Shown: positions 1-64,000 of the stretch, piece after piece
Layout of the letters: the number at the start of each line of letters is the position of its first letter
Position numbering within the stretch: position 1 is the first letter of the stretch
Assembly: GCA_963733675.1 (NCBI GenBank)
Contig: CAVTET010000001.1
Coordinates: forward strand, 1-64,000
Length of the DNA: 64,000 bases
Direction of reading: 5' to 3'
Source of the DNA: an uncultured Methanosarcinaceae archaeon
GTDB taxonomy: Archaea; Halobacteriota; Methanosarcinia; Methanosarcinales; Methanosarcinaceae
Program-made: the position numbers and the translations under genes
Notes under the pieces: generated by a model
The model's database searches: none
Told to the model about the DNA's origin: nothing
Seen by the model: only the letters and a program-made list of their open reading frames with translations

Positions 1-1005
1 ATTATTCATGTTACATCGCCTAACGCAGTATTATTCATGTTATATCTTATTATTCATGTTATATCTAATTATTCATGTTATATCTAATTATTCATGTTAT
101 ATCTAATTATTCATGTTATATCTAATTATTCATGTTATATCTAATTATTCATGTTATATCTAATTATTCATGTTATATCTTATTATTCATGTTATATCTA
201 ATTATTCATGTTATATCTAATTATTCATGTTATATCTAATTATTCATGTTATATCTTATTATTCATGTTATATCTAATTATTCATGTTATATCTAATTAT
301 TCATGTTATATCTAATTATTCATGTTATATCTAATTATTCATGTTATATCCCTAACTATATTCATGTTATATCTAATTATTCATGTATATCTTATTATTC
401 ATGTTATATCTAATTATTCATGTTATATCTAATTATTCATGTTACATCGCCTAATGCAGTATTATTCATGTTATATCTGAATTATTCATGTTATATCTAT
501 TATTCATGTTCATCTAATTATTCATGTTATATCTAATATTCATGTTATTCTAATTATTCATGTTATATCTAATTATTCATATTACATCCTTAATGCAATA
601 TTATTCATGTTACATCGTTAATATTAATATATGCATATATTATTCATGTATATCGCCTATCAATATTATTCATGTTATATCTAATTATTCATGTTATATC
701 GCCTAACGCAGTATTATTCATGTTATATCTTATTATTCATGTTATCAATTCATAATTATTACATGTTCACGTATTACATTAAATATTATTCAATGTTACA
801 TCGTTGTCATATGAAATATTATTCATGTTATATCTAATTATTCATGTTATATCTAATTATTCATATTACATCTTATTATTCATGTTACATCGCTTAATGC
901 AATATTATTCATGTTACATCTAAATTAATTCAATATGTTATATCTTATTATTCATGTTATATCTAATTATTCATGTATATCTAATTATTCATGTTACATC
1001 GTCTA
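1..1005. repeat. Tandem array A: 19-bp unit ATTATTCATGTTATATCTA, about 40 copies, with interspersed 29-bp variant ATTATTCATGTTACATCGCCTAACGCAGT
   Basis: Near-perfect 19-bp periodicity at 30-350, degenerating rightwards; 29-bp variant at 1, ~432, ~684, ~875. Confidence 0.95.
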
Positions 1006-1254
1006 TTATTTATTGCTACATAATCATATTACATGTTGCATCATGATCGTACAATATTATTGTACATTACATTTATATCATGTATTATTTTAATACATGA
1101 TGCATTACTACAATATATATTATTTACATACGAATAATGTAATATATTATTTACGTTGTATATTTCTAATAGTATTGTTCATATAATATTATTGTTATAC
1201 ATATTATTATATATACAAGACAAATGCAATATTATTCATATACTTATTTTTTAT

Positions 1255-2625
1255 AATAATGATCAGTGATTACTACAATTAATTAAAAAATAAACAAGAA
1301 AAATGCAATATTTATTTACGTTGATATTTCTTTAGACCATTTTTTTTAATAATATTATATAATTATTAAAAAAAACAAGAAAAGTGCAATATTTATTTAC
1401 GTTGATATTCTTTAACTAGTTATTACTATATATTAATTATTAAAAAAAAACAAGAAAAGTGCAATATTTATTTACGTTGATATTTCTTTAGACCTTATTT
1501 TATAATAATAATTATTAAAATTAATTAAAAAAAAACAAGAAAAGTGCAATATTTATTTATGTTGATGTTTCTTTAGACCAATGATTATTATAATTAATTA
1601 AAAAAAACAAGAAAAATGCAATATTTATTTATATTATATTTTTTAACTAATGATTATTGCAATTATTAAAAAAAACAAGAAAAATGCAATATTTATTTAC
1701 GTTGATGTTTCTTTATACCTTTTTTTTTAATATAATGATTACTAATATTAATTAAAAAAAAACAAGAAAAGTGCAATATTTATTTACGTTGATATTTCTT
1801 TATGTCTTTTTTTTAATAATTATTACTACAATTAATTAAAAAAACAAGAAAAATGCAATATTTATTTAGTTATAATGTTTTCTTTAATAATGATCATGAT
1901 TATTACAATTAATAAAAAACAAGAAAAATGCAATATTTATTTACGTTGATTTTCTTTAATGATCAGTGATTACTACAATTAATTAAAAAAAAACAAGAAA
2001 AATGCAATATTTATTTACGTTGATGTTTCTTTATACCTTTTTTTAATAATCAATGATTACTACAATTAATTAAAAAAAAACAAGAAAAATGCAATATTTA
2101 TTTACGTTGATATTTCTTTATACCTTTTTTTTTAATAATGATTAATGATTAATACTAATTAATAAAAAAACAAGAAAAATGCAATATTTATTTACGTTGA
2201 TATTTCTTTATGACCTTTTTTTTAATAATCAATGATTACTACAATTAATTAAAAAAAACAAGAAAAATGCAATATTTATTTACGTTGATATTTCTTTATA
2301 CCTTTTTTTTAATAATCAATGATTACTACAATTAATTAAAAAAAAACAAGAAAAATGCAATATTTATTTACGTTGGATATTTCTTTAGCCCTTTTTTTTA
2401 TAATAATCAGTGATTACTACAATTAATTAAAAAAAACAAGAAAAATGCAATATTTATTTACGTTGATATTTCTTTATACCTTTTTTTTAATAATGATAAG
2501 TGATTACTACAATTAATTAAAAAAACAAGAATTTTAATTACTGCAATATTTATTTATACCTTTTATTGTTAATTGAAAAACCTGCAATTAATTAAAAAAA
2601 CAAGAAATTAATTTAGTGCAATATT
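1255..2625. repeat. Tandem array B: ~70-90-bp unit with core CAAGAAAAATGCAATATTTATTTACGTTGATATTTCTTTA, ~15 full plus 2 partial copies
   Basis: Core starts at 1295, 1376, 1451, 1536, 1608, 1676, 1763, 1845, 1920, 1994, 2081, 2171, 2259, 2347, 2437 (partial at 2526, 2601). Confidence 0.95.
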
Positions 2626-2799
2626 TATTAATGTTGATTTCGGTATACCAGATTGAATTATTATAAAAATATTATAATAATAAAAGTGGAAACTCATAGA
2701 TATTCATGAATAATCCTAGTACTACCTATGATGATAATTTATTATATGAATAATATTGCATAGGCGACATACACGAACCAATAAATTTAATGTTGAATT

Positions 2800-3445
2800 A
2801 TTATTATATTATGTTAAAATTATTTTACGTTGAAATATTATTTGAAATTATTATTAGATTAGATTATTATTATTTTGAAATATATTATATTGGAATTAAA
2901 TGTTGAAATTATAATTATATTGGAATTATAATTTTAAATATTGTCATGTATTAAATCGATTAGTTGAAATTATTGCGTCAGAATTAATTGTTACGTTAGA
3001 ATTATTATTGTTATCTACACAGTGTAGGAATTAATATGAAATTATTGCATTAGAAATATTCCTATGATAATTATATATGTGTAGATGTTAAAATTATTGT
3101 TACATAAATCATAGCTGTAAATATATCATGTTTAAATTATTACATCAAAATTATTATGTTGAAATTATTACATTAGAATATATAATGTTTAAATTATTAC
3201 ATCAAAATTATTATGTTGATAATTAATTACATCAAAATTATTATTGTCTTTTTTATTGTATCCAAAAATCCTCGTTGTATGATAATGATATGAATTCATT
3301 ACACACTTTATAATAATAACATCTTATTATGTTGAAATTTTAATATATTGAAATTTTAATATCTTTATTAAATCGTGATATTTTATTGTGTTAGAATCGT
3401 GATATTTTATTGTGTTAGAATCGTGACATTATTTATTGTGTTGGG
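2800..3445. repeat. Degenerate low-complexity repeats (GTTGAAATTATTA motif; ~57-bp x2 at 3131-3244; 24-bp AATCGTGATATTTTATTGTGTTAG x~3 at 3371-3445)
   Basis: Direct repeats read from the sequence. Confidence 0.8.
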
Positions 3446-3789
3446 ATTTAGCATTTTTTTATTAATTTTAACATCTCGCTATGTTGAAATTATAATATCT
3501 CGTTTATGTTATATAATAATTATTTTATTTTTATACAATAATTTGCACTTTAAAATAATAAATAATTATATATATTATTATTTTATATGTATGCATAATA
3601 ATAATATTAGAAAATGTGTGCAATAAAAAATATTAATAACATGCGAATAACGAAAAATATCAACAATATATGAATAATATTTAGCGACAATAGAAAATGA
3701 GGAAACATGAGTGACAAACAGGACAATAACGAGAAATATTAGGTAATACATGTATGGTGACTTCGCTTTTTTAGTATATTAGTACGTGT

Positions 3790-5900
3790 CTAATAACTAA
3801 AGTAAAGTGAAATTATGGTAATAAATATCTTTGTAACAACTACCGGAGGATAAGCAAAGTGGAATGCTCTTGATAACATATAAATAATAACTAAAGCAAA
3901 GTCAATGTTAGTAATACATGTATAAGTAACTAAAGCAAAGTCAATATTAATTTATACATATATAATAGTAATACATTCACAACAAGTACTATTAATAATA
4001 CATGCACAGTGACATACAATAGTGGTACATTGTATAGTGAGATGTAATAGTAATACATTCACAACAAGTACTATTAATAATACATGCACAGTAACTAATA
4101 CAATAGTAAGTACATGTATAAGTGAGATGTAATAGTAATACATTCACAAACAACTACTTATAATAATAACGTATAATAAGTACTATTAGTAAATATATGT
4201 ATAATAAGATATATTAGATGAAGAATAACTAAAGCAAAGTCAATAATACACGCATAATAACTAAAGCAAAGTCAACATTAAATAATACATGTATAACAAC
4301 AAATACCAATAAATAATATGTATACAAACGAAAAATATTAGTGACAATAGAAACAACGAGAACTATCAGTAAATAAGATATAATGATACTAAAGCAAAGT
4401 CAATATTAATAATACGTGCGTAATAAAAATTAAAGATCAATGAGTACATTGTAGAATACCTATTAGCAAAATCAATATTAATAATTACGACATATATATT
4501 AATAATTACAATACCGTAAAGATAATTGCAACATTGAATAATACATGTGCAACATTAATATTAATAATACATATATAATAAAATAATGCGAAATTGTGGA
4601 ATAATTGATAATACTCGTAGTAATAATTCAAATTGTAGAATAATTGCAACATTGTGGAATAATTGACTAAAGCAAAGTGGAATAATTAATAATACATTGT
4701 AATGACTAATGCAAAATTGTAAATAATTAATACATAAAAAGCAAAATTATAATATTATATAAAATTATGATGCCGAATAACTAAAGCAAAGTCAATAATA
4801 GTAATACATGTACAATACTAAAGCAAAGTCAATATAATTACACCACGTATAACATTGTAGTTATCTAAAGCAAAGTCAATATAATTACATACTGTAACGT
4901 GTATTATAGAATATAATTACACTACATATAACATGTAATTACGAAATATAACTACAATATCACAAAATAATTGCACTACGTATAACATTGTAGTTATCTA
5001 AAGCAAAGTCAATATAATTACTACAAATTGTAGTTATCTAAAGCAAAGTCAATATAATTAATATAACATTGTAGTTATCTAAAGCAAAGTCAATATAATT
5101 ATAACATTATAAAATAATTATAATTTTGTAGAATAAGTACAAGAGTATGCATATCATGGCAATAATTGCAATATTGTGTACTAAAGAATAATTGTAATAT
5201 TATAGAATAATTGTAACATTATAGAATAATTGTAATATTATAGAATAATTGTAATATTATAGAATAATTATAATATTATAGAATAATTGCAATATTATAG
5301 AATAATTACACTTCGTATAACATTGTAGTTATAAAATAGAATTACGCTACGCATAACATTGTGGTCATGAAACATATAACATTGTGGTTATCTAAAGCAA
5401 AGTCAATAGAATTACACTGCGTATAACATTGTAGTTATAAAATGGAATTACACTGCGTATAACATCGTAAAAGAATTACACTACGTATAACATTGTAAAA
5501 GAATATGTATAACATTGTAAAAGAATACGTATAACATTGCAAAAGAATACGCATAACATTGTAAAAGAATTACACTACGTATAACATTGTAATTATCTAA
5601 AGCAAAGTCAATATAATAATACATAGTATAATAATTGAAGTAAAGCAATAGTTACAATACGTATAACATGTGATAATAACTAAAGCAAAGTCAATATTAA
5701 AATACATATACAATAACTAAAGCAAAGTCAAATAATAATAATACATGCGTAATAACTAAAGCAAAGTCAATATTAGTAATATAATCCATGTACAACAATA
5801 ACTAAAGCAAAGTCAATATTATAATACAATGTATAATAACTAAAGCAAAGTCAATATTAGTAATACATGTACAATAACTAAAGCAAAGTCAATATTAATC
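3790..5900. repeat. Array C: repeats with core CTAAAGCAAAGTCAA (19 exact copies by hand count) embedded in related AT-rich units
   Basis: Core at 3891, 3930, 4229, 4261, 4389, 4781, 4818, 4865, 4998, 5038, 5079, 5393, 5597, 5680, 5717, 5756, 5802, 5840, 5878; also an ~82-85-bp unit x2.5 at 3964-4160. Confidence 0.92.
5186..5307. repeat. Array D: 19-bp unit GAATAATTGTAATATTATA x6
   Basis: GAATAATT at 5186, 5205, 5224, 5243, 5262, 5281, 5300. Confidence 0.92.
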
Positions 5901-6204
5901 ATATGAATAATATTATGGTAACCGCGGATAATTATAAGCGGGATAACATACACAAGCAACGATTGCATAGATGATATGAAGTACACAGTGAATTTCTATA
6001 GACATGCATGTTGTTTGAATTAGAGTGCCAATATTACTATTATCGAAAGTATTATTACATGTATTGTTTATATCTATACATTTAATTTAACACATTAAAT
6101 ATACTATGTGATTATTTATCTCATAATTGTCTTGTAATATTGCAATTAATTATTTCCCAACATTATAATAAATTTACATATTAAAATATAAATCAACATT
6201 AATA

Positions 6205-6456
6205 CTATTTACTTATTGCACATTTGCGTAGTATACCCATCAACCAACATGTGTCTGATAAATTCAATCTAAACACATATAAAGCGTCATCAGCTTGTTT
6301 TTCTTGTTTTTCATATATCTTCTTCACAACAGTGTCCAGTATATTTATTCCATTTAGCTTTAATGTTGTCTCATCAATCTCTAATTTATTACCATTAATC
6401 TCGAATATCCGACTTGTTGTTGATACTGCATCTCCCATCGTCTGCTCAGTTTCCAT
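6205..6456 (-). CDS. Orphan hypothetical protein (83 aa)
   Basis: ATG-initiated ORF with protein-like, non-repetitive composition inside the otherwise repetitive block; no family recognised. Confidence 0.35.
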   Translation of the reverse strand: METEQTMGDAVSTTSRIFEINGNKLEIDETTLKLNGINILDTVVKKIYEKQEKQADDALYVFRLNLSDTCWLMGILRKCAISK

Positions 6457-6707
6457 TTATTAGTCTTTATATCACTTTTTATGCGACATACTGATTAAAT
6501 TTATCTTTATCTGTTACAACTATGTAATAGCACGCCAGAAACTAATTTGCAAATTGTGTGGTGGTAAACAAAATTACATCCCAATATTATTACACATTTT
6601 TAGTAAGTAATACTATATGGTAAATTACATATTTTTCATGATATTATATCTCTATCTACATCAACTTTAATGATAATTATCTCTGTTCTAATATTATTAC
6701 ATATTTT

Positions 6708-7429
6708 TCATGATATTATATGTTCATTATGAGAATTATACTCGGTTCCATTTTTGAAAAAAAGAGACAGGGATAAGAAGAGATCCGTTACTGCGAAGGA
6801 GACTTTTGCATTGTCATACACATGTAAACTTGTGTGTTTATATCCAATAAATTCTTCAATTTCATAACTATGCTCATTTTTTACTTTGAAGAAAACATTT
6901 GGGGTAACAATGATATAAACTGGGATCTTTTTACGAGCGATCTCCAGAAACATTTTAGGAAAGCTTGGTAGAAATATAGATGCAAACCCCCTAAAATAAG
7001 TAGAAGTCATGACGTTGTCCATAAATGACTTATGGGAATCGTAGATGTATTCATGTTCATTTTTTACGATCCTACACTCTTTAAGATCCTAATTCTATTT
7101 AATAATGTATCAGGAATTGCAGTTAGATCATGGTTTTTCCAAAAATCTTCATTAGATTCTATAGCTTTAAGAGTATCCAGAAAAGGCTTGTAATATGCAG
7201 CTGAAACTTTCCCTAGAGGGGTTAAACGATACATCCCATCCTGTCTGACAATCATATTTGCAGATTCCATCTCCTTAAGGCGTGGTAGAATTTCAGGTGA
7301 CCTTACGTCGAAATAATCTTTGATTTCTGAAAGAGTTTTTGGACTCTCCTCAAGCAGAAATAAAATATCTTTTCTTTTTTCAGAAAAGGTTAGAATGCTC
7401 AAAAGTCCGCCGCCTTTAATATTTATCAA
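6708..7429 (-). pseudogene. Methanosarcina winged-HTH transcription regulator (ArsR-like HTH + DUF1724-type domain), frameshifted and 3'-truncated
   Basis: ORFs 7064-7429 (FSEKRKDILFLLEESPKTLSEIKDYF) and 6708-7022 join as LNRI(Q)DLKECRIVKNEHEYIYDSHKSFMDN if 1 nt is restored near 7090; homology is lost after KNGTEY (~6740). Confidence 0.85.
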
Positions 7430-7556
7430 CCCACTATTTTTATCATTTTCCTACAGGTCATTGAAGTTTTATATCCGTATGTAGATTATCCGATCTTTAT
7501 TTACTTGGATAGCTTAAAGTTTGTTGCTATCTCCGTTTATTGTCTCATATTAATTC

Positions 7557-7704
7557 GACAGTTGTATCCTGGTAATATACCATTGTTATAATCAATATGA
7601 ATTCCATATATATTATCTTTTTTAAAAGTCAGACAGTTGTATTCTGATAATATAACATTATTATAATCAATATGGATTCCATATATATTATCTTTTTTAA
7701 GAGT
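7557..7704. repeat. 75-bp tandem duplication covering the likely BRE/TATA promoter of the HTH regulator
   Basis: GACAGTTGTAT...ATATATATTATCTTTTTTAA at 7557 and 7632; minus strand reads AAAAAAGATAATATATAT. Confidence 0.8.
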
Positions 7705-8460
7705 AAAGTAGTTTCGAATATCTTCAGCCTCGAAATAATTTGTATAAACTCAGAAAAATATCAAAAAATTATGTGATGTTATGAAATCATTAATTATGGA
7801 AAAGAAGAATAGAATCATTTTAGTAGAGTTATAACCAGTTTACTGTCCGAATCTTTTGAATCATACACTATCGTTAATATAATTACTTTACTTGATGAAG
7901 CAAACTATAGACATCAAGAAGTTCTTAATGTTTATTTCATGTTGTAGCATCTCCTACCAATTTTATTGAATCTGAAGTCAATGATCTAAGATCGAAAATA
8001 TTAGAGATAGGACACGCATTCAGAAAAAACCATCTCCAAACGTATGCAACCCAACTTGATTTAAAGCACCCTTTCTTCAATTATGGAAATGAAAGATGAA
8101 GCTTTGATCTTAAAGTTGTCATATTTTCTCTATATCGATCTAGAAAGATAATTTTATAATTATAATTATTTTTATGCTCAATGATAATGGAGATTTTATA
8201 AGTTAAATATTTTTTCTGCAGACAAATACTTTCCTGAAGTTCATTTTGAATTATATTTTTTTAAAAAAAATTCGTTCTGCTGTTCCAGTATTTATCGATT
8301 ATCTTAATTGCTTGATTCGCCTCCAGTGCAGGGAAAATATGAAGAAAATTGCAATTTATTGTTGTAAATACGGTAACAATCAATCATCAAGAATCTTTTT
8401 CGCTAACTCTCCCTGTCTTCAATAGATCCCCATAAATCTGTTCGAACAAAAGTAACTGAA

Positions 8461-9599
8461 ACTATAGAGAATTTCGATACCTTTTCTGTATTTTGAGCGT
8501 TAGAGAGTTTTAATTTCTTAGCAATGATTTTTACTTATAAAAACTTACTGATTTTGCTCTTAAAAAAGAGTACACACTTCTTCAGTAAGCTGGAGACAAA
8601 TTTGTGAAATTAATTCCTTAATAGATTGGAAAATCTTTTCGTATCATTTTTGAGTTCATATATTCTAAAAAAGAATCCTTCTGAGACAAATACGAAGCTG
8701 ATGGCATCATTCTGGTTAAAATACTTGTTTTACAGCAATTGTATGGTATTTAAGACTTCATTTGAGAAACAATTTATTGATTGAATTTCTTTCAGAAAAT
8801 TTTTTGGTTTTTCTGATAACATACCAGACAGTACCACAATCAGCCGTTCCGAAAAGAATTATTGATAACTGCAAAGAAGAATAAATATGGGTACGTTTGC
8901 AAAGACAGCTTGATTGCCTTGGTTTGAAAATGAAACATGGAACGATTTAGGAATCTACTGTTATCCATTCAGATTCAGAATGTCCAAAAGCAGATAAACC
9001 TCGAGAAAATGAAGCAAAAAAGGAGAAGCCTAGCTGGATTTTGGACGAAAGGTTGGTAAGCCATGCTTTAAATATATATTTCATAGCATAATAACCAGGG
9101 ATTATGAGCTAATCAAAGTTTCAAGGTAACAACTCCATCACTTTATGATTCGTATGTAGATTTCTCTGAAAAAAATGAAGTTGTTTGGGGGGCAGAGGAT
9201 ACCTTGGAGCAAAATCAAAAATTTATGATGCAACACTGGGAAAAAGTAAAAGAACGTCCTTTGAAAATGGGTGATATATTAAAAACAAGATACTAATTCA
9301 AAAGATTTAAGGGGAACGAGTTTATGCAGTAACTAAAAAGACATTCAGACATCTAAGTTCTTGTCACTACTTCAAGGAGTGAATCCAAATATATTGGGTA
9401 CAACTTTGTGTTATAATCTCTATGTTTGATGACATTGGAAACTAAAAGGAGTATTTTAAGGGTAATAGAAAGCTATCTTTAAAATCAAAGAATAATGAAC
9501 CAGAAAAGAAAAAATAGGAGTACATAAATTAGCGAGAAAGATTTTGATAGGATCTCCGTAAAGAAAAAAAATCAAAGATAACTCTGAATCCTCTATAGT
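8461..9599 (+). mobile_element. Degenerate IS5-family element (transposase pseudogene), copy 1
   Basis: Imperfect IR ACTATAGAGAATTT (8461) / GAATCCTCTATAGT (9586); fragmentary motifs KILVLQQ, ISFRKF, IPDSTT, RDYELI, GERVYAVTK with many stops and indels. Confidence 0.85.
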
Positions 9600-9943
9600 A
9601 TTTGTTTCCCTGTCGCCATAACCTGATTTAAAATTAATTTGAATTTATCTGGAAAAGTGTAAAGAAAGAAGTTTAAAATAATTCATAGAATCCGTTATAG
9701 ATTCAAATAATTGATTTGATGTAAATATACAGAGTTAGCTAACTTACAATCAATTACAAAGAATTGTATGAAAATATTTTATAGCAAATAAAAAGTGTAG
9801 TAAATTGTATATTTGACTATAATCAGAACTGAAACAGACTGCTTTTTACAAAAGGCAATAAGTAATGTTTTAAGCATTTTTAAATTGAGTTTCATTTAAG
9901 GAAATGCCGCGAAAGAAAAAAACGGAAACTCAGAAGCTGAAAG

Positions 9944-11599
9944 ATGGAACTTGAGATGAGAGAAGATAATTACATAAAGGCTTGCAGGGAAATTTTTGAA
10001 AAAGTACTCGCAGGCGAAATAGAAGACGAAACTCAGTTGAACAGAACAAAAAAAGAAGTCAGTAAGAATTATCATCTGGCCGCCCTGCCCGGGAACGGGG
10101 ACATCATAATGCAGGGTGCCCCAGAAGAGCAGACCACAATTAAGGAATTCCTTAAAAGGAAACCAGTGAGAACAATTTCCGGAGTGGCGGTAATTGCCGT
10201 AATGACATCTCCTGCTCCATGTCCACATGGGGTTTGTCTGCCTTGTCCCGGGGGTCCGAATTCCGTATTTAAATCTCCTCAAAGTTATATGGGTAGGGAA
10301 CCTGCAGCTATGAGAGCAATCCAGAATGAGTTCAATCCCTACTCTCAGGTTAGATCCCGGCTCTCCCAGCTCAAGGAGATCGGTCACGATATAGAGAAAG
10401 TAGAATTGATAGTTATGGGGGGCACATTTTCCTCCCGCAGTCTTGATTATCAGGAATGGTTTGTCAAAAAGTGCCTCGAGGCTATGAACGATTTCACTTC
10501 TGAGGAATGGAGAGAAAAAGTTTGGAAAATCGGGAAATCTTTACCCTATATCCCGCTCGAAGAGGTACAAAAAGCCAACGAAATAGCTGGGATACGTAAC
10601 ATAGGAATTACATTTGAAACTCGTCCGGACTGGACAGAAGCGAAACATGTGGACGAATTTCTGAGGCTTGGAGGAACAAAGGTAGAGCTTGGAGTTCAGA
10701 GTATTTATGATTTTGTGCTCACACGTATGCATAGAGGTCATAGCGTTGCTGAAATCGTAACGGCCAACCGAGTATTAAGAGACAGCGCATTAAAGGTTGG
10801 ATTCCATATGATGCCTCATCTACCTGGGTCGGATTCTAACTTAGACCTAAGATGTTTTAAAAAACTTTTTGAAGATTCTCGCTTCAGGCCTGATTATCTA
10901 AAGATTTATCCTACCCTTGTGACTGAAGGTACTCCTCTTTACAGGCTCTGGGAAGCAGGAGAGTATGAAGCTCTTTCGGATGAAGAGGCAGTAGAACTTG
11001 TTGCTGACATAAAGGCGATCCTGCCTAAATGGGTAAGACTCCAGCGGGTACAGCGCGATATTCCCTCCCACCAGATCTTTGCAGGAGTCCGGAAGAGCAA
11101 TCTCAGACAGCTTGCAAAAGAAATGCTTATAGAAAAAGGAGGAAAATGTCGCTGCATCCGCTGCAGAGAAGTAGGGCATAGCAGCTTGAAAGGGAACAAA
11201 GTAAACGAGAAAGATATCGAACTGACTGTGGAAACCTATAAAGCATGTGAAGGCACAGAGTATTTCATAGCATTTGAAGATCTTGCTATGGATATTCTGA
11301 TCGGGTTTATTCGCCTTCGTTTCCCGTCAATTCCTCACCGTCCAGAGTTGCAGGAAGCCGCTTTGATAAGAGAGTTGCATGTATATGGCTCCATGGTACC
11401 CATAGGAAGGGAAGCAAAGCAAACGGATTGGCAGCATCGAGGATATGGAAAGGAACTTCTGGAACATGCAGAAAAAATAGTGCATGAAGCTGGTTACCGA
11501 AAACTTGTTGTTCTCAGTGGAATAGGAGCCAGAGAATATTATCGAAAATTTGGATATGTTCTTGATAACTTGTATATGTCTAAAATTTTGAAAAATTAG
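9944..11599 (+). CDS. elp3: tRNA wobble-uridine modification radical SAM/GNAT enzyme Elp3
   Basis: RTISGVAVIAVMTSPAPCPHGVCLPCPGGP, ETRPD, DYLKIYPTLV, RELHVYG, QHRGYG motifs; start may be 9956. Confidence 0.96.
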   Translation: MELEMREDNYIKACREIFEKVLAGEIEDETQLNRTKKEVSKNYHLAALPGNGDIIMQGAPEEQTTIKEFLKRKPVRTISGVAVIAVMTSPAPCPHGVCLPCPGGPNSVFKSPQSYMGREPAAMRAIQNEFNPYSQVRSRLSQLKEIGHDIEKVELIVMGGTFSSRSLDYQEWFVKKCLEAMNDFTSEEWREKVWKIGKSLPYIPLEEVQKANEIAGIRNIGITFETRPDWTEAKHVDEFLRLGGTKVELGVQSIYDFVLTRMHRGHSVAEIVTANRVLRDSALKVGFHMMPHLPGSDSNLDLRCFKKLFEDSRFRPDYLKIYPTLVTEGTPLYRLWEAGEYEALSDEEAVELVADIKAILPKWVRLQRVQRDIPSHQIFAGVRKSNLRQLAKEMLIEKGGKCRCIRCREVGHSSLKGNKVNEKDIELTVETYKACEGTEYFIAFEDLAMDILIGFIRLRFPSIPHRPELQEAALIRELHVYGSMVPIGREAKQTDWQHRGYGKELLEHAEKIVHEAGYRKLVVLSGIGAREYYRKFGYVLDNLYMSKILKN

Positions 11600-12520
11600 A
11601 TGTTTTAATATTTTATGGGATCCCTAGATTTCTCCTCAGAAAGAGTCACGCAATGGAAATCAATATGCGTGTGAGATAATATATTCACTCCTTCATTTAA
11701 ACTATATTTTAATTTATTTCATATGTTTAATTTTATAAAACTCATAATTTGGTATTTTTCCAGGACAACACTCCTAGATAGATTTATTGTATAGCTATCG
11801 TTTTATCAGTTACTAGTTGGTTTATTAATCCTACAGAATGTTGCACATAACTTGGTGCAAAATTTAAATCACATTAATAGTGATTATAGTTAATTAATAT
11901 ACAAAATATTTTTATATTTATATATTAATTATATTCTTTTTGTTACTTAAGTTATGTTTCGATCTTGTCATTGATACATTGTTTTTTGTGACAAAATCTA
12001 TGTATTTTTTTCATTTTTCAGCCGAAATAATCGGCAAATATAGGCTAAAAACTCATATACACATAGATTTTATTTTAAATTATTCATTATTAAGAAATAC
12101 GACAAAGCCTACAATAATCTAAATATTGGAAAAATGGAGTAATTTTTATACAGTAAATGTACAAACTTGTAGCATATGCAAGAAAAAAGAAAAAGATTAG
12201 TGCTTAAGTAAATATTCCCTTAGTAGATGGTTTACAGCAACATGGATACCATAATCTGACTAAGGCTGTTATCACAGGCTTTGAAATGATCATCGCTAGT
12301 ATCTATCAATTCAATTATGGGTCACTTCAATGAGATCTAAATACTTTTATTCTGACGGGAAGTTACTTAAGTAGTATGTCCAATAATTAAAAATGTATAG
12401 AGCATTGTGGTTACAGGCGCTGCAAAGGAAGTGAACTATGTAGCAGTAGCGAATTTTTGATCTATTCGTATATTCTCTTTTTCCTGAGTCACCTATTTTC
12501 CAGTAGAGTCTTTAAGGATT

Positions 12521-12913
12521 TCATACTATGTTAATCCACGGATTATCACTCTGGAAAGTATTAGTACCGTCTTGAATAGTTAGTTTTATGTTATGAATAC
12601 CCTTTTGATATGTAGCTATTGTGTTTGTTGTCCCAGTTGCAGTATTATTTGGGCCTACTGTTTGTGGAATTGCGTATTGATTTCCTTCAACAGTTAAAGT
12701 AGCTGTCAGAGTGGCTGTAAAAATATCAAAAGCATTAAGAGTTATTGTAAACATGACCATCCCTGCTGAATTAGAAATAACTGTTGTTGGATTTGTTGTT
12801 ATACTGGTGTATCATATTGCACTTGCAGCACCAGATGCCATTACAAGCAAAATAGGCACCACTCCTAAAACTTTTAAAAGAGCATACACTTTGTGTGTTT
12901 TATTGCATGTCAT
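12521..12913 (-). pseudogene. Small secreted beta-rich protein interrupted by one in-frame TGA
   Basis: ATG at 12913 gives signal peptide MTCNKTHKVYALLKVLGVVPILLVMASGAASAI, TGA at 12814-12812, then continues in frame into ORF 12521-12760. Confidence 0.7.
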
Positions 12914-13111
12914 ATATTTTATTTAACAATCTCCAAGTATGATTTTTTTGTATAGATACTTAAATTGTTTACATTTTATTTTTTTGTTCAATATGTAAGT
13001 GTTTGTTGAACTTGTGCTATGATCTCGTAAATGTTGATATTTGTAAAACTTATGGCTTATTTAGATATATCTAATTAAATTTTTTGGACACTAGATGGTC
13101 TCTTTATTATG

Positions 13112-13140
13112 GATATCCAGGTAAAAAAAACCTGGATATC
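13112..13140. promoter_or_regulatory. Perfect 11-bp inverted repeat (GATATCCAGGT-A7-ACCTGGATATC); possible operator or hairpin
   Basis: Dyad seen directly in an intergenic region; function is inference. Confidence 0.4.
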
Positions 13141-13350
13141 GACTAATTCCATATCGTTATTTTGTCTCTTTCACAGTTTTAAGAGCGAGAGTGCAGTCAA
13201 TTTTCATAGTACTAAATGTAATGATTATGGACTATTTTGCTCCTCTCATATATTATAGATCACCGAATGCCAGGATCTAAGTTCGTCGTTTCAATCACCA
13301 CCTAAATTTAATGGAAATTGAAATCCGACTATTTTTTATCTAATTTACAT

Positions 13351-15044
13351 TTAGCAATTTTTTTCTGCTTTGTGATGTTTGGTTGTATGGTGTTTGGTTT
13401 TATGATGTTTGGTTATATGGTGTTTGGAGTGATTTTTATGTTTATGTTTGCTTAAATGAGCTTTAGCCTGTGACCATTAGAGTCCGAATTTGGTGATTCT
13501 GTAGGTCCAAGAGGTTCACTGTCATACCCATAAGGTTCAGTGCCAATATATACCATACATCATCGATACAGGGATTACAGGGACTACAGCACCGCCATAA
13601 CCTTCATTGTAAGGTTCACCATTGTGCTCTTCCTCATTGTGCTCTTCCTCATTGTGCTCTTCCTTCTTGGTTGGCTGTTCATAGCGAACTATCGCAATAG
13701 CACTGGATGAAATTACTGGTTTGCTGTTGAATGAACCTGTTGCAAATGCTGAATTAGTTACATAACTTGCATTAATGTCGGCCTGTGTTATTCTGTAGGA
13801 ATATGTATTTTGAGCGCTTGAACCTGGACTAAGGATACCATCGCCTTGTATAGATATTGTACCAAACTTGTCGTCCGTAACAGTGATAGGTGCTGAGATA
13901 GTTACATTTCCTGAGTTAGTTACAGTATAAGTGTATGTGATATTCTGTCCTTCAGTAGAATAATCTTTTGGATTCGCTGATTTTATTAATGTCAGAGCTG
14001 GATTTTTATTGATTGCTGTTATTGTTGCTTGAGTCTGGTTTAATGGTGTGGTACCATTGTAGACCGTTGCTGTATTTGTAATGGAACCATTATCATAATC
14101 GCTCTGTGTTGTAGTGTAGGTAGCTGTTCCTGTAGTTTGAGCATTAGGTGCAAGATTATTGTTCAGTAAGGAAATTGTACCAAGTTGGCTATCTATAACT
14201 AAAACGTCTGTTAAAGCTACATTTCCTGTGTTATTTACAGTGTACGTGTATGTAACACTCTGTCAGTCAGTAAGTTGTTGGATTTGGTGTCTTTGTTATT
14301 GTCAAAGCTGGGTTCTGTCGTTAGGTAGCTACCTGTTGCTACAGCTTGCTGGCCAATTCCAAGAGTAGTTGTATTAAGGCTACCCAATATTACGCCGGGT
14401 AAGTTATCTGTAATCCCAATATCGGAGAGATCCAGATTACCTATGTTAGTTATATGGTATGTGTATGTGACACTCGCTCCATCAGTATAAGTTGATGGAT
14501 TTGGTGTCTTTGTTATTGTCAGAGCTGGACTTTGTAGTGCGCCTAATGTAAAGGTTGTCGTGTTATTGACTGGGCAGATACTTGTGCCGCTAGTATCTAA
14601 TGCCGTACCGTTCACATTTGCTGTATTAATCACAGAACCATTATCAACATCAATCTGTGATGTTATGTAGTTATATGTTCCTGTAACTTGATCACCTGGG
14701 GCAAGAATAGTGGCTGATGTGACTAGTGAGCCTGTTGTGTTATTAAGAGTGATTGTTTGACCAAGTGTGATGTCTGTAACGTTAACATCTGTGATATTTG
14801 TATTTCCTGTGTTCTTCACAGTGTAGTTGTATGGGATAGTTTTCCCTGAAGCACCATAATTTGGCACACTTGTGGTCTTTATTATTGTCAGATCTGGTTT
14901 CACTGGTACTGTTATAGAAACCTGTTGAGACGCAAGGAATGTTCCATCAGCCGAAACTGACCCAGGTACAAAAGTCGTTGCACTTACCAGAGGAATAAAG
15001 ATAAGTGCAAGTATAGTAAGTATTATTAAATGTCCGATTTTCAT
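13351..15044 (-). pseudogene. Cell-surface protein with tandem DUF11/DUF7507-type Ig-like repeats and a His/Lys-rich tail, broken by several indels
   Basis: Signal peptide; repeats PALTITK...TYTY(T/H)VTNxGN...D(V/Y)DNGS(V/I)xNTA; frame breaks near 14310-14265, 13545 and 13470; tail KHHITKHHKTKHHTTKHHKAEKNC ends at TAA 13351. Confidence 0.85.
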
Positions 15045-15099
15045 ATTTTCACCCCTTTTTTATTTTTTTAACTCTATAAGTTTCAAATGTTTCTCATTC

Positions 15100-15472
15100 A
15101 GTTTACGTACTCTAAAGTCATGTTAACTGTATTATGTAACATTAACAGTGTTTGAAGTTGTTATATTGTTTCTGAATTTACCTGTTGCAAATGCTACACT
15201 GATCACAGAATATTGTCAAGATCAGCCTGATTTATTATGTAATTAGCTGTACCTGTAACATTTTGATCTGGAGTCCGGTTCCCGGTTATGATTGTTACTG
15301 TTACAATTTTGTTGTATATAACACTGATAGGGCCTCTGATAGCCCTATTTCCAGGGTTTGTTACATTGTAAGTGTATGTGATCTGCTGCCCTACAGCGTT
15401 ATTAGCTGTTTGATTTGCTACCTTTTTTATTGTTAGTGCTACACTTTGATTGTTTTTATATTGCCCCTTCAC
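15100..15472 (-). pseudogene. Single DUF7507-type repeat remnant
   Basis: ALTIKK...GQQITYTYNVTNPGN...INQADLD then premature stop; FATGKF continues out of frame. Confidence 0.7.
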
Positions 15473-15732
15473 TCATTTTTTAATAATATTTTCTTGTTAT
15501 ATAGGTATCTTTTAACTAAAATTCAACCATAGTATCTATGAAAAACACATACGTGTATATAAAAAATAAATTTTTTCTATAAATGCTAAGGTAGGATATT
15601 ATATACCCCTAATTCAATATAAAAATTATTGGTTGTCAAAAAATATATTCAAATTATGCTAAAAATTGTAATTCAAATAGTTGTGGTAATAAATCATTAG
15701 CATTAACTCTTGAACCATCCGGAAGGTGAAGA

Positions 15733-15998
15733 ATGAAAAAAGCAAGATATGATACCGTAAGTAGAAGGCATACCTTCATAGCATTTTTAGGAATCACTGT
15801 GCTGATGTTTTTGATCCTAGTGAGTATCGCAGGTGCAACACAGGATTCAGACGCTTCGTGGAACAATAAGGAATATTTCTAGTTAAATTAGACAAGTCAG
15901 ATGAATTAATGAAAGCCTATGAAAAAGCACTTGAACTTAATTCGCACGTTTCAGTAGCTTTGAAAGGCAAAGGAACTTTATCTAAACAGATTAAATAA
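15733..15998 (+). pseudogene. Secreted TPR protein remnant (paralog of 25901-26221)
   Basis: MKKARYDTVSRRHTFIAFLGITVLMFLILVSIAGA...WNNK, then frameshift to KAYEKALELN. Confidence 0.75.
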
Positions 15999-16285
15999 AT
16001 CTGATTTTTAGGTTGAATAGTTACAAATATCCTATCGCCAGTAGTTATCTTCTGAAAAAGTATATTCTTTTGCTTCGGATATTAAAAACTTCTCAGAAAT
16101 CCACACGCCTGAATAATTATTGTAACTTGTCTCAGTTTCAACTAATTGAATTAATCTGTATAGTTTAAAATGGTTCTTTTATTTATATTGTTGGTTAAGT
16201 TCGTGAAATCTTGTAGGATCACAGAAGGGATAATATATTTATTTTTTTATGAGAAAAATATTATTTAATTTTTAAGTAATGATAA

Positions 16286-16325
16286 ATGATAGCTGTAAAC
16301 AGTATATGATAGCTGTAAACAGTAT
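16286..16325. repeat. 20-bp perfect tandem duplication ATGATAGCTGTAAACAGTAT x2
   Basis: Seen directly. Confidence 0.85.
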
Positions 16326-16541
16326 AGGTATCTAGAGTAGTTTCACACAGACTGACCATTATTAAATTCATAGAGCATTGTTTATAATATCTAAACTTGA
16401 CGTTTTTCCTATTTATTTGGCCTTCAATAATCCCGCGGTATTTTAATTACCCAGTTAGTAATTAATTGATCTATGATGTCTTTAATTATTCATATTTGCA
16501 TTTAATTTCTTATGGTTGCCTTTAATTGGTTACTCTCCTAC

Positions 16542-17435
16542 TCAATGTGCAAAATCAAGAATGATAGATATTGCATATATTGCAAGTGTTACATGGAAAA
16601 AGGGAAGTATCTTTATTCCGACCTCCGGACTTGTTTCTTTCCATAGGTAAAGATTTGATCCTGCAAGGAGTACAAATCCTGCAAGGAAACCGTAGTGAGC
16701 AATGACTCCTAGCTCCTTGAGAAATAAAGTAGCTGTGAGAAGATGCAGGAGGAAGAAGCCTGTAATCCAATATTTTGTTCCTTTTATGCCGTAAAGGACG
16801 GTTATAGATTTCAGGCCTTTTGCTCGGTCGTTTTCCAGGTCTATTAAGTCATTTAATCCTAGATGCGCCATTGTCCATGGATAGAAAAAAAACATATAGA
16901 GCAGCATGGTAATATCTGGGTGTCCATAGCAGAGGTAACCTGCTGCCGGAAAAAGTGTAAAGTCTGTCCTTCCAAAAAGTTGAGCAATCGGATACTTTTG
17001 ATCTCTTTTCTTAATTTGATAAAAAGCCTCAATGCTGTAAGAGTACAACATTATTGTAAAAACATAGAGCGAATTTGGATAGGGCAGAGTGAAAATAAGG
17101 ACTGAAGTAACTCCTATAAGCAGAATTAACAGCCCGAAGGCATCTTCTGAAGAAATCTTTCCTGAAGGAATGGGTCTCTCTTTAAAAGGCCTCCAGTAGT
17201 TGGTAAGCGTGTTATCAATGTCAAACCTATCTATGTTTTTGTCCACATAATCGTTGAGTACGAAACCAGCCTCAAATCCCAGAGCGCCTATAAGAGCTGT
17301 CTTCATGGTCAACGACCAGGAAAAGCCTCCGTAATTTGCAAAAGCAAGCACCAGCCCAGAGCAGAAAACAGTAGGCCAGACCGGGAGAAAGTGGGCACGA
17401 GTGAGATTAATGTAAGCTTTTAGATTTTCTTGCAT
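16542..17435 (-). CDS. UbiA-family prenyltransferase
   Basis: Asp-rich motifs LNDYVDKNID and LNDLIDLENDRAKG, RPIPSG, multiple TM helices; start placed at MQENLK. Confidence 0.9.
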   Translation of the reverse strand: MQENLKAYINLTRAHFLPVWPTVFCSGLVLAFANYGGFSWSLTMKTALIGALGFEAGFVLNDYVDKNIDRFDIDNTLTNYWRPFKERPIPSGKISSEDAFGLLILLIGVTSVLIFTLPYPNSLYVFTIMLYSYSIEAFYQIKKRDQKYPIAQLFGRTDFTLFPAAGYLCYGHPDITMLLYMFFFYPWTMAHLGLNDLIDLENDRAKGLKSITVLYGIKGTKYWITGFFLLHLLTATLFLKELGVIAHYGFLAGFVLLAGSNLYLWKETSPEVGIKILPFFHVTLAIYAISIILDFAH

Positions 17436-17939
17436 GCTTTTGGCTTTAGTAACGATAGTGATGATCAAAGTTTTGGTATTACACTCTGCTGCAAGCAACT
17501 GGATATGTTAGCTCCCCTGCTCTGGGTATAAAGGAATTATTCAAAATTAATATTTTCATTTGCTGATATAATTTTTTTCTTAACGATTTCCCAGATTTCA
17601 ACATCGTTTTTAATTGCATCTGAAGTCGTACCAAAATCCACAGTTCCAATTTAACCTCTATCAATCCAAAGTTTACAATCCAAAAGCTATTTCTTAATCT
17701 CAGAGTATTCTTTAAAGACATTTATTGCTGTATACTTTTTATAATCTACATCACTATTGAAGGCGAATACTTTTGGTTCAGACCAATGAAAAGATGTACA
17801 TATGCACCATTATTACCGATTGCATCGAACTCAAAACAGTACCTTTTGCCAATTTCGAAGTGTATATATTTCAAATAATTGATTATGTCATTGCTTAAAT
17901 AATATTTTTGCTATGCCTCATACAAAAACATGTGATATT

Positions 17940-18034
17940 TAGAGCATTTCGATACACAGCTGTTTTTCACGAGTAATAGATATACAATTTATAAGTACAT
18001 GATAATATTTAGGAGTTTATTGAAATCTTCCTTA
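17940..18034. mobile_element. ~93-bp MITE with IS5-like ends, copy 1
   Basis: TAGAGCATTTCGATA ... TTTATTGAAATCTTCCTTA; similar to 38778-38870 and 62950-63042. Confidence 0.65.
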
Positions 18035-18525
18035 TTTTACAATACAATTGTTTGCATGAAGTAGTTCCTTTTTTTAGTGCAAGGGTAGCTTAAAATATGA
18101 AGCAGTTAATTATGATGATTCTCAGTAAAGTTTCCATAACCACAGTGATCTGCAGGGTATTCGATTGTAATAAAATACTCATTATGCGGTGCTTCTGAGG
18201 TTAAATCATTCGATAAGCTTGCAAAAATGCAGAGGAAAAAATATTAGATCCCAATTTCCGGATATTTACAAAAAAATGCCATATATTTTCTCAATAAACA
18301 GTAGATTAAAAATTTATCTAACTTTCAACGAATAATGGAGGACAAATAGGCAAACAAATATATATCTGTGCACATCTGCAGAAAGTCGGTTAAAATAAAT
18401 TGTATACTAATAAAGATAGCTATTGATCTAGGTTTATCCAGGATTAATAGTTACAGCTTTTGAATATTCTCATACTTCAAGCAGTATTCTTATAAAATAT
18501 TATTCCAAATGATCCAAGGGAAAAT

Positions 18526-19275
18526 ATGCTAAATAATACATATATTCATATTCCTGGTGTAGGGAAGAGCCTTGAAAAGAGGATCTGGGCTCAAGGAATA
18601 CATACATGGGAAGAATTTCTTGAGATGGAAGATAGGATCTCAATACCTTCTACTCGAAAAGCAATAATTTGTGAGGGAATTAAAAAATCTTCAGAGCGTC
18701 TGGCAGCAAAAGATTATTATTTTTTTTCTCAGTGCCTTCCTTCTGCGGAACACTGGAGGACCTATCCTCTGTTTTCCGATTCTGTAGCATTTGTGGATAT
18801 CGAGACAACTGGGCTTTCACAGCGTAGAGATAGAATAACCGTTATTGGAATTTATGATGGTAGAGAGTCTAAGACATATGTAAAGGACACAAATCTAGAT
18901 GATATTGTGGATGAACTTTCAAAATACAGGTTACTTGTATCCTTCAACGGTGCTCGTTTTGATATTCCTTTCATAAAGTCTGAATTTCCTGAAATTGAAT
19001 TCAAACAGCTCCATATAGATCTTGTGTACCCTCTAAGGCGAATAGGATATAAAGGTGGCCTCAAAAATATTGAGAAAATACTTGGGATATCTAGGAGTGA
19101 AGATACTGAAGGTATGACAGGATTTGATGCCGTACGGCTCTGGAAGCAATATGAAAGGGGAGACAAAGATGCACTAGCTAAAATTATTAAATATAATAAA
19201 GAAGACATAGTTAATCTGAAAACTATTTTAGAGCTTACTTATCCTAAAATGGTTGAAAAAGCTCTAAATTCTTGA
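18526..19275 (+). CDS. RNase H-like (YprB/RNase_H_2) exonuclease domain protein
   Basis: FVDIETTGL, SFNGARFDIPFI, GGLKNIEK, YNKEDIVNL (DEDD-type). Confidence 0.9.
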   Translation: MLNNTYIHIPGVGKSLEKRIWAQGIHTWEEFLEMEDRISIPSTRKAIICEGIKKSSERLAAKDYYFFSQCLPSAEHWRTYPLFSDSVAFVDIETTGLSQRRDRITVIGIYDGRESKTYVKDTNLDDIVDELSKYRLLVSFNGARFDIPFIKSEFPEIEFKQLHIDLVYPLRRIGYKGGLKNIEKILGISRSEDTEGMTGFDAVRLWKQYERGDKDALAKIIKYNKEDIVNLKTILELTYPKMVEKALNS

Positions 19276-20499
19276 GAGGCAAAATTTTTCATTGAGACTG
19301 GCAGGAGTCAAAAATATCTAGCGATCTATTAATATTTCCATCAATTAAACAAATTTGAATCGTCAGTCATTTACGCGTTTGATGTCTTCATAATTATAGT
19401 TCCCCAAATAAAGATTAATATTTCAAAAACTGGGAAAAATGAATTTATCATCCGATGCCTACATTTCTTTTTAGGCTTAAATACAAATTTGGATCACTTA
19501 GAGCATGGAAAAAAAGAAAAAAATAGACTAAAAAAATATTTTTTCCATTTCTCTTGGTTTATTTCCATGATTGTGTAATTTCGAGTGACTAAAGTATGAC
19601 TAATCATGATTAGAGTATAAAATATTCTTGAAAATTTTGTTGATTTGTGAGTTTATTATAAACTTCCCTTATAATAATTGATTGCGTTTTTATTCACTGA
19701 AGCAAATTTACTCTAACCATGGTCTTCACAGTAAAAATTGACACTTCACAAAATGAGAAAAAATATATTCATGATCAAATACTAAAATTTTTTTGTATTA
19801 TTCATCCTGAGCAAAAAATCCCAATAAACCTCCTCACTAAGATTCAATGAGCAAATTTAGTTAGGCGTATTTTCTAGTTAGCTGTAGGTTATTGATAATG
19901 GTTTTATTTCTCAATCCGTTCAAAATCAGAATTATCTATTGAATCAAAATAGATATCTTCCAACTGATTTTTGGTAATCTGAATGGTTATCTTGCTCCAT
20001 GAACCTTAAACTTAGAGATGAATCATGGAAAGCACAGAAAAAAGGGAATAAAGGGAAAGTTGAACAATTTTTCCTTGTCGTTCCGCTTTTTCTTTGGTTA
20101 TAGAATTTCTAATGACTTAAGCAAGTAATTAAGTTCGAAAACATAATTGATTTTCAAAAGTGTAATTGATTCGCTAGTTTACTATAAATGTATAAATGGG
20201 AAAAATAATAATCAAAAATTGCATAGTTGAACGAATAAATACGAAGGCAACTTAATACAACTAAAATTATCACTTCTGAACTTAAATTTTGGAAATTGGA
20301 TTTAAAAAAGTTGAACTACTTTTACCTCACATTAGCCCAGATAAAGAATACTTTAATAATAAAATAGATTGAAAATTCATTTTCACCTGAAAAGATGACA
20401 CGAAATAGTAATTATGAGACAGTAAAACTGTAAGATATATAAGCATGTTTTTCATATAAGGTTAGGAGAAAGAATGAAATAAATTTACAAAGCAGGGAT

Positions 20500-20760
20500 A
20501 TGATGCGCGCAGAACTTACATCACTTTTTGGTTTAAGCATATACACAAATACCGGTGTTTATGTAGGAAAGCTACAGGACCTTGTAATTGATATAGATGA
20601 TCAGAAAATTACTGGGCTTGCTGTTTCTGATATTAATAGAGAACTTTTTGACCAGACCACCAAAGGTGTAATTATTCCTTACAGGTGGGTCATAACAGCA
20701 GCAGATATTGTTATAATAAGAGACGTTGTCCAAAGATACAAAAAACGGAAAGAAGACTGA
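20500..20760 (+). CDS. PRC-barrel domain protein
   Basis: IYTNTGVYVGKLQDLVID...IIPYRWVITAADIVII. Confidence 0.9.
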   Translation: MMRAELTSLFGLSIYTNTGVYVGKLQDLVIDIDDQKITGLAVSDINRELFDQTTKGVIIPYRWVITAADIVIIRDVVQRYKKRKED

Positions 20761-20777
20761 TAAACTTTGAAAGATAA

Positions 20778-21506
20778 ATTAAAAATATGGAAATCTTTGC
20801 TGAAATGCGCTGTATCCTTCCTGTGGTTGTGCGCACTGATGGCAGATATTTAAAAATAAGCTCTTACGCCTGAGTTTTAAGAAATTATATGACCCAAACT
20901 TCACCAGGGCAATGGCGAACACTGCCATACTTTTCGTTAGAAAAGCAGTTTAAGCCCTCCTCTTTGCCTACACTTTTTCGGATGAAATCAGTTTTCTGTT
21001 TACAGATCTTTCATTTGAAGGTAAAATGGGAAAATTGACTCTAGTGTGGACGCTTTCTAGGAAGCTCCATTAATATAAATTTGTGGTTTGAAAAATTTGT
21101 GGCTTTTGATTCCAGAATATTGGCTATTCAAAGGGAGAAAATTCCTTCTGATTTTCATTTGAGACAGCTTGAAGCTTGGTGAAATTTTTTGATATCTTGA
21201 GTTACTATTCTCTGATGTATAAAAAGAAATGGGTAATGTGAAGCTCGGAATATCTGAAAGGAAAAAGAGAATGAAAAATTCATGAAATGCTTTTTGAAAT
21301 GGGGACTAACCTTGCCTGACTTCGAGTTGGCAGAGGAGAGAAATTCTCATTTATACAAAGGAATCTATGAACCTCTGGCTCTAAACCGATTTTTGTTGAG
21401 AAGACTAAATCTCTGTGTAGAAGAGTCAATCATAATTTTGAAATCCCTAAATCCAAATTAAAAAAAAGGAATAACACTTCTAGAGAAACTTATTAATCAA
21501 ACTTGA
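20778..21506 (+). pseudogene. thg1: tRNA(His) guanylyltransferase Thg1-like protein, heavily degraded
   Basis: Fragments across frames: EIFAEMRCILPVVVRTDGR, YDPNFTRAMANTA, LFAYTFSDEISFLFTDL, VAFDSR, RQLEAW*N, IHEMLFE, SWQRR, LEKLINQT; lies between PRC-barrel and tyrS. Confidence 0.88.
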
Positions 21507-21546
21507 GTTTTGAAGATAAGAAAATAAAGTAAGGAATGTATAGGCA

Positions 21547-22500
21547 ATGCACAGACTCGAACTTGTGAAAAGAAACGTTCAGGAAATTGTAACAGAAGAA
21601 GAACTTGAAGAACTTCTTAACAGAAAAGAAGTTCCATGTGCCTATGTAGGATATGAGCCAAGCGGGAAAATTCATATGGGACATGTTCTTACAGTAAATA
21701 AACTAATTGATTTGCAAAAAGCTGGATTCAAGGTTATTGTCCTTCTTGCAGATATACATGCTTATCTGAATAGAAAAGGCACACTTGAAGAAGTCCGGAA
21801 AGTTGCAGACTATAACAGACGCTGCTTTGTTGCTCTAGGACTTGATGAAAAGAAAACTGATTTTGTATATGGTTCAGACTATCAGTTTGGGGCTGAGTAC
21901 ATGTTAAATGTTCTCAAGCTTTCAAGGGCAGTAACCCTTAATAGGGCGCGCAGGAGCATGGATGAAGTTGGGCGTGCTATGGATGACCCGACTGTCTCCC
22001 AGATGGTATACCCCCTGATGCAGGCTGTTGACATTGCAATGCTCAAAGTTGATGTTGCTGTTGGGGGTATTGACCAGAGGAAAATCCATATGCTTGCCCG
22101 CGAAAACTTAAAAAGTATTGGATTCAAAACACCTGTCTGTATTCACACTCCAATTCTCATAGGATTAGACGGAACAAAGATGTCTTCTTCAAAGGATAAT
22201 TTCATTTCAGTGGACGATACTGGAGAAGAGATTCACAGAAAGTTTAAGAAAGCCTACTGTAAAATGGGAGACTTGGAAAACAACCCGATTCTTGCTATTT
22301 TACGCTATCATATTTTTCCCAGATATGAGACAGTTGTTATAGAGAGACCTGAAAAGTTCGGTGGGAATCTGATATACACCAGTTACTACGAAATGGAGAC
22401 CGATTTTGTGGCAGAAAAAGTACACCCTATGGACCTGAAAAATGCAGCTGCAAAATGCATAGATCAAATTTTGGAGTCTGTTAGAAATGTTCTACTCTGA
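21547..22500 (+). CDS. tyrS: Tyrosine--tRNA ligase
   Basis: YVGYEPSGKIHMGH (HIGH), YPLMQAVD, GGIDQRK, KMSSS. Confidence 0.97.
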   Translation: MHRLELVKRNVQEIVTEEELEELLNRKEVPCAYVGYEPSGKIHMGHVLTVNKLIDLQKAGFKVIVLLADIHAYLNRKGTLEEVRKVADYNRRCFVALGLDEKKTDFVYGSDYQFGAEYMLNVLKLSRAVTLNRARRSMDEVGRAMDDPTVSQMVYPLMQAVDIAMLKVDVAVGGIDQRKIHMLARENLKSIGFKTPVCIHTPILIGLDGTKMSSSKDNFISVDDTGEEIHRKFKKAYCKMGDLENNPILAILRYHIFPRYETVVIERPEKFGGNLIYTSYYEMETDFVAEKVHPMDLKNAAAKCIDQILESVRNVLL

Positions 22501-23057
22501 ATAGATCTCGTTGGCTTAGAAGTTCGTGGCCATGTGATGAAAGTAAGGATTAAAACATGTGAGAATTTCGATTATTCCACTAATTATTTTTATACTTATC
22601 TCAACCGAGAATTTCTAAGTCTCAGCAATCATTCTCTTTTGAATTTTTCCCTTTCCAAACCCAATTTAATTGCAAAGATATTTTATATGATTCAGACATA
22701 TCTGAAGCTGAGAGACAACGCTATGAGATATTTCTATGTCCAGAATCTATCAATGTAAGGATACTTTTACTATGAATATCTGTAGACTTATTTCTACTAT
22801 TTTACTTAAAGCTGTTAGTTTTAATACTCAAATATGTTTATTTTTAATAACCATCTTCTTTGTATAAGTCTGAGAATTCGAATTTATGAATGAAATTTTT
22901 TGATATTTTGGGTAAATTTTTGATTGCTGAATCATAATATTAAGTGTAAATTGTGCAATGAATTCTGAGTCACTTTCTCTATCTTTTCGTGTGTAAAAAC
23001 CTTCATATTTTGTGCATTTCCAACTATAACTTGTAGATGCTTTATCAATGAATTGGT

Positions 23058-23105
23058 AGTGTACCTAAAGTTCTGTAAAATCTGCTCTATATCCTTTAAT
23101 CTTCT
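23058..23105 (+). mobile_element. Isolated IS terminal fragment (ISH3-like)
   Basis: AGTGTACCTAAAGTTCTGTAAAAT is a 23/24 inverted match to 25747-25770. Confidence 0.6.
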
Positions 23106-23594
23106 TTTTTATTACTGTTCCATTACTACTCCAATTGTGACTGGGTGTATAACCCTTACACCAACAAGTGGGTATGGGCCTGCTAACCAGTGAATATAGA
23201 CTGTAATATATTCGAGTTTTAAAACCAACTACGCTCTTACGACAATGTATCTCAAAATCTGTAAATTTTGATTGGACCTGCATCACTTTATTTGTGGTCT
23301 GTAAAAATTTTAAAGATCGCGAAAATATGAATAAAAAAAGGACTGACAGCAGTTTCCTTATTTGCTTGGGTACTGATCCATATGGTATTAATACAGAAGG
23401 CATTTGATCAATCTGAACAAGAGTTATAAGGAATAAAACAATAGATAATGCAAATAAAGGGAATGCGAGGACAAGAAGTGCAATTGGATGGAAAGTGTAA
23501 TAATCGTTTAGGAGATGAAAATGACTAGCTCGGATAAATATAGAACACAGGAAATTTGTATTGCATCACTATCCTGATTACTTAATTTTTTGCT

Positions 23595-24104
23595 ACAGAT
23601 TCCTTTAGGATATGAATACAAAAGTAGCAAGACAAATGAAATAATTTAGGAATATTCAAAGAAAAATGCGCTCCAAAAAGACGACTCTGCCATAAAAAAT
23701 ATCAAAAGGACTTTAAATCACCCTTTGATGGCGATCTTTTATATTTAATGGTAAAATTCGTTCTTCTGTTTGCAGTCCTTACAATAATTACCAAGGGGAA
23801 AATAAAACTCATTTTGGATTCAGTTCTCATGGAATCCTGGGCTACTGTACCTCAATTCTTTTTACTCTTATCCTTGCCCACTCTTCTCTCAGAGCTAGAA
23901 TTTCCATAAGTGAGATTATCTACCTTGAGTATTTCTACTTTGTAACGTACATTGCAATCTTGGTTGTTGCCCTGAATTCAATAGCTTTTGCGTCAAATAG
24001 GCTTATCCCCTTCATTGATGCAAAAGACAACATGCACATGGAGGCCCTATACTGGTCTGTAATCATAGAATCCTGCTTTTCGTCACAATCTGAAGTTTTA
24101 TTGA
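23595..24104 (+). pseudogene. C-terminal transmembrane fragment of a Methanosarcina Cache-domain pentameric ligand-gated ion channel-like protein
   Basis: KDFKSPF, VLLFAVLTI, HSSLRARI, IIYLEYFYFVTYIAILVVALNSIAFAS, IPFIDAKDN, ALYW across frames; N-terminal part absent. Confidence 0.6.
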
Positions 24105-24650
24105 CAGGTATATCCCATGTGGGATTCTAAATAAACTTATTGATATTTGAAAATCGATTATCTATGTGTATTGCAGTATGATTTTTACTTTTATTGAGCA
24201 TAAATCGGTGAAAACTTGTATATTCCTGTAAGCTATAGAATAATCTAGTTCACAAAAACATAGACAGAAAACAGAAAATGCTTGAACATTTTTCATCGTT
24301 CATAGTATCACTTACTAAAATCGTGCAAAAGTATGATTTTCTAAAAGTCAGTCAATTTGTGTTTTTCATAATTAATCTTATTTCTCGCAGGACTCAGTTC
24401 CAAAATCAAGAGATTTTGTAAAACTAAAAAAATCACTCGATTTTGGAATAATAATTTGATATTAATTATGTTTTTTTATTTCCAGATCTTCATAAATTTA
24501 AATTTGAGACTTTTTTCTAAAAAAAACAATTTATATTAATTTTAGATCAGATTCTATATTTTAAAGGCCTCATTATAAATTCTGCAAAAGCTAAAATGTT
24601 CCCAGAAAGTTTACTCTCCGGTAGTAACTGGTTTCTTTTTCGGTGAAGTT

Positions 24651-25139
24651 CTATTCTTCAGCAAAGGCTACACGCAGTTTGCCTTCTTCTTCCTTGGACA
24701 GGTTGGTAGCAATGATTTCAAACTTGGATTGTTTCATAGCTTCTACTACCCTATCCTCAACTGCATCGCTAGTCATCAGAAAGAGAGCTGAAGTTCCTTC
24801 AGTAACTTTGCTACGGATCGATTTCATGAAATCTTCATCGATTCCCATATGGGTCATTGAACCGACTAGCGCACCTAGCGCCGCCCCGGCGACTAGACCA
24901 ACCAAAGGAATAAAGAAGAGAATTCCAAATAGTAGACCCCAAAAAGCGCCACTCAGTGCACCTATGCGAGTTAAATGAGTCAGATGCTCAGTTTTTGGTT
25001 TATTTTTTCCTTTAACCCACGTGACTATAGCTGCATCTTGTAACTTAATCATTTGTTGCTTGCTTAAATCCTCAATTACTTTAAGTTCATTTTCTGCACC
25101 ATCAGCAGTATCAAACTTCAGAACTGTTAATCTTGCCAT
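24651..25139 (-). CDS. DUF1269-family membrane protein
   Basis: LQDAAIVTW, GALSGAFWGLLFGILFFIP, GIDEDFMKSIR, GTSALF. Confidence 0.9.
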   Translation of the reverse strand: MARLTVLKFDTADGAENELKVIEDLSKQQMIKLQDAAIVTWVKGKNKPKTEHLTHLTRIGALSGAFWGLLFGILFFIPLVGLVAGAALGALVGSMTHMGIDEDFMKSIRSKVTEGTSALFLMTSDAVEDRVVEAMKQSKFEIIATNLSKEEEGKLRVAFAEE

Positions 25140-25609
25140 TACTCTATCTCCTTTTCTGCTTTTGATCTCTTAATTTTTGTTGCCACATAAACAAATATCT
25201 AAATTATTTTTAATTAATTGTGCAAAAAATAGTTTCGGGATAAATGTTACTTCTACATAAAAATTTTTAATAGCGAACAATAATTTAATATTAATAATGT
25301 TTTTATTATTTCTAAAATAATTTCTAAATTTTGCATAGAGTTCCTTCTAAAACGCAACGCGGTTTCCCTCATATCAAATTCTAGTGGTGTACTGGTTCAT
25401 TGAACAATTTGAATTTATTATTTCCCTAATTTAGGAGATTTTTTAATGTCTTCTGGAATCGCGAAAATATACAATTGATTTCACTTGCAATTGACTGAAG
25501 TCAATCGAAAATCCAGAAAAGAATACAAAATTTCTAATTTGTTGCCGTGTGATCCCCATATAAAAGCAGGATGTAAAATCAATGGTTATGCTGACAAAGT
25601 TTATTTTTC

Positions 25610-25773
25610 TGGTTGCATTAATGCATAGATTTTTGCTATATAATTCTATGTATCAGTGAAAACAATAAAAACAGAAGCTTTGTCAGTAAAATTATTGGCT
25701 CTGCATCCTATTTTTGCAATGAAAAAAAGGATGAGTAGCAAGTCATATTTTACAGAACTTTAGCTACACTGTC
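25610..25773 (-). mobile_element. ISH3-like terminal remnant
   Basis: Ends in ATTTTACAGAACTTTAGCTACACTGTC; a diverged homolog lies at ~27256-27378. Confidence 0.55.
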
Positions 25774-25799
25774 CACACAAATAGTATTTATTTAATCTA

Positions 25800-26221
25800 T
25801 TTAAATGGAGTTCTTTTATTGTACCCTGCATCTGTCATCAGATCTATTTTCTTTAGATAAAGTACTTTTATTGTGCAAAGCTTCTGAATTGCGGGTTAAT
25901 TTAAATTACTTTGTCATATGCTTCTAGTGCTTCATTGTACTTTTCTGAGCTCAGTAGATGTGCTGCTTTATGAAGCCAAGCATCTTCATTTTTCGGGTTA
26001 ATTTCAATTGCTTTGTCATATGCTGCTAGTGCTTCATTGAACTTGGCTGAGCTCAAAAGATCGTCTCCTTTATGGACCCAAGCATTTGAAGATTGTAAAA
26101 CATTTAAAGATTGCTCCATGCCTGCGATACCCACTAGGATTAAAAACTCAAGCACAGTGATTCTTATAGCCGTTATGATGGTATGCCTTCGACTTGCTTT
26201 ATCATATATCGCTTTTTTCAT
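25800..26221 (-). pseudogene. Secreted TPR-repeat protein truncated by a nonsense codon
   Basis: TPR motifs ALAAYDKAIEINP and ALEAYDKVI*INP (likely GAA>TAA at 25903-25901). Confidence 0.8.
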
Positions 26222-26436
26222 TTTCAGTCTCTTGATATTTAATTATATATTAATAATGAAAAATAATTAAACGAATAAACATGGTTAATACTTCACGCTA
26301 TAAATTAAACATTTTAACTTAAATATTATATTTAGTAATTTATTTAAATTATGTTGCTATTATAATTTTTTTATGTAGAATATATCAAAACTTTTAAAAT
26401 CCCATATCTACGTTTTAATTACATTTTTTAATTTTT

Positions 26437-26690
26437 ACAGTTTTTGGCATTATTACCATTACTATTACTATTCCCAATCACTGTTAAGGATCCCACACCC
26501 ACTCACAGTCCGGAAGTAAATGACATCAAGATAGTGATCTATGATGGTCATGGGGATCATGTGAATGAAGATCATGGGACTATATAATTCGGCGTTAGAT
26601 GACCCAGCTGTCAATGATACTACTAAGAAAAATAACAATAATAAAACTGGTATCTTTTTTTCTATCAAATGTTTGTTTTTTATTTATCTT
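26437..26690 (-). pseudogene. Small secreted peptide remnant with His-rich middle and Cys/Trp-rich end
   Basis: Signal peptide KKIPVLLLLFFLVVSLTAG; other frames HDLHSHDPHDHH, DCEWVWDP, DWE***W**C. Confidence 0.5.
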
Positions 26691-27255
26691 CTTATTTTGT
26701 TCAATCTGATACATTTTTAATCAACCTGGGACTTATATAGTTAAATAACAAAATAAGTGGGATGGAAACTCATTGTGTAGGTCTTAAATTATCACTAAAT
26801 TATATTTTCACAGCATATCCCAGTGAAAAGTGCTTTCAAATTGCATTATCTGTATACCACCATCCAAAGAATATACAAATTTAAGAAATATAAATAAGAA
26901 TCTATATTGAATAAAATTAGATGATATCAAATTATCGTTCTATGCTATTTGGTTGGTGTTGTTTCCAGAATACTCTTAATCCCCTTTCTCAGCTTTTTTT
27001 GTTCCCGATCTATGTGAAGTGGGAAAAGATATATTTCAATAAATTAAAACACAAGTATTCGTTAGTCTGGAAACTTAACCTTAAAGATATCAACCAAATA
27101 TATAACTGTAAATTGATCTAAAAGACGAGTTTGTTAAAATCAAATTGATTTGCGTCTCTCTATACTCTTAAGTTTATGAGTATTGTAATAGTGTAAAAAA
27201 TTGTAATGGAATGTTGACGTTGGGATATAACATGTTTTACTTTAAAAACTGTGCA

Positions 27256-27378
27256 TCAATTGAAACAACAGAAACATAAACGTTGTCAAGAAAAATATTG
27301 GCTCTGTATTCAATTTTTCATGATGAAGTAAAGTGATACAGAGTCAATCAGAATTTATAGATATTTAGATACATTGTC
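27256..27378 (-). mobile_element. Diverged ISH3-like terminal remnant
   Basis: Aligns by eye with 25653-25773 (TATTGGCTCTG...ATTTTT; ends TTTAGATACATTGTC). Confidence 0.5.
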
Positions 27379-27395
27379 GTAAGAGCGGAGTTGGC

Positions 27396-27665
27396 TTTAA
27401 AACTTGAATATATTACAGGTCTATACTCACTGGTTAACGGTCCATATCCACTGGTTAGTTAAGGGCTCCATATCAAGTCACAGTTAGGTAATAATATAGC
27501 CATTTCTTTCGCAGCTTTTATCTGCCCATTATCAATGTCTATGGCTACAATTTTCTTCTCTTCAACCACAGCAGGCTTTGTGCTCACTGCTGTAGCTGTC
27601 ACTGATACTACTAAAAAAAACTACCAGCAAACTAGCCAGTACCTTTGTTATTCTAATAGATGATT
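27396..27665 (-). pseudogene. Small secreted peptide remnant with Cys/Trp-rich C-terminus
   Basis: IRITKVLASLLVVF/LVVSVTATAVS signal; PNCDLIWSP / LTNQWIWTVNQ*V*TC. Confidence 0.55.
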
Positions 27666-28918
27666 GTTTCAACATTCATTTCACTCCTTCATCGACATTA
27701 GGATATTTGTATATGATTTTCAGTTTAACTATGTAAGTTCAGATCCATTATTAATTAGCATTAGTATATATTATTGCTTCTATATTAATAAATATTTTTA
27801 TTTATATCATGTTACATTCTTTTTTTATTTATTAAGTTTTATAGCTACTATACAATATATACATAACAAAGTTATGTTTAAGAAGCAGATTGGTTAGGGT
27901 ATTCCCTAACTAGAAATCAGTATTTAGATTAGCAGTCTCAATATTCATTGATATAAATGAAGACTAGATCACAGGAAAAAGTATGTAATAATGTAATGGT
28001 AATCAAAAAAAGATTAAAGGGTATAGAGTAGATTGTACCGAAAATTATGCACGCTGCCCGAATCTACAGTCAGAAATTCCCACATCTCAACTATCAAAGT
28101 CTGCATTATTGGCCGTTTCCTGCCATGGAATGTCCTTTACACGTGTTTTGATATCTATCTTAATCGATAATATTCTTTAAATTTACACTTCAAGAACAGA
28201 TCAAATATTTTGGTATTTATTGATCTATGATTTCAACAAATTGTTTATAATGCTTATATATGGAATTTGTTGCACCAGATGTTTTCTATTCCTCCATATA
28301 CTTTTAAATAATGACATGAAAAATAGTATCATTAATATAAAAATTAATTTTCTTTATATTCAAATAAAAAAAATTGATTTGGGGTAAGAAAATGGATCAA
28401 AAAGAAACCATGCTCAATTGCAATATGATGGAACTTATGGTAAGGATCTGAGCGTTGCAAAAATTACCTATTATGAAAATCAAAATTATAATGAATTGAT
28501 TTGAAATTGATACTGTTGATGGTGCACACATCAACAGTATTCAATTTACTTCAAAAAAATTATTTATCTGCTCTCTGCAATAGTATAAGCTGCACTACTT
28601 TATAACCTTTTTTCTCGGAATTATTTATCTTTAAAATATGATAGCCATTTTGGGTAAAAATTTTGCGATACAGGTACTTTTTAGTTATTTGAACTAAAAA
28701 ATATCCAAAATCCATTTTGGTTTCACTGACTGTAAGATTGCCATGAATTAAAGGGCACAAAGAGGTAATACGGTTGTTATGAAGCTTAGAGAAGGAATTT
28801 TTTCTAAAGATGGTGGATGCAGATAGTTTCAATTATTTTATTGATGAACTAATTTCCATCAAATAGAATGATCTTCGAATTTTTCTAACTAATAATATAG
28901 GGAAAAAGAGTTCAATAT

Positions 28919-29441
28919 ATGATCAATAAACAAAAGTTGTATTCTATGGTCTGAGTTTCAGCAGCTATGATTTTGATGCTGGTAGTACCGCAGGTGCAGG
29001 GAGTACGCATATATTTCAAACTATGGCAATATAGTCATTGTTTCTGTAATTAACACAACAACTAATACTGTTATAGCCACTGTAAATATAGGAGATCTCC
29101 TTATGTATATGCAGTCACCCTGACGGATCAAAGGTATATGTGACAAACTCAAACTCTACTAGTTCCTGCACTATCTCTGTAATTGACACAACCAGAAATA
29201 ATGTACAGCCCACGTGAACGTAGGAAATGGTCCTACTGGAGTTGTAGCAACTCCTGATGGAACAAATGTATATGTGGTAAACTACTTCAGTAACAATATT
29301 TGTGTAATTGACACAATAAACAGTACTGTCACAGCAATGGTTAATGAGGAAATTATCCTATTAGCGCCGGGATTTTGCAGGAAAATCGTGCAGTTGTTCA
29401 AGAATATCCTGTTCGAAGTTATCGAACCTTGGAACGAGTAG
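28919..29441 (+). pseudogene. YVTN beta-propeller surface protein remnant
   Basis: MINKQKLYSMV* signal; VSVINTTTNTVIATVNIG, GSKVYVTN, VNVGNGPTGVVATPDGTNVYVVN. Confidence 0.85.
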
Positions 29442-29821
29442 AATCTCTCTTAACGCGCCGAAAGTGTAGTGCCTGCAGAAAATGATGTGAAAAACGATGA
29501 TCAAGACTTTCAGCCAAAGGATACATGGTAATCTGGTCCTGGACTACAAGGACCCACAGGTGTAGATCATCTGATTAGCATGGCTTAGCATTATAAGGAG
29601 GTTACAAGTCAGGTTTCGGTATCTTCGGGGAGGATGGTGCAGAGATAGCAGTAGAAAAGTTTAATATAATGAGTAAAGTGGCTAAAAGTAAAAAGACTGT
29701 GAAGAAGTCTCAAGATGCGCCTTTCTCATGTTACTCCAGTAATGTAGACACAAATATATACGAAACGAAGAAAAAAGAAAATTCACTCTTCAAGTTTTCT
29801 CTCAGAAAACGAGGTGATCAA

Positions 29822-30724
29822 TTGAAAAATTCCGGTTTTAACAACGAAGTGTCTGTTGGAGTTATCGGTTTCGGGATCATGGGAAGCTCTTTTGCTTTTA
29901 ATCTTTTGTCACGAGGCTATAATGTTCATGTCTACAACAGGACTGAGGAAAAAGCTAAACCACTACTCAAAAAGGGTGCCATTTTTTATTCTACACCAAG
30001 AGAGCTAGCTTTGGTAACAGACATTATTATAACATCTTTGACTGATCAAAATGCCATTGACACTGCAGCTTTTGGAGAAGATGGATTTCTCAATGGAGCG
30101 AATAAGGGCTGTTTATGGATTGATCTGAGTACAATAGACCCTTCAGCATCAATCAGATATTCTGAAGTAGCTAAACAGTCAGGCTTAGAAAGACTAGACA
30201 CACAAGTAGTAAGGAGTAAGGATCTGGCTTTAAAAGGAGATCTTGTCGTTCTAGTTGGAGGAAGTCGTGAAGTATTTCAAAAATATGAGCAATTTCTCAA
30301 CGATGTCGGAAAAACCGTCATTTACTTAGGAGCAGAAGGCAACGGTCACAAAATGAAGATGGCCATTAATCTGTATCTCGGACTTTTTGCGGAATCATTC
30401 TCTGGAGCCCTGGCCTTCTCACAAAAGCTTGGTTTCGACGCCAAAACTTTCGTTGAAACCGTTAACAAAACTCCACACAGGGACTATATTTCCGAAAATA
30501 AGGGACCAAAGATCGTACAAGGCGATTTCGAACCAGCTTTCTCACTCAATAATCTATTCAAAGATTTGGAGCTTATAAAAGAACAAATAACTAAAACCGG
30601 GGCTATATTGCCAATGACAAAGGTGACTATCAAGGAATATTCCGAAGCAGTACAAAATGGTAACGACAAGAAGGACTTCAGCGTCATTGCGCTGGAAATC
30701 CAGCATAAAAATGGATTAGCTTAA
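29822..30724 (+). CDS. NAD(P)-dependent oxidoreductase, beta-hydroxyacid dehydrogenase (3-hydroxyisobutyrate dehydrogenase-like) family
   Basis: VGVIGFGIMG, YNRT, DLSTIDP, catalytic GHKMK; TTG start at 29822 follows GAGGTGAT RBS. Confidence 0.88.
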   Translation: MKNSGFNNEVSVGVIGFGIMGSSFAFNLLSRGYNVHVYNRTEEKAKPLLKKGAIFYSTPRELALVTDIIITSLTDQNAIDTAAFGEDGFLNGANKGCLWIDLSTIDPSASIRYSEVAKQSGLERLDTQVVRSKDLALKGDLVVLVGGSREVFQKYEQFLNDVGKTVIYLGAEGNGHKMKMAINLYLGLFAESFSGALAFSQKLGFDAKTFVETVNKTPHRDYISENKGPKIVQGDFEPAFSLNNLFKDLELIKEQITKTGAILPMTKVTIKEYSEAVQNGNDKKDFSVIALEIQHKNGLA

Positions 30725-30757
30725 ATCATAAGAGTCTGATCAAACTCAGACATTAGA

Positions 30758-30952
30758 ATGCAAAAACCAAAGAAAACAGTCAATCTACTTCAAAGTTTAG
30801 ATCCTGTCAGGTTTCCATTAATATCAGGAAAGCAGATATGTGAACCGATTTCCTGTTATGGTCCTATTGTTCTGAACATGAAAGATGATCTGTGTATTGC
30901 TTTTGAAGAATACAACAATTGGACTTTTATAAAGCATAACAAATCTGGTTAA
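30758..30952 (+). pseudogene. Pirin C-terminal fragment
   Basis: LISGKQICEPISCYGPIVLNMKDDLCIAFEEY resembles the pirin C-terminal G-P-EP-GP-VMN motif. Confidence 0.7.
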
Positions 30953-31239
30953 TAAAGAGATTTTTGTAGTAAAATTTCTGAATTTCCTCAGTTCCATACA
31001 AAATAAGAAGGTATTGTTGATCTATGACTCATGGAGCCTATGGGCCTCATAGAGTATAAAACTCTAAAATTGAGTACCTAAAACATTCAATATTCTTTAT
31101 ATATATAAAGGGTTTTATTAGTGGTTCTGAGCATACCCTAAAAGCTGGAAAATGACCCAATTTTTCGTCATACTTCCAGATATTTAAACCACGGTTAGTA
31201 AGTTTAGTGAGCGAAAACTCAAAGAAATCTTCGTTTTTT

Positions 31240-31907
31240 CGTATCTATTTAGCCTGTGATCTTCTTCCTCTATAGCTGACCATACCAAATATCAGCGTTC
31301 AGCCCATGAAAGCTAACATGAACATGGCTTGCCGTCTCTTCCTTAGTCGCAGGTGTACCTGGGCCGTCTAAAATAACATTGGCCACATTCCTCTCCAGGG
31401 CCTCTAGGTCTCGGGATCAAGCTCGTTTTTGCTCTCGTTAAGCCAGCTACTATGCCGGAACTCTACAGGGTAATCATGCTCACGAGTAGGAAGGGCATCT
31501 AGCAGGTCCTTTGGATTGCTTAACGCTTTATTAGATTTCTTGAAGTAGGGTGAAAGCTGTAATAATGCACACTATAAAAGATTAGCATCAGCCAGAGGCT
31601 TAGCACAGGTTTTCTCAAAAGTAGTCGCCCATATTATAGCGTTTTCCAGATTTCCATCTACGAGAGCCTTATGTGTAACTAGCTGAGGCATCTTAACCGA
31701 ATATTCGAATCTTTTTTGCGCCTCTTCAACCAAGAATTAACTTGGAACTCTCCTGGAGGTCAGAAGAAGGTGCTATTGATCTCTACAGTTTTGAAATACT
31801 TGGCATAATAGGTGACATTCTCCTTTCTTATTTGCCATATCGTGAGGGTAGAAGGGACCTACCCAGTCATCATATGACCAACCGGAAGTGCCAACGAGGA
31901 TTGTCAT
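31240..31907 (-). pseudogene. DUF72 (YecE-like) protein, frameshifted
   Basis: MTILVGTSGWSYDDWVGPFYP; YYAKYFKTVEINST; KMPQLVTH; LLQLSPYF; VEFRHSSW in shifted frames. Confidence 0.85.
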
Positions 31908-32029
31908 AAGTCTGCTATATCCTTGAGGCAGGTTTAAATCCATTTTCTCAAATATTAATCTATGAGTAGACTTTCTAGCATTTGCTTCAACATATGAATT
32001 TTTCCCAAAAAAGCGTAATTCTATGCAAA

Positions 32030-32392
32030 TTAAATTCCTCCGCTCTCCCATTTCTCAAGTTTCTGTCCCAAGCGTTCAGCCCAAGAACTAACCACATTCA
32101 TTACAATATTTTTTACTTCAGCTCTTGAATTAATTTTATATCTGTAAATATATCCTCCACCATCCAAGTTTTGCTGTGACCTCTGCAAAATTTCTTTTTC
32201 ATGAAGTTTCTTTACAGATCGCTGGATTGTGGAGATGTCCAGGTTGAAAGCTTTCGAAAGAGATTCGGTATCAACCCAGTGCTCATTCTCGCTCAAGAAA
32301 TATTTCCTAACTGTAAGGTTAGATTTAGTAATGTTAAGGGCACATTTGATTACATCTTCAACTTTAAATTCTTTACAAGCAAAGTCAATCAT
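32030..32392 (-). CDS. TrmB-like HTH transcriptional regulator
   Basis: MIDFACKEFKVEDVIKCALN...LDISTIQRSVKKL...QQNLDGGGYIYRY. Confidence 0.85.
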   Translation of the reverse strand: MIDFACKEFKVEDVIKCALNITKSNLTVRKYFLSENEHWVDTESLSKAFNLDISTIQRSVKKLHEKEILQRSQQNLDGGGYIYRYKINSRAEVKNIVMNVVSSWAERLGQKLEKWESGGI

Positions 32393-32439
32393 AAAAGTTA
32401 AGGTGAACAATACTTTCATTTTTTTGCGCCTGTTTTTCG

Positions 32440-32570
32440 AAGAATTTCATGTTCTTTTGGCTTAGCCCGATTGTTAATCAACACGGGATGCCTTTTTTCA
32501 TGAATACGCATTCAGGGAATTCTTCAGATAAAAGTATAATTCTAGAATCAATCAAGTCTCTTAAAAGTAA
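32440..32570 (+). mobile_element. IS1634-family transposase internal fragment
   Basis: IVNQHGMPFFMNTHSGNSSDKSIILESIKSLKS. Confidence 0.7.
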
Positions 32571-32802
32571 TGGGTCTTACACAACCGAGGACGTCTTCAC
32601 CTTCCTGGACAAACAGGGCTTCGAGGTCAGGGGGGTCTCTGTAATGGTTGGGCTCATGAACACCTGCCTGGGCATCCCGTAGCATAGACGTCTCAGGCGA
32701 TCATAATATATACTCCCTCAAGGACGATCACAGGAGTGTGGTAAAGTCCGTCCTGGATAACTATTAATCCGGTTTTAAGAAAACGTTAATTCTGTTTTTC
32801 AA

Positions 32803-34296
32803 TCAATTCGGGGGCTCTCCTCTTTTCATCCTCTTCAAATACTTGTTCAATACCACTTCCGCAATAAGGGTAATCCCGTTAAGAGCTACACGGACGCCAG
32901 GTCCTGTGGTCATCCTCTCACTATAAAACCGGTGCAGAGCCTTCAGATGCCGAAGGTTGTACTCCAAGCAAAGTCCCACCAGCTCCCAGTGCTCAGGAAA
33001 AGCCTGATCCTTTCCAAAGCCGGTCGTGCCGCCAAGCCTCGTTTCAGCTATGGGGCTGAAGAATAGCGGCATCATCAAGCCGGTGTAATCCTTCAGCGAC
33101 TCCACGAGTTCAATGGTCTGCAGCACGTCCTCGACAGTCTCGCCAGGGAGGCCAAGCACAAGGCTGGCGACAGGAAGCCAGGACTCTTCTCCGAAAAGCC
33201 GATAACAATCTCTGACTATCTCGGGCCAGCTCTCTGGGTTTTTCGGCAAAGTTTTTCTTGGCATATGCATTTGAAGAATTCTGCAGCTTCCGGTCTCTAT
33301 CCCTATCCAGGCAGACATGTACCTCTGATCTCTGCCAACTCCTGCGATCCTGGACACTTCCCGAAGGAGGTCCTGATTTTGATGAATCGTGGCGAGGCTG
33401 AGATGGGATACATCCACCGTCCTCGGACCCAGCCGCTTAACCCCTCTGAACAGTTTCTTGACCTTTTCTCCATCGGGCTTGGTGCCTGGTGAGCCGTAGG
33501 TGAAGATGTCTTGGGAATGAAGAACCACGTCTCTTTGACCTGCCTTTAGATTCACCGTTACGTCATCGAGGATTCTATCCAAGGGTCTGTGACGGAGAGT
33601 GTGCATGGTCGGAGAGCAGAAGGAACACCCCCGCCAACAACCCCTGCCGACTTCCACGATCCCGGCAATGGTTGGGCCCCTGTTCACAGGTATGTCCCCT
33701 CCTGCCACAGCCGTTCCTCGAATTACCTTTGGAACCTCATCGCCGTTAATAATAGATCGGCAGATTCTAGGAAAATCGTCCTCTCCCTCGCCCAGGTAAA
33801 TATGGTCCACTGGGACATCCTCGCCCACCAGCTCCCAGGCTCCCATACCGCCGACTACCAGCCTTGGCATATGCTCTTTGATCAGTGGATGGTTTATCAG
33901 GGCCAGGAACTTGGACCTGTTATGAGGCTCACCCCGCCCGATCATCTCCTCGATCTCGCGTAAGGCGATTTTTCCGAGGGGATCATCGTGGGTTATTCCC
34001 ACGATCTCAGTTTCTGGGCCGATGGCCTTATCAAGGTGATCTGGATGGGCCACCATCACCTCGGACCGATCAAAACCGGCCTCTAAGAGGGCTGCCTCCA
34101 CTTTTCTCATGCCGCAGGGCGCGAGCAGGGCTGAGCCGTCCGAGGCTGCAGCCACGGGAGGGCAGAAGAGCAGCCGGAAGGCTAAATCTGGCATCACAGA
34201 CTTTGGCAGCGTCGCTGCAAACCCAAGAATCGCTCCCCCGTGATATGTGCTCATCATGGTGAGATCGCTTGTCAGAACGATTTTTTTGCCCTGTAT
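32803..34296 (-). CDS. B12-binding/radical SAM domain protein (GC-rich, likely foreign)
   Basis: APCGMRKVEAALL, VEVGRGCWRGCSFC (CxxxCxxC), GIETGS, LVLGLPGET; conserved KIVLTSD lies upstream of the first ATG, with ATA at 34296. Confidence 0.88.
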   Translation of the reverse strand: MQGKKIVLTSDLTMMSTYHGGAILGFAATLPKSVMPDLAFRLLFCPPVAAASDGSALLAPCGMRKVEAALLEAGFDRSEVMVAHPDHLDKAIGPETEIVGITHDDPLGKIALREIEEMIGRGEPHNRSKFLALINHPLIKEHMPRLVVGGMGAWELVGEDVPVDHIYLGEGEDDFPRICRSIINGDEVPKVIRGTAVAGGDIPVNRGPTIAGIVEVGRGCWRGCSFCSPTMHTLRHRPLDRILDDVTVNLKAGQRDVVLHSQDIFTYGSPGTKPDGEKVKKLFRGVKRLGPRTVDVSHLSLATIHQNQDLLREVSRIAGVGRDQRYMSAWIGIETGSCRILQMHMPRKTLPKNPESWPEIVRDCYRLFGEESWLPVASLVLGLPGETVEDVLQTIELVESLKDYTGLMMPLFFSPIAETRLGGTTGFGKDQAFPEHWELVGLCLEYNLRHLKALHRFYSERMTTGPGVRVALNGITLIAEVVLNKYLKRMKRGEPPN

Positions 34297-34940
34297 TCTA
34301 AAGCCACCTTTTTTATGTTTCTATTTCATGAAATCACTGATTGCTTTATAAAAACCATCATCTCAAAGATTAATATACGCATACCTCTCCGAGTGATCAT
34401 TTAAAAGTGGGGAAAATTAATAAATGCAACTTTCTGAATTATATACACTTATGACCATGTTTCTGTATTTAGAATTTATGATTTTTGGTAACAATTCAGC
34501 GTACAGCTAAAAAAAGTAATCAGTCAGGTATTGGCGGCTCTCCTTTAAGCGCCGCATAAAGCGAATCTATTACTGACATTGCTTTTTTCATTATTGTGGA
34601 AATGTACCCTCTATTTCTACAGAAAGCATCCACTCCTTGTGGTGTTCTAAAAGTTACTGAGATCTTTTGTTGAACCCTTACCATCCTCAGATTTCTTTCC
34701 GCTTTTCATCTGCTAACTTTTCCATTTTCCGAGTAAGAACTTCAAGATCATCTTTTTCAACAAAGGCAGTTACATTGTCGTCTAATCCTTTAGCTTCCTA
34801 GACAGTGCATGAACCAGAAAGATACTCTTTGCAAGTGTATCAAAGATCATCGGATTCAGTATCATATCCAGATAATTGGATTTTTTGAGGCTTAAACATC
34901 TCACAGGTTTTTGGAAGGACTGTATATCTTTCTGTTTTCT

Positions 34941-36182
34941 TTAAAAGGTAAAAGACTCTCCGTTTGAAGGTGCATAAGAATCCACGCCGATTTCCTCCAA
35001 AATCCACTGCGAGAAAACTTCAGTTTTGTCCCCATGCATTACAAAGACTCTGATTGTGTCTTTTTTGCAGAAATCTTTTACAAGCTTTTTGAGCTCACTG
35101 TCCCCACTGTGAGCGGAAAAGTCGTACTGCTCTATTTTGGGCTTGAGTGTAAGGACATCTCCTTTTGTTTCAATAATCCTATGCTCAAGAGCCAGCCGAC
35201 CATTTGTGCCTTCAACCTGGTAGCCGGTAAGTAGGATCTTTGATTTGGGATCTTTATACAGTCTGCTTAGATAATAAAGAGCTGGTCCTCCGTCCAGCAT
35301 TCCAGCTGTAGTGACAACAACTGAAGGTTCTTTAAGGACTAAATCCCTCTGCTGAACTTTCACGGAAATCGCATGTTTGAAAGCCCTGTCAAGAAGCTCG
35401 GGATTTCTCAGATATTCAGGGTATTTTTTAAGTATTTTGTAGACGTCCAGGCCCATCCCGTCCACATAAGCCGTGATTCCGTGTGCGTCAAGGAGCATCA
35501 GGACTTCCTGAGTCCGACCTATTGCAAAGGCAGGGATAAGGGCAGTGCCTCCTTTTTCCAGAGTATCTTGGACTGATTCGATAAACTTTTCTTCAGTTTC
35601 CTTTCGTGGAATATGGTCTTCCTCGAAATACGTGCTCTCGAGCACAAGCGTATCTGCTTCAGGAAATTCGGCTGCACCAGGTACAAGCCTTGTTTCTTTC
35701 AGGTTGAAATCTCCTGTATAAAACAGACTTTCTCCGTGTTCTGATTCCAGGTGGATTCCAGAAGCACCAGGGATATGACCTGCGTTGTAAAAGCAAACAC
35801 TGTATTCTTTTATTTTTAATGTATCTCCATAATCAATCTTTCGTGTCCTGCGGCCAAGTTGAAGGAGATCTTCAGGATCAAAAGGAGATACACCCGAAAG
35901 TGTAGTCTTTGCGAGTTTGAGGGTATCTCTTCCTAAAAGGTTGGTAAACTCTGCAGTCGGTGGGGTCATGTAGACCTCAGGATTCTGGTACATCAAGTTA
36001 GGCACTGCCCCACAGTGGTCAAGGTGTCCATGTGAAACAAGAACCGTCTTCGGTTCCATGTCGTTGAGAGGATATTTGGGTATGTTTCCTACTTTTATTC
36101 CGTAATCAAGCAGTATTTCCCCATTTACGAGTAAACCAGAACGTCCAACTTCCTTACATCCACCTTTAAAGGCCAGATCCAG
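34941..36182 (-). CDS. Beta-CASP metallo-beta-lactamase ribonuclease (archaeal CPSF-like)
   Basis: GGCKEVGRSG, LLDYG, SHGHLDHCG, AGHIPG, YTGDF, ESTY, DFSAH, VMHGD; in-frame CTG at 36182 behind AAGGAG. Confidence 0.92.
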   Translation of the reverse strand: MDLAFKGGCKEVGRSGLLVNGEILLDYGIKVGNIPKYPLNDMEPKTVLVSHGHLDHCGAVPNLMYQNPEVYMTPPTAEFTNLLGRDTLKLAKTTLSGVSPFDPEDLLQLGRRTRKIDYGDTLKIKEYSVCFYNAGHIPGASGIHLESEHGESLFYTGDFNLKETRLVPGAAEFPEADTLVLESTYFEEDHIPRKETEEKFIESVQDTLEKGGTALIPAFAIGRTQEVLMLLDAHGITAYVDGMGLDVYKILKKYPEYLRNPELLDRAFKHAISVKVQQRDLVLKEPSVVVTTAGMLDGGPALYYLSRLYKDPKSKILLTGYQVEGTNGRLALEHRIIETKGDVLTLKPKIEQYDFSAHSGDSELKKLVKDFCKKDTIRVFVMHGDKTEVFSQWILEEIGVDSYAPSNGESFTF

Positions 36183-37146
36183 AATAAAAACTCCTTAACT
36201 TTATATTATAAAACCAATATTCAACAGATGTACAGAAATGTAAAATCTGTTTCCTATTTACCTACTAGTAGTCATTGGGAGTTAGATTGATTTTTAAGCT
36301 ACTTTCATGTTGAGAAACTAGATGGTATTTTTGTGTACATCTGCTGAGGATGTGACTTTAAGCTGCCTTATACTATAGAGTTGGACTTATGCCATGCAAA
36401 TAATTGTGCCTATAAATAAGATATCACATGATTTTTTTGCATTAAATATCGCAAAAATTTTCTTTGAGACAATGGTATCATTAACTATTTGAAATATATA
36501 TTCTTTTGAATTGGTAAAAGACACTGTTTTGAGTTGATGTAATCTGTGATGATGGCGATCAAGTTTATCTTTTCGTTGGAGTTGAAATAAAATATTATCC
36601 TTCAAGAATGGTGTAGGTTATAAACGAAACCAGGAAGAAAAAGAAACATATAAGCAAATGAAAATACTTTTTTTAAATAATTTCTTAATATCAGAGAGTG
36701 ACGTGAACATACTCATTTATTTTCAGAAAGTTGTGAGATCACAAGTATAATATAACTGTATGGTATGATCATTTTTTTGCTTTCTTTCGGTCAGTAATCA
36801 AAAGCATCTATTGCATCAAAATAGATATCATCTCACTTATTTTTGGTAGGCTTAATCGTTACCAAAAGCTAAACAATTATTCAAGCAGGATAGGATTAAA
36901 ATAATCTTAAATTATAAAAACAAAGAATGAATATTAAATAATAGATCCAGTAATATGAATCTTGGACAGGAAAATTAAAGAGATATTGAAGTTAATGTAG
37001 ACAGAAGATTATTTCAATGAACCTACGATTTCAGCAGATTGTGTATATAGGCTTTAAATATACCCAGCCCAAAACTTGGGTTTATCTAAATCCTCCGACG
37101 ATTAAGAATATCTTGGGATTAATAATTTGACACAGGAGTGCAGTTA

Positions 37147-38070
37147 ATGGTTAAAATTTCAGTGATTGGTGCAGGAAACGTAGGAGCAACTACGGTCCAG
37201 CGACTAGCTGAGCTTGAACTTGGTGAAATTGTCATGATGGATGTTGTAGATGGATTGCCACAGGGAAAAGCTCTTGACCTAATGCAAGCAGGGGCGATAA
37301 AAGATTATGATACCCAAATATTGGGAAGTAATGATTACTCAAACATTGAAAACTCTGATCTTGTAATAGTTACAGCCGGAATTGCCAGAAAGCCTGGAAT
37401 GAGTCGAGATGATTTGATTAAAACAAACTCCAAGATAGTTGCGGAGATATCTAAAAATATTGCTAAGTATGCTCCCAAATCTATAGTAATAAATGTTACA
37501 AATCCACTTGATATTATGACCTATGTAGCAATGAAATCAACAGGATTTGAGGCAACAAAAGTATTCGGAATGAGTGGGGTTCTGGATGCTGGACGTTTTG
37601 CAAGTTTTATTGCAGAAGAACTTGAGTGTTCGAAAAAGGACGTACATGCAATGGTTATAGGGGGTCACGGTGATCTTATGATACCTCTTCCAAAATATTC
37701 TGCTGTATCGGGAATTCCACTCATAGACCTACTCCCAGGTGATAAGATTTCCAGGCTGGTAGAGAGAACAGTAGATGGTGGAGCCGAAATTGTGGAACTC
37801 CTCAGACAGGGAAGTGCTTTTTATGCCCCCTCTTCAGCTATCGTGTCTATGACTGAATCTGTTATTAAAGACTCAAAGAGAGTGCTTCCAGCGTGTGCTT
37901 ATCTGGAAGGGCAATATGGCCAGGAGGGGATTTACTTTGGAGTACCCGTTAAGCTTGGAGCTTCTGGGGTCGAAGAAATTTTTGAACTCAAACTAGATCA
38001 AGGCCAATATGAAATTCTCAGAAAATCATCAGAAGCTATTCGAAAGATAATTTCACAGATGGAAGCATAA
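37147..38070 (+). CDS. mdh: Malate dehydrogenase (LDH-like)
   Basis: IGAGNVG, TAGIARKPGMSRDDL, TNPLD, LDAGRF, GGHGD, GSAFYAP. Confidence 0.95.
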   Translation: MVKISVIGAGNVGATTVQRLAELELGEIVMMDVVDGLPQGKALDLMQAGAIKDYDTQILGSNDYSNIENSDLVIVTAGIARKPGMSRDDLIKTNSKIVAEISKNIAKYAPKSIVINVTNPLDIMTYVAMKSTGFEATKVFGMSGVLDAGRFASFIAEELECSKKDVHAMVIGGHGDLMIPLPKYSAVSGIPLIDLLPGDKISRLVERTVDGGAEIVELLRQGSAFYAPSSAIVSMTESVIKDSKRVLPACAYLEGQYGQEGIYFGVPVKLGASGVEEIFELKLDQGQYEILRKSSEAIRKIISQMEA

Positions 38071-38329
38071 TAGATTTACTTGATGCAAAGAAAACATGGG
38101 AGATTGAAAAGAAAAATTATGCACCTTCAGTCCATCAGAAATCAATTGGCGGATGTCTATTTTGATGTAATATGATACTTTGATTACTAAATGATTGACA
38201 GCTTAAAAACATTATCCATTACCCACAGTTACCGAAAATAAGCCAACCGAAATTTGTTCAATCAATCTTAGTAAAGCTAATTGTTGGTATTGTTCTGCCT
38301 AGGATGAATCTTCACTAAAAGTTAATACC

Positions 38330-38770
38330 TAATTGCATGCGCCCACTCACCTAAAAGGATGTTAGATGCTTCAGGATGCCAGATCAGTTCGTCAAAATTC
38401 AGAAATTCTAGATTTTTGTTTTAACAGTTTTTTTAATTTAGGGAATTTTAACTCGGCTTTCAGCTTCCTATCAGATTCCTGAATATGGTGTTTTATTGTT
38501 TAAGCTGCCATGTTTCCAATCGATAGATAAAGCTTGCCACTTGGCCATAGTCTCTCATCAAAATATTGTTATTTTAATTCAGGACTAAGCTTGAGAAATC
38601 TGTAAGACCTACCTCCTTTCAGGTGTCTAACAATCTCCAATTATAGAGTTACTTGGATGGAATTTCAGGAATAATTGAACTTGATCTTCTACTACTTCCA
38701 TAACATGAATTTTATAGCCTTGCTCGGTGCAAATAGTGGTAAATATAGATACTAAATCCTTTTTAATTCA
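38330..38770 (-). mobile_element. tnpA: IS200/IS605 tnpA remnant with right end
   Basis: YKIHVMEVVEDQVQLFLKFHPS (degenerate HUH), IVRHLKGGRSYRF, LWPSGK, TIKHHIQES; many stops. Confidence 0.78.
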
Positions 38771-38777
38771 CTTATTG

Positions 38778-38870
38778 TAGAAGATTTCGATAGACCTCTG
38801 ATTTTCACGAATAATTTATATCTTATTTATAAACATATGACCAAATTTAAGAATTTATCGAGATTCTCTA
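38778..38870. mobile_element. ~93-bp MITE with IS5-like ends, copy 2
   Basis: TAGAAGATTTCGATAG ... TTTATCGAGATTCTCTA. Confidence 0.7.
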
Positions 38871-39101
38871 ATGTTATAATATTTAAACTCTCCAATGCTC
38901 AAATGCTTAGATGTTTATCTAAATTCTCTTAATTTAGTTTAGTCATGGCTCTCTAATTAGGATGTATCTAGCTAGAATATACTTATATAAATAAGATTTT
39001 AATAACAAGAGAACTTTTAATACAGCATTGTGATCATATCAGGTTGATTATTTTTAAATTATTTCTTTTCAGGTTAACAAGTCAAAGGTAGTGTTATATA
39101 C

Positions 39102-39428
39102 ATGAGAGAATCAGTCAGAAAACTTGGGCTCATAGGAGTTGGCCTCTGGGCAATGACCGAAGAAAAAATAGATGAAATGGTAAAGGATCTGGTAGATAAA
39201 GGAACCATCAGTAGGGAAGAGGGCAAAAAAGTTATTCAGGATGTGCTTGAAGAAAGCAAAAAACAGAAGGTTGATCTTGAAAGAAAAATTTCTGACAAAA
39301 TTCAGGACGCGATCTCAAAGAAAGACATGTTTACTAGAAGAGATATGCATGAACTTCAATCAAGAATAAAAATACTTGAAGACGAGATTCAGAGAATGAA
39401 AAATAAAGAAAAGATATTTTTTAAATGA
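39102..39428 (+). CDS. Phasin-like / PHA-synthesis-regulator-type hypothetical protein
   Basis: KLGLIGVGLWAMTEEKIDEMVKDLVDKGTISREEGKK...TRRDMHELQSRIKILE. Confidence 0.8.
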   Translation: MRESVRKLGLIGVGLWAMTEEKIDEMVKDLVDKGTISREEGKKVIQDVLEESKKQKVDLERKISDKIQDAISKKDMFTRRDMHELQSRIKILEDEIQRMKNKEKIFFK

Positions 39429-39489
39429 AAATAATCTAGTTTATCGAGTTTCCACTTCCTTTACATTTCACATTTCGTCAAGTACTATA

Positions 39490-39543
39490 ATTTCATTAAG
39501 GTTTGCAGCTTCAAGTATTTCATTAAGGTTTGCAGCTTCAAGT
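39490..39543. repeat. 27-bp perfect tandem duplication ATTTCATTAAGGTTTGCAGCTTCAAGT x2
   Basis: Seen directly. Confidence 0.85.
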
Positions 39544-40457
39544 AGATTCTGTAGATATCTCATATCAGAATCAAGCTCCTAAATTTCTCTTGCGTGAGGC
39601 GCACTTCCAAATATTCAGATAATGAATCAATCAATTCTATGGTATCATTTGAGCCTTCATTAATTTTTTTCCTTTAGACGTATAATTCTTGATAACCCCT
39701 GATCTTGCAAATCAGATGATTGAAACTAATCGTGTTAGCAAGTGAGTAAATTTGATCATCTTCTACGATCATAAATTTAATTATTTTTAGTGAAATTTCC
39801 AGTTTTAGATCATTTACTGCAGTTTGCTAATCCTTCCTAAGAGACATTGTCTCAGTTTATGAAGTTCCACTTGTAATATCATGAACTATTCTTTGTACTA
39901 TTCCAGTACTTCACAAAATGGCTCAGATAAATTCTAACCTGTGCCATTCTTCCATTTTGGTACAGAAAACTGGGTTAATTTCCCATTTTTGCTTTGAACT
40001 TTTTCCTTTTTTCACATTTTATTGACACAATTATCTACTCTCTCAATATATTCTTCCTTATTTATTATAGCATTAGATGCGTAAAAGATGATATTGAAAC
40101 GAAAATAGTATATCTAGTAAAAAGGACACCCTACATATGGAAATCTAAAATATGATAGGTCATATGATCTTACTCTATAGCGTGTAAACCATACTTTTAT
40201 TTAAATTTCTTTTTTACTTTTTAATCCAAACTGCACACTGCATTTGCTCAGCATTCCACAGCACTTTTGAGTTTTTCTATTCGTCTATTTTTTGATAGTG
40301 CCCCATGTACCATTTATGGATTAAATTCTGAGAATATGCAATCATAAGAGACTAAATCAAGTATTGACTTTGCAAAAACTGAGAAGAAATGTAATATATT
40401 TATATAAATATTATTTTCTTTATATATTAAAAACAAAATTTGAAATGAATCAATTAA

Positions 40458-40905
40458 ATGAATCAAAAGAAATCAATAAATAGAGGGTTGATTTACATAG
40501 TTTTTTGTTTGCTAGGATTTAATCTAGTAGGGATAGCAACTGCCGACGATAGCGGGGTTTATTATTGGGATTGGACATGGCATTCTACAGATCACATTGG
40601 GACTATTTACAAAGCTTCCGCTGGATATACCTATATGATTGTGGATTTATATCTGAAAAATGATGCAGATACTTCAATATCGACACTCCCTATTTTGTGG
40701 AAGTTGACCATTGATAAAATTCAGTACGATTATGATGGAACAATCTCTGATCCTTCTATATACTACAGCCGTGGATGTAATTAAAGGAGGAGAACTCGAG
40801 ACAAAAATAGTATATAAAGTTAAAGGGAATCCTACAAGTTATAGTTTACTTGCACTCAGCCCATGGCTTATACTTTTCCTTCACAACCATTACAGGAACT
40901 TTTGA
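40458..40905 (+). pseudogene. Secreted DUF4352-like (Ig-like) protein, frameshifted near 40760
   Basis: Signal peptide; GYTYMIVDLYLKN in frame 1, continuing as VDVIKGGELETKIVYKV in frame 2. Confidence 0.6.
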
Positions 40906-41337
40906 GTGATGGAGGAGATTTTCTGTTACGCTACCTAGAAGAAATCTATCTATTCCTGACTTTCCGAGAGTACCCATAATAACAATATCCATTTTATTCT
41001 CTTCAGCGTACCTGATCAGCTCTTCTGATGGATTTCCTTCAAGCAGGACAGATTCTACATTAACTCCTTTAATCTTTCCTAAATCTTTTACATGATTTAC
41101 AGCTTGCTGCCCATGTTTTTGAAAAGCCTCCTGTATCGACTCCCAATAAGGATTCATACCAACAGAAGGATAGGCACTTCCATCCATAGCAGATAAGTAA
41201 GCTTTTGACAATACATGAACTGCATAAACCGTTCCTCCACTCAATCTAGCAAACGCTATACCTTTGTCGGCAGCCAACTCGGAGCAGGCTGAACCGTCGG
41301 TAGCAATCATTATTTTCTTAAAACTAACAATTCCCAT
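40846..41337 (-). CDS. Universal stress protein
   Basis: KKIMIATDGS, EGNPSEELI, DIVIMGTLGKSG, LLGSVTE. Confidence 0.95.
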   Translation of the reverse strand: MGIVSFKKIMIATDGSACSELAADKGIAFARLSGGTVYAVHVLSKAYLSAMDGSAYPSVGMNPYWESIQEAFQKHGQQAVNHVKDLGKIKGVNVESVLLEGNPSEELIRYAEENKMDIVIMGTLGKSGIDRFLLGSVTENLLHHSKVPVMVVKEKYKPWAECK

Positions 41338-41579
41338 GTGAAACCCTCAATTACATTATAAATGAAAGAAATATAATAGCATTGCATTCGTGAAGTAACA
41401 AAGCCATGGAACTTTTTGATTTGATAACTTTTTGAGATTTATAATTTTGCAGAAAATTTGCGAGAAGGCCATTAAATCGATTAAGGATTTTGATGATGGA
41501 CTTTTTCATGGTTGTCAGCTTCCTAAACCAGCCTATTTTGATCAATAGAAGGGTAAAAATCTATACATATTTCTTTTCC

Positions 41580-42071
41580 CTATTCGACCGTTTCTCCCCT
41601 TACAACGAGGACTGCTTTTTTTGAGTGTCTAACCACATTTTCGGCTACACTCCCGAGTAGGAACCTCTTTATCCCAGTTTTTCCAAGTGTACCCATAACG
41701 ATAAGATCAATGTCGTTTTTTTCTGCAAAGTTGACAATCTCATCAGCAGGGTTTCCTTCAAGAATTACGGGTTCGACTGCAACATTTGCAATTTTTCCGG
41801 AATTCTCTACATAAGCCGTAGCTTCCTTACCTTGTGTTGTAAGATGCTCTTTAATTTCCTTTTTCCATTCTGCAGCTCTGGGCTCATTTTGAGTTATCGA
41901 AGCTCTGGGCTCATTTTGAGTTATCGAAAAATCCCCCGGAGCAATTACATGTACAACATATAGCTTTGCATCATTTAGCTTTGTAATTTCAATTGCTGAA
42001 TCAACTGCTTTTCTTGTTAGTTCTGAACCATCAGTTGCAACCATTATCTTCCTGAAAATACTACTATTCAT
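41580..42071 (-). CDS. Universal stress protein with in-frame 9-aa duplication
   Basis: KIMVATDGS, EGNPADEIV, MGTLGKTG, LLGSVAE; SITQNEPRA x2. Confidence 0.95.
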   Translation of the reverse strand: MNSSIFRKIMVATDGSELTRKAVDSAIEITKLNDAKLYVVHVIAPGDFSITQNEPRASITQNEPRAAEWKKEIKEHLTTQGKEATAYVENSGKIANVAVEPVILEGNPADEIVNFAEKNDIDLIVMGTLGKTGIKRFLLGSVAENVVRHSKKAVLVVRGETVE

Positions 42072-42181
42072 ACCTAACTCCTCTTTTTTCCTTTCCGTTT
42101 TTCCATATTATTTATGGGATAATCCTCCTTATATATAAGTTGGTCTTTATAAACATCTAAATTGATTTTGTTCCTAAATAA

Positions 42182-42270
42182 TAGAGAATTCCGATTTATC
42201 TCTAATTTTTTTCTTCGCTAGAATCTTGTCCGAATCTTTCTCGCTAATTTATGTATTTGACCAAATTTTT
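42182..42270 (-). mobile_element. Isolated IS5 right-end fragment
   Basis: Reverse complement matches the 9520-9597 and 50460-50537 ends (AAATTAGCGAGAAAGATT...GAATTCTCTA); a shorter piece lies at 54737-54765. Confidence 0.7.
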
Positions 42271-42399
42271 ATCTTCCTTCAATTTAAGCCTTTATTCCAT
42301 GCAGAGCTTTAAGTTGAAAGCTCTGCATCTTCCCTCCTCTTATGAAGGTCAGCCACCGGTCGAAAAGGTATTTTTCTAGCCATGTACCTTCTTCATCAT

Positions 42400-42745
42400 G
42401 GTTTATGATTGTATTTCATGCTCTGTAGTTGCAACGGCATATACTTCATTTACCACTGATGTTGTGGTCAGTCACACTTCAACGATCCGACCGTCCTTGG
42501 CACAAGTCGCTTAGTGCGGTAAGGTTCCAGGCCTCAGCGTGAATAAGCTTCTTTAGTTTGGCCAACTCTTACTATCTATGGCACTCAGGGACTAGGTTGC
42601 TAATGTTCATTTTCAGTGCCTCAGCTTCACTCCAGCCGTATATACGCTCAGCCATCGGATTTCAGGCAATGATTTGGCCCTCCAAATTCTCAAAGTAATA
42701 GCTTCACTAGAGTCGTTACCAATATAGTCAGGCGGCGTAGAGACT
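42400..42745 (-). pseudogene. PAS-domain remnant (signal-transduction protein), cut off at the IS6 end
   Basis: DSSEAIT, LEGQIIA*NPMAERIYGWSEAEALKMNI, KDGRIVEV. Confidence 0.75.
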
Positions 42746-42753
42746 CAAAATTC

Positions 42754-43606
42754 GGTTCCGTTGCAAAAAATTCAAAAAAATATGTAAATCTATAAGTAAT
42801 GAATAAAAATCAAAATATTCGAGGAAAATGTACTAACATATAATACTATACCAATCAATTGATTAATGTATTTGACTTCATTAAAAACAAAGTAATTTAG
42901 ATCATTTAGTTGTCCTTTTTTGATCATATTCATAGCTCCAATTCCTTTTAAAGTCTTATTAGCAGATTGAAAAGACTGAAATCCTAACATTGGATTAACG
43001 ATTCTCTTTATAGATCTGTGATCTTGTTCTATAATGTTATTCAAATACTTGATTTGTCGAATGCCTACGTTTTTAGGTAGTATTTTATCATTTTTCAGTT
43101 TACCTATAGCAGGTGGATAAGCTGGATTCTTATCAACTGTTATTACTCTTGGAATTTGATTATGATTAGAACTCAAAGCTTTCTTAAAAAATATCTTCGC
43201 TGCATTTCGATTTCGTTTTGCACTTAACATGAAATCAATTGTATCTCCATTTGAGTCAACTGCTCGGTAAAGATATTTCCATTTACCTTTTATTTTGATA
43301 CAGGTTTCATCAACTTTCCACGAATCATTGTTGATCTTAAATGTCTTCTGATCTTCTTTTCTATTTCAGGGGAATATTGATATACCCATCTCACGATTGT
43401 TGTATGGTCGACTTTTGCTCCCCTTTCTATCATCATTTCCTTTAAATTTCTATAACTTAATGGATATTTTAAGTACCATCTTACATTTAATAGGATAATT
43501 TCTCCTTCATAATGCTTCCATTTAAAGGAATTAGATAGCATATTACTATCTTTGATTTTCTTTTTATTTTATTGTATCATTAGAAAGGATTTTTTGCAAC
43601 GGAATC
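42754..43606 (-). mobile_element. IS6-family element, transposase split by a 1-nt frameshift near 43330
   Basis: 17-bp IR GGTTCCGTTGCAAAAAA / TTTTTTGCAACGGAATC; FKWKHYEGEIILLNVRWYLKYPLSYR, WKVDET, YLYRAVD, TVDKNPAY, NNIIEQDHR. Confidence 0.93.
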
Positions 43607-43645
43607 AAATTTGTTGTCGTTATTTAGGGAAATATATATGCCTGA

Positions 43646-44589
43646 TTATTCGACAACTGCACATGCAAAGTATAAATGCTCATCTGCTTGATCTCCATCA
43701 GTACGTCCTTGTAAATAACGTCTTTCGATGTCTTTTGGGCTCAAATTCTCCTGTAGATGAAATCCTAAATTTGCGATATCTTCGGCTAACGTTGATGGAT
43801 TGAAACCAGTAATCATCGGTTCGCCTATCTTTCTCAAATACTCCAATGATTTTTGCATTTGTGGAGACGATTTCTCAAGGATAAATGTATTATTATCGAA
43901 ATAATCAAAAACAATAGTGATGTCCACAGGAGCAATTTCCGTTATGGAACGTAGTGTTGCATACACCTCTTCTGGAGTCAAGTACGGGTGACACCAAGCC
44001 AATTAAAAAAGGTTTTAACTTTTGGATAATATGATGATGAGCTAGTTAGTGCTGTTACCAGACTTTCCTTCGTGAAATCTATAGGAATAAAATGTAATTT
44101 TGCTGGATGTTCTCATTCCAACTCAGCAAGTCGATGAGGCTTAAATTCTTGTGTGGCAGGATGGTCAACCTCAAAAACCTCCCAGTGTTCCATCATTTCC
44201 GGGCGTCGAAAAGCAAAGGTATCCAGCCCTGCCCCGAGAATCACATACTGTTTTACTCCTTGCCTGATAGCTTTTTCGAGTGCTTCTTCCGCATACCGTG
44301 CACGGCTGAAAAGTTATGCTGTCCATTTCTGTTCATTAATAATATTATTAATTACTTGCATTAAGGATGATGATGTTGTTGTAGGGTTGGAACGTAATTT
44401 AGTATTCTCAGTGTCATTTAACTGTTCATTCCACCAACTCAAGTATTGTTCAATTAGTGCTCGTTTGTCCTCAGATATCAAATGTTAGGCAAGAAAATCA
44501 TCAAAAATTTTATGAGTATCATGCATTGAATGATATGCACGCATGTAGGCTATCAACATTGCAGTAAAGCTAGCTTGGTTTTCTTTCAT
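43646..44589 (-). pseudogene. Class I SAM-dependent methyltransferase (LCM/TIGR00027-like) with several stops and a frameshift
   Basis: SFTAMLIAYMRAYH, IFDDFLA*, QYVILGAGLDTFAFR, FEVDHPATQEFK, NWLGV/PYLTPEEV, GEPMITGF. Confidence 0.88.
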
Positions 44590-44822
44590 CAAGTTAATGA
44601 ATACATAACTATGCTTATTAGTTTTATCACATAAAATACATACTTTTTGAGTGATCTCAAAAAACATATTCTTTATAAGTTATCATATTTTTAATTTATT
44701 AGATAATGAGTTTGATCTGAAAGGTTGCATTTAATATATTGGAGTATAAAAGTAGTAGCTTATTCGGTGGCAATGATATTTCTTGAATTAAAACTGAAAT
44801 CTAAAATTAAGACAGAATGCGC

Positions 44823-45451
44823 ATGCTAGAGACTATTGAATTTCTAGCCTTAGGAGCATTTCTTGGCCTCGCTTCAGGAATATCTCCCGGTCCACTATTA
44901 AACAATAACTATTTCTGAGACTCTACAACATGGCAAATGGGAAGGGATAAAGGTTGCGATATCTCCTTTGATTACTGACTTGCCAATAGTATTAATCTAC
45001 ATTATTTATTCTGTCACATTTGACCAGCAATAATTTTATTATCGAAATTATTGCGTTTTTTGGTGCATCGTATCTCATATATTCAGGAATAGAATCTTTG
45101 AAAATCAAGCAGAAAAGCGCTGAATTTAAGTTAAACAAAAAAGCTGCCCTTAAAAGGGGAATTATTGTTAACTTTGGGAATCCACATCCATACCTATTCT
45201 GGTTTTTGATAGGTGGTCCAATAATTTTTAAGAGTTTAAGTATTCATTTTTTGGCTACAATTTTATTTATTATTGGTTTCTATAGTTTTCTTGTAGGATC
45301 AAAAGTAATTGTAGCGTTAATTGTAGAGAGATCAAAATATTTCATTAACAGTAAATACTATTTTTTTATCATTCAGATTTTGGGAATTGCACAGATTATA
45401 TTTGGGTTAACTTTTATTAAAGTAGGTTTGAATTCGTTAGATATAATTTGA
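44823..45451 (+). pseudogene. LysE-family transporter, frameshifted
   Basis: MLETIEFLALGAFLGLASGISPGP then indels; GIIVNFGNPHPYLFW. Confidence 0.82.
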
Positions 45452-46283
45452 TTCCGTACCAGAGTGTCACTTTCTGATTTTTGAGAATCACTGGAATATA
45501 GAACTAACAACTAGATGGAAAGGAATAATAAAAAGCTAAAAAGTGGGAGTCAGGTGGTTGTAGCATCCTTAAATCAAGAATCAATGTTAAGGCTAAGTCT
45601 CGACACTTATTGACATTATAGTCATTAAAAATTAGATAGAAAAACTAGATTTTTCAGGCAAGATGTACAATTCTATTACTTAAAAAACTGATTTTTATAA
45701 CGTACTTCCCTCGTTTTTGCTTCAATTCTAAATCGACAGCATTAGAATTTACAGATTTTGCTTATGCATTTCTTACATTTTTTTATTTATTATACATAAT
45801 TCGTTGAAAACTTGTCTATTCCTATAGAATGGAATGATTGAGTTAAGAAAAGGATAGGCAAAAATCGAGATATATTAACAAATTTCAAATAGAAATATAT
45901 CTTATGAGATATACTGATCATGAAGTGTAACTGGAATGATCCTAGAATATGCATAGTTTTTTGTATCAAGACTTGTGCATTTACTCTATCTCACCCAAAA
46001 ATTGAGAAAATTTTTATCTAAATATAGAGACAAATAAACAGTTTTTACTAAAACATATACAACAACTGAAGAATCAAAACGGTGCTTTTTATCCCTTAAC
46101 TGGGAAAAACCCATCAAAAATTCTCTGTACAATGGTTTCTTGAGATTATTGATTTTGCAGAAAAATCAGCATATAGCCAATTATCATTAGTATAATCTTT
46201 GTTAGTATTAAAAAACTCGCGAAATTGATCAACACAAGTTGAATAATAAAATGTTCATATAGATAATTAGTAATCTATAACAT

Positions 46284-46928
46284 ATGTTGAGAGCAATTAT
46301 TTTCGATGTGGACGGAGTTCTTGTAGACTCCATGCGCTTTCATGCCGATGCATGGGCCAATGTTTTTCATGAAGTTGGTATTAATATTACTAGGGAAGAT
46401 ATTTATGTGTTAGAAGGCTCAAACGAAATAGCGATAATTAAAGCCATTTTTGAAAAAGCTGGAAGAGAGCCTGAACCCTGGCATTTCGAGCATTTGGTTA
46501 ATAAGAAACGCGAAATATTTGAGTTTGATCAGATAAAACCCTTTGAAAGTGTTTCAGGTTGCCTCAAGAAGTTAAAACGGTATTTCAAGCTAGCTGCAGT
46601 TTCCGGGTCAAGCCGCAACACGGTTGAAAAAGTTATGAATAAATTTTTTTCATTCTGTTTTGAAGTTATCATCACCGGAGACGATTTGGAACGCGGAAAA
46701 CCTGATCCAACCCCCTTCCTCAAAGCTCTTGCAAAACTTGACATTACTAAAAATGAATGCTTTGTAATTGAGAATTCACCTATGGGTATCACTGCCGCTA
46801 AAAGAGCTGGAATCTATTGTGTTGCAGTTGCAAGTACACTTGAGCCTGATAAATTGCAACATGCAGATCTTGTGTTCAGAGATCATACTGCTCTGTTTGA
46901 CTTTCTGAAAAACCTCATTCCAAAATAG
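46284..46928 (+). CDS. HAD-family phosphatase (beta-PGM-like)
   Basis: IFDVDGVLVDS, AVSGS, GKPDPTPF, VIENSPMGI. Confidence 0.93.
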   Translation: MLRAIIFDVDGVLVDSMRFHADAWANVFHEVGINITREDIYVLEGSNEIAIIKAIFEKAGREPEPWHFEHLVNKKREIFEFDQIKPFESVSGCLKKLKRYFKLAAVSGSSRNTVEKVMNKFFSFCFEVIITGDDLERGKPDPTPFLKALAKLDITKNECFVIENSPMGITAAKRAGIYCVAVASTLEPDKLQHADLVFRDHTALFDFLKNLIPK

Positions 46929-47415
46929 ATCATTAAGTTTTCAGAACTATTTTCTGCATTTAGTCCTAAAAACTCACATCGTAGGAAATGAGATTAAAGA
47001 GCAATTATGTGACTTTCTGGATAAACATCAACTCATTATTGGTGGGCCATCAAATTTTTTGACAAAAAATATATTTAACCTATATTTGACAGAATCACAA
47101 ATGTCATAATACACAAATTGGGCTTTATGTTCCTATTTTCTTCGTATCCACTTTCGTCAGATATACACGAAAATGCCATCTATATCTAATATTACAGTAG
47201 TTAAAAATTAATCTGACTTTCAATAAACAAATGTGGACAAATAGGTAAATAAAGTCTACATCTGCGTGCATCTGTGAAAAATGGGATATATGGCGCTATT
47301 CTGTTTAGATTTCACTCACCAAAAAAAATATTACATAAAAACTATGTAAAATCGGAAAAGATTCCAGATCCGGAAAATCACAAAACATATAACATGAAAC
47401 AAGAAGGTTCTAACT

Positions 47416-48690
47416 ATGGCCGAGATAAAAATTGATAGGTTTCTCTCATATATTGAAGGTACGCAGCGAGTATATGATGAAGCTACAACCCTGGAAAACA
47501 CTAAAGACACGATAAAAAAGATAGGGGTTACTCGCATTGCAGACATTACAAACTTGGACAGGCTAGGAATCCCTATTTTTTCGGCAATCCGTCCCAGTGC
47601 TGCTCAGGGAGCGATCAGTATATACTCAGGCAAGGGTTCGACCGAGCAGCGAGCTCGGATTTCGGCTATAATGGAGAGTTTTGAACGTTGTCTAGCAGAA
47701 AAACCGGGCCTGAATGAAAACATTGCAGAAGGCATTTCCGCCCCAGCTCTAGTCGAATCCTATGCCAAAGCCATAGAAAACTTCAATGTACTGGATCCAA
47801 AGACCCTCCTTCTGCCTCAGCCCTATGTTCCCCAGTCCCTACTTGAATGGGTGGGAGCGTACGATTTAATGAATGAGGAAGAAGTGTTCGTGAGCTCAAA
47901 TGCGGTTTATCATCCCTACGATGCACCAGGTCAATGTCAGAAACTTTTTCTGAGTAATACCAATGGGCTAGCATCTGGGAACGTAATTGAAGAAGCTATC
48001 CTGCATGGAATGCTTGAGGTCATAGAAAGAGATGCAATTAGTATAGCTCAGTTTACACGTAACCTTGGAAAAGAAATATTGCTGACTGAAGAAGATGGCC
48101 ATCTATACGAGATTGCCAGAAAGTTCAAAGACGCGGAAATAGAATTGAAGATCTGGCTTGTTCCCACAGATACTGGAATTCCAACGGTGATTGCAGCAAC
48201 CGATGATGTAAAATTGAAAGATCCAGCTCTTTTAGTCATGGGAGCAGGCTCCCACCTAAAACCTGCAACTGCAGTTGTAAGAGCTATAACTGAAGCTTCT
48301 CAGTCGCGGGTAGTTCAGATCCAGGGAGCAAGGGAGGATACGGATAGAGAAGGTTTTATCAGAAGCGTAGGGTACGATAGAATGAAGCGCCTGAACTATT
48401 TCTGGTTCGAAGAAGGAGAAAAAGTTTCCCTTTCTGAAGTGCAAGATCTATCCAGAAAAAGTCCTGCAGAAAACATCGATTTGATACTAGAAAAGCTCAG
48501 GGGTCTTGCCGAAAAAGTGCTAGTAGTGGACCTTTCAAGGAAAGAAGTTGCAGTTCCGGTTGTTAGAGTAATTATCCCTGGCTTTGAGCTTTTCACTATT
48601 GATCGTGATCGAAAAGGGAAAAGAATTGCTTCCGGGCAGAAGAGAGATTTTTTCAGGGACAGGAATGATAAGCCGTGGAAAAGACGATGA
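47416..48690 (+). CDS. ycaO: YcaO McrA-glycine thioamidation protein
   Basis: GVTRIADITNLDRLGIP, ESFERC, SNTNGLASGN, EVIERDA, TEASQSR; adjacent to tfuA. Confidence 0.95.
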   Translation: MAEIKIDRFLSYIEGTQRVYDEATTLENTKDTIKKIGVTRIADITNLDRLGIPIFSAIRPSAAQGAISIYSGKGSTEQRARISAIMESFERCLAEKPGLNENIAEGISAPALVESYAKAIENFNVLDPKTLLLPQPYVPQSLLEWVGAYDLMNEEEVFVSSNAVYHPYDAPGQCQKLFLSNTNGLASGNVIEEAILHGMLEVIERDAISIAQFTRNLGKEILLTEEDGHLYEIARKFKDAEIELKIWLVPTDTGIPTVIAATDDVKLKDPALLVMGAGSHLKPATAVVRAITEASQSRVVQIQGAREDTDREGFIRSVGYDRMKRLNYFWFEEGEKVSLSEVQDLSRKSPAENIDLILEKLRGLAEKVLVVDLSRKEVAVPVVRVIIPGFELFTIDRDRKGKRIASGQKRDFFRDRNDKPWKRR

Positions 48691-49346
48691 AATCAAGGGC
48701 AGTAATCTTTACAGGTAACAGCATCAGCCACGAGGATGCAAAAAAAATATTGAGGGTCAATTACCAGCCTCCTATATGCAGGTTCCAGCTTGAAATATTC
48801 GTCCAGAAAGGATATAAGATCATAGGAATAATAGACGGGATTTTTTTTGATAGGGCTGCAGTAGGACACAGGGAGATTATATCTGCCCTCAATGCAGGAG
48901 TAAAAGTCATCGGCGGCTCCAGCATGGGAGCCCTTCGAGCCTCGGAACTGGATACTCACGGGATGATAGGAATAGGAAAAGTTTACGAATGGTACCGGGA
49001 TGGAACATTTGAATCAGATGATGAGATAGCAGTTAGCACAAATCCTGATACTTTCGAACCTATTTCCATGCCCCTTGTTAATATAAGAGAAACCTTGAAA
49101 GTCGCTGTAGCTGCTGGAGTTATAAGTAAAAAAGAGCAGAATGATCTTCTGGAGCTTGCAGTTAACACATATTACCCGGACAGGAGCTATCTTGGACTTA
49201 TCAAGGAAGGAGCAAAAAGAGGTATAATCCCGGAAGAGAGGAGAAAATCAATTCTAGATTTTTGTATCGTCAGAGAAGTTGACGTGAAAAAGCAAGATGC
49301 AATCCTCGTGCTTGAAACCGTAAAAAAGCTGATAGAAGATACCTGA
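48687..49346 (+). CDS. tfuA: TfuA thioamidation partner protein
   Basis: IIDGIFF, GHREI, GGSSMGALRASEL, ESDDEIAV, PLVNIR; ATGA overlap with the ycaO stop. Confidence 0.95.
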   Translation: MKSRAVIFTGNSISHEDAKKILRVNYQPPICRFQLEIFVQKGYKIIGIIDGIFFDRAAVGHREIISALNAGVKVIGGSSMGALRASELDTHGMIGIGKVYEWYRDGTFESDDEIAVSTNPDTFEPISMPLVNIRETLKVAVAAGVISKKEQNDLLELAVNTYYPDRSYLGLIKEGAKRGIIPEERRKSILDFCIVREVDVKKQDAILVLETVKKLIEDT

Positions 49347-49479
49347 AAATTAAGGTTTCTTTAAAACAGCATTTTTGGCTATCAAAAACTGTTTTTCAAA
49401 GCATTGTTTTATATTTTATTTTAGTATATCGATTCCGTATCATGTTTCCTTCATGATTTAATAGCTTCCTTCAATGCTT

Positions 49480-50538
49480 TACTATGTAGAGCTTGATAAT
49501 GTAAAGGCTAACAAGCATTGACAAGTCAGTTTGAGACAAACTTGTTGAAATTGATGCCTTAATTGATTGGAAATCTTTTCTTATCAATTTTGAGTTCAAA
49601 TATTTTAACAAAACAGTTTTCTGAGGCAGACATGAAGCTGAACTAATCGTTATTTCTAAGATTCTTGATTACATCAATGGCATGGTCTTTCTGACTTTGA
49701 ATTTGAGAAACAAAGTATTGATCGAATTTCTTTCATGAAATATTCTTGTTTTTTTCTGAGTACATACTAGACAGTACTACAGTCTGATCATTCAGAAAAA
49801 GAATTATTGCTAACTTCAAAGAAGAGATATGGGGACAGTTGCAAAGCTAACTTTGTTGCCTTTGTTTGAATGTAAAATAGGGGATGATTCAGGACGCTAC
49901 TTTTATCTATTCAGATCCTGGACATGCAAAATGTATAAAAATTCGATAAAATGAGCAAAAATAAGGAGAAGCATCGACAGACCTTGGATAAAAGGGGGAT
50001 AAGTCACACTTTGGGTATAAACTTCACAGCATAATATACAGGGATTATGAGCTGACAGAAGATTTAAAAAAACAAGTGAAAAACTTCATGATTATCAGGT
50101 AAATTTATATGAAAAAATGAAGTCGTTTACAGGGTAAAGGATACTTTGAAGCAAAATCAAAAATTTATGATGCAACACTGGGGAAAAAATAGTAAAATAA
50201 CGTCCTTTGGAAATGAGTGATATATTAAATACAAGATATTAACTCAAAAGATTTAAGGGGAACGAGTTTATGCAGTAACTACAAAGGTATTCAGACATAT
50301 AAGTTCTTGTTACGTTTCAAAGAGTGAATCTAAAGATGTTGTGTACAGCTTTTTGGTATAATCACCATCTTTTGATGACATCGAAAATAAAAGGAGTATT
50401 TTAAGGATAAAGGGAGCTGTCTTTAAAATCAAAGAATAATGGACCAGAAAATAAAAAATAGAATATACGAAAATTAGCGAGAAAGATTTGGACAGGATTC
50501 CTGCCAAAAAAATTAAGATAAATAGGAATTCTCTGTAG
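49480..50538 (+). mobile_element. Degenerate IS5-family element, copy 2
   Basis: Homologous to 8461-9599; MIQDATFIYSDPGHAK, KSHFGYKLHSII, GERVYAVT; right end GGAATTCTCTGTA; left end unclear. Confidence 0.85.
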
Positions 50539-50630
50539 ATACTGGACATGGGAAGAGTCAGTGATGAAAACTTCAAATGTACTTTCATGCCAACTAGATA
50601 GGATAAAGTCAAAAATTTTGTTATCATTTC

Positions 50631-50954
50631 TTAATGTAAATGACTTAAGTCTACAGGTGAGGGTATAAAACCAGATTTGTGTCCACTCTGAGACTGTGCC
50701 TTTTGATTTAATTGTTTATTTTTCTGGTATTCGATAAACTTAGGATTTTCTGGTGCAAGTCCAAGCTTTGGAGAAAATTCAGTTTGGTTTACAATATTTT
50801 TGTGAATATCATATGATTTGTTTTCCTCTAAAAATCCTGTACAAGCCATCGATATTGATGAACCTATAACCAAGAAAAAAACAAGAAATTCAGTGAAAAT
50901 TACTAATTTTCTTATTATATTTGAATCAATTTTTATATTAATATGTTTTTTCAT
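50631..50954 (-). pseudogene. N-terminal fragment of a secreted surface protein (probably C1A-protease/PKD type)
   Basis: Signal peptide, LAPENPKFIEYQ, GFIPSPVDLSHL, then stop; the rest is replaced by the IS5 remnant. Confidence 0.6.
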
Positions 50955-52313
50955 TTATATCCCAGCTTTCACTTTTTTGAGAATAATGATTCGATTGGAT
51001 TCTTTCGCCTTCTCTTTATTTTATAAAACATTTCTTCCTGAAATTCAAATTTTAATTCTTAAAGCTCAACTAATTTCTAGAATTTCTCTTAGATCATCGA
51101 TTAGTAGTCTACTTTTATATATCATTGGTATATTCTTCTTTTCAGCTTTTTCATATTTCATTCAAATCATTCTTCTGAATCTTTCTGTGTTTACGTGTGG
51201 ATCTTATGCTTGGATTTCATATACTTCCATTATAGTTTCATAATTTTTTTTTAACTCCACATTTTTATAAGAATCATACTCATCAAATTTGATGCATCCT
51301 TTGCAAATATTGTACCCAAGATCAATTGCTTGTATAGTACCATTTTTTCATGCTTATTAGTATTGTTACTTATAAGATAATATATTTTTCTGCTAATGAT
51401 TAATGTTAATATTGCTGTCCATATTAGAGTTTCAATAACTTGTTCATTCTTTGCATCAAGAACATCATTATCTCATTGATCCTTTCCTCACAAAGTCTAT
51501 ACTTCACAAAATGATGAAGGATTCCATCTGAAAGAAGTTTTATTTGATCATTTTCATAACAAAAAAATCGCAGAATAGCTTCTTCTTCTTTTAATGGAGA
51601 AATCGTTATATCATACGAAAGTTTTCTGAAATATTTCACAAAAGAGAGTTTTATCACACAATAAATATTGTAATTATACCAGAAGCACCGTGTACTTAAG
51701 GTGCAAACTTTGTTTGTATAAAAAAGGAATTATATTGATTTGTATTACAGTTAATGCAGAAAAAATGCAAAATTGGCAAATTGTGATACTTTCTATGCTA
51801 ATATCGTTTTCGAGGGAGTTTTCGAAGATGACTTCTCTATATACCAAATTGTTTCTAGCCATGAGAGTGTAAGTTTTATACTATTTAATGTTGCAGCTGT
51901 CAAATCAAAAATACGTGAAGACCAAAATTAATGAAAAAAGAATAGATTTTTAAGTCAAAATTTTAATTTAAGAGCTTCACAGACAGAAAACTTGTTGTGT
52001 CTATACCTAAGTGGATTAATTTTTCGCTCTTGTAGTCAACCATTCAATTACCTTAATAATTTAGTGGATTTTATTCTGATTTGTAGAAGTGGTTTCGGAA
52101 ATAATGAAATTAGGCACGACTGAATTTTTCAGGAAATACTATATATGATCCTGTGGTTTGACTACGATCATACCATATTTATAGATTAAAGCCAGGCTCT
52201 CTGTTATACAATTACTTTTTCAAGCTCTATTCAGGTTTGAAATTAGGTTTAATTAATCAAGTTTCTTTTCGTATTATAATTCAAATATAATATTTGGTTA
52301 AAGGGAATCTTTG

Positions 52314-52925
52314 ATGAAAATAATAGCATTCGTAGGCATGCCGGCTTCTGGAAAATCAGAAGCTGCAAGAATTGCCACTCATATGCGCATTCCAGTTGTT
52401 AATATGGGTGATGTAATTCGAGAAGAGGTATTAAGACGCGAGCTTGAACCCAATGACTCAAATACCGGAATGGTTGCAACGGACCTCCGCAAATGTGAAG
52501 GCATGGATGTAGTTGCCAGACGCTGCATTTCTCACATCAGAAAAATGAATTCTGGATTTGTGGTTGTGGATGGGGTGCGTGGAATTGCCGAGGTGGAATG
52601 CTTCAGGCGAGAATTTGGAATAGGTTTTGTCCTTATTTCTATTTACGCTCCGATCAAACTTCGCTTTTCCAGAGTCCAAAAAAGGGGTCGAAGCGATGAT
52701 ATGAACAGTATCAAAGGACTCCGTCATCGAGATGAGCGAGAACTTGGCTGGGGTATGGGAGAAGCTATAGAAGAATCAAATATTGAAATTGAGAACAGCT
52801 TCACTCTAGATGTTTTTAAAAAGAATGTTGTCGAGGTTTTGAGTCACTACTCCGATTTAGACTCGTTACATAGCTCAAAAGGTCAAATATGGAAAAACAA
52901 TTCTTCTGAACAAGATTCAATTTAA
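52314..52925 (+). CDS. UPF0200-family P-loop nucleotide kinase-like protein
   Basis: VGMPASGKS, MGDVIR, VVDGVR, RGRSDD, RDEREL. Confidence 0.88.
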   Translation: MKIIAFVGMPASGKSEAARIATHMRIPVVNMGDVIREEVLRRELEPNDSNTGMVATDLRKCEGMDVVARRCISHIRKMNSGFVVVDGVRGIAEVECFRREFGIGFVLISIYAPIKLRFSRVQKRGRSDDMNSIKGLRHRDERELGWGMGEAIEESNIEIENSFTLDVFKKNVVEVLSHYSDLDSLHSSKGQIWKNNSSEQDSI

Positions 52926-52974
52926 TTCATTAAAACCCTGCAAATAAACTCCTTTTCGATACTGGAGCAAATTT

Positions 52975-53454
52975 ATGATACATGTTACAGTTTCAGCAGT
53001 TGCGTATCCCACCGAGGACCCCGAAAAAGTTATGCGAGCAATTTCTACTCTTTTTACTGATATAGTACTCGAAAAAAAGGCTATTGAGACCATTGAACCT
53101 GGGCTAGGAGATTCTCACAGTTTATTCGTTTCTGGAGAAGGAGGGCTTGATCTCTTGCTAACTCTGCATGGGCTCATTCGAAGAGAAGAGATTATAGATA
53201 GTATCCGCAATAAAGTTTTCAGTAAAAACTTATCCAGTGCCAGTCTTTCGGTCCGTTTCTTGCTAAATAAACAGGCTGCTTTTGTCGGTATTCCCAGTAT
53301 TTCTGCTCAAAAAGAATCTCTCGGAGCTATTGAAATCGTTATCATGGCTGAGTCTCAGAACGAAATGGAAAGACTTTTAGAGTGGCTTTTGCCCATTACT
53401 GAAGGAGGTATACCGATTGTTGAAGTAGAAATGGATTATGTGGAAAAGGGTTGA
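52975..53454 (+). CDS. UPF0201/DUF54 RNA-binding protein
   Basis: YPTEDPEKVMRAI, LNKQAAFVG. Confidence 0.88.
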   Translation: MIHVTVSAVAYPTEDPEKVMRAISTLFTDIVLEKKAIETIEPGLGDSHSLFVSGEGGLDLLLTLHGLIRREEIIDSIRNKVFSKNLSSASLSVRFLLNKQAAFVGIPSISAQKESLGAIEIVIMAESQNEMERLLEWLLPITEGGIPIVEVEMDYVEKG

Positions 53455-53641
53455 GATCTTCTCAAGCTTTTTAGATTCTTTATGGCTATAATTCCTTATA
53501 TTTATATACTCTTTGTATGTATAATAATGCTCTGTTGAAGTTCATTGAAAGGTCTCATTACACTAACTTAATTTAGTTAACTATATATTAATTTCCATGT
53601 ACAAACCTATATTAATTAATGAAAAGGAATGAATTGTCTTC

Positions 53642-54415
53642 ATGCAATTGCAAAGAATCAGTTTTTCATCGCATGTAGCTATCGAAGATCCTTTCAAATG
53701 GGCTTATAAGCTCGAAGATCATGGGTATACTGGTTGGGAAATTTTACAGGAGGGATCCCAGTGCTTGAACAGCAAGAATATCCAGAATTTGAAAAATATA
53801 TATGAGACTACTGGTCTTGAACTGACTCTACACTTGCCGTTCTCGGATATGAATTTGGCAGGTCTTAACAACTCAATCAGGGCAGAAGTCCTCAGGCAGA
53901 TGAAACATTACCTTGCATTGGCTTCGAACTATGTAAATTTGGCTGTAATTCACCCTGGTTATCTTTCCCATTATGGCGTACAGGTTCCGCAGGAAGCATA
54001 CCTGACTAATCTGGCCTCAATCCGTGAAATATGCGACTTTGCGGCGGATTTTGGAATTCTCATCGCTGTTGAAAATATGCCCGATTTTCGGAAAATTTTC
54101 GGAAAATATCCTGATGAAATACTTGAGATGCTTGACACTATCGGAAGCCATAACGTGGGTTTTACCTTTGATGTAGGGCACGCGAACACAGTTGGGCTTG
54201 TGAATGATTTTCTGGATCTCCTAGCAGAAAAAATATCCCATGTGCATATTCACGATAATATGGGAAAAAAAGATGAACATCTATCTTTAGGGAGAGGTAA
54301 TATAAATTGGAAATTTGTCATGGAAAGGCTTTCAGACTATAAAGGAGTCTTTGTTACTGAGATGCGTTCGGTTGAAGAAGGAATTCAAAGCCTTGATTAT
54401 TTAAGAAATTTATAA
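53642..54415 (+). CDS. Sugar phosphate isomerase/epimerase (AP-endonuclease-2 TIM barrel)
   Basis: LHLPFSDMNL, VIHPG, AVENMP, FDVGHA, HIHDN, DEHL. Confidence 0.9.
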   Translation: MQLQRISFSSHVAIEDPFKWAYKLEDHGYTGWEILQEGSQCLNSKNIQNLKNIYETTGLELTLHLPFSDMNLAGLNNSIRAEVLRQMKHYLALASNYVNLAVIHPGYLSHYGVQVPQEAYLTNLASIREICDFAADFGILIAVENMPDFRKIFGKYPDEILEMLDTIGSHNVGFTFDVGHANTVGLVNDFLDLLAEKISHVHIHDNMGKKDEHLSLGRGNINWKFVMERLSDYKGVFVTEMRSVEEGIQSLDYLRNL

Positions 54416-55382
54416 AAAAGATTATTTTAATCATTTTTTTGAAGTTATTTCGATTTTTAATAGTATTCCCAAGTTATTGAATAGAAATTCTGAAAGTTAC
54501 TAATTCTTTTAAATTCTGTATCTGATTAATTGTTCTTTTTGTCACTCTTGGAGTTCTTTGGAACTATTTTTGTAACTATTAAGCCTTAATAAAGGACTAT
54601 CAAATAAATCATCTTTATATTAATTAAATTGGCAAATTTAATTAGTTGATTTTCATTAACTATTGGCTATTGATTATGTTTTCTCCTTTTCCGGCAGTAA
54701 GTAATTAGATACGTCTATTTAAGTTAAAATAGATATTAGAGGATTCCGATTTATCTCTCATTTTTATTACAATTCGTATCACTACATCTATTTAGACAGT
54801 GGCGATGCATAAAAGGCAATTTGCATACTTTATCAAAGTCACATTTGGGCCTTTGATGACATTCACTAATTAATTTTATAACAGTTTTGAAAAATCAAAT
54901 ATGGGATAACATTCTTTCTAGAGGTAATAAGGCAATCAATGTCAAAAAAGTTGAAGCGGAATAAATTTTAATTTACTTGTGCCTGTTATCCAAAAATTTC
55001 ATGTTAGTTTTCGGAGGCAATAGAGTTCTTGATAAGTTAAATGATTTTCTACCGCACCCATTTTAACTTCTATAGAGTGCAGGTGGATTAGTATATGAAG
55101 ATGAAAAAAGTTAAATGCGAAAATACACCTCAAAAGATTATGGAATTAAGTATTCAAAGTGGACATTAAGAAATCTACTAACATTTAGATCTTTTAAAAT
55201 ATTAATCATATAATGAGTTGACGACCAAATAACTAATATTGGGGGATTAATATGAAAATATTCAGTTCCCTACATTTCTTTTCTCCTTTTTTATTTTCTA
55301 TTAAGTTTTTTGAAGAATTATTTGTTTTTGAAATGTCTTTGTGGGGGCAAAGCTTTAAATCAGATTATTCCTTTGTATCGCA

Positions 55383-55448
55383 TGTTTCATTTTCGGGATT
55401 AGTTCCCGTTGGAGTGTGACCCTGCAGACAGGGTTGAACCGTGAAACA
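55383..55448 (+). ncRNA. Structured ribosomal-protein leader upstream of rpl15e (eL15-Euryarchaeota-type leader)
   Basis: Closing stem TGTTTCA(55383)/TGAAACA(55442) enclosing hairpins CGGGA/TCCCG and ACCCTG/CAGGGT, 22 nt upstream of the start codon. Confidence 0.7.
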
Positions 55449-55470
55449 TAAATGAAACTTGGTGTTTTAA

Positions 55471-56061
55471 TTGGTAAAATCTTTCTATGGATATATACGA
55501 GATGCATGGAAAAACCCTGAAGAGACATATGTGAAAGAGCTCCGATGGGAGCGCTTGCAGATTTGGAGAAAACAGGGATCTGTGACCAGAATCGAAAAAC
55601 CCACACGAATTGACAGAGCTCGTTCTCTTGGATATAAAGCTAAGCAGGGTATAATTGTTGCCAGGATAAAGGTACGCCGCGGAGGACTTGGTAAAACTAG
55701 ATTCAACCGTGGGAGAAGAACACAGAAAATGGGGAAGAATAGGATCACAGGTGGCATGAGCATCCAGAGGATTGCTGAAGCTCGTGCAGACCGTAAGTAC
55801 CCCAACCTTGAGGTCCTGAACTCTTACTGGGTAGGTGAGGATGGAAAGCACATATGGTTTGAAGCCATCCTTGTAGATCCTCATCATCCTGTAATAAAGA
55901 GTGACAAGAATCTTAATTGGATCTGCTCCCAGTCTGTTAGGGGTAGAGCTACAAGAGGCAAGACTAGTGCCAGTCGTAAGGGCAGAGGTCTGTCTACTCG
56001 AGGTAAGGGCACTGAAAAAACTAGGCCAAGCATCGGTGGACATAAGAGTCGAGGTAAGTGA
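55471..56061 (+). CDS. rpl15e: 50S ribosomal protein L15e
   Basis: [38 protein letters not shown]. Confidence 0.97.
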
Positions 56062-56498
56062 TTCATCACATAACGTTGCGTGCGCTTGCCCACGCAACGG
56101 AAGACGTATTCAGAGTCCAGAAAGCTCTAAAATTTTTTGTATCCAGCACTAGCGTCCGGGATAGGGAGTTGATTGAAGAGCTTCAGTCTGAGGGGCATCA
56201 TGGAAATCCAATTATCATATTGAGCTTGCAGATTAAAAGGAAGGCAGACTGTCTATGTTTTGCTAGTTTTGTCCGGGATCATTTTTTGGAGGAAGATTTA
56301 GCACGGCTTAGGAAAGAAATGCCGGAGAGGCTGGACAATGATCAGTTTTTCCATCTCCGCTTTGATAAGCAGGCTGCATACCTGCAGAAGGTAAAGCTAA
56401 CTGATTCTTCGAACGCGATCACTGTAAAAGTCAAGATCAAGACATATCCGAAGAGTAGGGAAAAAGCTGGAGCCATAGTGGAGGAGTTTTTTGGGTAA
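56058..56498 (+). CDS. RNA-binding protein, COG1325/DUF54-type (exosome superoperon)
   Basis: [22 protein letters not shown]; conserved position. Confidence 0.88.
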
Positions 56499-57210
56499 GC
56501 CAAAATGTTATGATTTTTGCGTTCATGCAATTCCTGATGGGGATAATACTGTTGAGCAACTTTCTACTCTTGCCATGCATTTCGGGTACAGTGGGATTGT
56601 GATTGCAAATCATTCGGATAAACTTCCTCAATCACCGCCTTTACTTGCCTCAACCAACGAATTTGAAATTTTCAGAGGAATTGAGCTCATAGAAGAAAAT
56701 CCCTCGAAACTTAACAGCTTGGTAGGTAAATTCAGAAAGTCTGTGGATGTCTTGATAGTACATGGAGGTTCAGAAAATGTCAACAAGGCTTCGCTGGAAA
56801 ACCCTAGGGTAGATATATTGAATCATCCGTCTTGTGATAAGAGCGCCGGGTTAAATCAGGTGCTTGCAAAGGCAGCAGCTGAAAATGGGGTTGCAATAGG
56901 CCTGACATTGAGACCTTTCCTTCATTCAAGGGGTTCAAGGCGTATCCGTCTTTTATCGGCTCTCAGGGCAAACCTAGACCTTGCCAGGAAATACGATGTT
57001 TCTCTTGTACTCTCAAGCAGCGCAATGTCCTGTTTTGACCTTCGTTCCCCAATGGAAACACTTGCTATGGCTGAAATATGCGGGCTTGAAGAAGAAGAAG
57101 CTCTTGAAGCTATGTGTACTGTACCTGAAAAAATTATTTCAAGGAAACGTCTTGTATCTGGGTATATAAGAGAAGGCATCGAAGTGCTTGAAGAGTGTGA
57201 TTATTTTTGA
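56491..57210 (+). CDS. rnp3: RNase P protein component 3 (Rpp30)
   Basis: VHGGSENVNK, VDILNHP, LNQVLAKAAAEN, FDLRSP. Confidence 0.92.
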   Translation: MGKPKCYDFCVHAIPDGDNTVEQLSTLAMHFGYSGIVIANHSDKLPQSPPLLASTNEFEIFRGIELIEENPSKLNSLVGKFRKSVDVLIVHGGSENVNKASLENPRVDILNHPSCDKSAGLNQVLAKAAAENGVAIGLTLRPFLHSRGSRRIRLLSALRANLDLARKYDVSLVLSSSAMSCFDLRSPMETLAMAEICGLEEEEALEAMCTVPEKIISRKRLVSGYIREGIEVLEECDYF

Positions 57211-57590
57211 AACGCTTGCTTCCTTCGCTTCGTGGGAAAAAACGCTATATAGCTTTTGAGCTGATTTCCGAGGGACCTGTAGGCAGGAGCGATTTGGTAA
57301 AGGAGATCATGTCCTCTGCTTCCTCACTGCTTGGGGATGTAATTTCAAGTGAATGCGATATTAAGGTTTTGGGGTTTGAAGACTGGAAAGGTATTATCCA
57401 GTGCTCCAATAACAGAGTAAAAGAAACAAGAGCTTCTCTGGCAGCTCTCACTCGGATTAATGGGAAGAGAGCAACTTTGCACATACTTGGAATTTCAGGT
57501 ACAGTTAAAAGAGCTACTGAAAAATTCATCCGAATTCATAAGGGCTTTGAGCCCGAAATTGAGACTAAATTCAGAATGGTTGAGGGATAA
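57207..57590 (+). CDS. rnp2: RNase P protein component 2 (Pop5)
   Basis: LPSLRGKKRYIAFE, LGISGTVK. Confidence 0.92.
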   Translation: MKRLLPSLRGKKRYIAFELISEGPVGRSDLVKEIMSSASSLLGDVISSECDIKVLGFEDWKGIIQCSNNRVKETRASLAALTRINGKRATLHILGISGTVKRATEKFIRIHKGFEPEIETKFRMVEG

Positions 57591-58386
57591 AATCTGGAAG
57601 GTTCAGGTAGATAAAATGGCATCTTTTCTTGGTATTATTTTTATGTTTTCATTGAATCTTCAACCATGGAGCTGCTTAACATATACAATAATGAATGAGT
57701 ATTAATTAGTGTAACATATTAATTAGTAGGACTGATTGACAGTGATGTAGCTTGTGCGGAATTTCTGAAAGTTGATTGTGAATGAGTGAGATTCTGATAA
57801 GAAAGCAGGCCTAAAATCAGAGTTCATTGGAAAATTTAGAAGGTTAAATCTCAATGAGGTTCTCAAAGCCTGATTTTATGTACTAGAAATACATGGGTCT
57901 CACAAGCATTATAACTGAGTAAATACACTTTACTAACGGACTTGGTTAACATCGGAACTAGACCTCAAAAACAATTAAAATGGTCTCCCTTAAGTACGTG
58001 AATCCATGTAACAATTTGGGGAACGTATTTTATTGGGTAAAAGTGCCTTTGAATTCCCTTTATCTGGTGTATTTTCGCTGGTTTCATCCAATAAATCTGT
58101 CAGGATTTGAAGTCCCGAATAAAAGGTTAAAAACTCTAATAAGGAAGAAATACGTTATAGTGGATCAAAAGTCTTTTTCCTTACCTGAATGAAGGGTCGA
58201 GGGCTTTAAGCCCCTGAATTTTCGGGATATCCGCACAGTTTCGTGATCACTGACCAAAGCCTTTTTTTGGAAGGCGTTTATTTAGCTGATGACTCTGCGG
58301 GTAGAGATCCTAAAAGGAAGTAATGCCGGTTATTTGCCGGGAAGATTGGGAACAACAAGAATAGATATATAAGGGAGATATGGAAT

Positions 58387-59136
58387 ATGCAGATGGCACC
58401 ACAAATGGGTTATGACAGGGCAATTACTGTTTTTAGCCCTGATGGAAGACTTTTTCAGGTAGAATATGCCCGCGAGGCAGTTAAAAGGGGAACAACAGCC
58501 GTGGGAATCAAGGCAGCTGATGGGGTAGTGCTGCTGGTTGATAAGAGAATTACGAGCAGGCTTGTGGAAGCTGAATCAATAGAAAAAATTTTCCAAATTG
58601 ATGATCACATCGGAGCCGCAACTTCAGGGCTTGTGGCAGACGCCCGCTCTCTTGTTGATAGGGCCCGTGTAGAAGCACAGGTCAACAGGGTTTCTTATGA
58701 TGAACTCATAGGTGTGGAGGTTATCTCCAAAAAAATATGCGACCATAAGCAGACCTACACACAGTATGGCGGTGTCCGCCCCTACGGTACTGCACTTCTT
58801 ATTGCAGGTGTAGATGACAATCTCCCTAGGCTATTTGAGACTGATCCAAGTGGTGCTCTTCTGGAATACAAGGCAACAGCTATTGGAGCGGGCAGAAACG
58901 CAGTAGTTGAAGTTTTTGAGGCTGATTACAGAGAAGACATGAATATTGATGCAGCTATTCTCCTCGGGATGGATGCGCTCTATAGAGCTGCTGAAGGTAA
59001 ATTCGAAGCTTCAACCCTCGAAGTTGGTATTGTCTCCCTTCAGGATAAGAAATTCAGGAAATTGGTTCCTGAAGAAGTTGAGAAATATGTTCAGCAGATC
59101 CTTGCAAATCACAGAGAGCCTGAACACAAAGAATAA
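58387..59136 (+). CDS. psmA: Proteasome subunit alpha
   Basis: [24 protein letters not shown]. Confidence 0.98.
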
Positions 59137-59216
59137 AAATATATTAGTTTTCAGGAAATGAGTACTCAGTGAATTTTTTTATTCTCAAAATTATGGTTTA
59201 GGGAAGGTATTTGGAA

Positions 59217-59909
59217 ATGGTGTCCCTTGATGAGGCAGTTACTGCAAGGCTTAAAAGAGGCAGCAAACATTTCGAAATCCTAGTGGAGCCAGAAGGAGCT
59301 CTGGCCTACAAACGAGGAGAAGAAGTAAATCTAGAAGACATCCTGGCAGTTGAAGCAATCTTCGAAGATGCAAACAGGGGAGATCGTGCAGCAGAATCCG
59401 ATGTTGTCAAATCTTTTGAGACTACTGACATCTTAGCGATTGCTGCTTTGATCCTGAAAAACGGAGAACTTCAACTTACAGCTGAGCAAAGAAGATGCAT
59501 GCTTGAGGAAAAAAAGAAAAAAGTTATCTATACTATTTCCAAGAATGCTATAAATCCCCAGACAAGAACACCTCATCCTCCCGCAAGGATTGAAAAGGCG
59601 ATGGAGGAGGCAAAGGTTCATATAGACCCTTTAAAAAGTGTGGATCAACTAGTAAATATTACAATGAAAGCCATTCGCCCACTTATACCCATACGTTTTG
59701 AAGAAATCAGTATTGCTGTGAAAATTCCTCCAATATATGCCCCAAAAGCATATGGAGACATTTCCAAGGTTGGAACCATTACAAAAGAAGAATGGCAGCG
59801 TGATGGCTCTTGGATTGGAGTTATAAGGATTCCGGCAGGAATTCAAACTGATTTTTACGCTCTTATAAATCATCTTACGAAAGGTGAAGCTCAAACTAAA
59901 CTTTTATAA
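59217..59909 (+). CDS. Ribosome maturation factor SBDS/Sdo1
   Basis: [34 protein letters not shown]. Confidence 0.95.
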
Positions 59910-59920
59910 GAGGATATTGG

Positions 59921-60703
59921 ATGGATAAAAAAATAGTGATTCCTGGTGACCTGTTATCCGCGGACACAAGAAAAGCCGGATATGGGACGTATGTTAAGAA
60001 TAACAAGATATATTCTTCGTTTTGTGGTATTGAGAATCTCAAAGATGATAGAGCTGTAGTGATCCCTCTAGCAGGAGGGTACATCCCCTCAGTAAATGAC
60101 GTTGTGATAGGGATCGTTATTGTGGTTACGCCGTCCAACTGGATAATGGACATTGCTTCTCCTTATGATGGTTTATTCCATGTATCCGAATATCCAAGAA
60201 GAATAGAATCCCGGGAGATGCCTGAAATTATGAATATAGGCGATTCTATGATTATCAGGGTAAAAGATGTAGATAGCTCCATGAAAGTTGAGCTTGGCTT
60301 GAGGGATTCAAACTTCCACAAACTCAAAACTGGTCTGATTGTCGAGGTTGAGCCTGTAAAGGTTCCCCGTGTGATAGGGCACGGCGGTTCTATGATCTCA
60401 ATGCTGAAGAAAGAAACAAACTGCAGTATTTTCGTTGGCCAGAACGGTAGAATATGGATCGATGGGAAGGGTGAAGATGTGGAGCTTTTGAGCAGGGCTC
60501 TACGGAAGATCGAAGCTGAGGCACAGCGTTCCGGATTGACAGATAGGATATACAGTTTTCTGAAAAATGAAAGGATTGTACAAAAAGAGTCAAGTAATTT
60601 AAAATTTTTTAAAAATGCGCATAAAGGCGCTAAATTAGCAAAAGAGGATCATTCCGAAGAGATCTACAGGAAAATTGACGTATTGCTGGATCCAAAGAAT
60701 TGA
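59921..60703 (+). CDS. rrp4: Exosome RNA-binding protein Rrp4
   Basis: VIPGD, YIPSVNDVVIG (S1), KVPRVIGHGGSM (KH), VGQNGRIWI. Confidence 0.95.
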   Translation: MDKKIVIPGDLLSADTRKAGYGTYVKNNKIYSSFCGIENLKDDRAVVIPLAGGYIPSVNDVVIGIVIVVTPSNWIMDIASPYDGLFHVSEYPRRIESREMPEIMNIGDSMIIRVKDVDSSMKVELGLRDSNFHKLKTGLIVEVEPVKVPRVIGHGGSMISMLKKETNCSIFVGQNGRIWIDGKGEDVELLSRALRKIEAEAQRSGLTDRIYSFLKNERIVQKESSNLKFFKNAHKGAKLAKEDHSEEIYRKIDVLLDPKN

Positions 60704-60782
60704 TTTTTGATAGAATTATGAGAGATTTTAAGGAATCTTCTATAAGCTGATTTGTTTTAGGAGTTTTTTTGGAGATCAAAGC

Positions 60783-62150
60783 ATGAGTTGTATGAGTGAT
60801 AAAACTGGAAAATTAATCACTGATGATGGGTTACGTCTTGATGGGAGGCGAGCGGATGAGATCAGGCCAATGAAAATTGAAATTGGAGTGCTTTCCAGAG
60901 CCGATGGTTCGTGTTACCTTGAATGGGGTAGAAACAAAGTCTTAGTAGGCGTATTTGGCCCTAGAGAAGCTCATCCCCGTCGTATACAGCGCGCAGATAC
61001 TGCAGTTATCCGTTATAAGTACAATATGGCTTCTTTTTCCGTTGAGGACCGTGCTCGTCCAGGCCCTAGCAGGCGGAGCATCGAAATTTCAAAAGTCTCC
61101 AGAGAAGCCTTTGAACCGGTAATTATGGCTGAGCTTTTCCCAAAAACGGCAATTGATATTTTTGTAGAAGTACTTCAGGCTGATGCGGGGACACGGACAG
61201 CCGCGATCAATGCTTCAAGTATAGCTCTTGCAGATGCCGGGATTCCTATGAAAGGTCTCATCACTTCCTGTGCCTTCGGAAAAGTTGATGGGCAAATAGT
61301 TCTCGACCTTAACAAGGAAGAAGATAATTATGGAGAGGCTGATTTTCCGGTTGCGATGACTCAGGATGGAGAAATTACCCTGCTTCAGATGGACGGGCAC
61401 CTTACATCTGAAGAAATCAAGAAAGGGCTCGAACTTGTAAGGAAAGGATGCAAGGAAATACTCGAAATTCAACAAGCAGTTCTGAGAAAAAAGTTCGAAA
61501 CTCCCATTGAAGAGCCTGCAAAAGAGACTTCTATTGAAGAGATCTCAGATATTGAGAACAAAGTTATAGAAGCAGAAGTGTCCATGAAATGCGCTTCAGA
61601 GGTAACAGTAGTCGAAGAAATTCGTGAAGAAATCAAAGTTTTTGACGAGGATGCTCCCAAAAAAATCGCTGAAGAAGAGACTATTACAGAAGAAATTCAC
61701 GAATGTGAGGAATTAGAAAACAAAATTGAAGAAGCTAAGTCCTTAGTAGAGGAAGATACTTTAGAAGGGGTAATAGAAGCTGAAATCGGAGAAAAGGCTG
61801 ATCTTAAAGCATCTTTAGAGATAAATCCCAAGATTACAGAGTTTGAAGAGCTTGAGCTCATCAAGGAAGAAGCCTGTTCCTCTGACGCAGAAAAAATGAA
61901 ATTCGAGTCTGGGGTATTTGCTGAAGAAGAAACTCCGCTTTACGAGAAATCCATTACTGAAGAAGTTATCTCAGAAAAGGCTTCTGAATCCAAAAATGAG
62001 CTTGAGTTGAAAGATAAATCCAGAAAAAAGGTTCTTGCTGAAGATGCAGTAAAAGTTGAAGAAAAGTCTGAAAAAGAGAATTCCAAAGGACCTTGGCTGG
62101 TAGTAAAAGATCCCTCTGAATCAGGAAGCAAAGGTGATAAGGATGAGTGA
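60783..62150 (+). CDS. rrp41: Exosome exonuclease Rrp41 with a long Glu-rich C-terminal extension
   Basis: RLDGRRADEIRP, GPREAHP, RRSIEIS, LQADAGTR, EEDNYG. Confidence 0.96.
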   Translation: MSCMSDKTGKLITDDGLRLDGRRADEIRPMKIEIGVLSRADGSCYLEWGRNKVLVGVFGPREAHPRRIQRADTAVIRYKYNMASFSVEDRARPGPSRRSIEISKVSREAFEPVIMAELFPKTAIDIFVEVLQADAGTRTAAINASSIALADAGIPMKGLITSCAFGKVDGQIVLDLNKEEDNYGEADFPVAMTQDGEITLLQMDGHLTSEEIKKGLELVRKGCKEILEIQQAVLRKKFETPIEEPAKETSIEEISDIENKVIEAEVSMKCASEVTVVEEIREEIKVFDEDAPKKIAEEETITEEIHECEELENKIEEAKSLVEEDTLEGVIEAEIGEKADLKASLEINPKITEFEELELIKEEACSSDAEKMKFESGVFAEEETPLYEKSITEEVISEKASESKNELELKDKSRKKVLAEDAVKVEEKSEKENSKGPWLVVKDPSESGSKGDKDE

Positions 62151-62934
62151 AGTTATTGCTACGCTCAAGAAGGATTATATTTACAATCTTATGGTCAAAG
62201 AAAAGCGACAGGATGGGCGTGGATTTAAGGATTTCAGGGATATCAAACTCGAAACAAATATTATCACGAAAGCTGAAGGTTCGGCAAAAATAACTCTTGG
62301 TGATACCCAGGTCCTTGTAGGAGTCAAGCTTCAGATAGGCACTCCGTTTCCGGATTCGCCAGATGAAGGTGTGATTATTACCAACCTTGAGCTTAACCCT
62401 ATTGCTTCTCCAGATTTTGAGCCAGGTCCTCCCAAAGAAGAAGCAATCGAGATGGCAAGAGTCGTTGATAGGGGGATCCGAGAATCGGGTGCAATTGATT
62501 TAAAGAAGCTGTGTGTAGCGGTGGGAGAATCAGTCTGGATAGTCTTCATAGATGTCCATGTTCTCAATGATGAGGGGAATGTTATTGATGCTTCCTGTTT
62601 CGCTGCTATTGCAGCTCTTATGACCACGATTGTTCCAAATGAGCATCCGGGGATCGGTAAAAATGTGCCCCTTGCAATGAAAGAGATACCAGTGGGCGTG
62701 ACTCTGGCTAAAATTGGCTCAAAGCTAATGGTGGATCCCTCTCTGGATGAAGAGGCAATTTGCGAGACAAAACTTACAATTGTTTCCAGTTCAGATGGAT
62801 CTGTTGCTGGAATGCAAAAAATGGGTTCTGTTCCTCTCACTGAAGCAGAAGTTCTGGAAGCAATCGATCTGGCGCGCGAAAAGGCGACCGAACTTAGAGA
62901 ACTATATTTGGAAAAGCTTTTAAGAAAGGGATAA
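62143..62934 (+). CDS. rrp42: Exosome subunit Rrp42
   Basis: RQDGR, KAEGSA, PFPDSPDEG, ARVVDRGIRES, VDPSLDEE. Confidence 0.96.
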   Translation: MSEVIATLKKDYIYNLMVKEKRQDGRGFKDFRDIKLETNIITKAEGSAKITLGDTQVLVGVKLQIGTPFPDSPDEGVIITNLELNPIASPDFEPGPPKEEAIEMARVVDRGIRESGAIDLKKLCVAVGESVWIVFIDVHVLNDEGNVIDASCFAAIAALMTTIVPNEHPGIGKNVPLAMKEIPVGVTLAKIGSKLMVDPSLDEEAICETKLTIVSSSDGSVAGMQKMGSVPLTEAEVLEAIDLAREKATELRELYLEKLLRKG

Positions 62935-62949
62935 GTTGGAAGGATTACC

Positions 62950-63042
62950 AAGAAGATTTCGATAAACTCCTTAATTCTGTAATATTTATATAATTAGTAT
63001 ATAACTAATTCTTATTAATCAGAGGTTTATCGAAATTCTCAA
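62950..63042. mobile_element. ~93-bp MITE with IS5-like ends, copy 3
   Basis: AGAAGATTTCGATAAACTCC ... GAGGTTTATCGAAATTCTC inverted ends. Confidence 0.7.
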
Positions 63043-63150
63043 ATATTAAATATCAGTATTAACGGTATACGTGCTACAAATGTTTAGAGGTGAAGGTCTA
63101 AATCTCATGGGTGAACCTTTATCCAGCGGTTTGAATTGAATCATTTCTAA

Positions 63151-63465
<315 letters not shown>

Positions 63466-63486
63466 AAATTCTAAGGTTGTTGTTTT

Positions 63487-63624
63487 ATGGGTTACAAGTG
63501 CACTCGATGTAAACAAAAAGTTGAAGTAGATTACGAGTACACAGGCATAAGATGCCCGTATTGTGGACATCGAATCTTAGTAAAAGAACGTCCTACAACT
63601 ATCAAACGAATTAAGGCCGATTGA
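63487..63624 (+). CDS. rpoP: DNA-directed RNA polymerase subunit P (not in ORF track)
   Basis: [45 protein letters not shown]. Confidence 0.95.
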
Positions 63625-64000
63625 GGCGTATGTTAATTAATGCGGCTAAAGAGTTATGATTGTTAAAGAAGAAAAGATCTTTTAGAAATATGAGATTTTT
63701 TTTATCATTTTTCTAGACTTTTGATTAATTGCAGCCAAATGTTATTGTAATTAATTCAAACATCGGCATCCCACATGGGATTAAAAATATCAGGAATATA
63801 AGCTTTTACATTATCCTGGCGTGGATCTGGAGGAATTTATAATCAATTTATCACTTCTTTAGCGTTGAATGTCACAAATCCCCGGTTCTTTTGATCGGGG
63901 ATGAGGTTAATCACTGTCTCATTTTGTTCTTGTTCAATCCTCTAAGTCATCTCTGTTTCGTAAAATTAGTTTTTTGGCACCATTGGCAGAGGTGTTGGCC

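What the first reader, a model, noticed from the sequence alone, without database searches (positions are those of the whole stretch)
1..6740. 6.7-kb layered satellite/telomere-like block fused to the edge of an archaeal chromosome segment
Seen: a nearly non-coding, extremely AT-rich block of successive tandem-repeat families (19-bp A, ~88-bp B, degenerate zone, C, 19-bp D). The outermost array is most regular near position 1. The block is attached inside a chromosomal gene. Established: Methanosarcina chromosomes are described as circular and I know no such arrays in them. Inference: if real, this could be a healed linear end extended by repeat-adding synthesis, or a repeat-rich extrachromosomal element joined to the chromosome. 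The alternative is at least as likely: a single-read contig tail (nanopore base-caller drift into AT-rich repeats) or an amplification chimera. No polymerase, RT or protelomerase gene is in the window.
Basis: partly seen in the sequence, partly recalled or inferred. Interest (0 to 1): 0.8.

Follow-up and report, generated by a model that had tools for sequence, protein, structure and literature searches.

The report
AT-rich repeat tail, probably assembly chimera
The 6.7-kb block of AT-rich tandem repeats is really in the sequence, but it most likely got attached to this Methanosarcina-type chromosome by an assembly error at a contig tip, so it is probably not a telomere or any new feature of archaeal chromosomes.

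Summary
The repeats are real: five or more tandem families at 15-24% GC fill window 1-5915, followed by 0.8 kb of unique AT-rich DNA up to 6743. Position 1 is the start of contig C1 in a 15-contig, 92%-complete assembly.

At 6743/6744 homology to a conserved FilR1-like regulator gene stops dead. Its last ~108 nt are missing. In 18 of 18 relatives a UbiA-like gene follows within 863 bp. That gene occurs in 56 of 58 other genus genomes but is absent from this assembly.

Two other contig ends carry foreign tails of similar size. C15 has 6.3 kb at 61% GC with bacterial rpoD, nrdR and an ECF sigma. C12 has about 4.5 kb, mostly at about 69% GC.

The block's motifs occur nowhere else in the genome, the genus or the public collections searched.

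Best reading (0.62): a chimeric contig tip holding real DNA of unknown source. Rival (0.22): a genuine insertion or native satellite domain. A telomere is unlikely (0.03): no inverted copy, no hairpin, no end-maintenance gene. Base-caller noise is rejected.

The parts
1..1000 (+). Array A: 19-nt unit ATTATTCATGTTATATCTA (about 46 units), interspersed with 24-43-nt variants such as ATTATTCATGTTACATCGCCTAACGCAG. The contig starts inside it.
   Evidence: Sixteen consecutive clean units at 29-332. The 19-mer occurs 22 times exactly on the + strand and never on the - strand.
1001..1290 (+). Degenerate A-like transition zone
   Evidence: it shares 13-14 10-mers with the proximal bins of array A.
1291..2640 (+). 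Array B: unit of about 87 nt, with 15 copies of the core AACAAGAAAAATGCAATATTTATTTACGTTGAT and higher-order periods of 178 and 266 nt. GC about 15%.
2641..3890 (+). Mixed zone of small arrays (14-, 24- and 57-nt units). AT skew flips from T-rich to A-rich near 3500.
3891..5915 (+). C/D zone: 19 exact copies of CTAAAGCAAAGTCAA in variable flanks. It also holds nested arrays of 82 nt x2.5, 40 nt x3, 19 nt x6.5, 22 nt x5.6 and 38 nt x7.5.
5916..6743 (.). Non-repetitive AT-rich end of the block, with orphan ORF 6205-6456 (-). It carries three oriented ATTATTACA motifs that tie it to the arrays.
   Evidence: 3 motifs here against 0.034 per kb in native low-GC DNA; no homologue of the ORF; no other copy of this stretch in the genome.
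6743..6744 (.). Junction: all homology to the genus stops here.
   Evidence: the alignments of the 18 sampled relatives begin at window 6724-6748, in 16 of them at 6744-6745; nucleotide alignment to the G006 orthologue.
6708..7429 (-). FilR1-like HTH regulator. Homologous part 6744-7429. It lacks about 108 nt of its 3' end and has one 1-nt deletion, which splits it into ORFs 7064-7429 and 6708-7022.
   Evidence: HVO_A0261_N/HTH_5 and FilR1_middle (E 1.1e-22)..
9944..11599 (+). elp3 (context): intact, and 75-82% identical in DNA to all 18 genus relatives sampled.

Best explanation
Window 1-6743 is real, reasonably accurate DNA sequence made of AT-rich satellite arrays. Its attachment to this chromosome is most likely an artefact: a chimeric tip at the end of contig C1 in a metagenome assembly.

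Inferred mechanism: a read, or a small group of reads, joined a Methanosarcina-type fragment ending inside the regulator gene to an unrelated AT-rich fragment from the same DNA pool. Because nothing overlapped the foreign part, the assembler extended into it and stopped. That is why the contig ends there.

The true chromosome should continue left of 6744 with the last ~108 nt of the regulator and then the conserved UbiA-like gene.

The source of the tail is unknown. It could be a satellite-rich organism of the soil community or an unassembled element.

Shown: the anatomy, the breakpoint, the missing neighbour gene, and the foreign tails on two other contigs. Inferred: the read-level cause, and that the assembly comes from long reads (judged only from the 1.16-Mb contig).
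For: 1. The block sits at a contig end.

2. Homology to the genus stops at one nucleotide inside a gene that is otherwise intact. Differences from the G006 orthologue fall 35/29/89 on codon positions 1/2/3 (241 sites each). There is no internal stop and a single 1-nt deletion.

3. In 18 of 18 relatives sampled, a UbiA-like gene lies 214-863 bp beyond the regulator's 3' end (positions). That gene is in 56 of 58 other genus genomes and in all 38 other high-quality ones. It is absent from this assembly, as is the regulator's 3' end.

4. The same assembly has two other foreign tails, making 3 of 30 contig ends aberrant.
- C15, last ~6.3 kb at GC 0.61. GC jumps from 0.27 to 0.66 within 100 bp. It encodes Sigma70 r1.2, r2 and r3 in different frames, NrdR and an ECF sigma.
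- C12, last ~4.5 kb: about 0.6 kb at GC 0.45-0.56, then about 4 kb at GC ~0.69, with a DDE transposase and an integrase.
- Sigma70_r2 is in 4 of 59 genus genomes and in none assembled into 1-2 contigs.

5. The block is unique.
- Motifs occur only here in the genome.
- There are no exact matches in metagenome contigs, genome contigs or viral contigs for the A and B motifs.
- blastn against plasmids and phages found nothing.
- Only weak chance-level hits to unrelated short arrays appeared in 12 of 58 genus genomes.

6. It is ten times longer than the longest native AT-rich non-coding array, which is 576 bp.

7. Six of 7 array segments lack the host's 6-mer signature, against 2 of 14 native AT-rich arrays.

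8. Chimeric reads are reported as 1.70-8.17% of nanopore data sets (PMC10025935, passage read).
Against: - No read-level evidence. Read laying could not be used, so single-read support is inferred, not seen.
- Methanosarcina is the most satellite-rich prokaryote genus described (PMC6749651). This genome has 14 or more native AT-rich arrays, so a native origin is not exotic.
- The compositional change at 6743 is gradual (0.25 to 0.29 to 0.32), unlike the jump on C15.
- Segment 6401-6743, on the block side of the junction, scores host-like in the k-mer test.
- Tandem arrays are themselves a common cause of contig breaks.
- The C12 tail has unbroken ORFs (571-aa transposase). It is therefore not obviously a single noisy read, and the three tails may not share one cause.
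- No adapter remnant was found at any of the three junctions (the motif was recalled from memory).
Confidence: 0.62

Rival explanations
1. Genuine DNA of this archaeon: a satellite-rich segment of at least 6.7 kb (a native satellite domain or a recently inserted repeat-rich element) interrupts the regulator/UbiA-like gene pair. The contig broke because the assembler could not get through the 19-nt array. The regulator's 3' end and the UbiA-like gene lie beyond the array, in the unassembled 8%.
For: - Methanosarcina genomes carry 35-406 satellites each, mostly AT-rich with units under 30 nt (PMC6749651, passages read).
- This genome has native AT-rich arrays up to 576 bp.
- Relatives have small arrays of 14-37-nt units.
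- The GC transition at the junction is gradual.
- Segment 6401-6743 has a host-like k-mer signature.
- The frameshift plus the truncation could be two lesions of one dead gene.
- The region to the right (7430-9900) is a gene-free stretch holding a dispersed repeat.
Against: - No related array anywhere else in the genome or in 58 genus genomes.
- Ten times longer than any native AT-rich array.
- Six of 7 array segments lack the host signature.
- The cut gene shows purifying selection up to the break, so the event would have to be very recent.
- The far side of the supposed insertion is not on any of the 29 other contig ends.
- The assembly demonstrably makes foreign tails of this size.
Confidence: 0.22
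2. Iteron-type replication or partition region of an extrachromosomal element or provirus of the archaeon. The invariant cores would be arrays of binding sites for an initiator or segregation protein. The join to the chromosome would be either real (integration) or a chimera.
For: - Three families have sharply conserved cores in variable flanks, all in one orientation. There are 19 exact copies of a 15-mer, 15 copies of a 33-nt core, and about 46 copies of a 13-17-nt core.
- Unit sizes of 19-22 nt are typical of iterons (recalled knowledge).
Against: - No initiator, Rep, Par or integrase gene, and no credible gene at all, in 6.7 kb.
- The Cdc6 genes of the genome lie elsewhere, and the region beside the best one shares no motif with the block.
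- No match among plasmids, phages or viral contigs.
- The copy numbers are far above those of known iteron origins.
Confidence: 0.06
3. Telomere-like end of a linear replicon: a healed chromosome end extended by repeat addition.
For: The block is at a contig end. Array A is most homogeneous near that end. Linear archaeal elements rich in tandem repeats exist: the Borgs (PMC9879509).
Against: - No copy of any motif in inverted orientation on any of the 15 contigs.
- No terminal inverted repeat or palindrome.
- The first unit is a long variant, not the pure repeat.
- No RVT_1 or ResT/TelK domain in the assembly.
- A core gene that should lie beyond the break is missing, not relocated.
- Contig ends are not molecule ends, and two others here are plain chimeras.
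Confidence: 0.03
4. Base-caller noise: a low-quality long read drifting into invented AT-rich repeats.
For: The block is AT-rich, repetitive and at a contig tip. The C15 tail shows frameshift errors, which suggests thin coverage at tips.
Against: - 87-nt units at 84-92% identity, with 178- and 266-nt higher-order periods.
- Seventeen of 21 copies of a 16-mer are exact, and two more differ only at the last base.
- Sixteen consecutive 19-mers have no indel.
- Several unrelated families follow one another in an ordered way.
Confidence: 0.03

Closest known systems
Chimeric reads and dead-end tips in long-read metagenome assemblies
   Same: The block is at a contig end. It is a few kb long and has foreign composition. 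It begins abruptly inside a conserved gene, and the native continuation is missing. Two sister cases exist in the same assembly. Chimeric reads are reported as 1.70-8.17% of nanopore data (PMC10025935, passage read).
   Different: The partner here is not recognisable bacterial DNA but gene-free satellite DNA, so its foreign origin cannot be shown from gene content. The sequencing platform and read support are unknown to me.
Short non-coding satellites of Methanosarcina (Subirana and Messeguer 2019, PMC6749651)
   Same: AT-rich, non-coding, with units mostly under 30 nt. This genome and its relatives carry many such arrays.
   Different: Those arrays are short. Only 28 of 2635 archaeal satellites exceed 1.5 kb (paper, passage read), and the longest AT-rich one here is 576 bp. 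The block is a 5.9-kb cluster of five or more families found nowhere else.
Tandem repeats and inverted-repeat termini of Borg elements (PMC9879509)
   Same: Archaeal context within Methanosarcinales, low GC, many tandem direct repeats, and repeats that tend to end contigs (passages read).
   Different: Borg repeats are perfect, scattered among and inside genes, and A-enriched. Borg ends are long inverted repeats. Here the arrays are imperfect (76-95% matches), packed into a gene-free block, and no inverted partner exists.
Iteron arrays of plasmid origins and origin-recognition-box clusters of archaeal origins
   Same: Direct repeats of 15-22 nt with an invariant core, all in one orientation.
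   Different: There are tens of copies over 6 kb rather than a handful over a few hundred bp. No initiator gene lies beside them.
Eukaryotic satellite or subtelomeric arrays
   Same: Several families in succession, higher-order periodicity, a homogeneous core with degenerate edges, and about 20% GC.
   Different: No eukaryotic gene, telomere repeat or database match ties the block to a eukaryote. The collections searched hardly cover eukaryotes.

Membership tests
Chimeric contig tip (assembly artefact) | Lies at a contig end | tested here: met
   The window is C1:1-64000.
Chimeric contig tip (assembly artefact) | Homology or synteny ends abruptly, cutting otherwise intact native sequence | tested here: met
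   The alignments of the 18 relatives begin at window 6724-6748, in 16 of them at 6744-6745. The gene shows a 35/29/89 codon-position bias and lacks its last ~108 nt.
Chimeric contig tip (assembly artefact) | The expected native continuation is missing from the assembly | tested here: met
   The UbiA-like neighbour is adjacent in 18 of 18 relatives and present in 56 of 58 other genus genomes. It is absent here. The regulator's 3' end is absent too.
Chimeric contig tip (assembly artefact) | The same artefact is seen elsewhere in the assembly | tested here: met
   C15 has a 6.3-kb bacterial tail and C12 a ~4.5-kb tail, mostly at about 69% GC.
Chimeric contig tip (assembly artefact) | Supported by one or very few reads, with a drop in depth at the junction | not testable with these tools
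Telomere / end of a linear replicon | The same terminal sequence in inverted orientation at the other end | tested here: not met
   No reverse-strand copy of any of 6 motifs in 15 contigs. The assembly is only 92% complete.
Telomere / end of a linear replicon | Terminal hairpin or palindrome | tested here: not met
   No inverted 10-mers within or between the first bins.
Telomere / end of a linear replicon | End-maintenance enzyme (reverse transcriptase, protelomerase, protein-primed polymerase) | tested here: not met
   RVT_1 and ResT-TelK_cat: 0 matches in the assembly. DNA_pol_B_2: 0 matches, but the control was silent, so that test is inconclusive.
Telomere / end of a linear replicon | Physical end of the molecule | not testable with these tools
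   This needs reads that all stop at one place, or Bal31/PFGE.
Native Methanosarcina satellites | AT-rich non-coding tandem arrays with short units | tested here: met
   PMC6749651 (passages).
Native Methanosarcina satellites | Short arrays scattered through the genome | tested here: not met
   This is a 5.9-kb cluster. The longest native AT-rich array is 576 bp, and the median tandem region is 50 bp.
Native Methanosarcina satellites | Oligonucleotide signature of the host | tested here: inconclusive
   Six of 7 array segments are negative at k=6, against 2 of 14 native arrays. Segment 6401-6743 is host-like.
Borg-type tandem repeats | Perfect units, scattered in genes and between genes | tested here: not met
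   76-95% matches, and one gene-free block.
Iteron-type origin | Initiator (Rep or Orc1/Cdc6) gene beside the repeats | tested here: not met
   No gene in 1-6743. The Cdc6 genes lie on C4, C7, C13 and C15.

The most novel reading that the evidence does not exclude
The block is genuinely the archaeon's own DNA: the terminal, telomere-like satellite domain of a linear replicon. A weaker version would be a eukaryote-style multi-family satellite domain of more than 6.7 kb inside an archaeal chromosome, with the invariant 15-33-nt cores acting as protein-binding sites. The evidence here does not exclude it, because no reads could be examined and the assembly is incomplete.
Probability: 0.04. Interest if true: 0.9.

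Novelty: not a real feature. Interest (0 to 1): 0.15.

Why it matters
If it were real, a telomere-like end or a 6-kb satellite domain would be a first for an archaeal chromosome. That is why it had to be checked.

The check points the other way, and the useful outcome is practical. This assembly carries at least two, and probably three, foreign tips of 4.5-6.7 kb, so contig ends of such metagenome genomes should not be read as biology without read support.

The test used here can be applied to other suspicious tips. A conserved gene pair is cut at the junction, and the partner gene is missing from the assembly.

Tried and rejected
**Read evidence.** The look-up of sequencing runs listed 20 soil, peat and permafrost runs holding 0.06-0.28 of the sampled words of window 1-9000. 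None could be laid. These shares therefore say nothing either way.

**Public collections.** These searches found no match:
- exact motifs in metagenome contigs and genome contigs;
- the A and B motifs in viral contigs;
- blastn against plasmids and phages.

An 18-mer gave 7 single-copy viral hits, which I take as chance.

**Genus blastn of the block.** Weak hits in 12 of 58 genomes. On inspection they are unrelated short AT-rich arrays.

**Replication origin.** No Cdc6 gene is near the block, and no motif is shared with the region beside the best Cdc6 gene.

**RNA genes.** No Rfam family and no tRNA in 1-12000.

**ORF 6205-6456.** No homologue among 5.8 billion proteins, and none that is real in the genus.

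**Large-scale inverted symmetry of the block.** Only a few shared 10-mers.

**Adapter remnants at the three junctions.** Scores of 16-18, against a genome-wide 99th percentile of 20 (the motif was recalled from memory, so the test is weak).

**Avoidance of 4-nt palindromes as a host signature.** The host avoids none strongly (O/E 0.82-1.13), so the test is uninformative.

**Runs of A/T as a handle for finding similar blocks in relatives.** Not specific.

**Multi-copy mobile element.** The unique parts of the block have no other copy in the genome.


Full report
**What is there**

The window is the first 64 kb of contig C1 in a 15-contig, 3.92-Mb assembly that is 92% complete with 2.7% contamination. 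The organism is of the Methanosarcina type. Its McrA best matches PDB chains 1e6y_A and 8gf5_A, which I recall as the M. barkeri and M. acetivorans enzymes. M. acetivorans rings in the tool's control genomes for Cdc6_C and MCR_alpha.

Positions 1-5915 are a gene-free chain of tandem-repeat families at 15-24% GC. The genome average is 35.7%.

- Array A (1-1000): about 46 units of ATTATTCATGTTATATCTA. Sixteen consecutive units (29-332) differ only at one A/T position. Further in, 24-43-nt variants interrupt it. The very first unit of the contig (1-28) is one such long variant, and it recurs at 431 and 683.
- Array B (1291-2640): 15 units of about 87 nt with a conserved 33-nt core and higher-order periods of 178 and 266 nt.
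- A mixed zone (2641-3890).
- The C/D zone (3891-5915): the 15-mer CTAAAGCAAAGTCAA stands 19 times unchanged in variable flanks. Nested arrays of 82, 40, 19, 22 and 38 nt lie among these copies.

All families are direct repeats on one strand, and there is no large inverted symmetry.

Positions 5916-6743 are non-repetitive AT-rich DNA with one orphan ORF. Three oriented ATTATTACA motifs tie this stretch to the arrays, against 0.034 per kb in native low-GC DNA.

**The junction**

At 6744 a FilR1-like regulator begins, on the minus strand. It has an HTH domain and a FilR1_middle domain (E 1.1e-22).

The blastn alignments of the 18 genus relatives sampled begin at window 6724-6748, in 16 of them at 6744-6745. 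The G006 orthologue is 264 aa. Ours follows it up to '...FFKNGT' and then diverges, so about 108 nt of the 3' end are missing.

Upstream of the break the gene looks selected. Differences from G006 fall 35/29/89 on codon positions 1/2/3, with 241 sites each. There is no internal stop and a single 1-nt deletion. The missing 3' end is nowhere else in the assembly.

**What should be there**

In 18 of 18 relatives a UbiA-like gene lies 214-863 bp beyond the regulator's 3' end (positions). This gene occurs in 56 of 58 other genus genomes, and in all 38 other genomes that are at least 90% complete. It is absent from this assembly by tblastn and by the genome search.

The native chromosome therefore almost certainly continues left of 6744 with the regulator's end and this gene. 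The AT-rich block stands in their place.

**The assembly makes foreign tips**

Of 30 contig ends, three have aberrant composition: C1 5', C12 3' and C15 3'.

- C15: GC jumps from 0.27 to 0.66 within 100 bp, 6.3 kb from the end. The tail encodes Sigma70 regions 1.2, 2 and 3 in different frames, NrdR and an ECF sigma. Sigma70_r2 rings in 10 of the 14 control genomes, all ten of them bacteria. It is found in 4 of 59 genus genomes and in none assembled into 1-2 contigs. Both of this genome's matches are on that tail.
- C12: the last ~4.5 kb starts with about 0.6 kb at GC 0.45-0.56 and continues with about 4 kb at about 69% GC. It carries a DDE transposase and an integrase, and it begins right after the start codon of a homocysteine-biosynthesis gene.

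So tails of 4.5 and 6.3 kb are clearly foreign. The C1 tail, at 6.7 kb, is in the same size class.

**Uniqueness of the block**

- Its motifs occur only here in the genome and never on the reverse strand. Only (AAT)n is shared with the rest of the genome.
- No exact match in metagenome contigs, genome contigs (21, 44) or viral contigs for the A and B motifs (45, 71). There is no blastn match among plasmids or phages (52, 53).
- blastn of the block against 58 genus genomes gave weak hits in 12. All are to unrelated small arrays.

**For a native origin**

Methanosarcina is described as the most satellite-rich prokaryote group. It has 35-406 satellites per genome, mostly with units under 30 nt. 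Only 28 of 2635 archaeal satellites exceed 1.5 kb (PMC6749651, passages read).

This genome has 500 tandem regions with a median length of 50 bp. The long ones have periods divisible by three and are presumably coding. The longest AT-rich non-coding array is 576 bp.

In a Markov test against dinucleotide shuffles, 12 of 14 native AT-rich arrays score host-like at k=6. Only 1 of 7 array segments of the block does. Segment 6401-6743, however, scores host-like. Short units make this test noisy, so I count it as moderate evidence only.

**Weighing the readings**

Base-caller noise is excluded by the internal order of the arrays.

A telomere has nothing in its favour beyond the contig end. There is no inverted partner and no terminal palindrome. 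There is no RT or protelomerase in the assembly. The protein-primed polymerase search was uninformative. A core gene is missing beyond the break, not relocated.

The choice is between a chimeric tip and a genuine, very recent insertion whose far side is unassembled. I favour the chimera (0.62) for three reasons:

- the assembly demonstrably produces such tips;
- the cut gene is otherwise intact;
- the block is alien to the genome and the genus in sequence and mostly in signature.

The 1-nt deletion in the regulator and the broken rpoD on C15 would both fit thin coverage at tips, but that is inference.

The genuine-insertion or native-satellite reading keeps 0.22. The reasons are that reads could not be examined, that the genus is prone to satellites, and that the compositional change at 6743 is gradual.

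**Earlier scan note**

Note e1-4296294, on another part of this genome, described dispersed MITE-like repeats in gene-free islands. This agrees with the ~1.1-kb dispersed repeat I saw at 8466-9600. It does not bear on the block itself.

Noticed in passing
L047:5700-12000 (own contig C15, last ~6.3 kb): Bacterial DNA at 61% GC joined to a 27% GC archaeal intergenic region. It carries rpoD pieces in different frames, nrdR and an ECF sigma. GC jumps within 100 bp. This is a plain chimeric contig end.
   Followed up: yes
L046:5450-10000 (own contig C12, last ~4.5 kb): Foreign tail: about 0.6 kb at GC 0.45-0.56, then about 4 kb at about 69% GC. It has an intact 571-aa DDE transposase and a phage-type integrase. 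It starts directly upstream of a homocysteine-biosynthesis gene. Probably a second chimeric or misjoined end.
   Followed up: partly
window 8466-9600: Dispersed non-coding repeat of about 1.1 kb, with 8 further copies at 73-78% identity on C1, C3, C4 and C5. Copies also occur in two relatives. It matches the MITE-like repeats noted earlier in this genome.
   Followed up: partly
window 7557-7704: A 75-nt unit repeated twice (91% matches, 21% GC) just upstream of the regulator. It is an ordinary small native satellite.
   Followed up: no
window 32803-34257: A radical-SAM gene (484 aa) lies in a 1-kb stretch at 55% GC, far above the genome's 36%. It may be a horizontally acquired gene.
   Followed up: partly
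own contigs C5 5', C6 5', C9 3' and C9/C10 5' ends: The 5' ends of C5 and C6 nearly match each other, and the last bases of C9 match the first bases of C5. The 5' ends of C9 and C10 also resemble each other. These contig breaks probably lie in copies of dispersed repeats, an ordinary cause of contig ends, unlike the three foreign tails.
   Followed up: no
G045, G062, G009: Three other fragmented genomes of the genus also carry Sigma70_r2 matches. This points to bacterial contamination or chimeras in those assemblies too.
   Followed up: no
L024:1492-1682 (G034, a two-contig relative): A 37-nt unit x5.2 (98% matches) that contains TTATTCATGTAC. It is the closest look-alike of array A in the genus, but only a 190-bp array.
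   Followed up: partly
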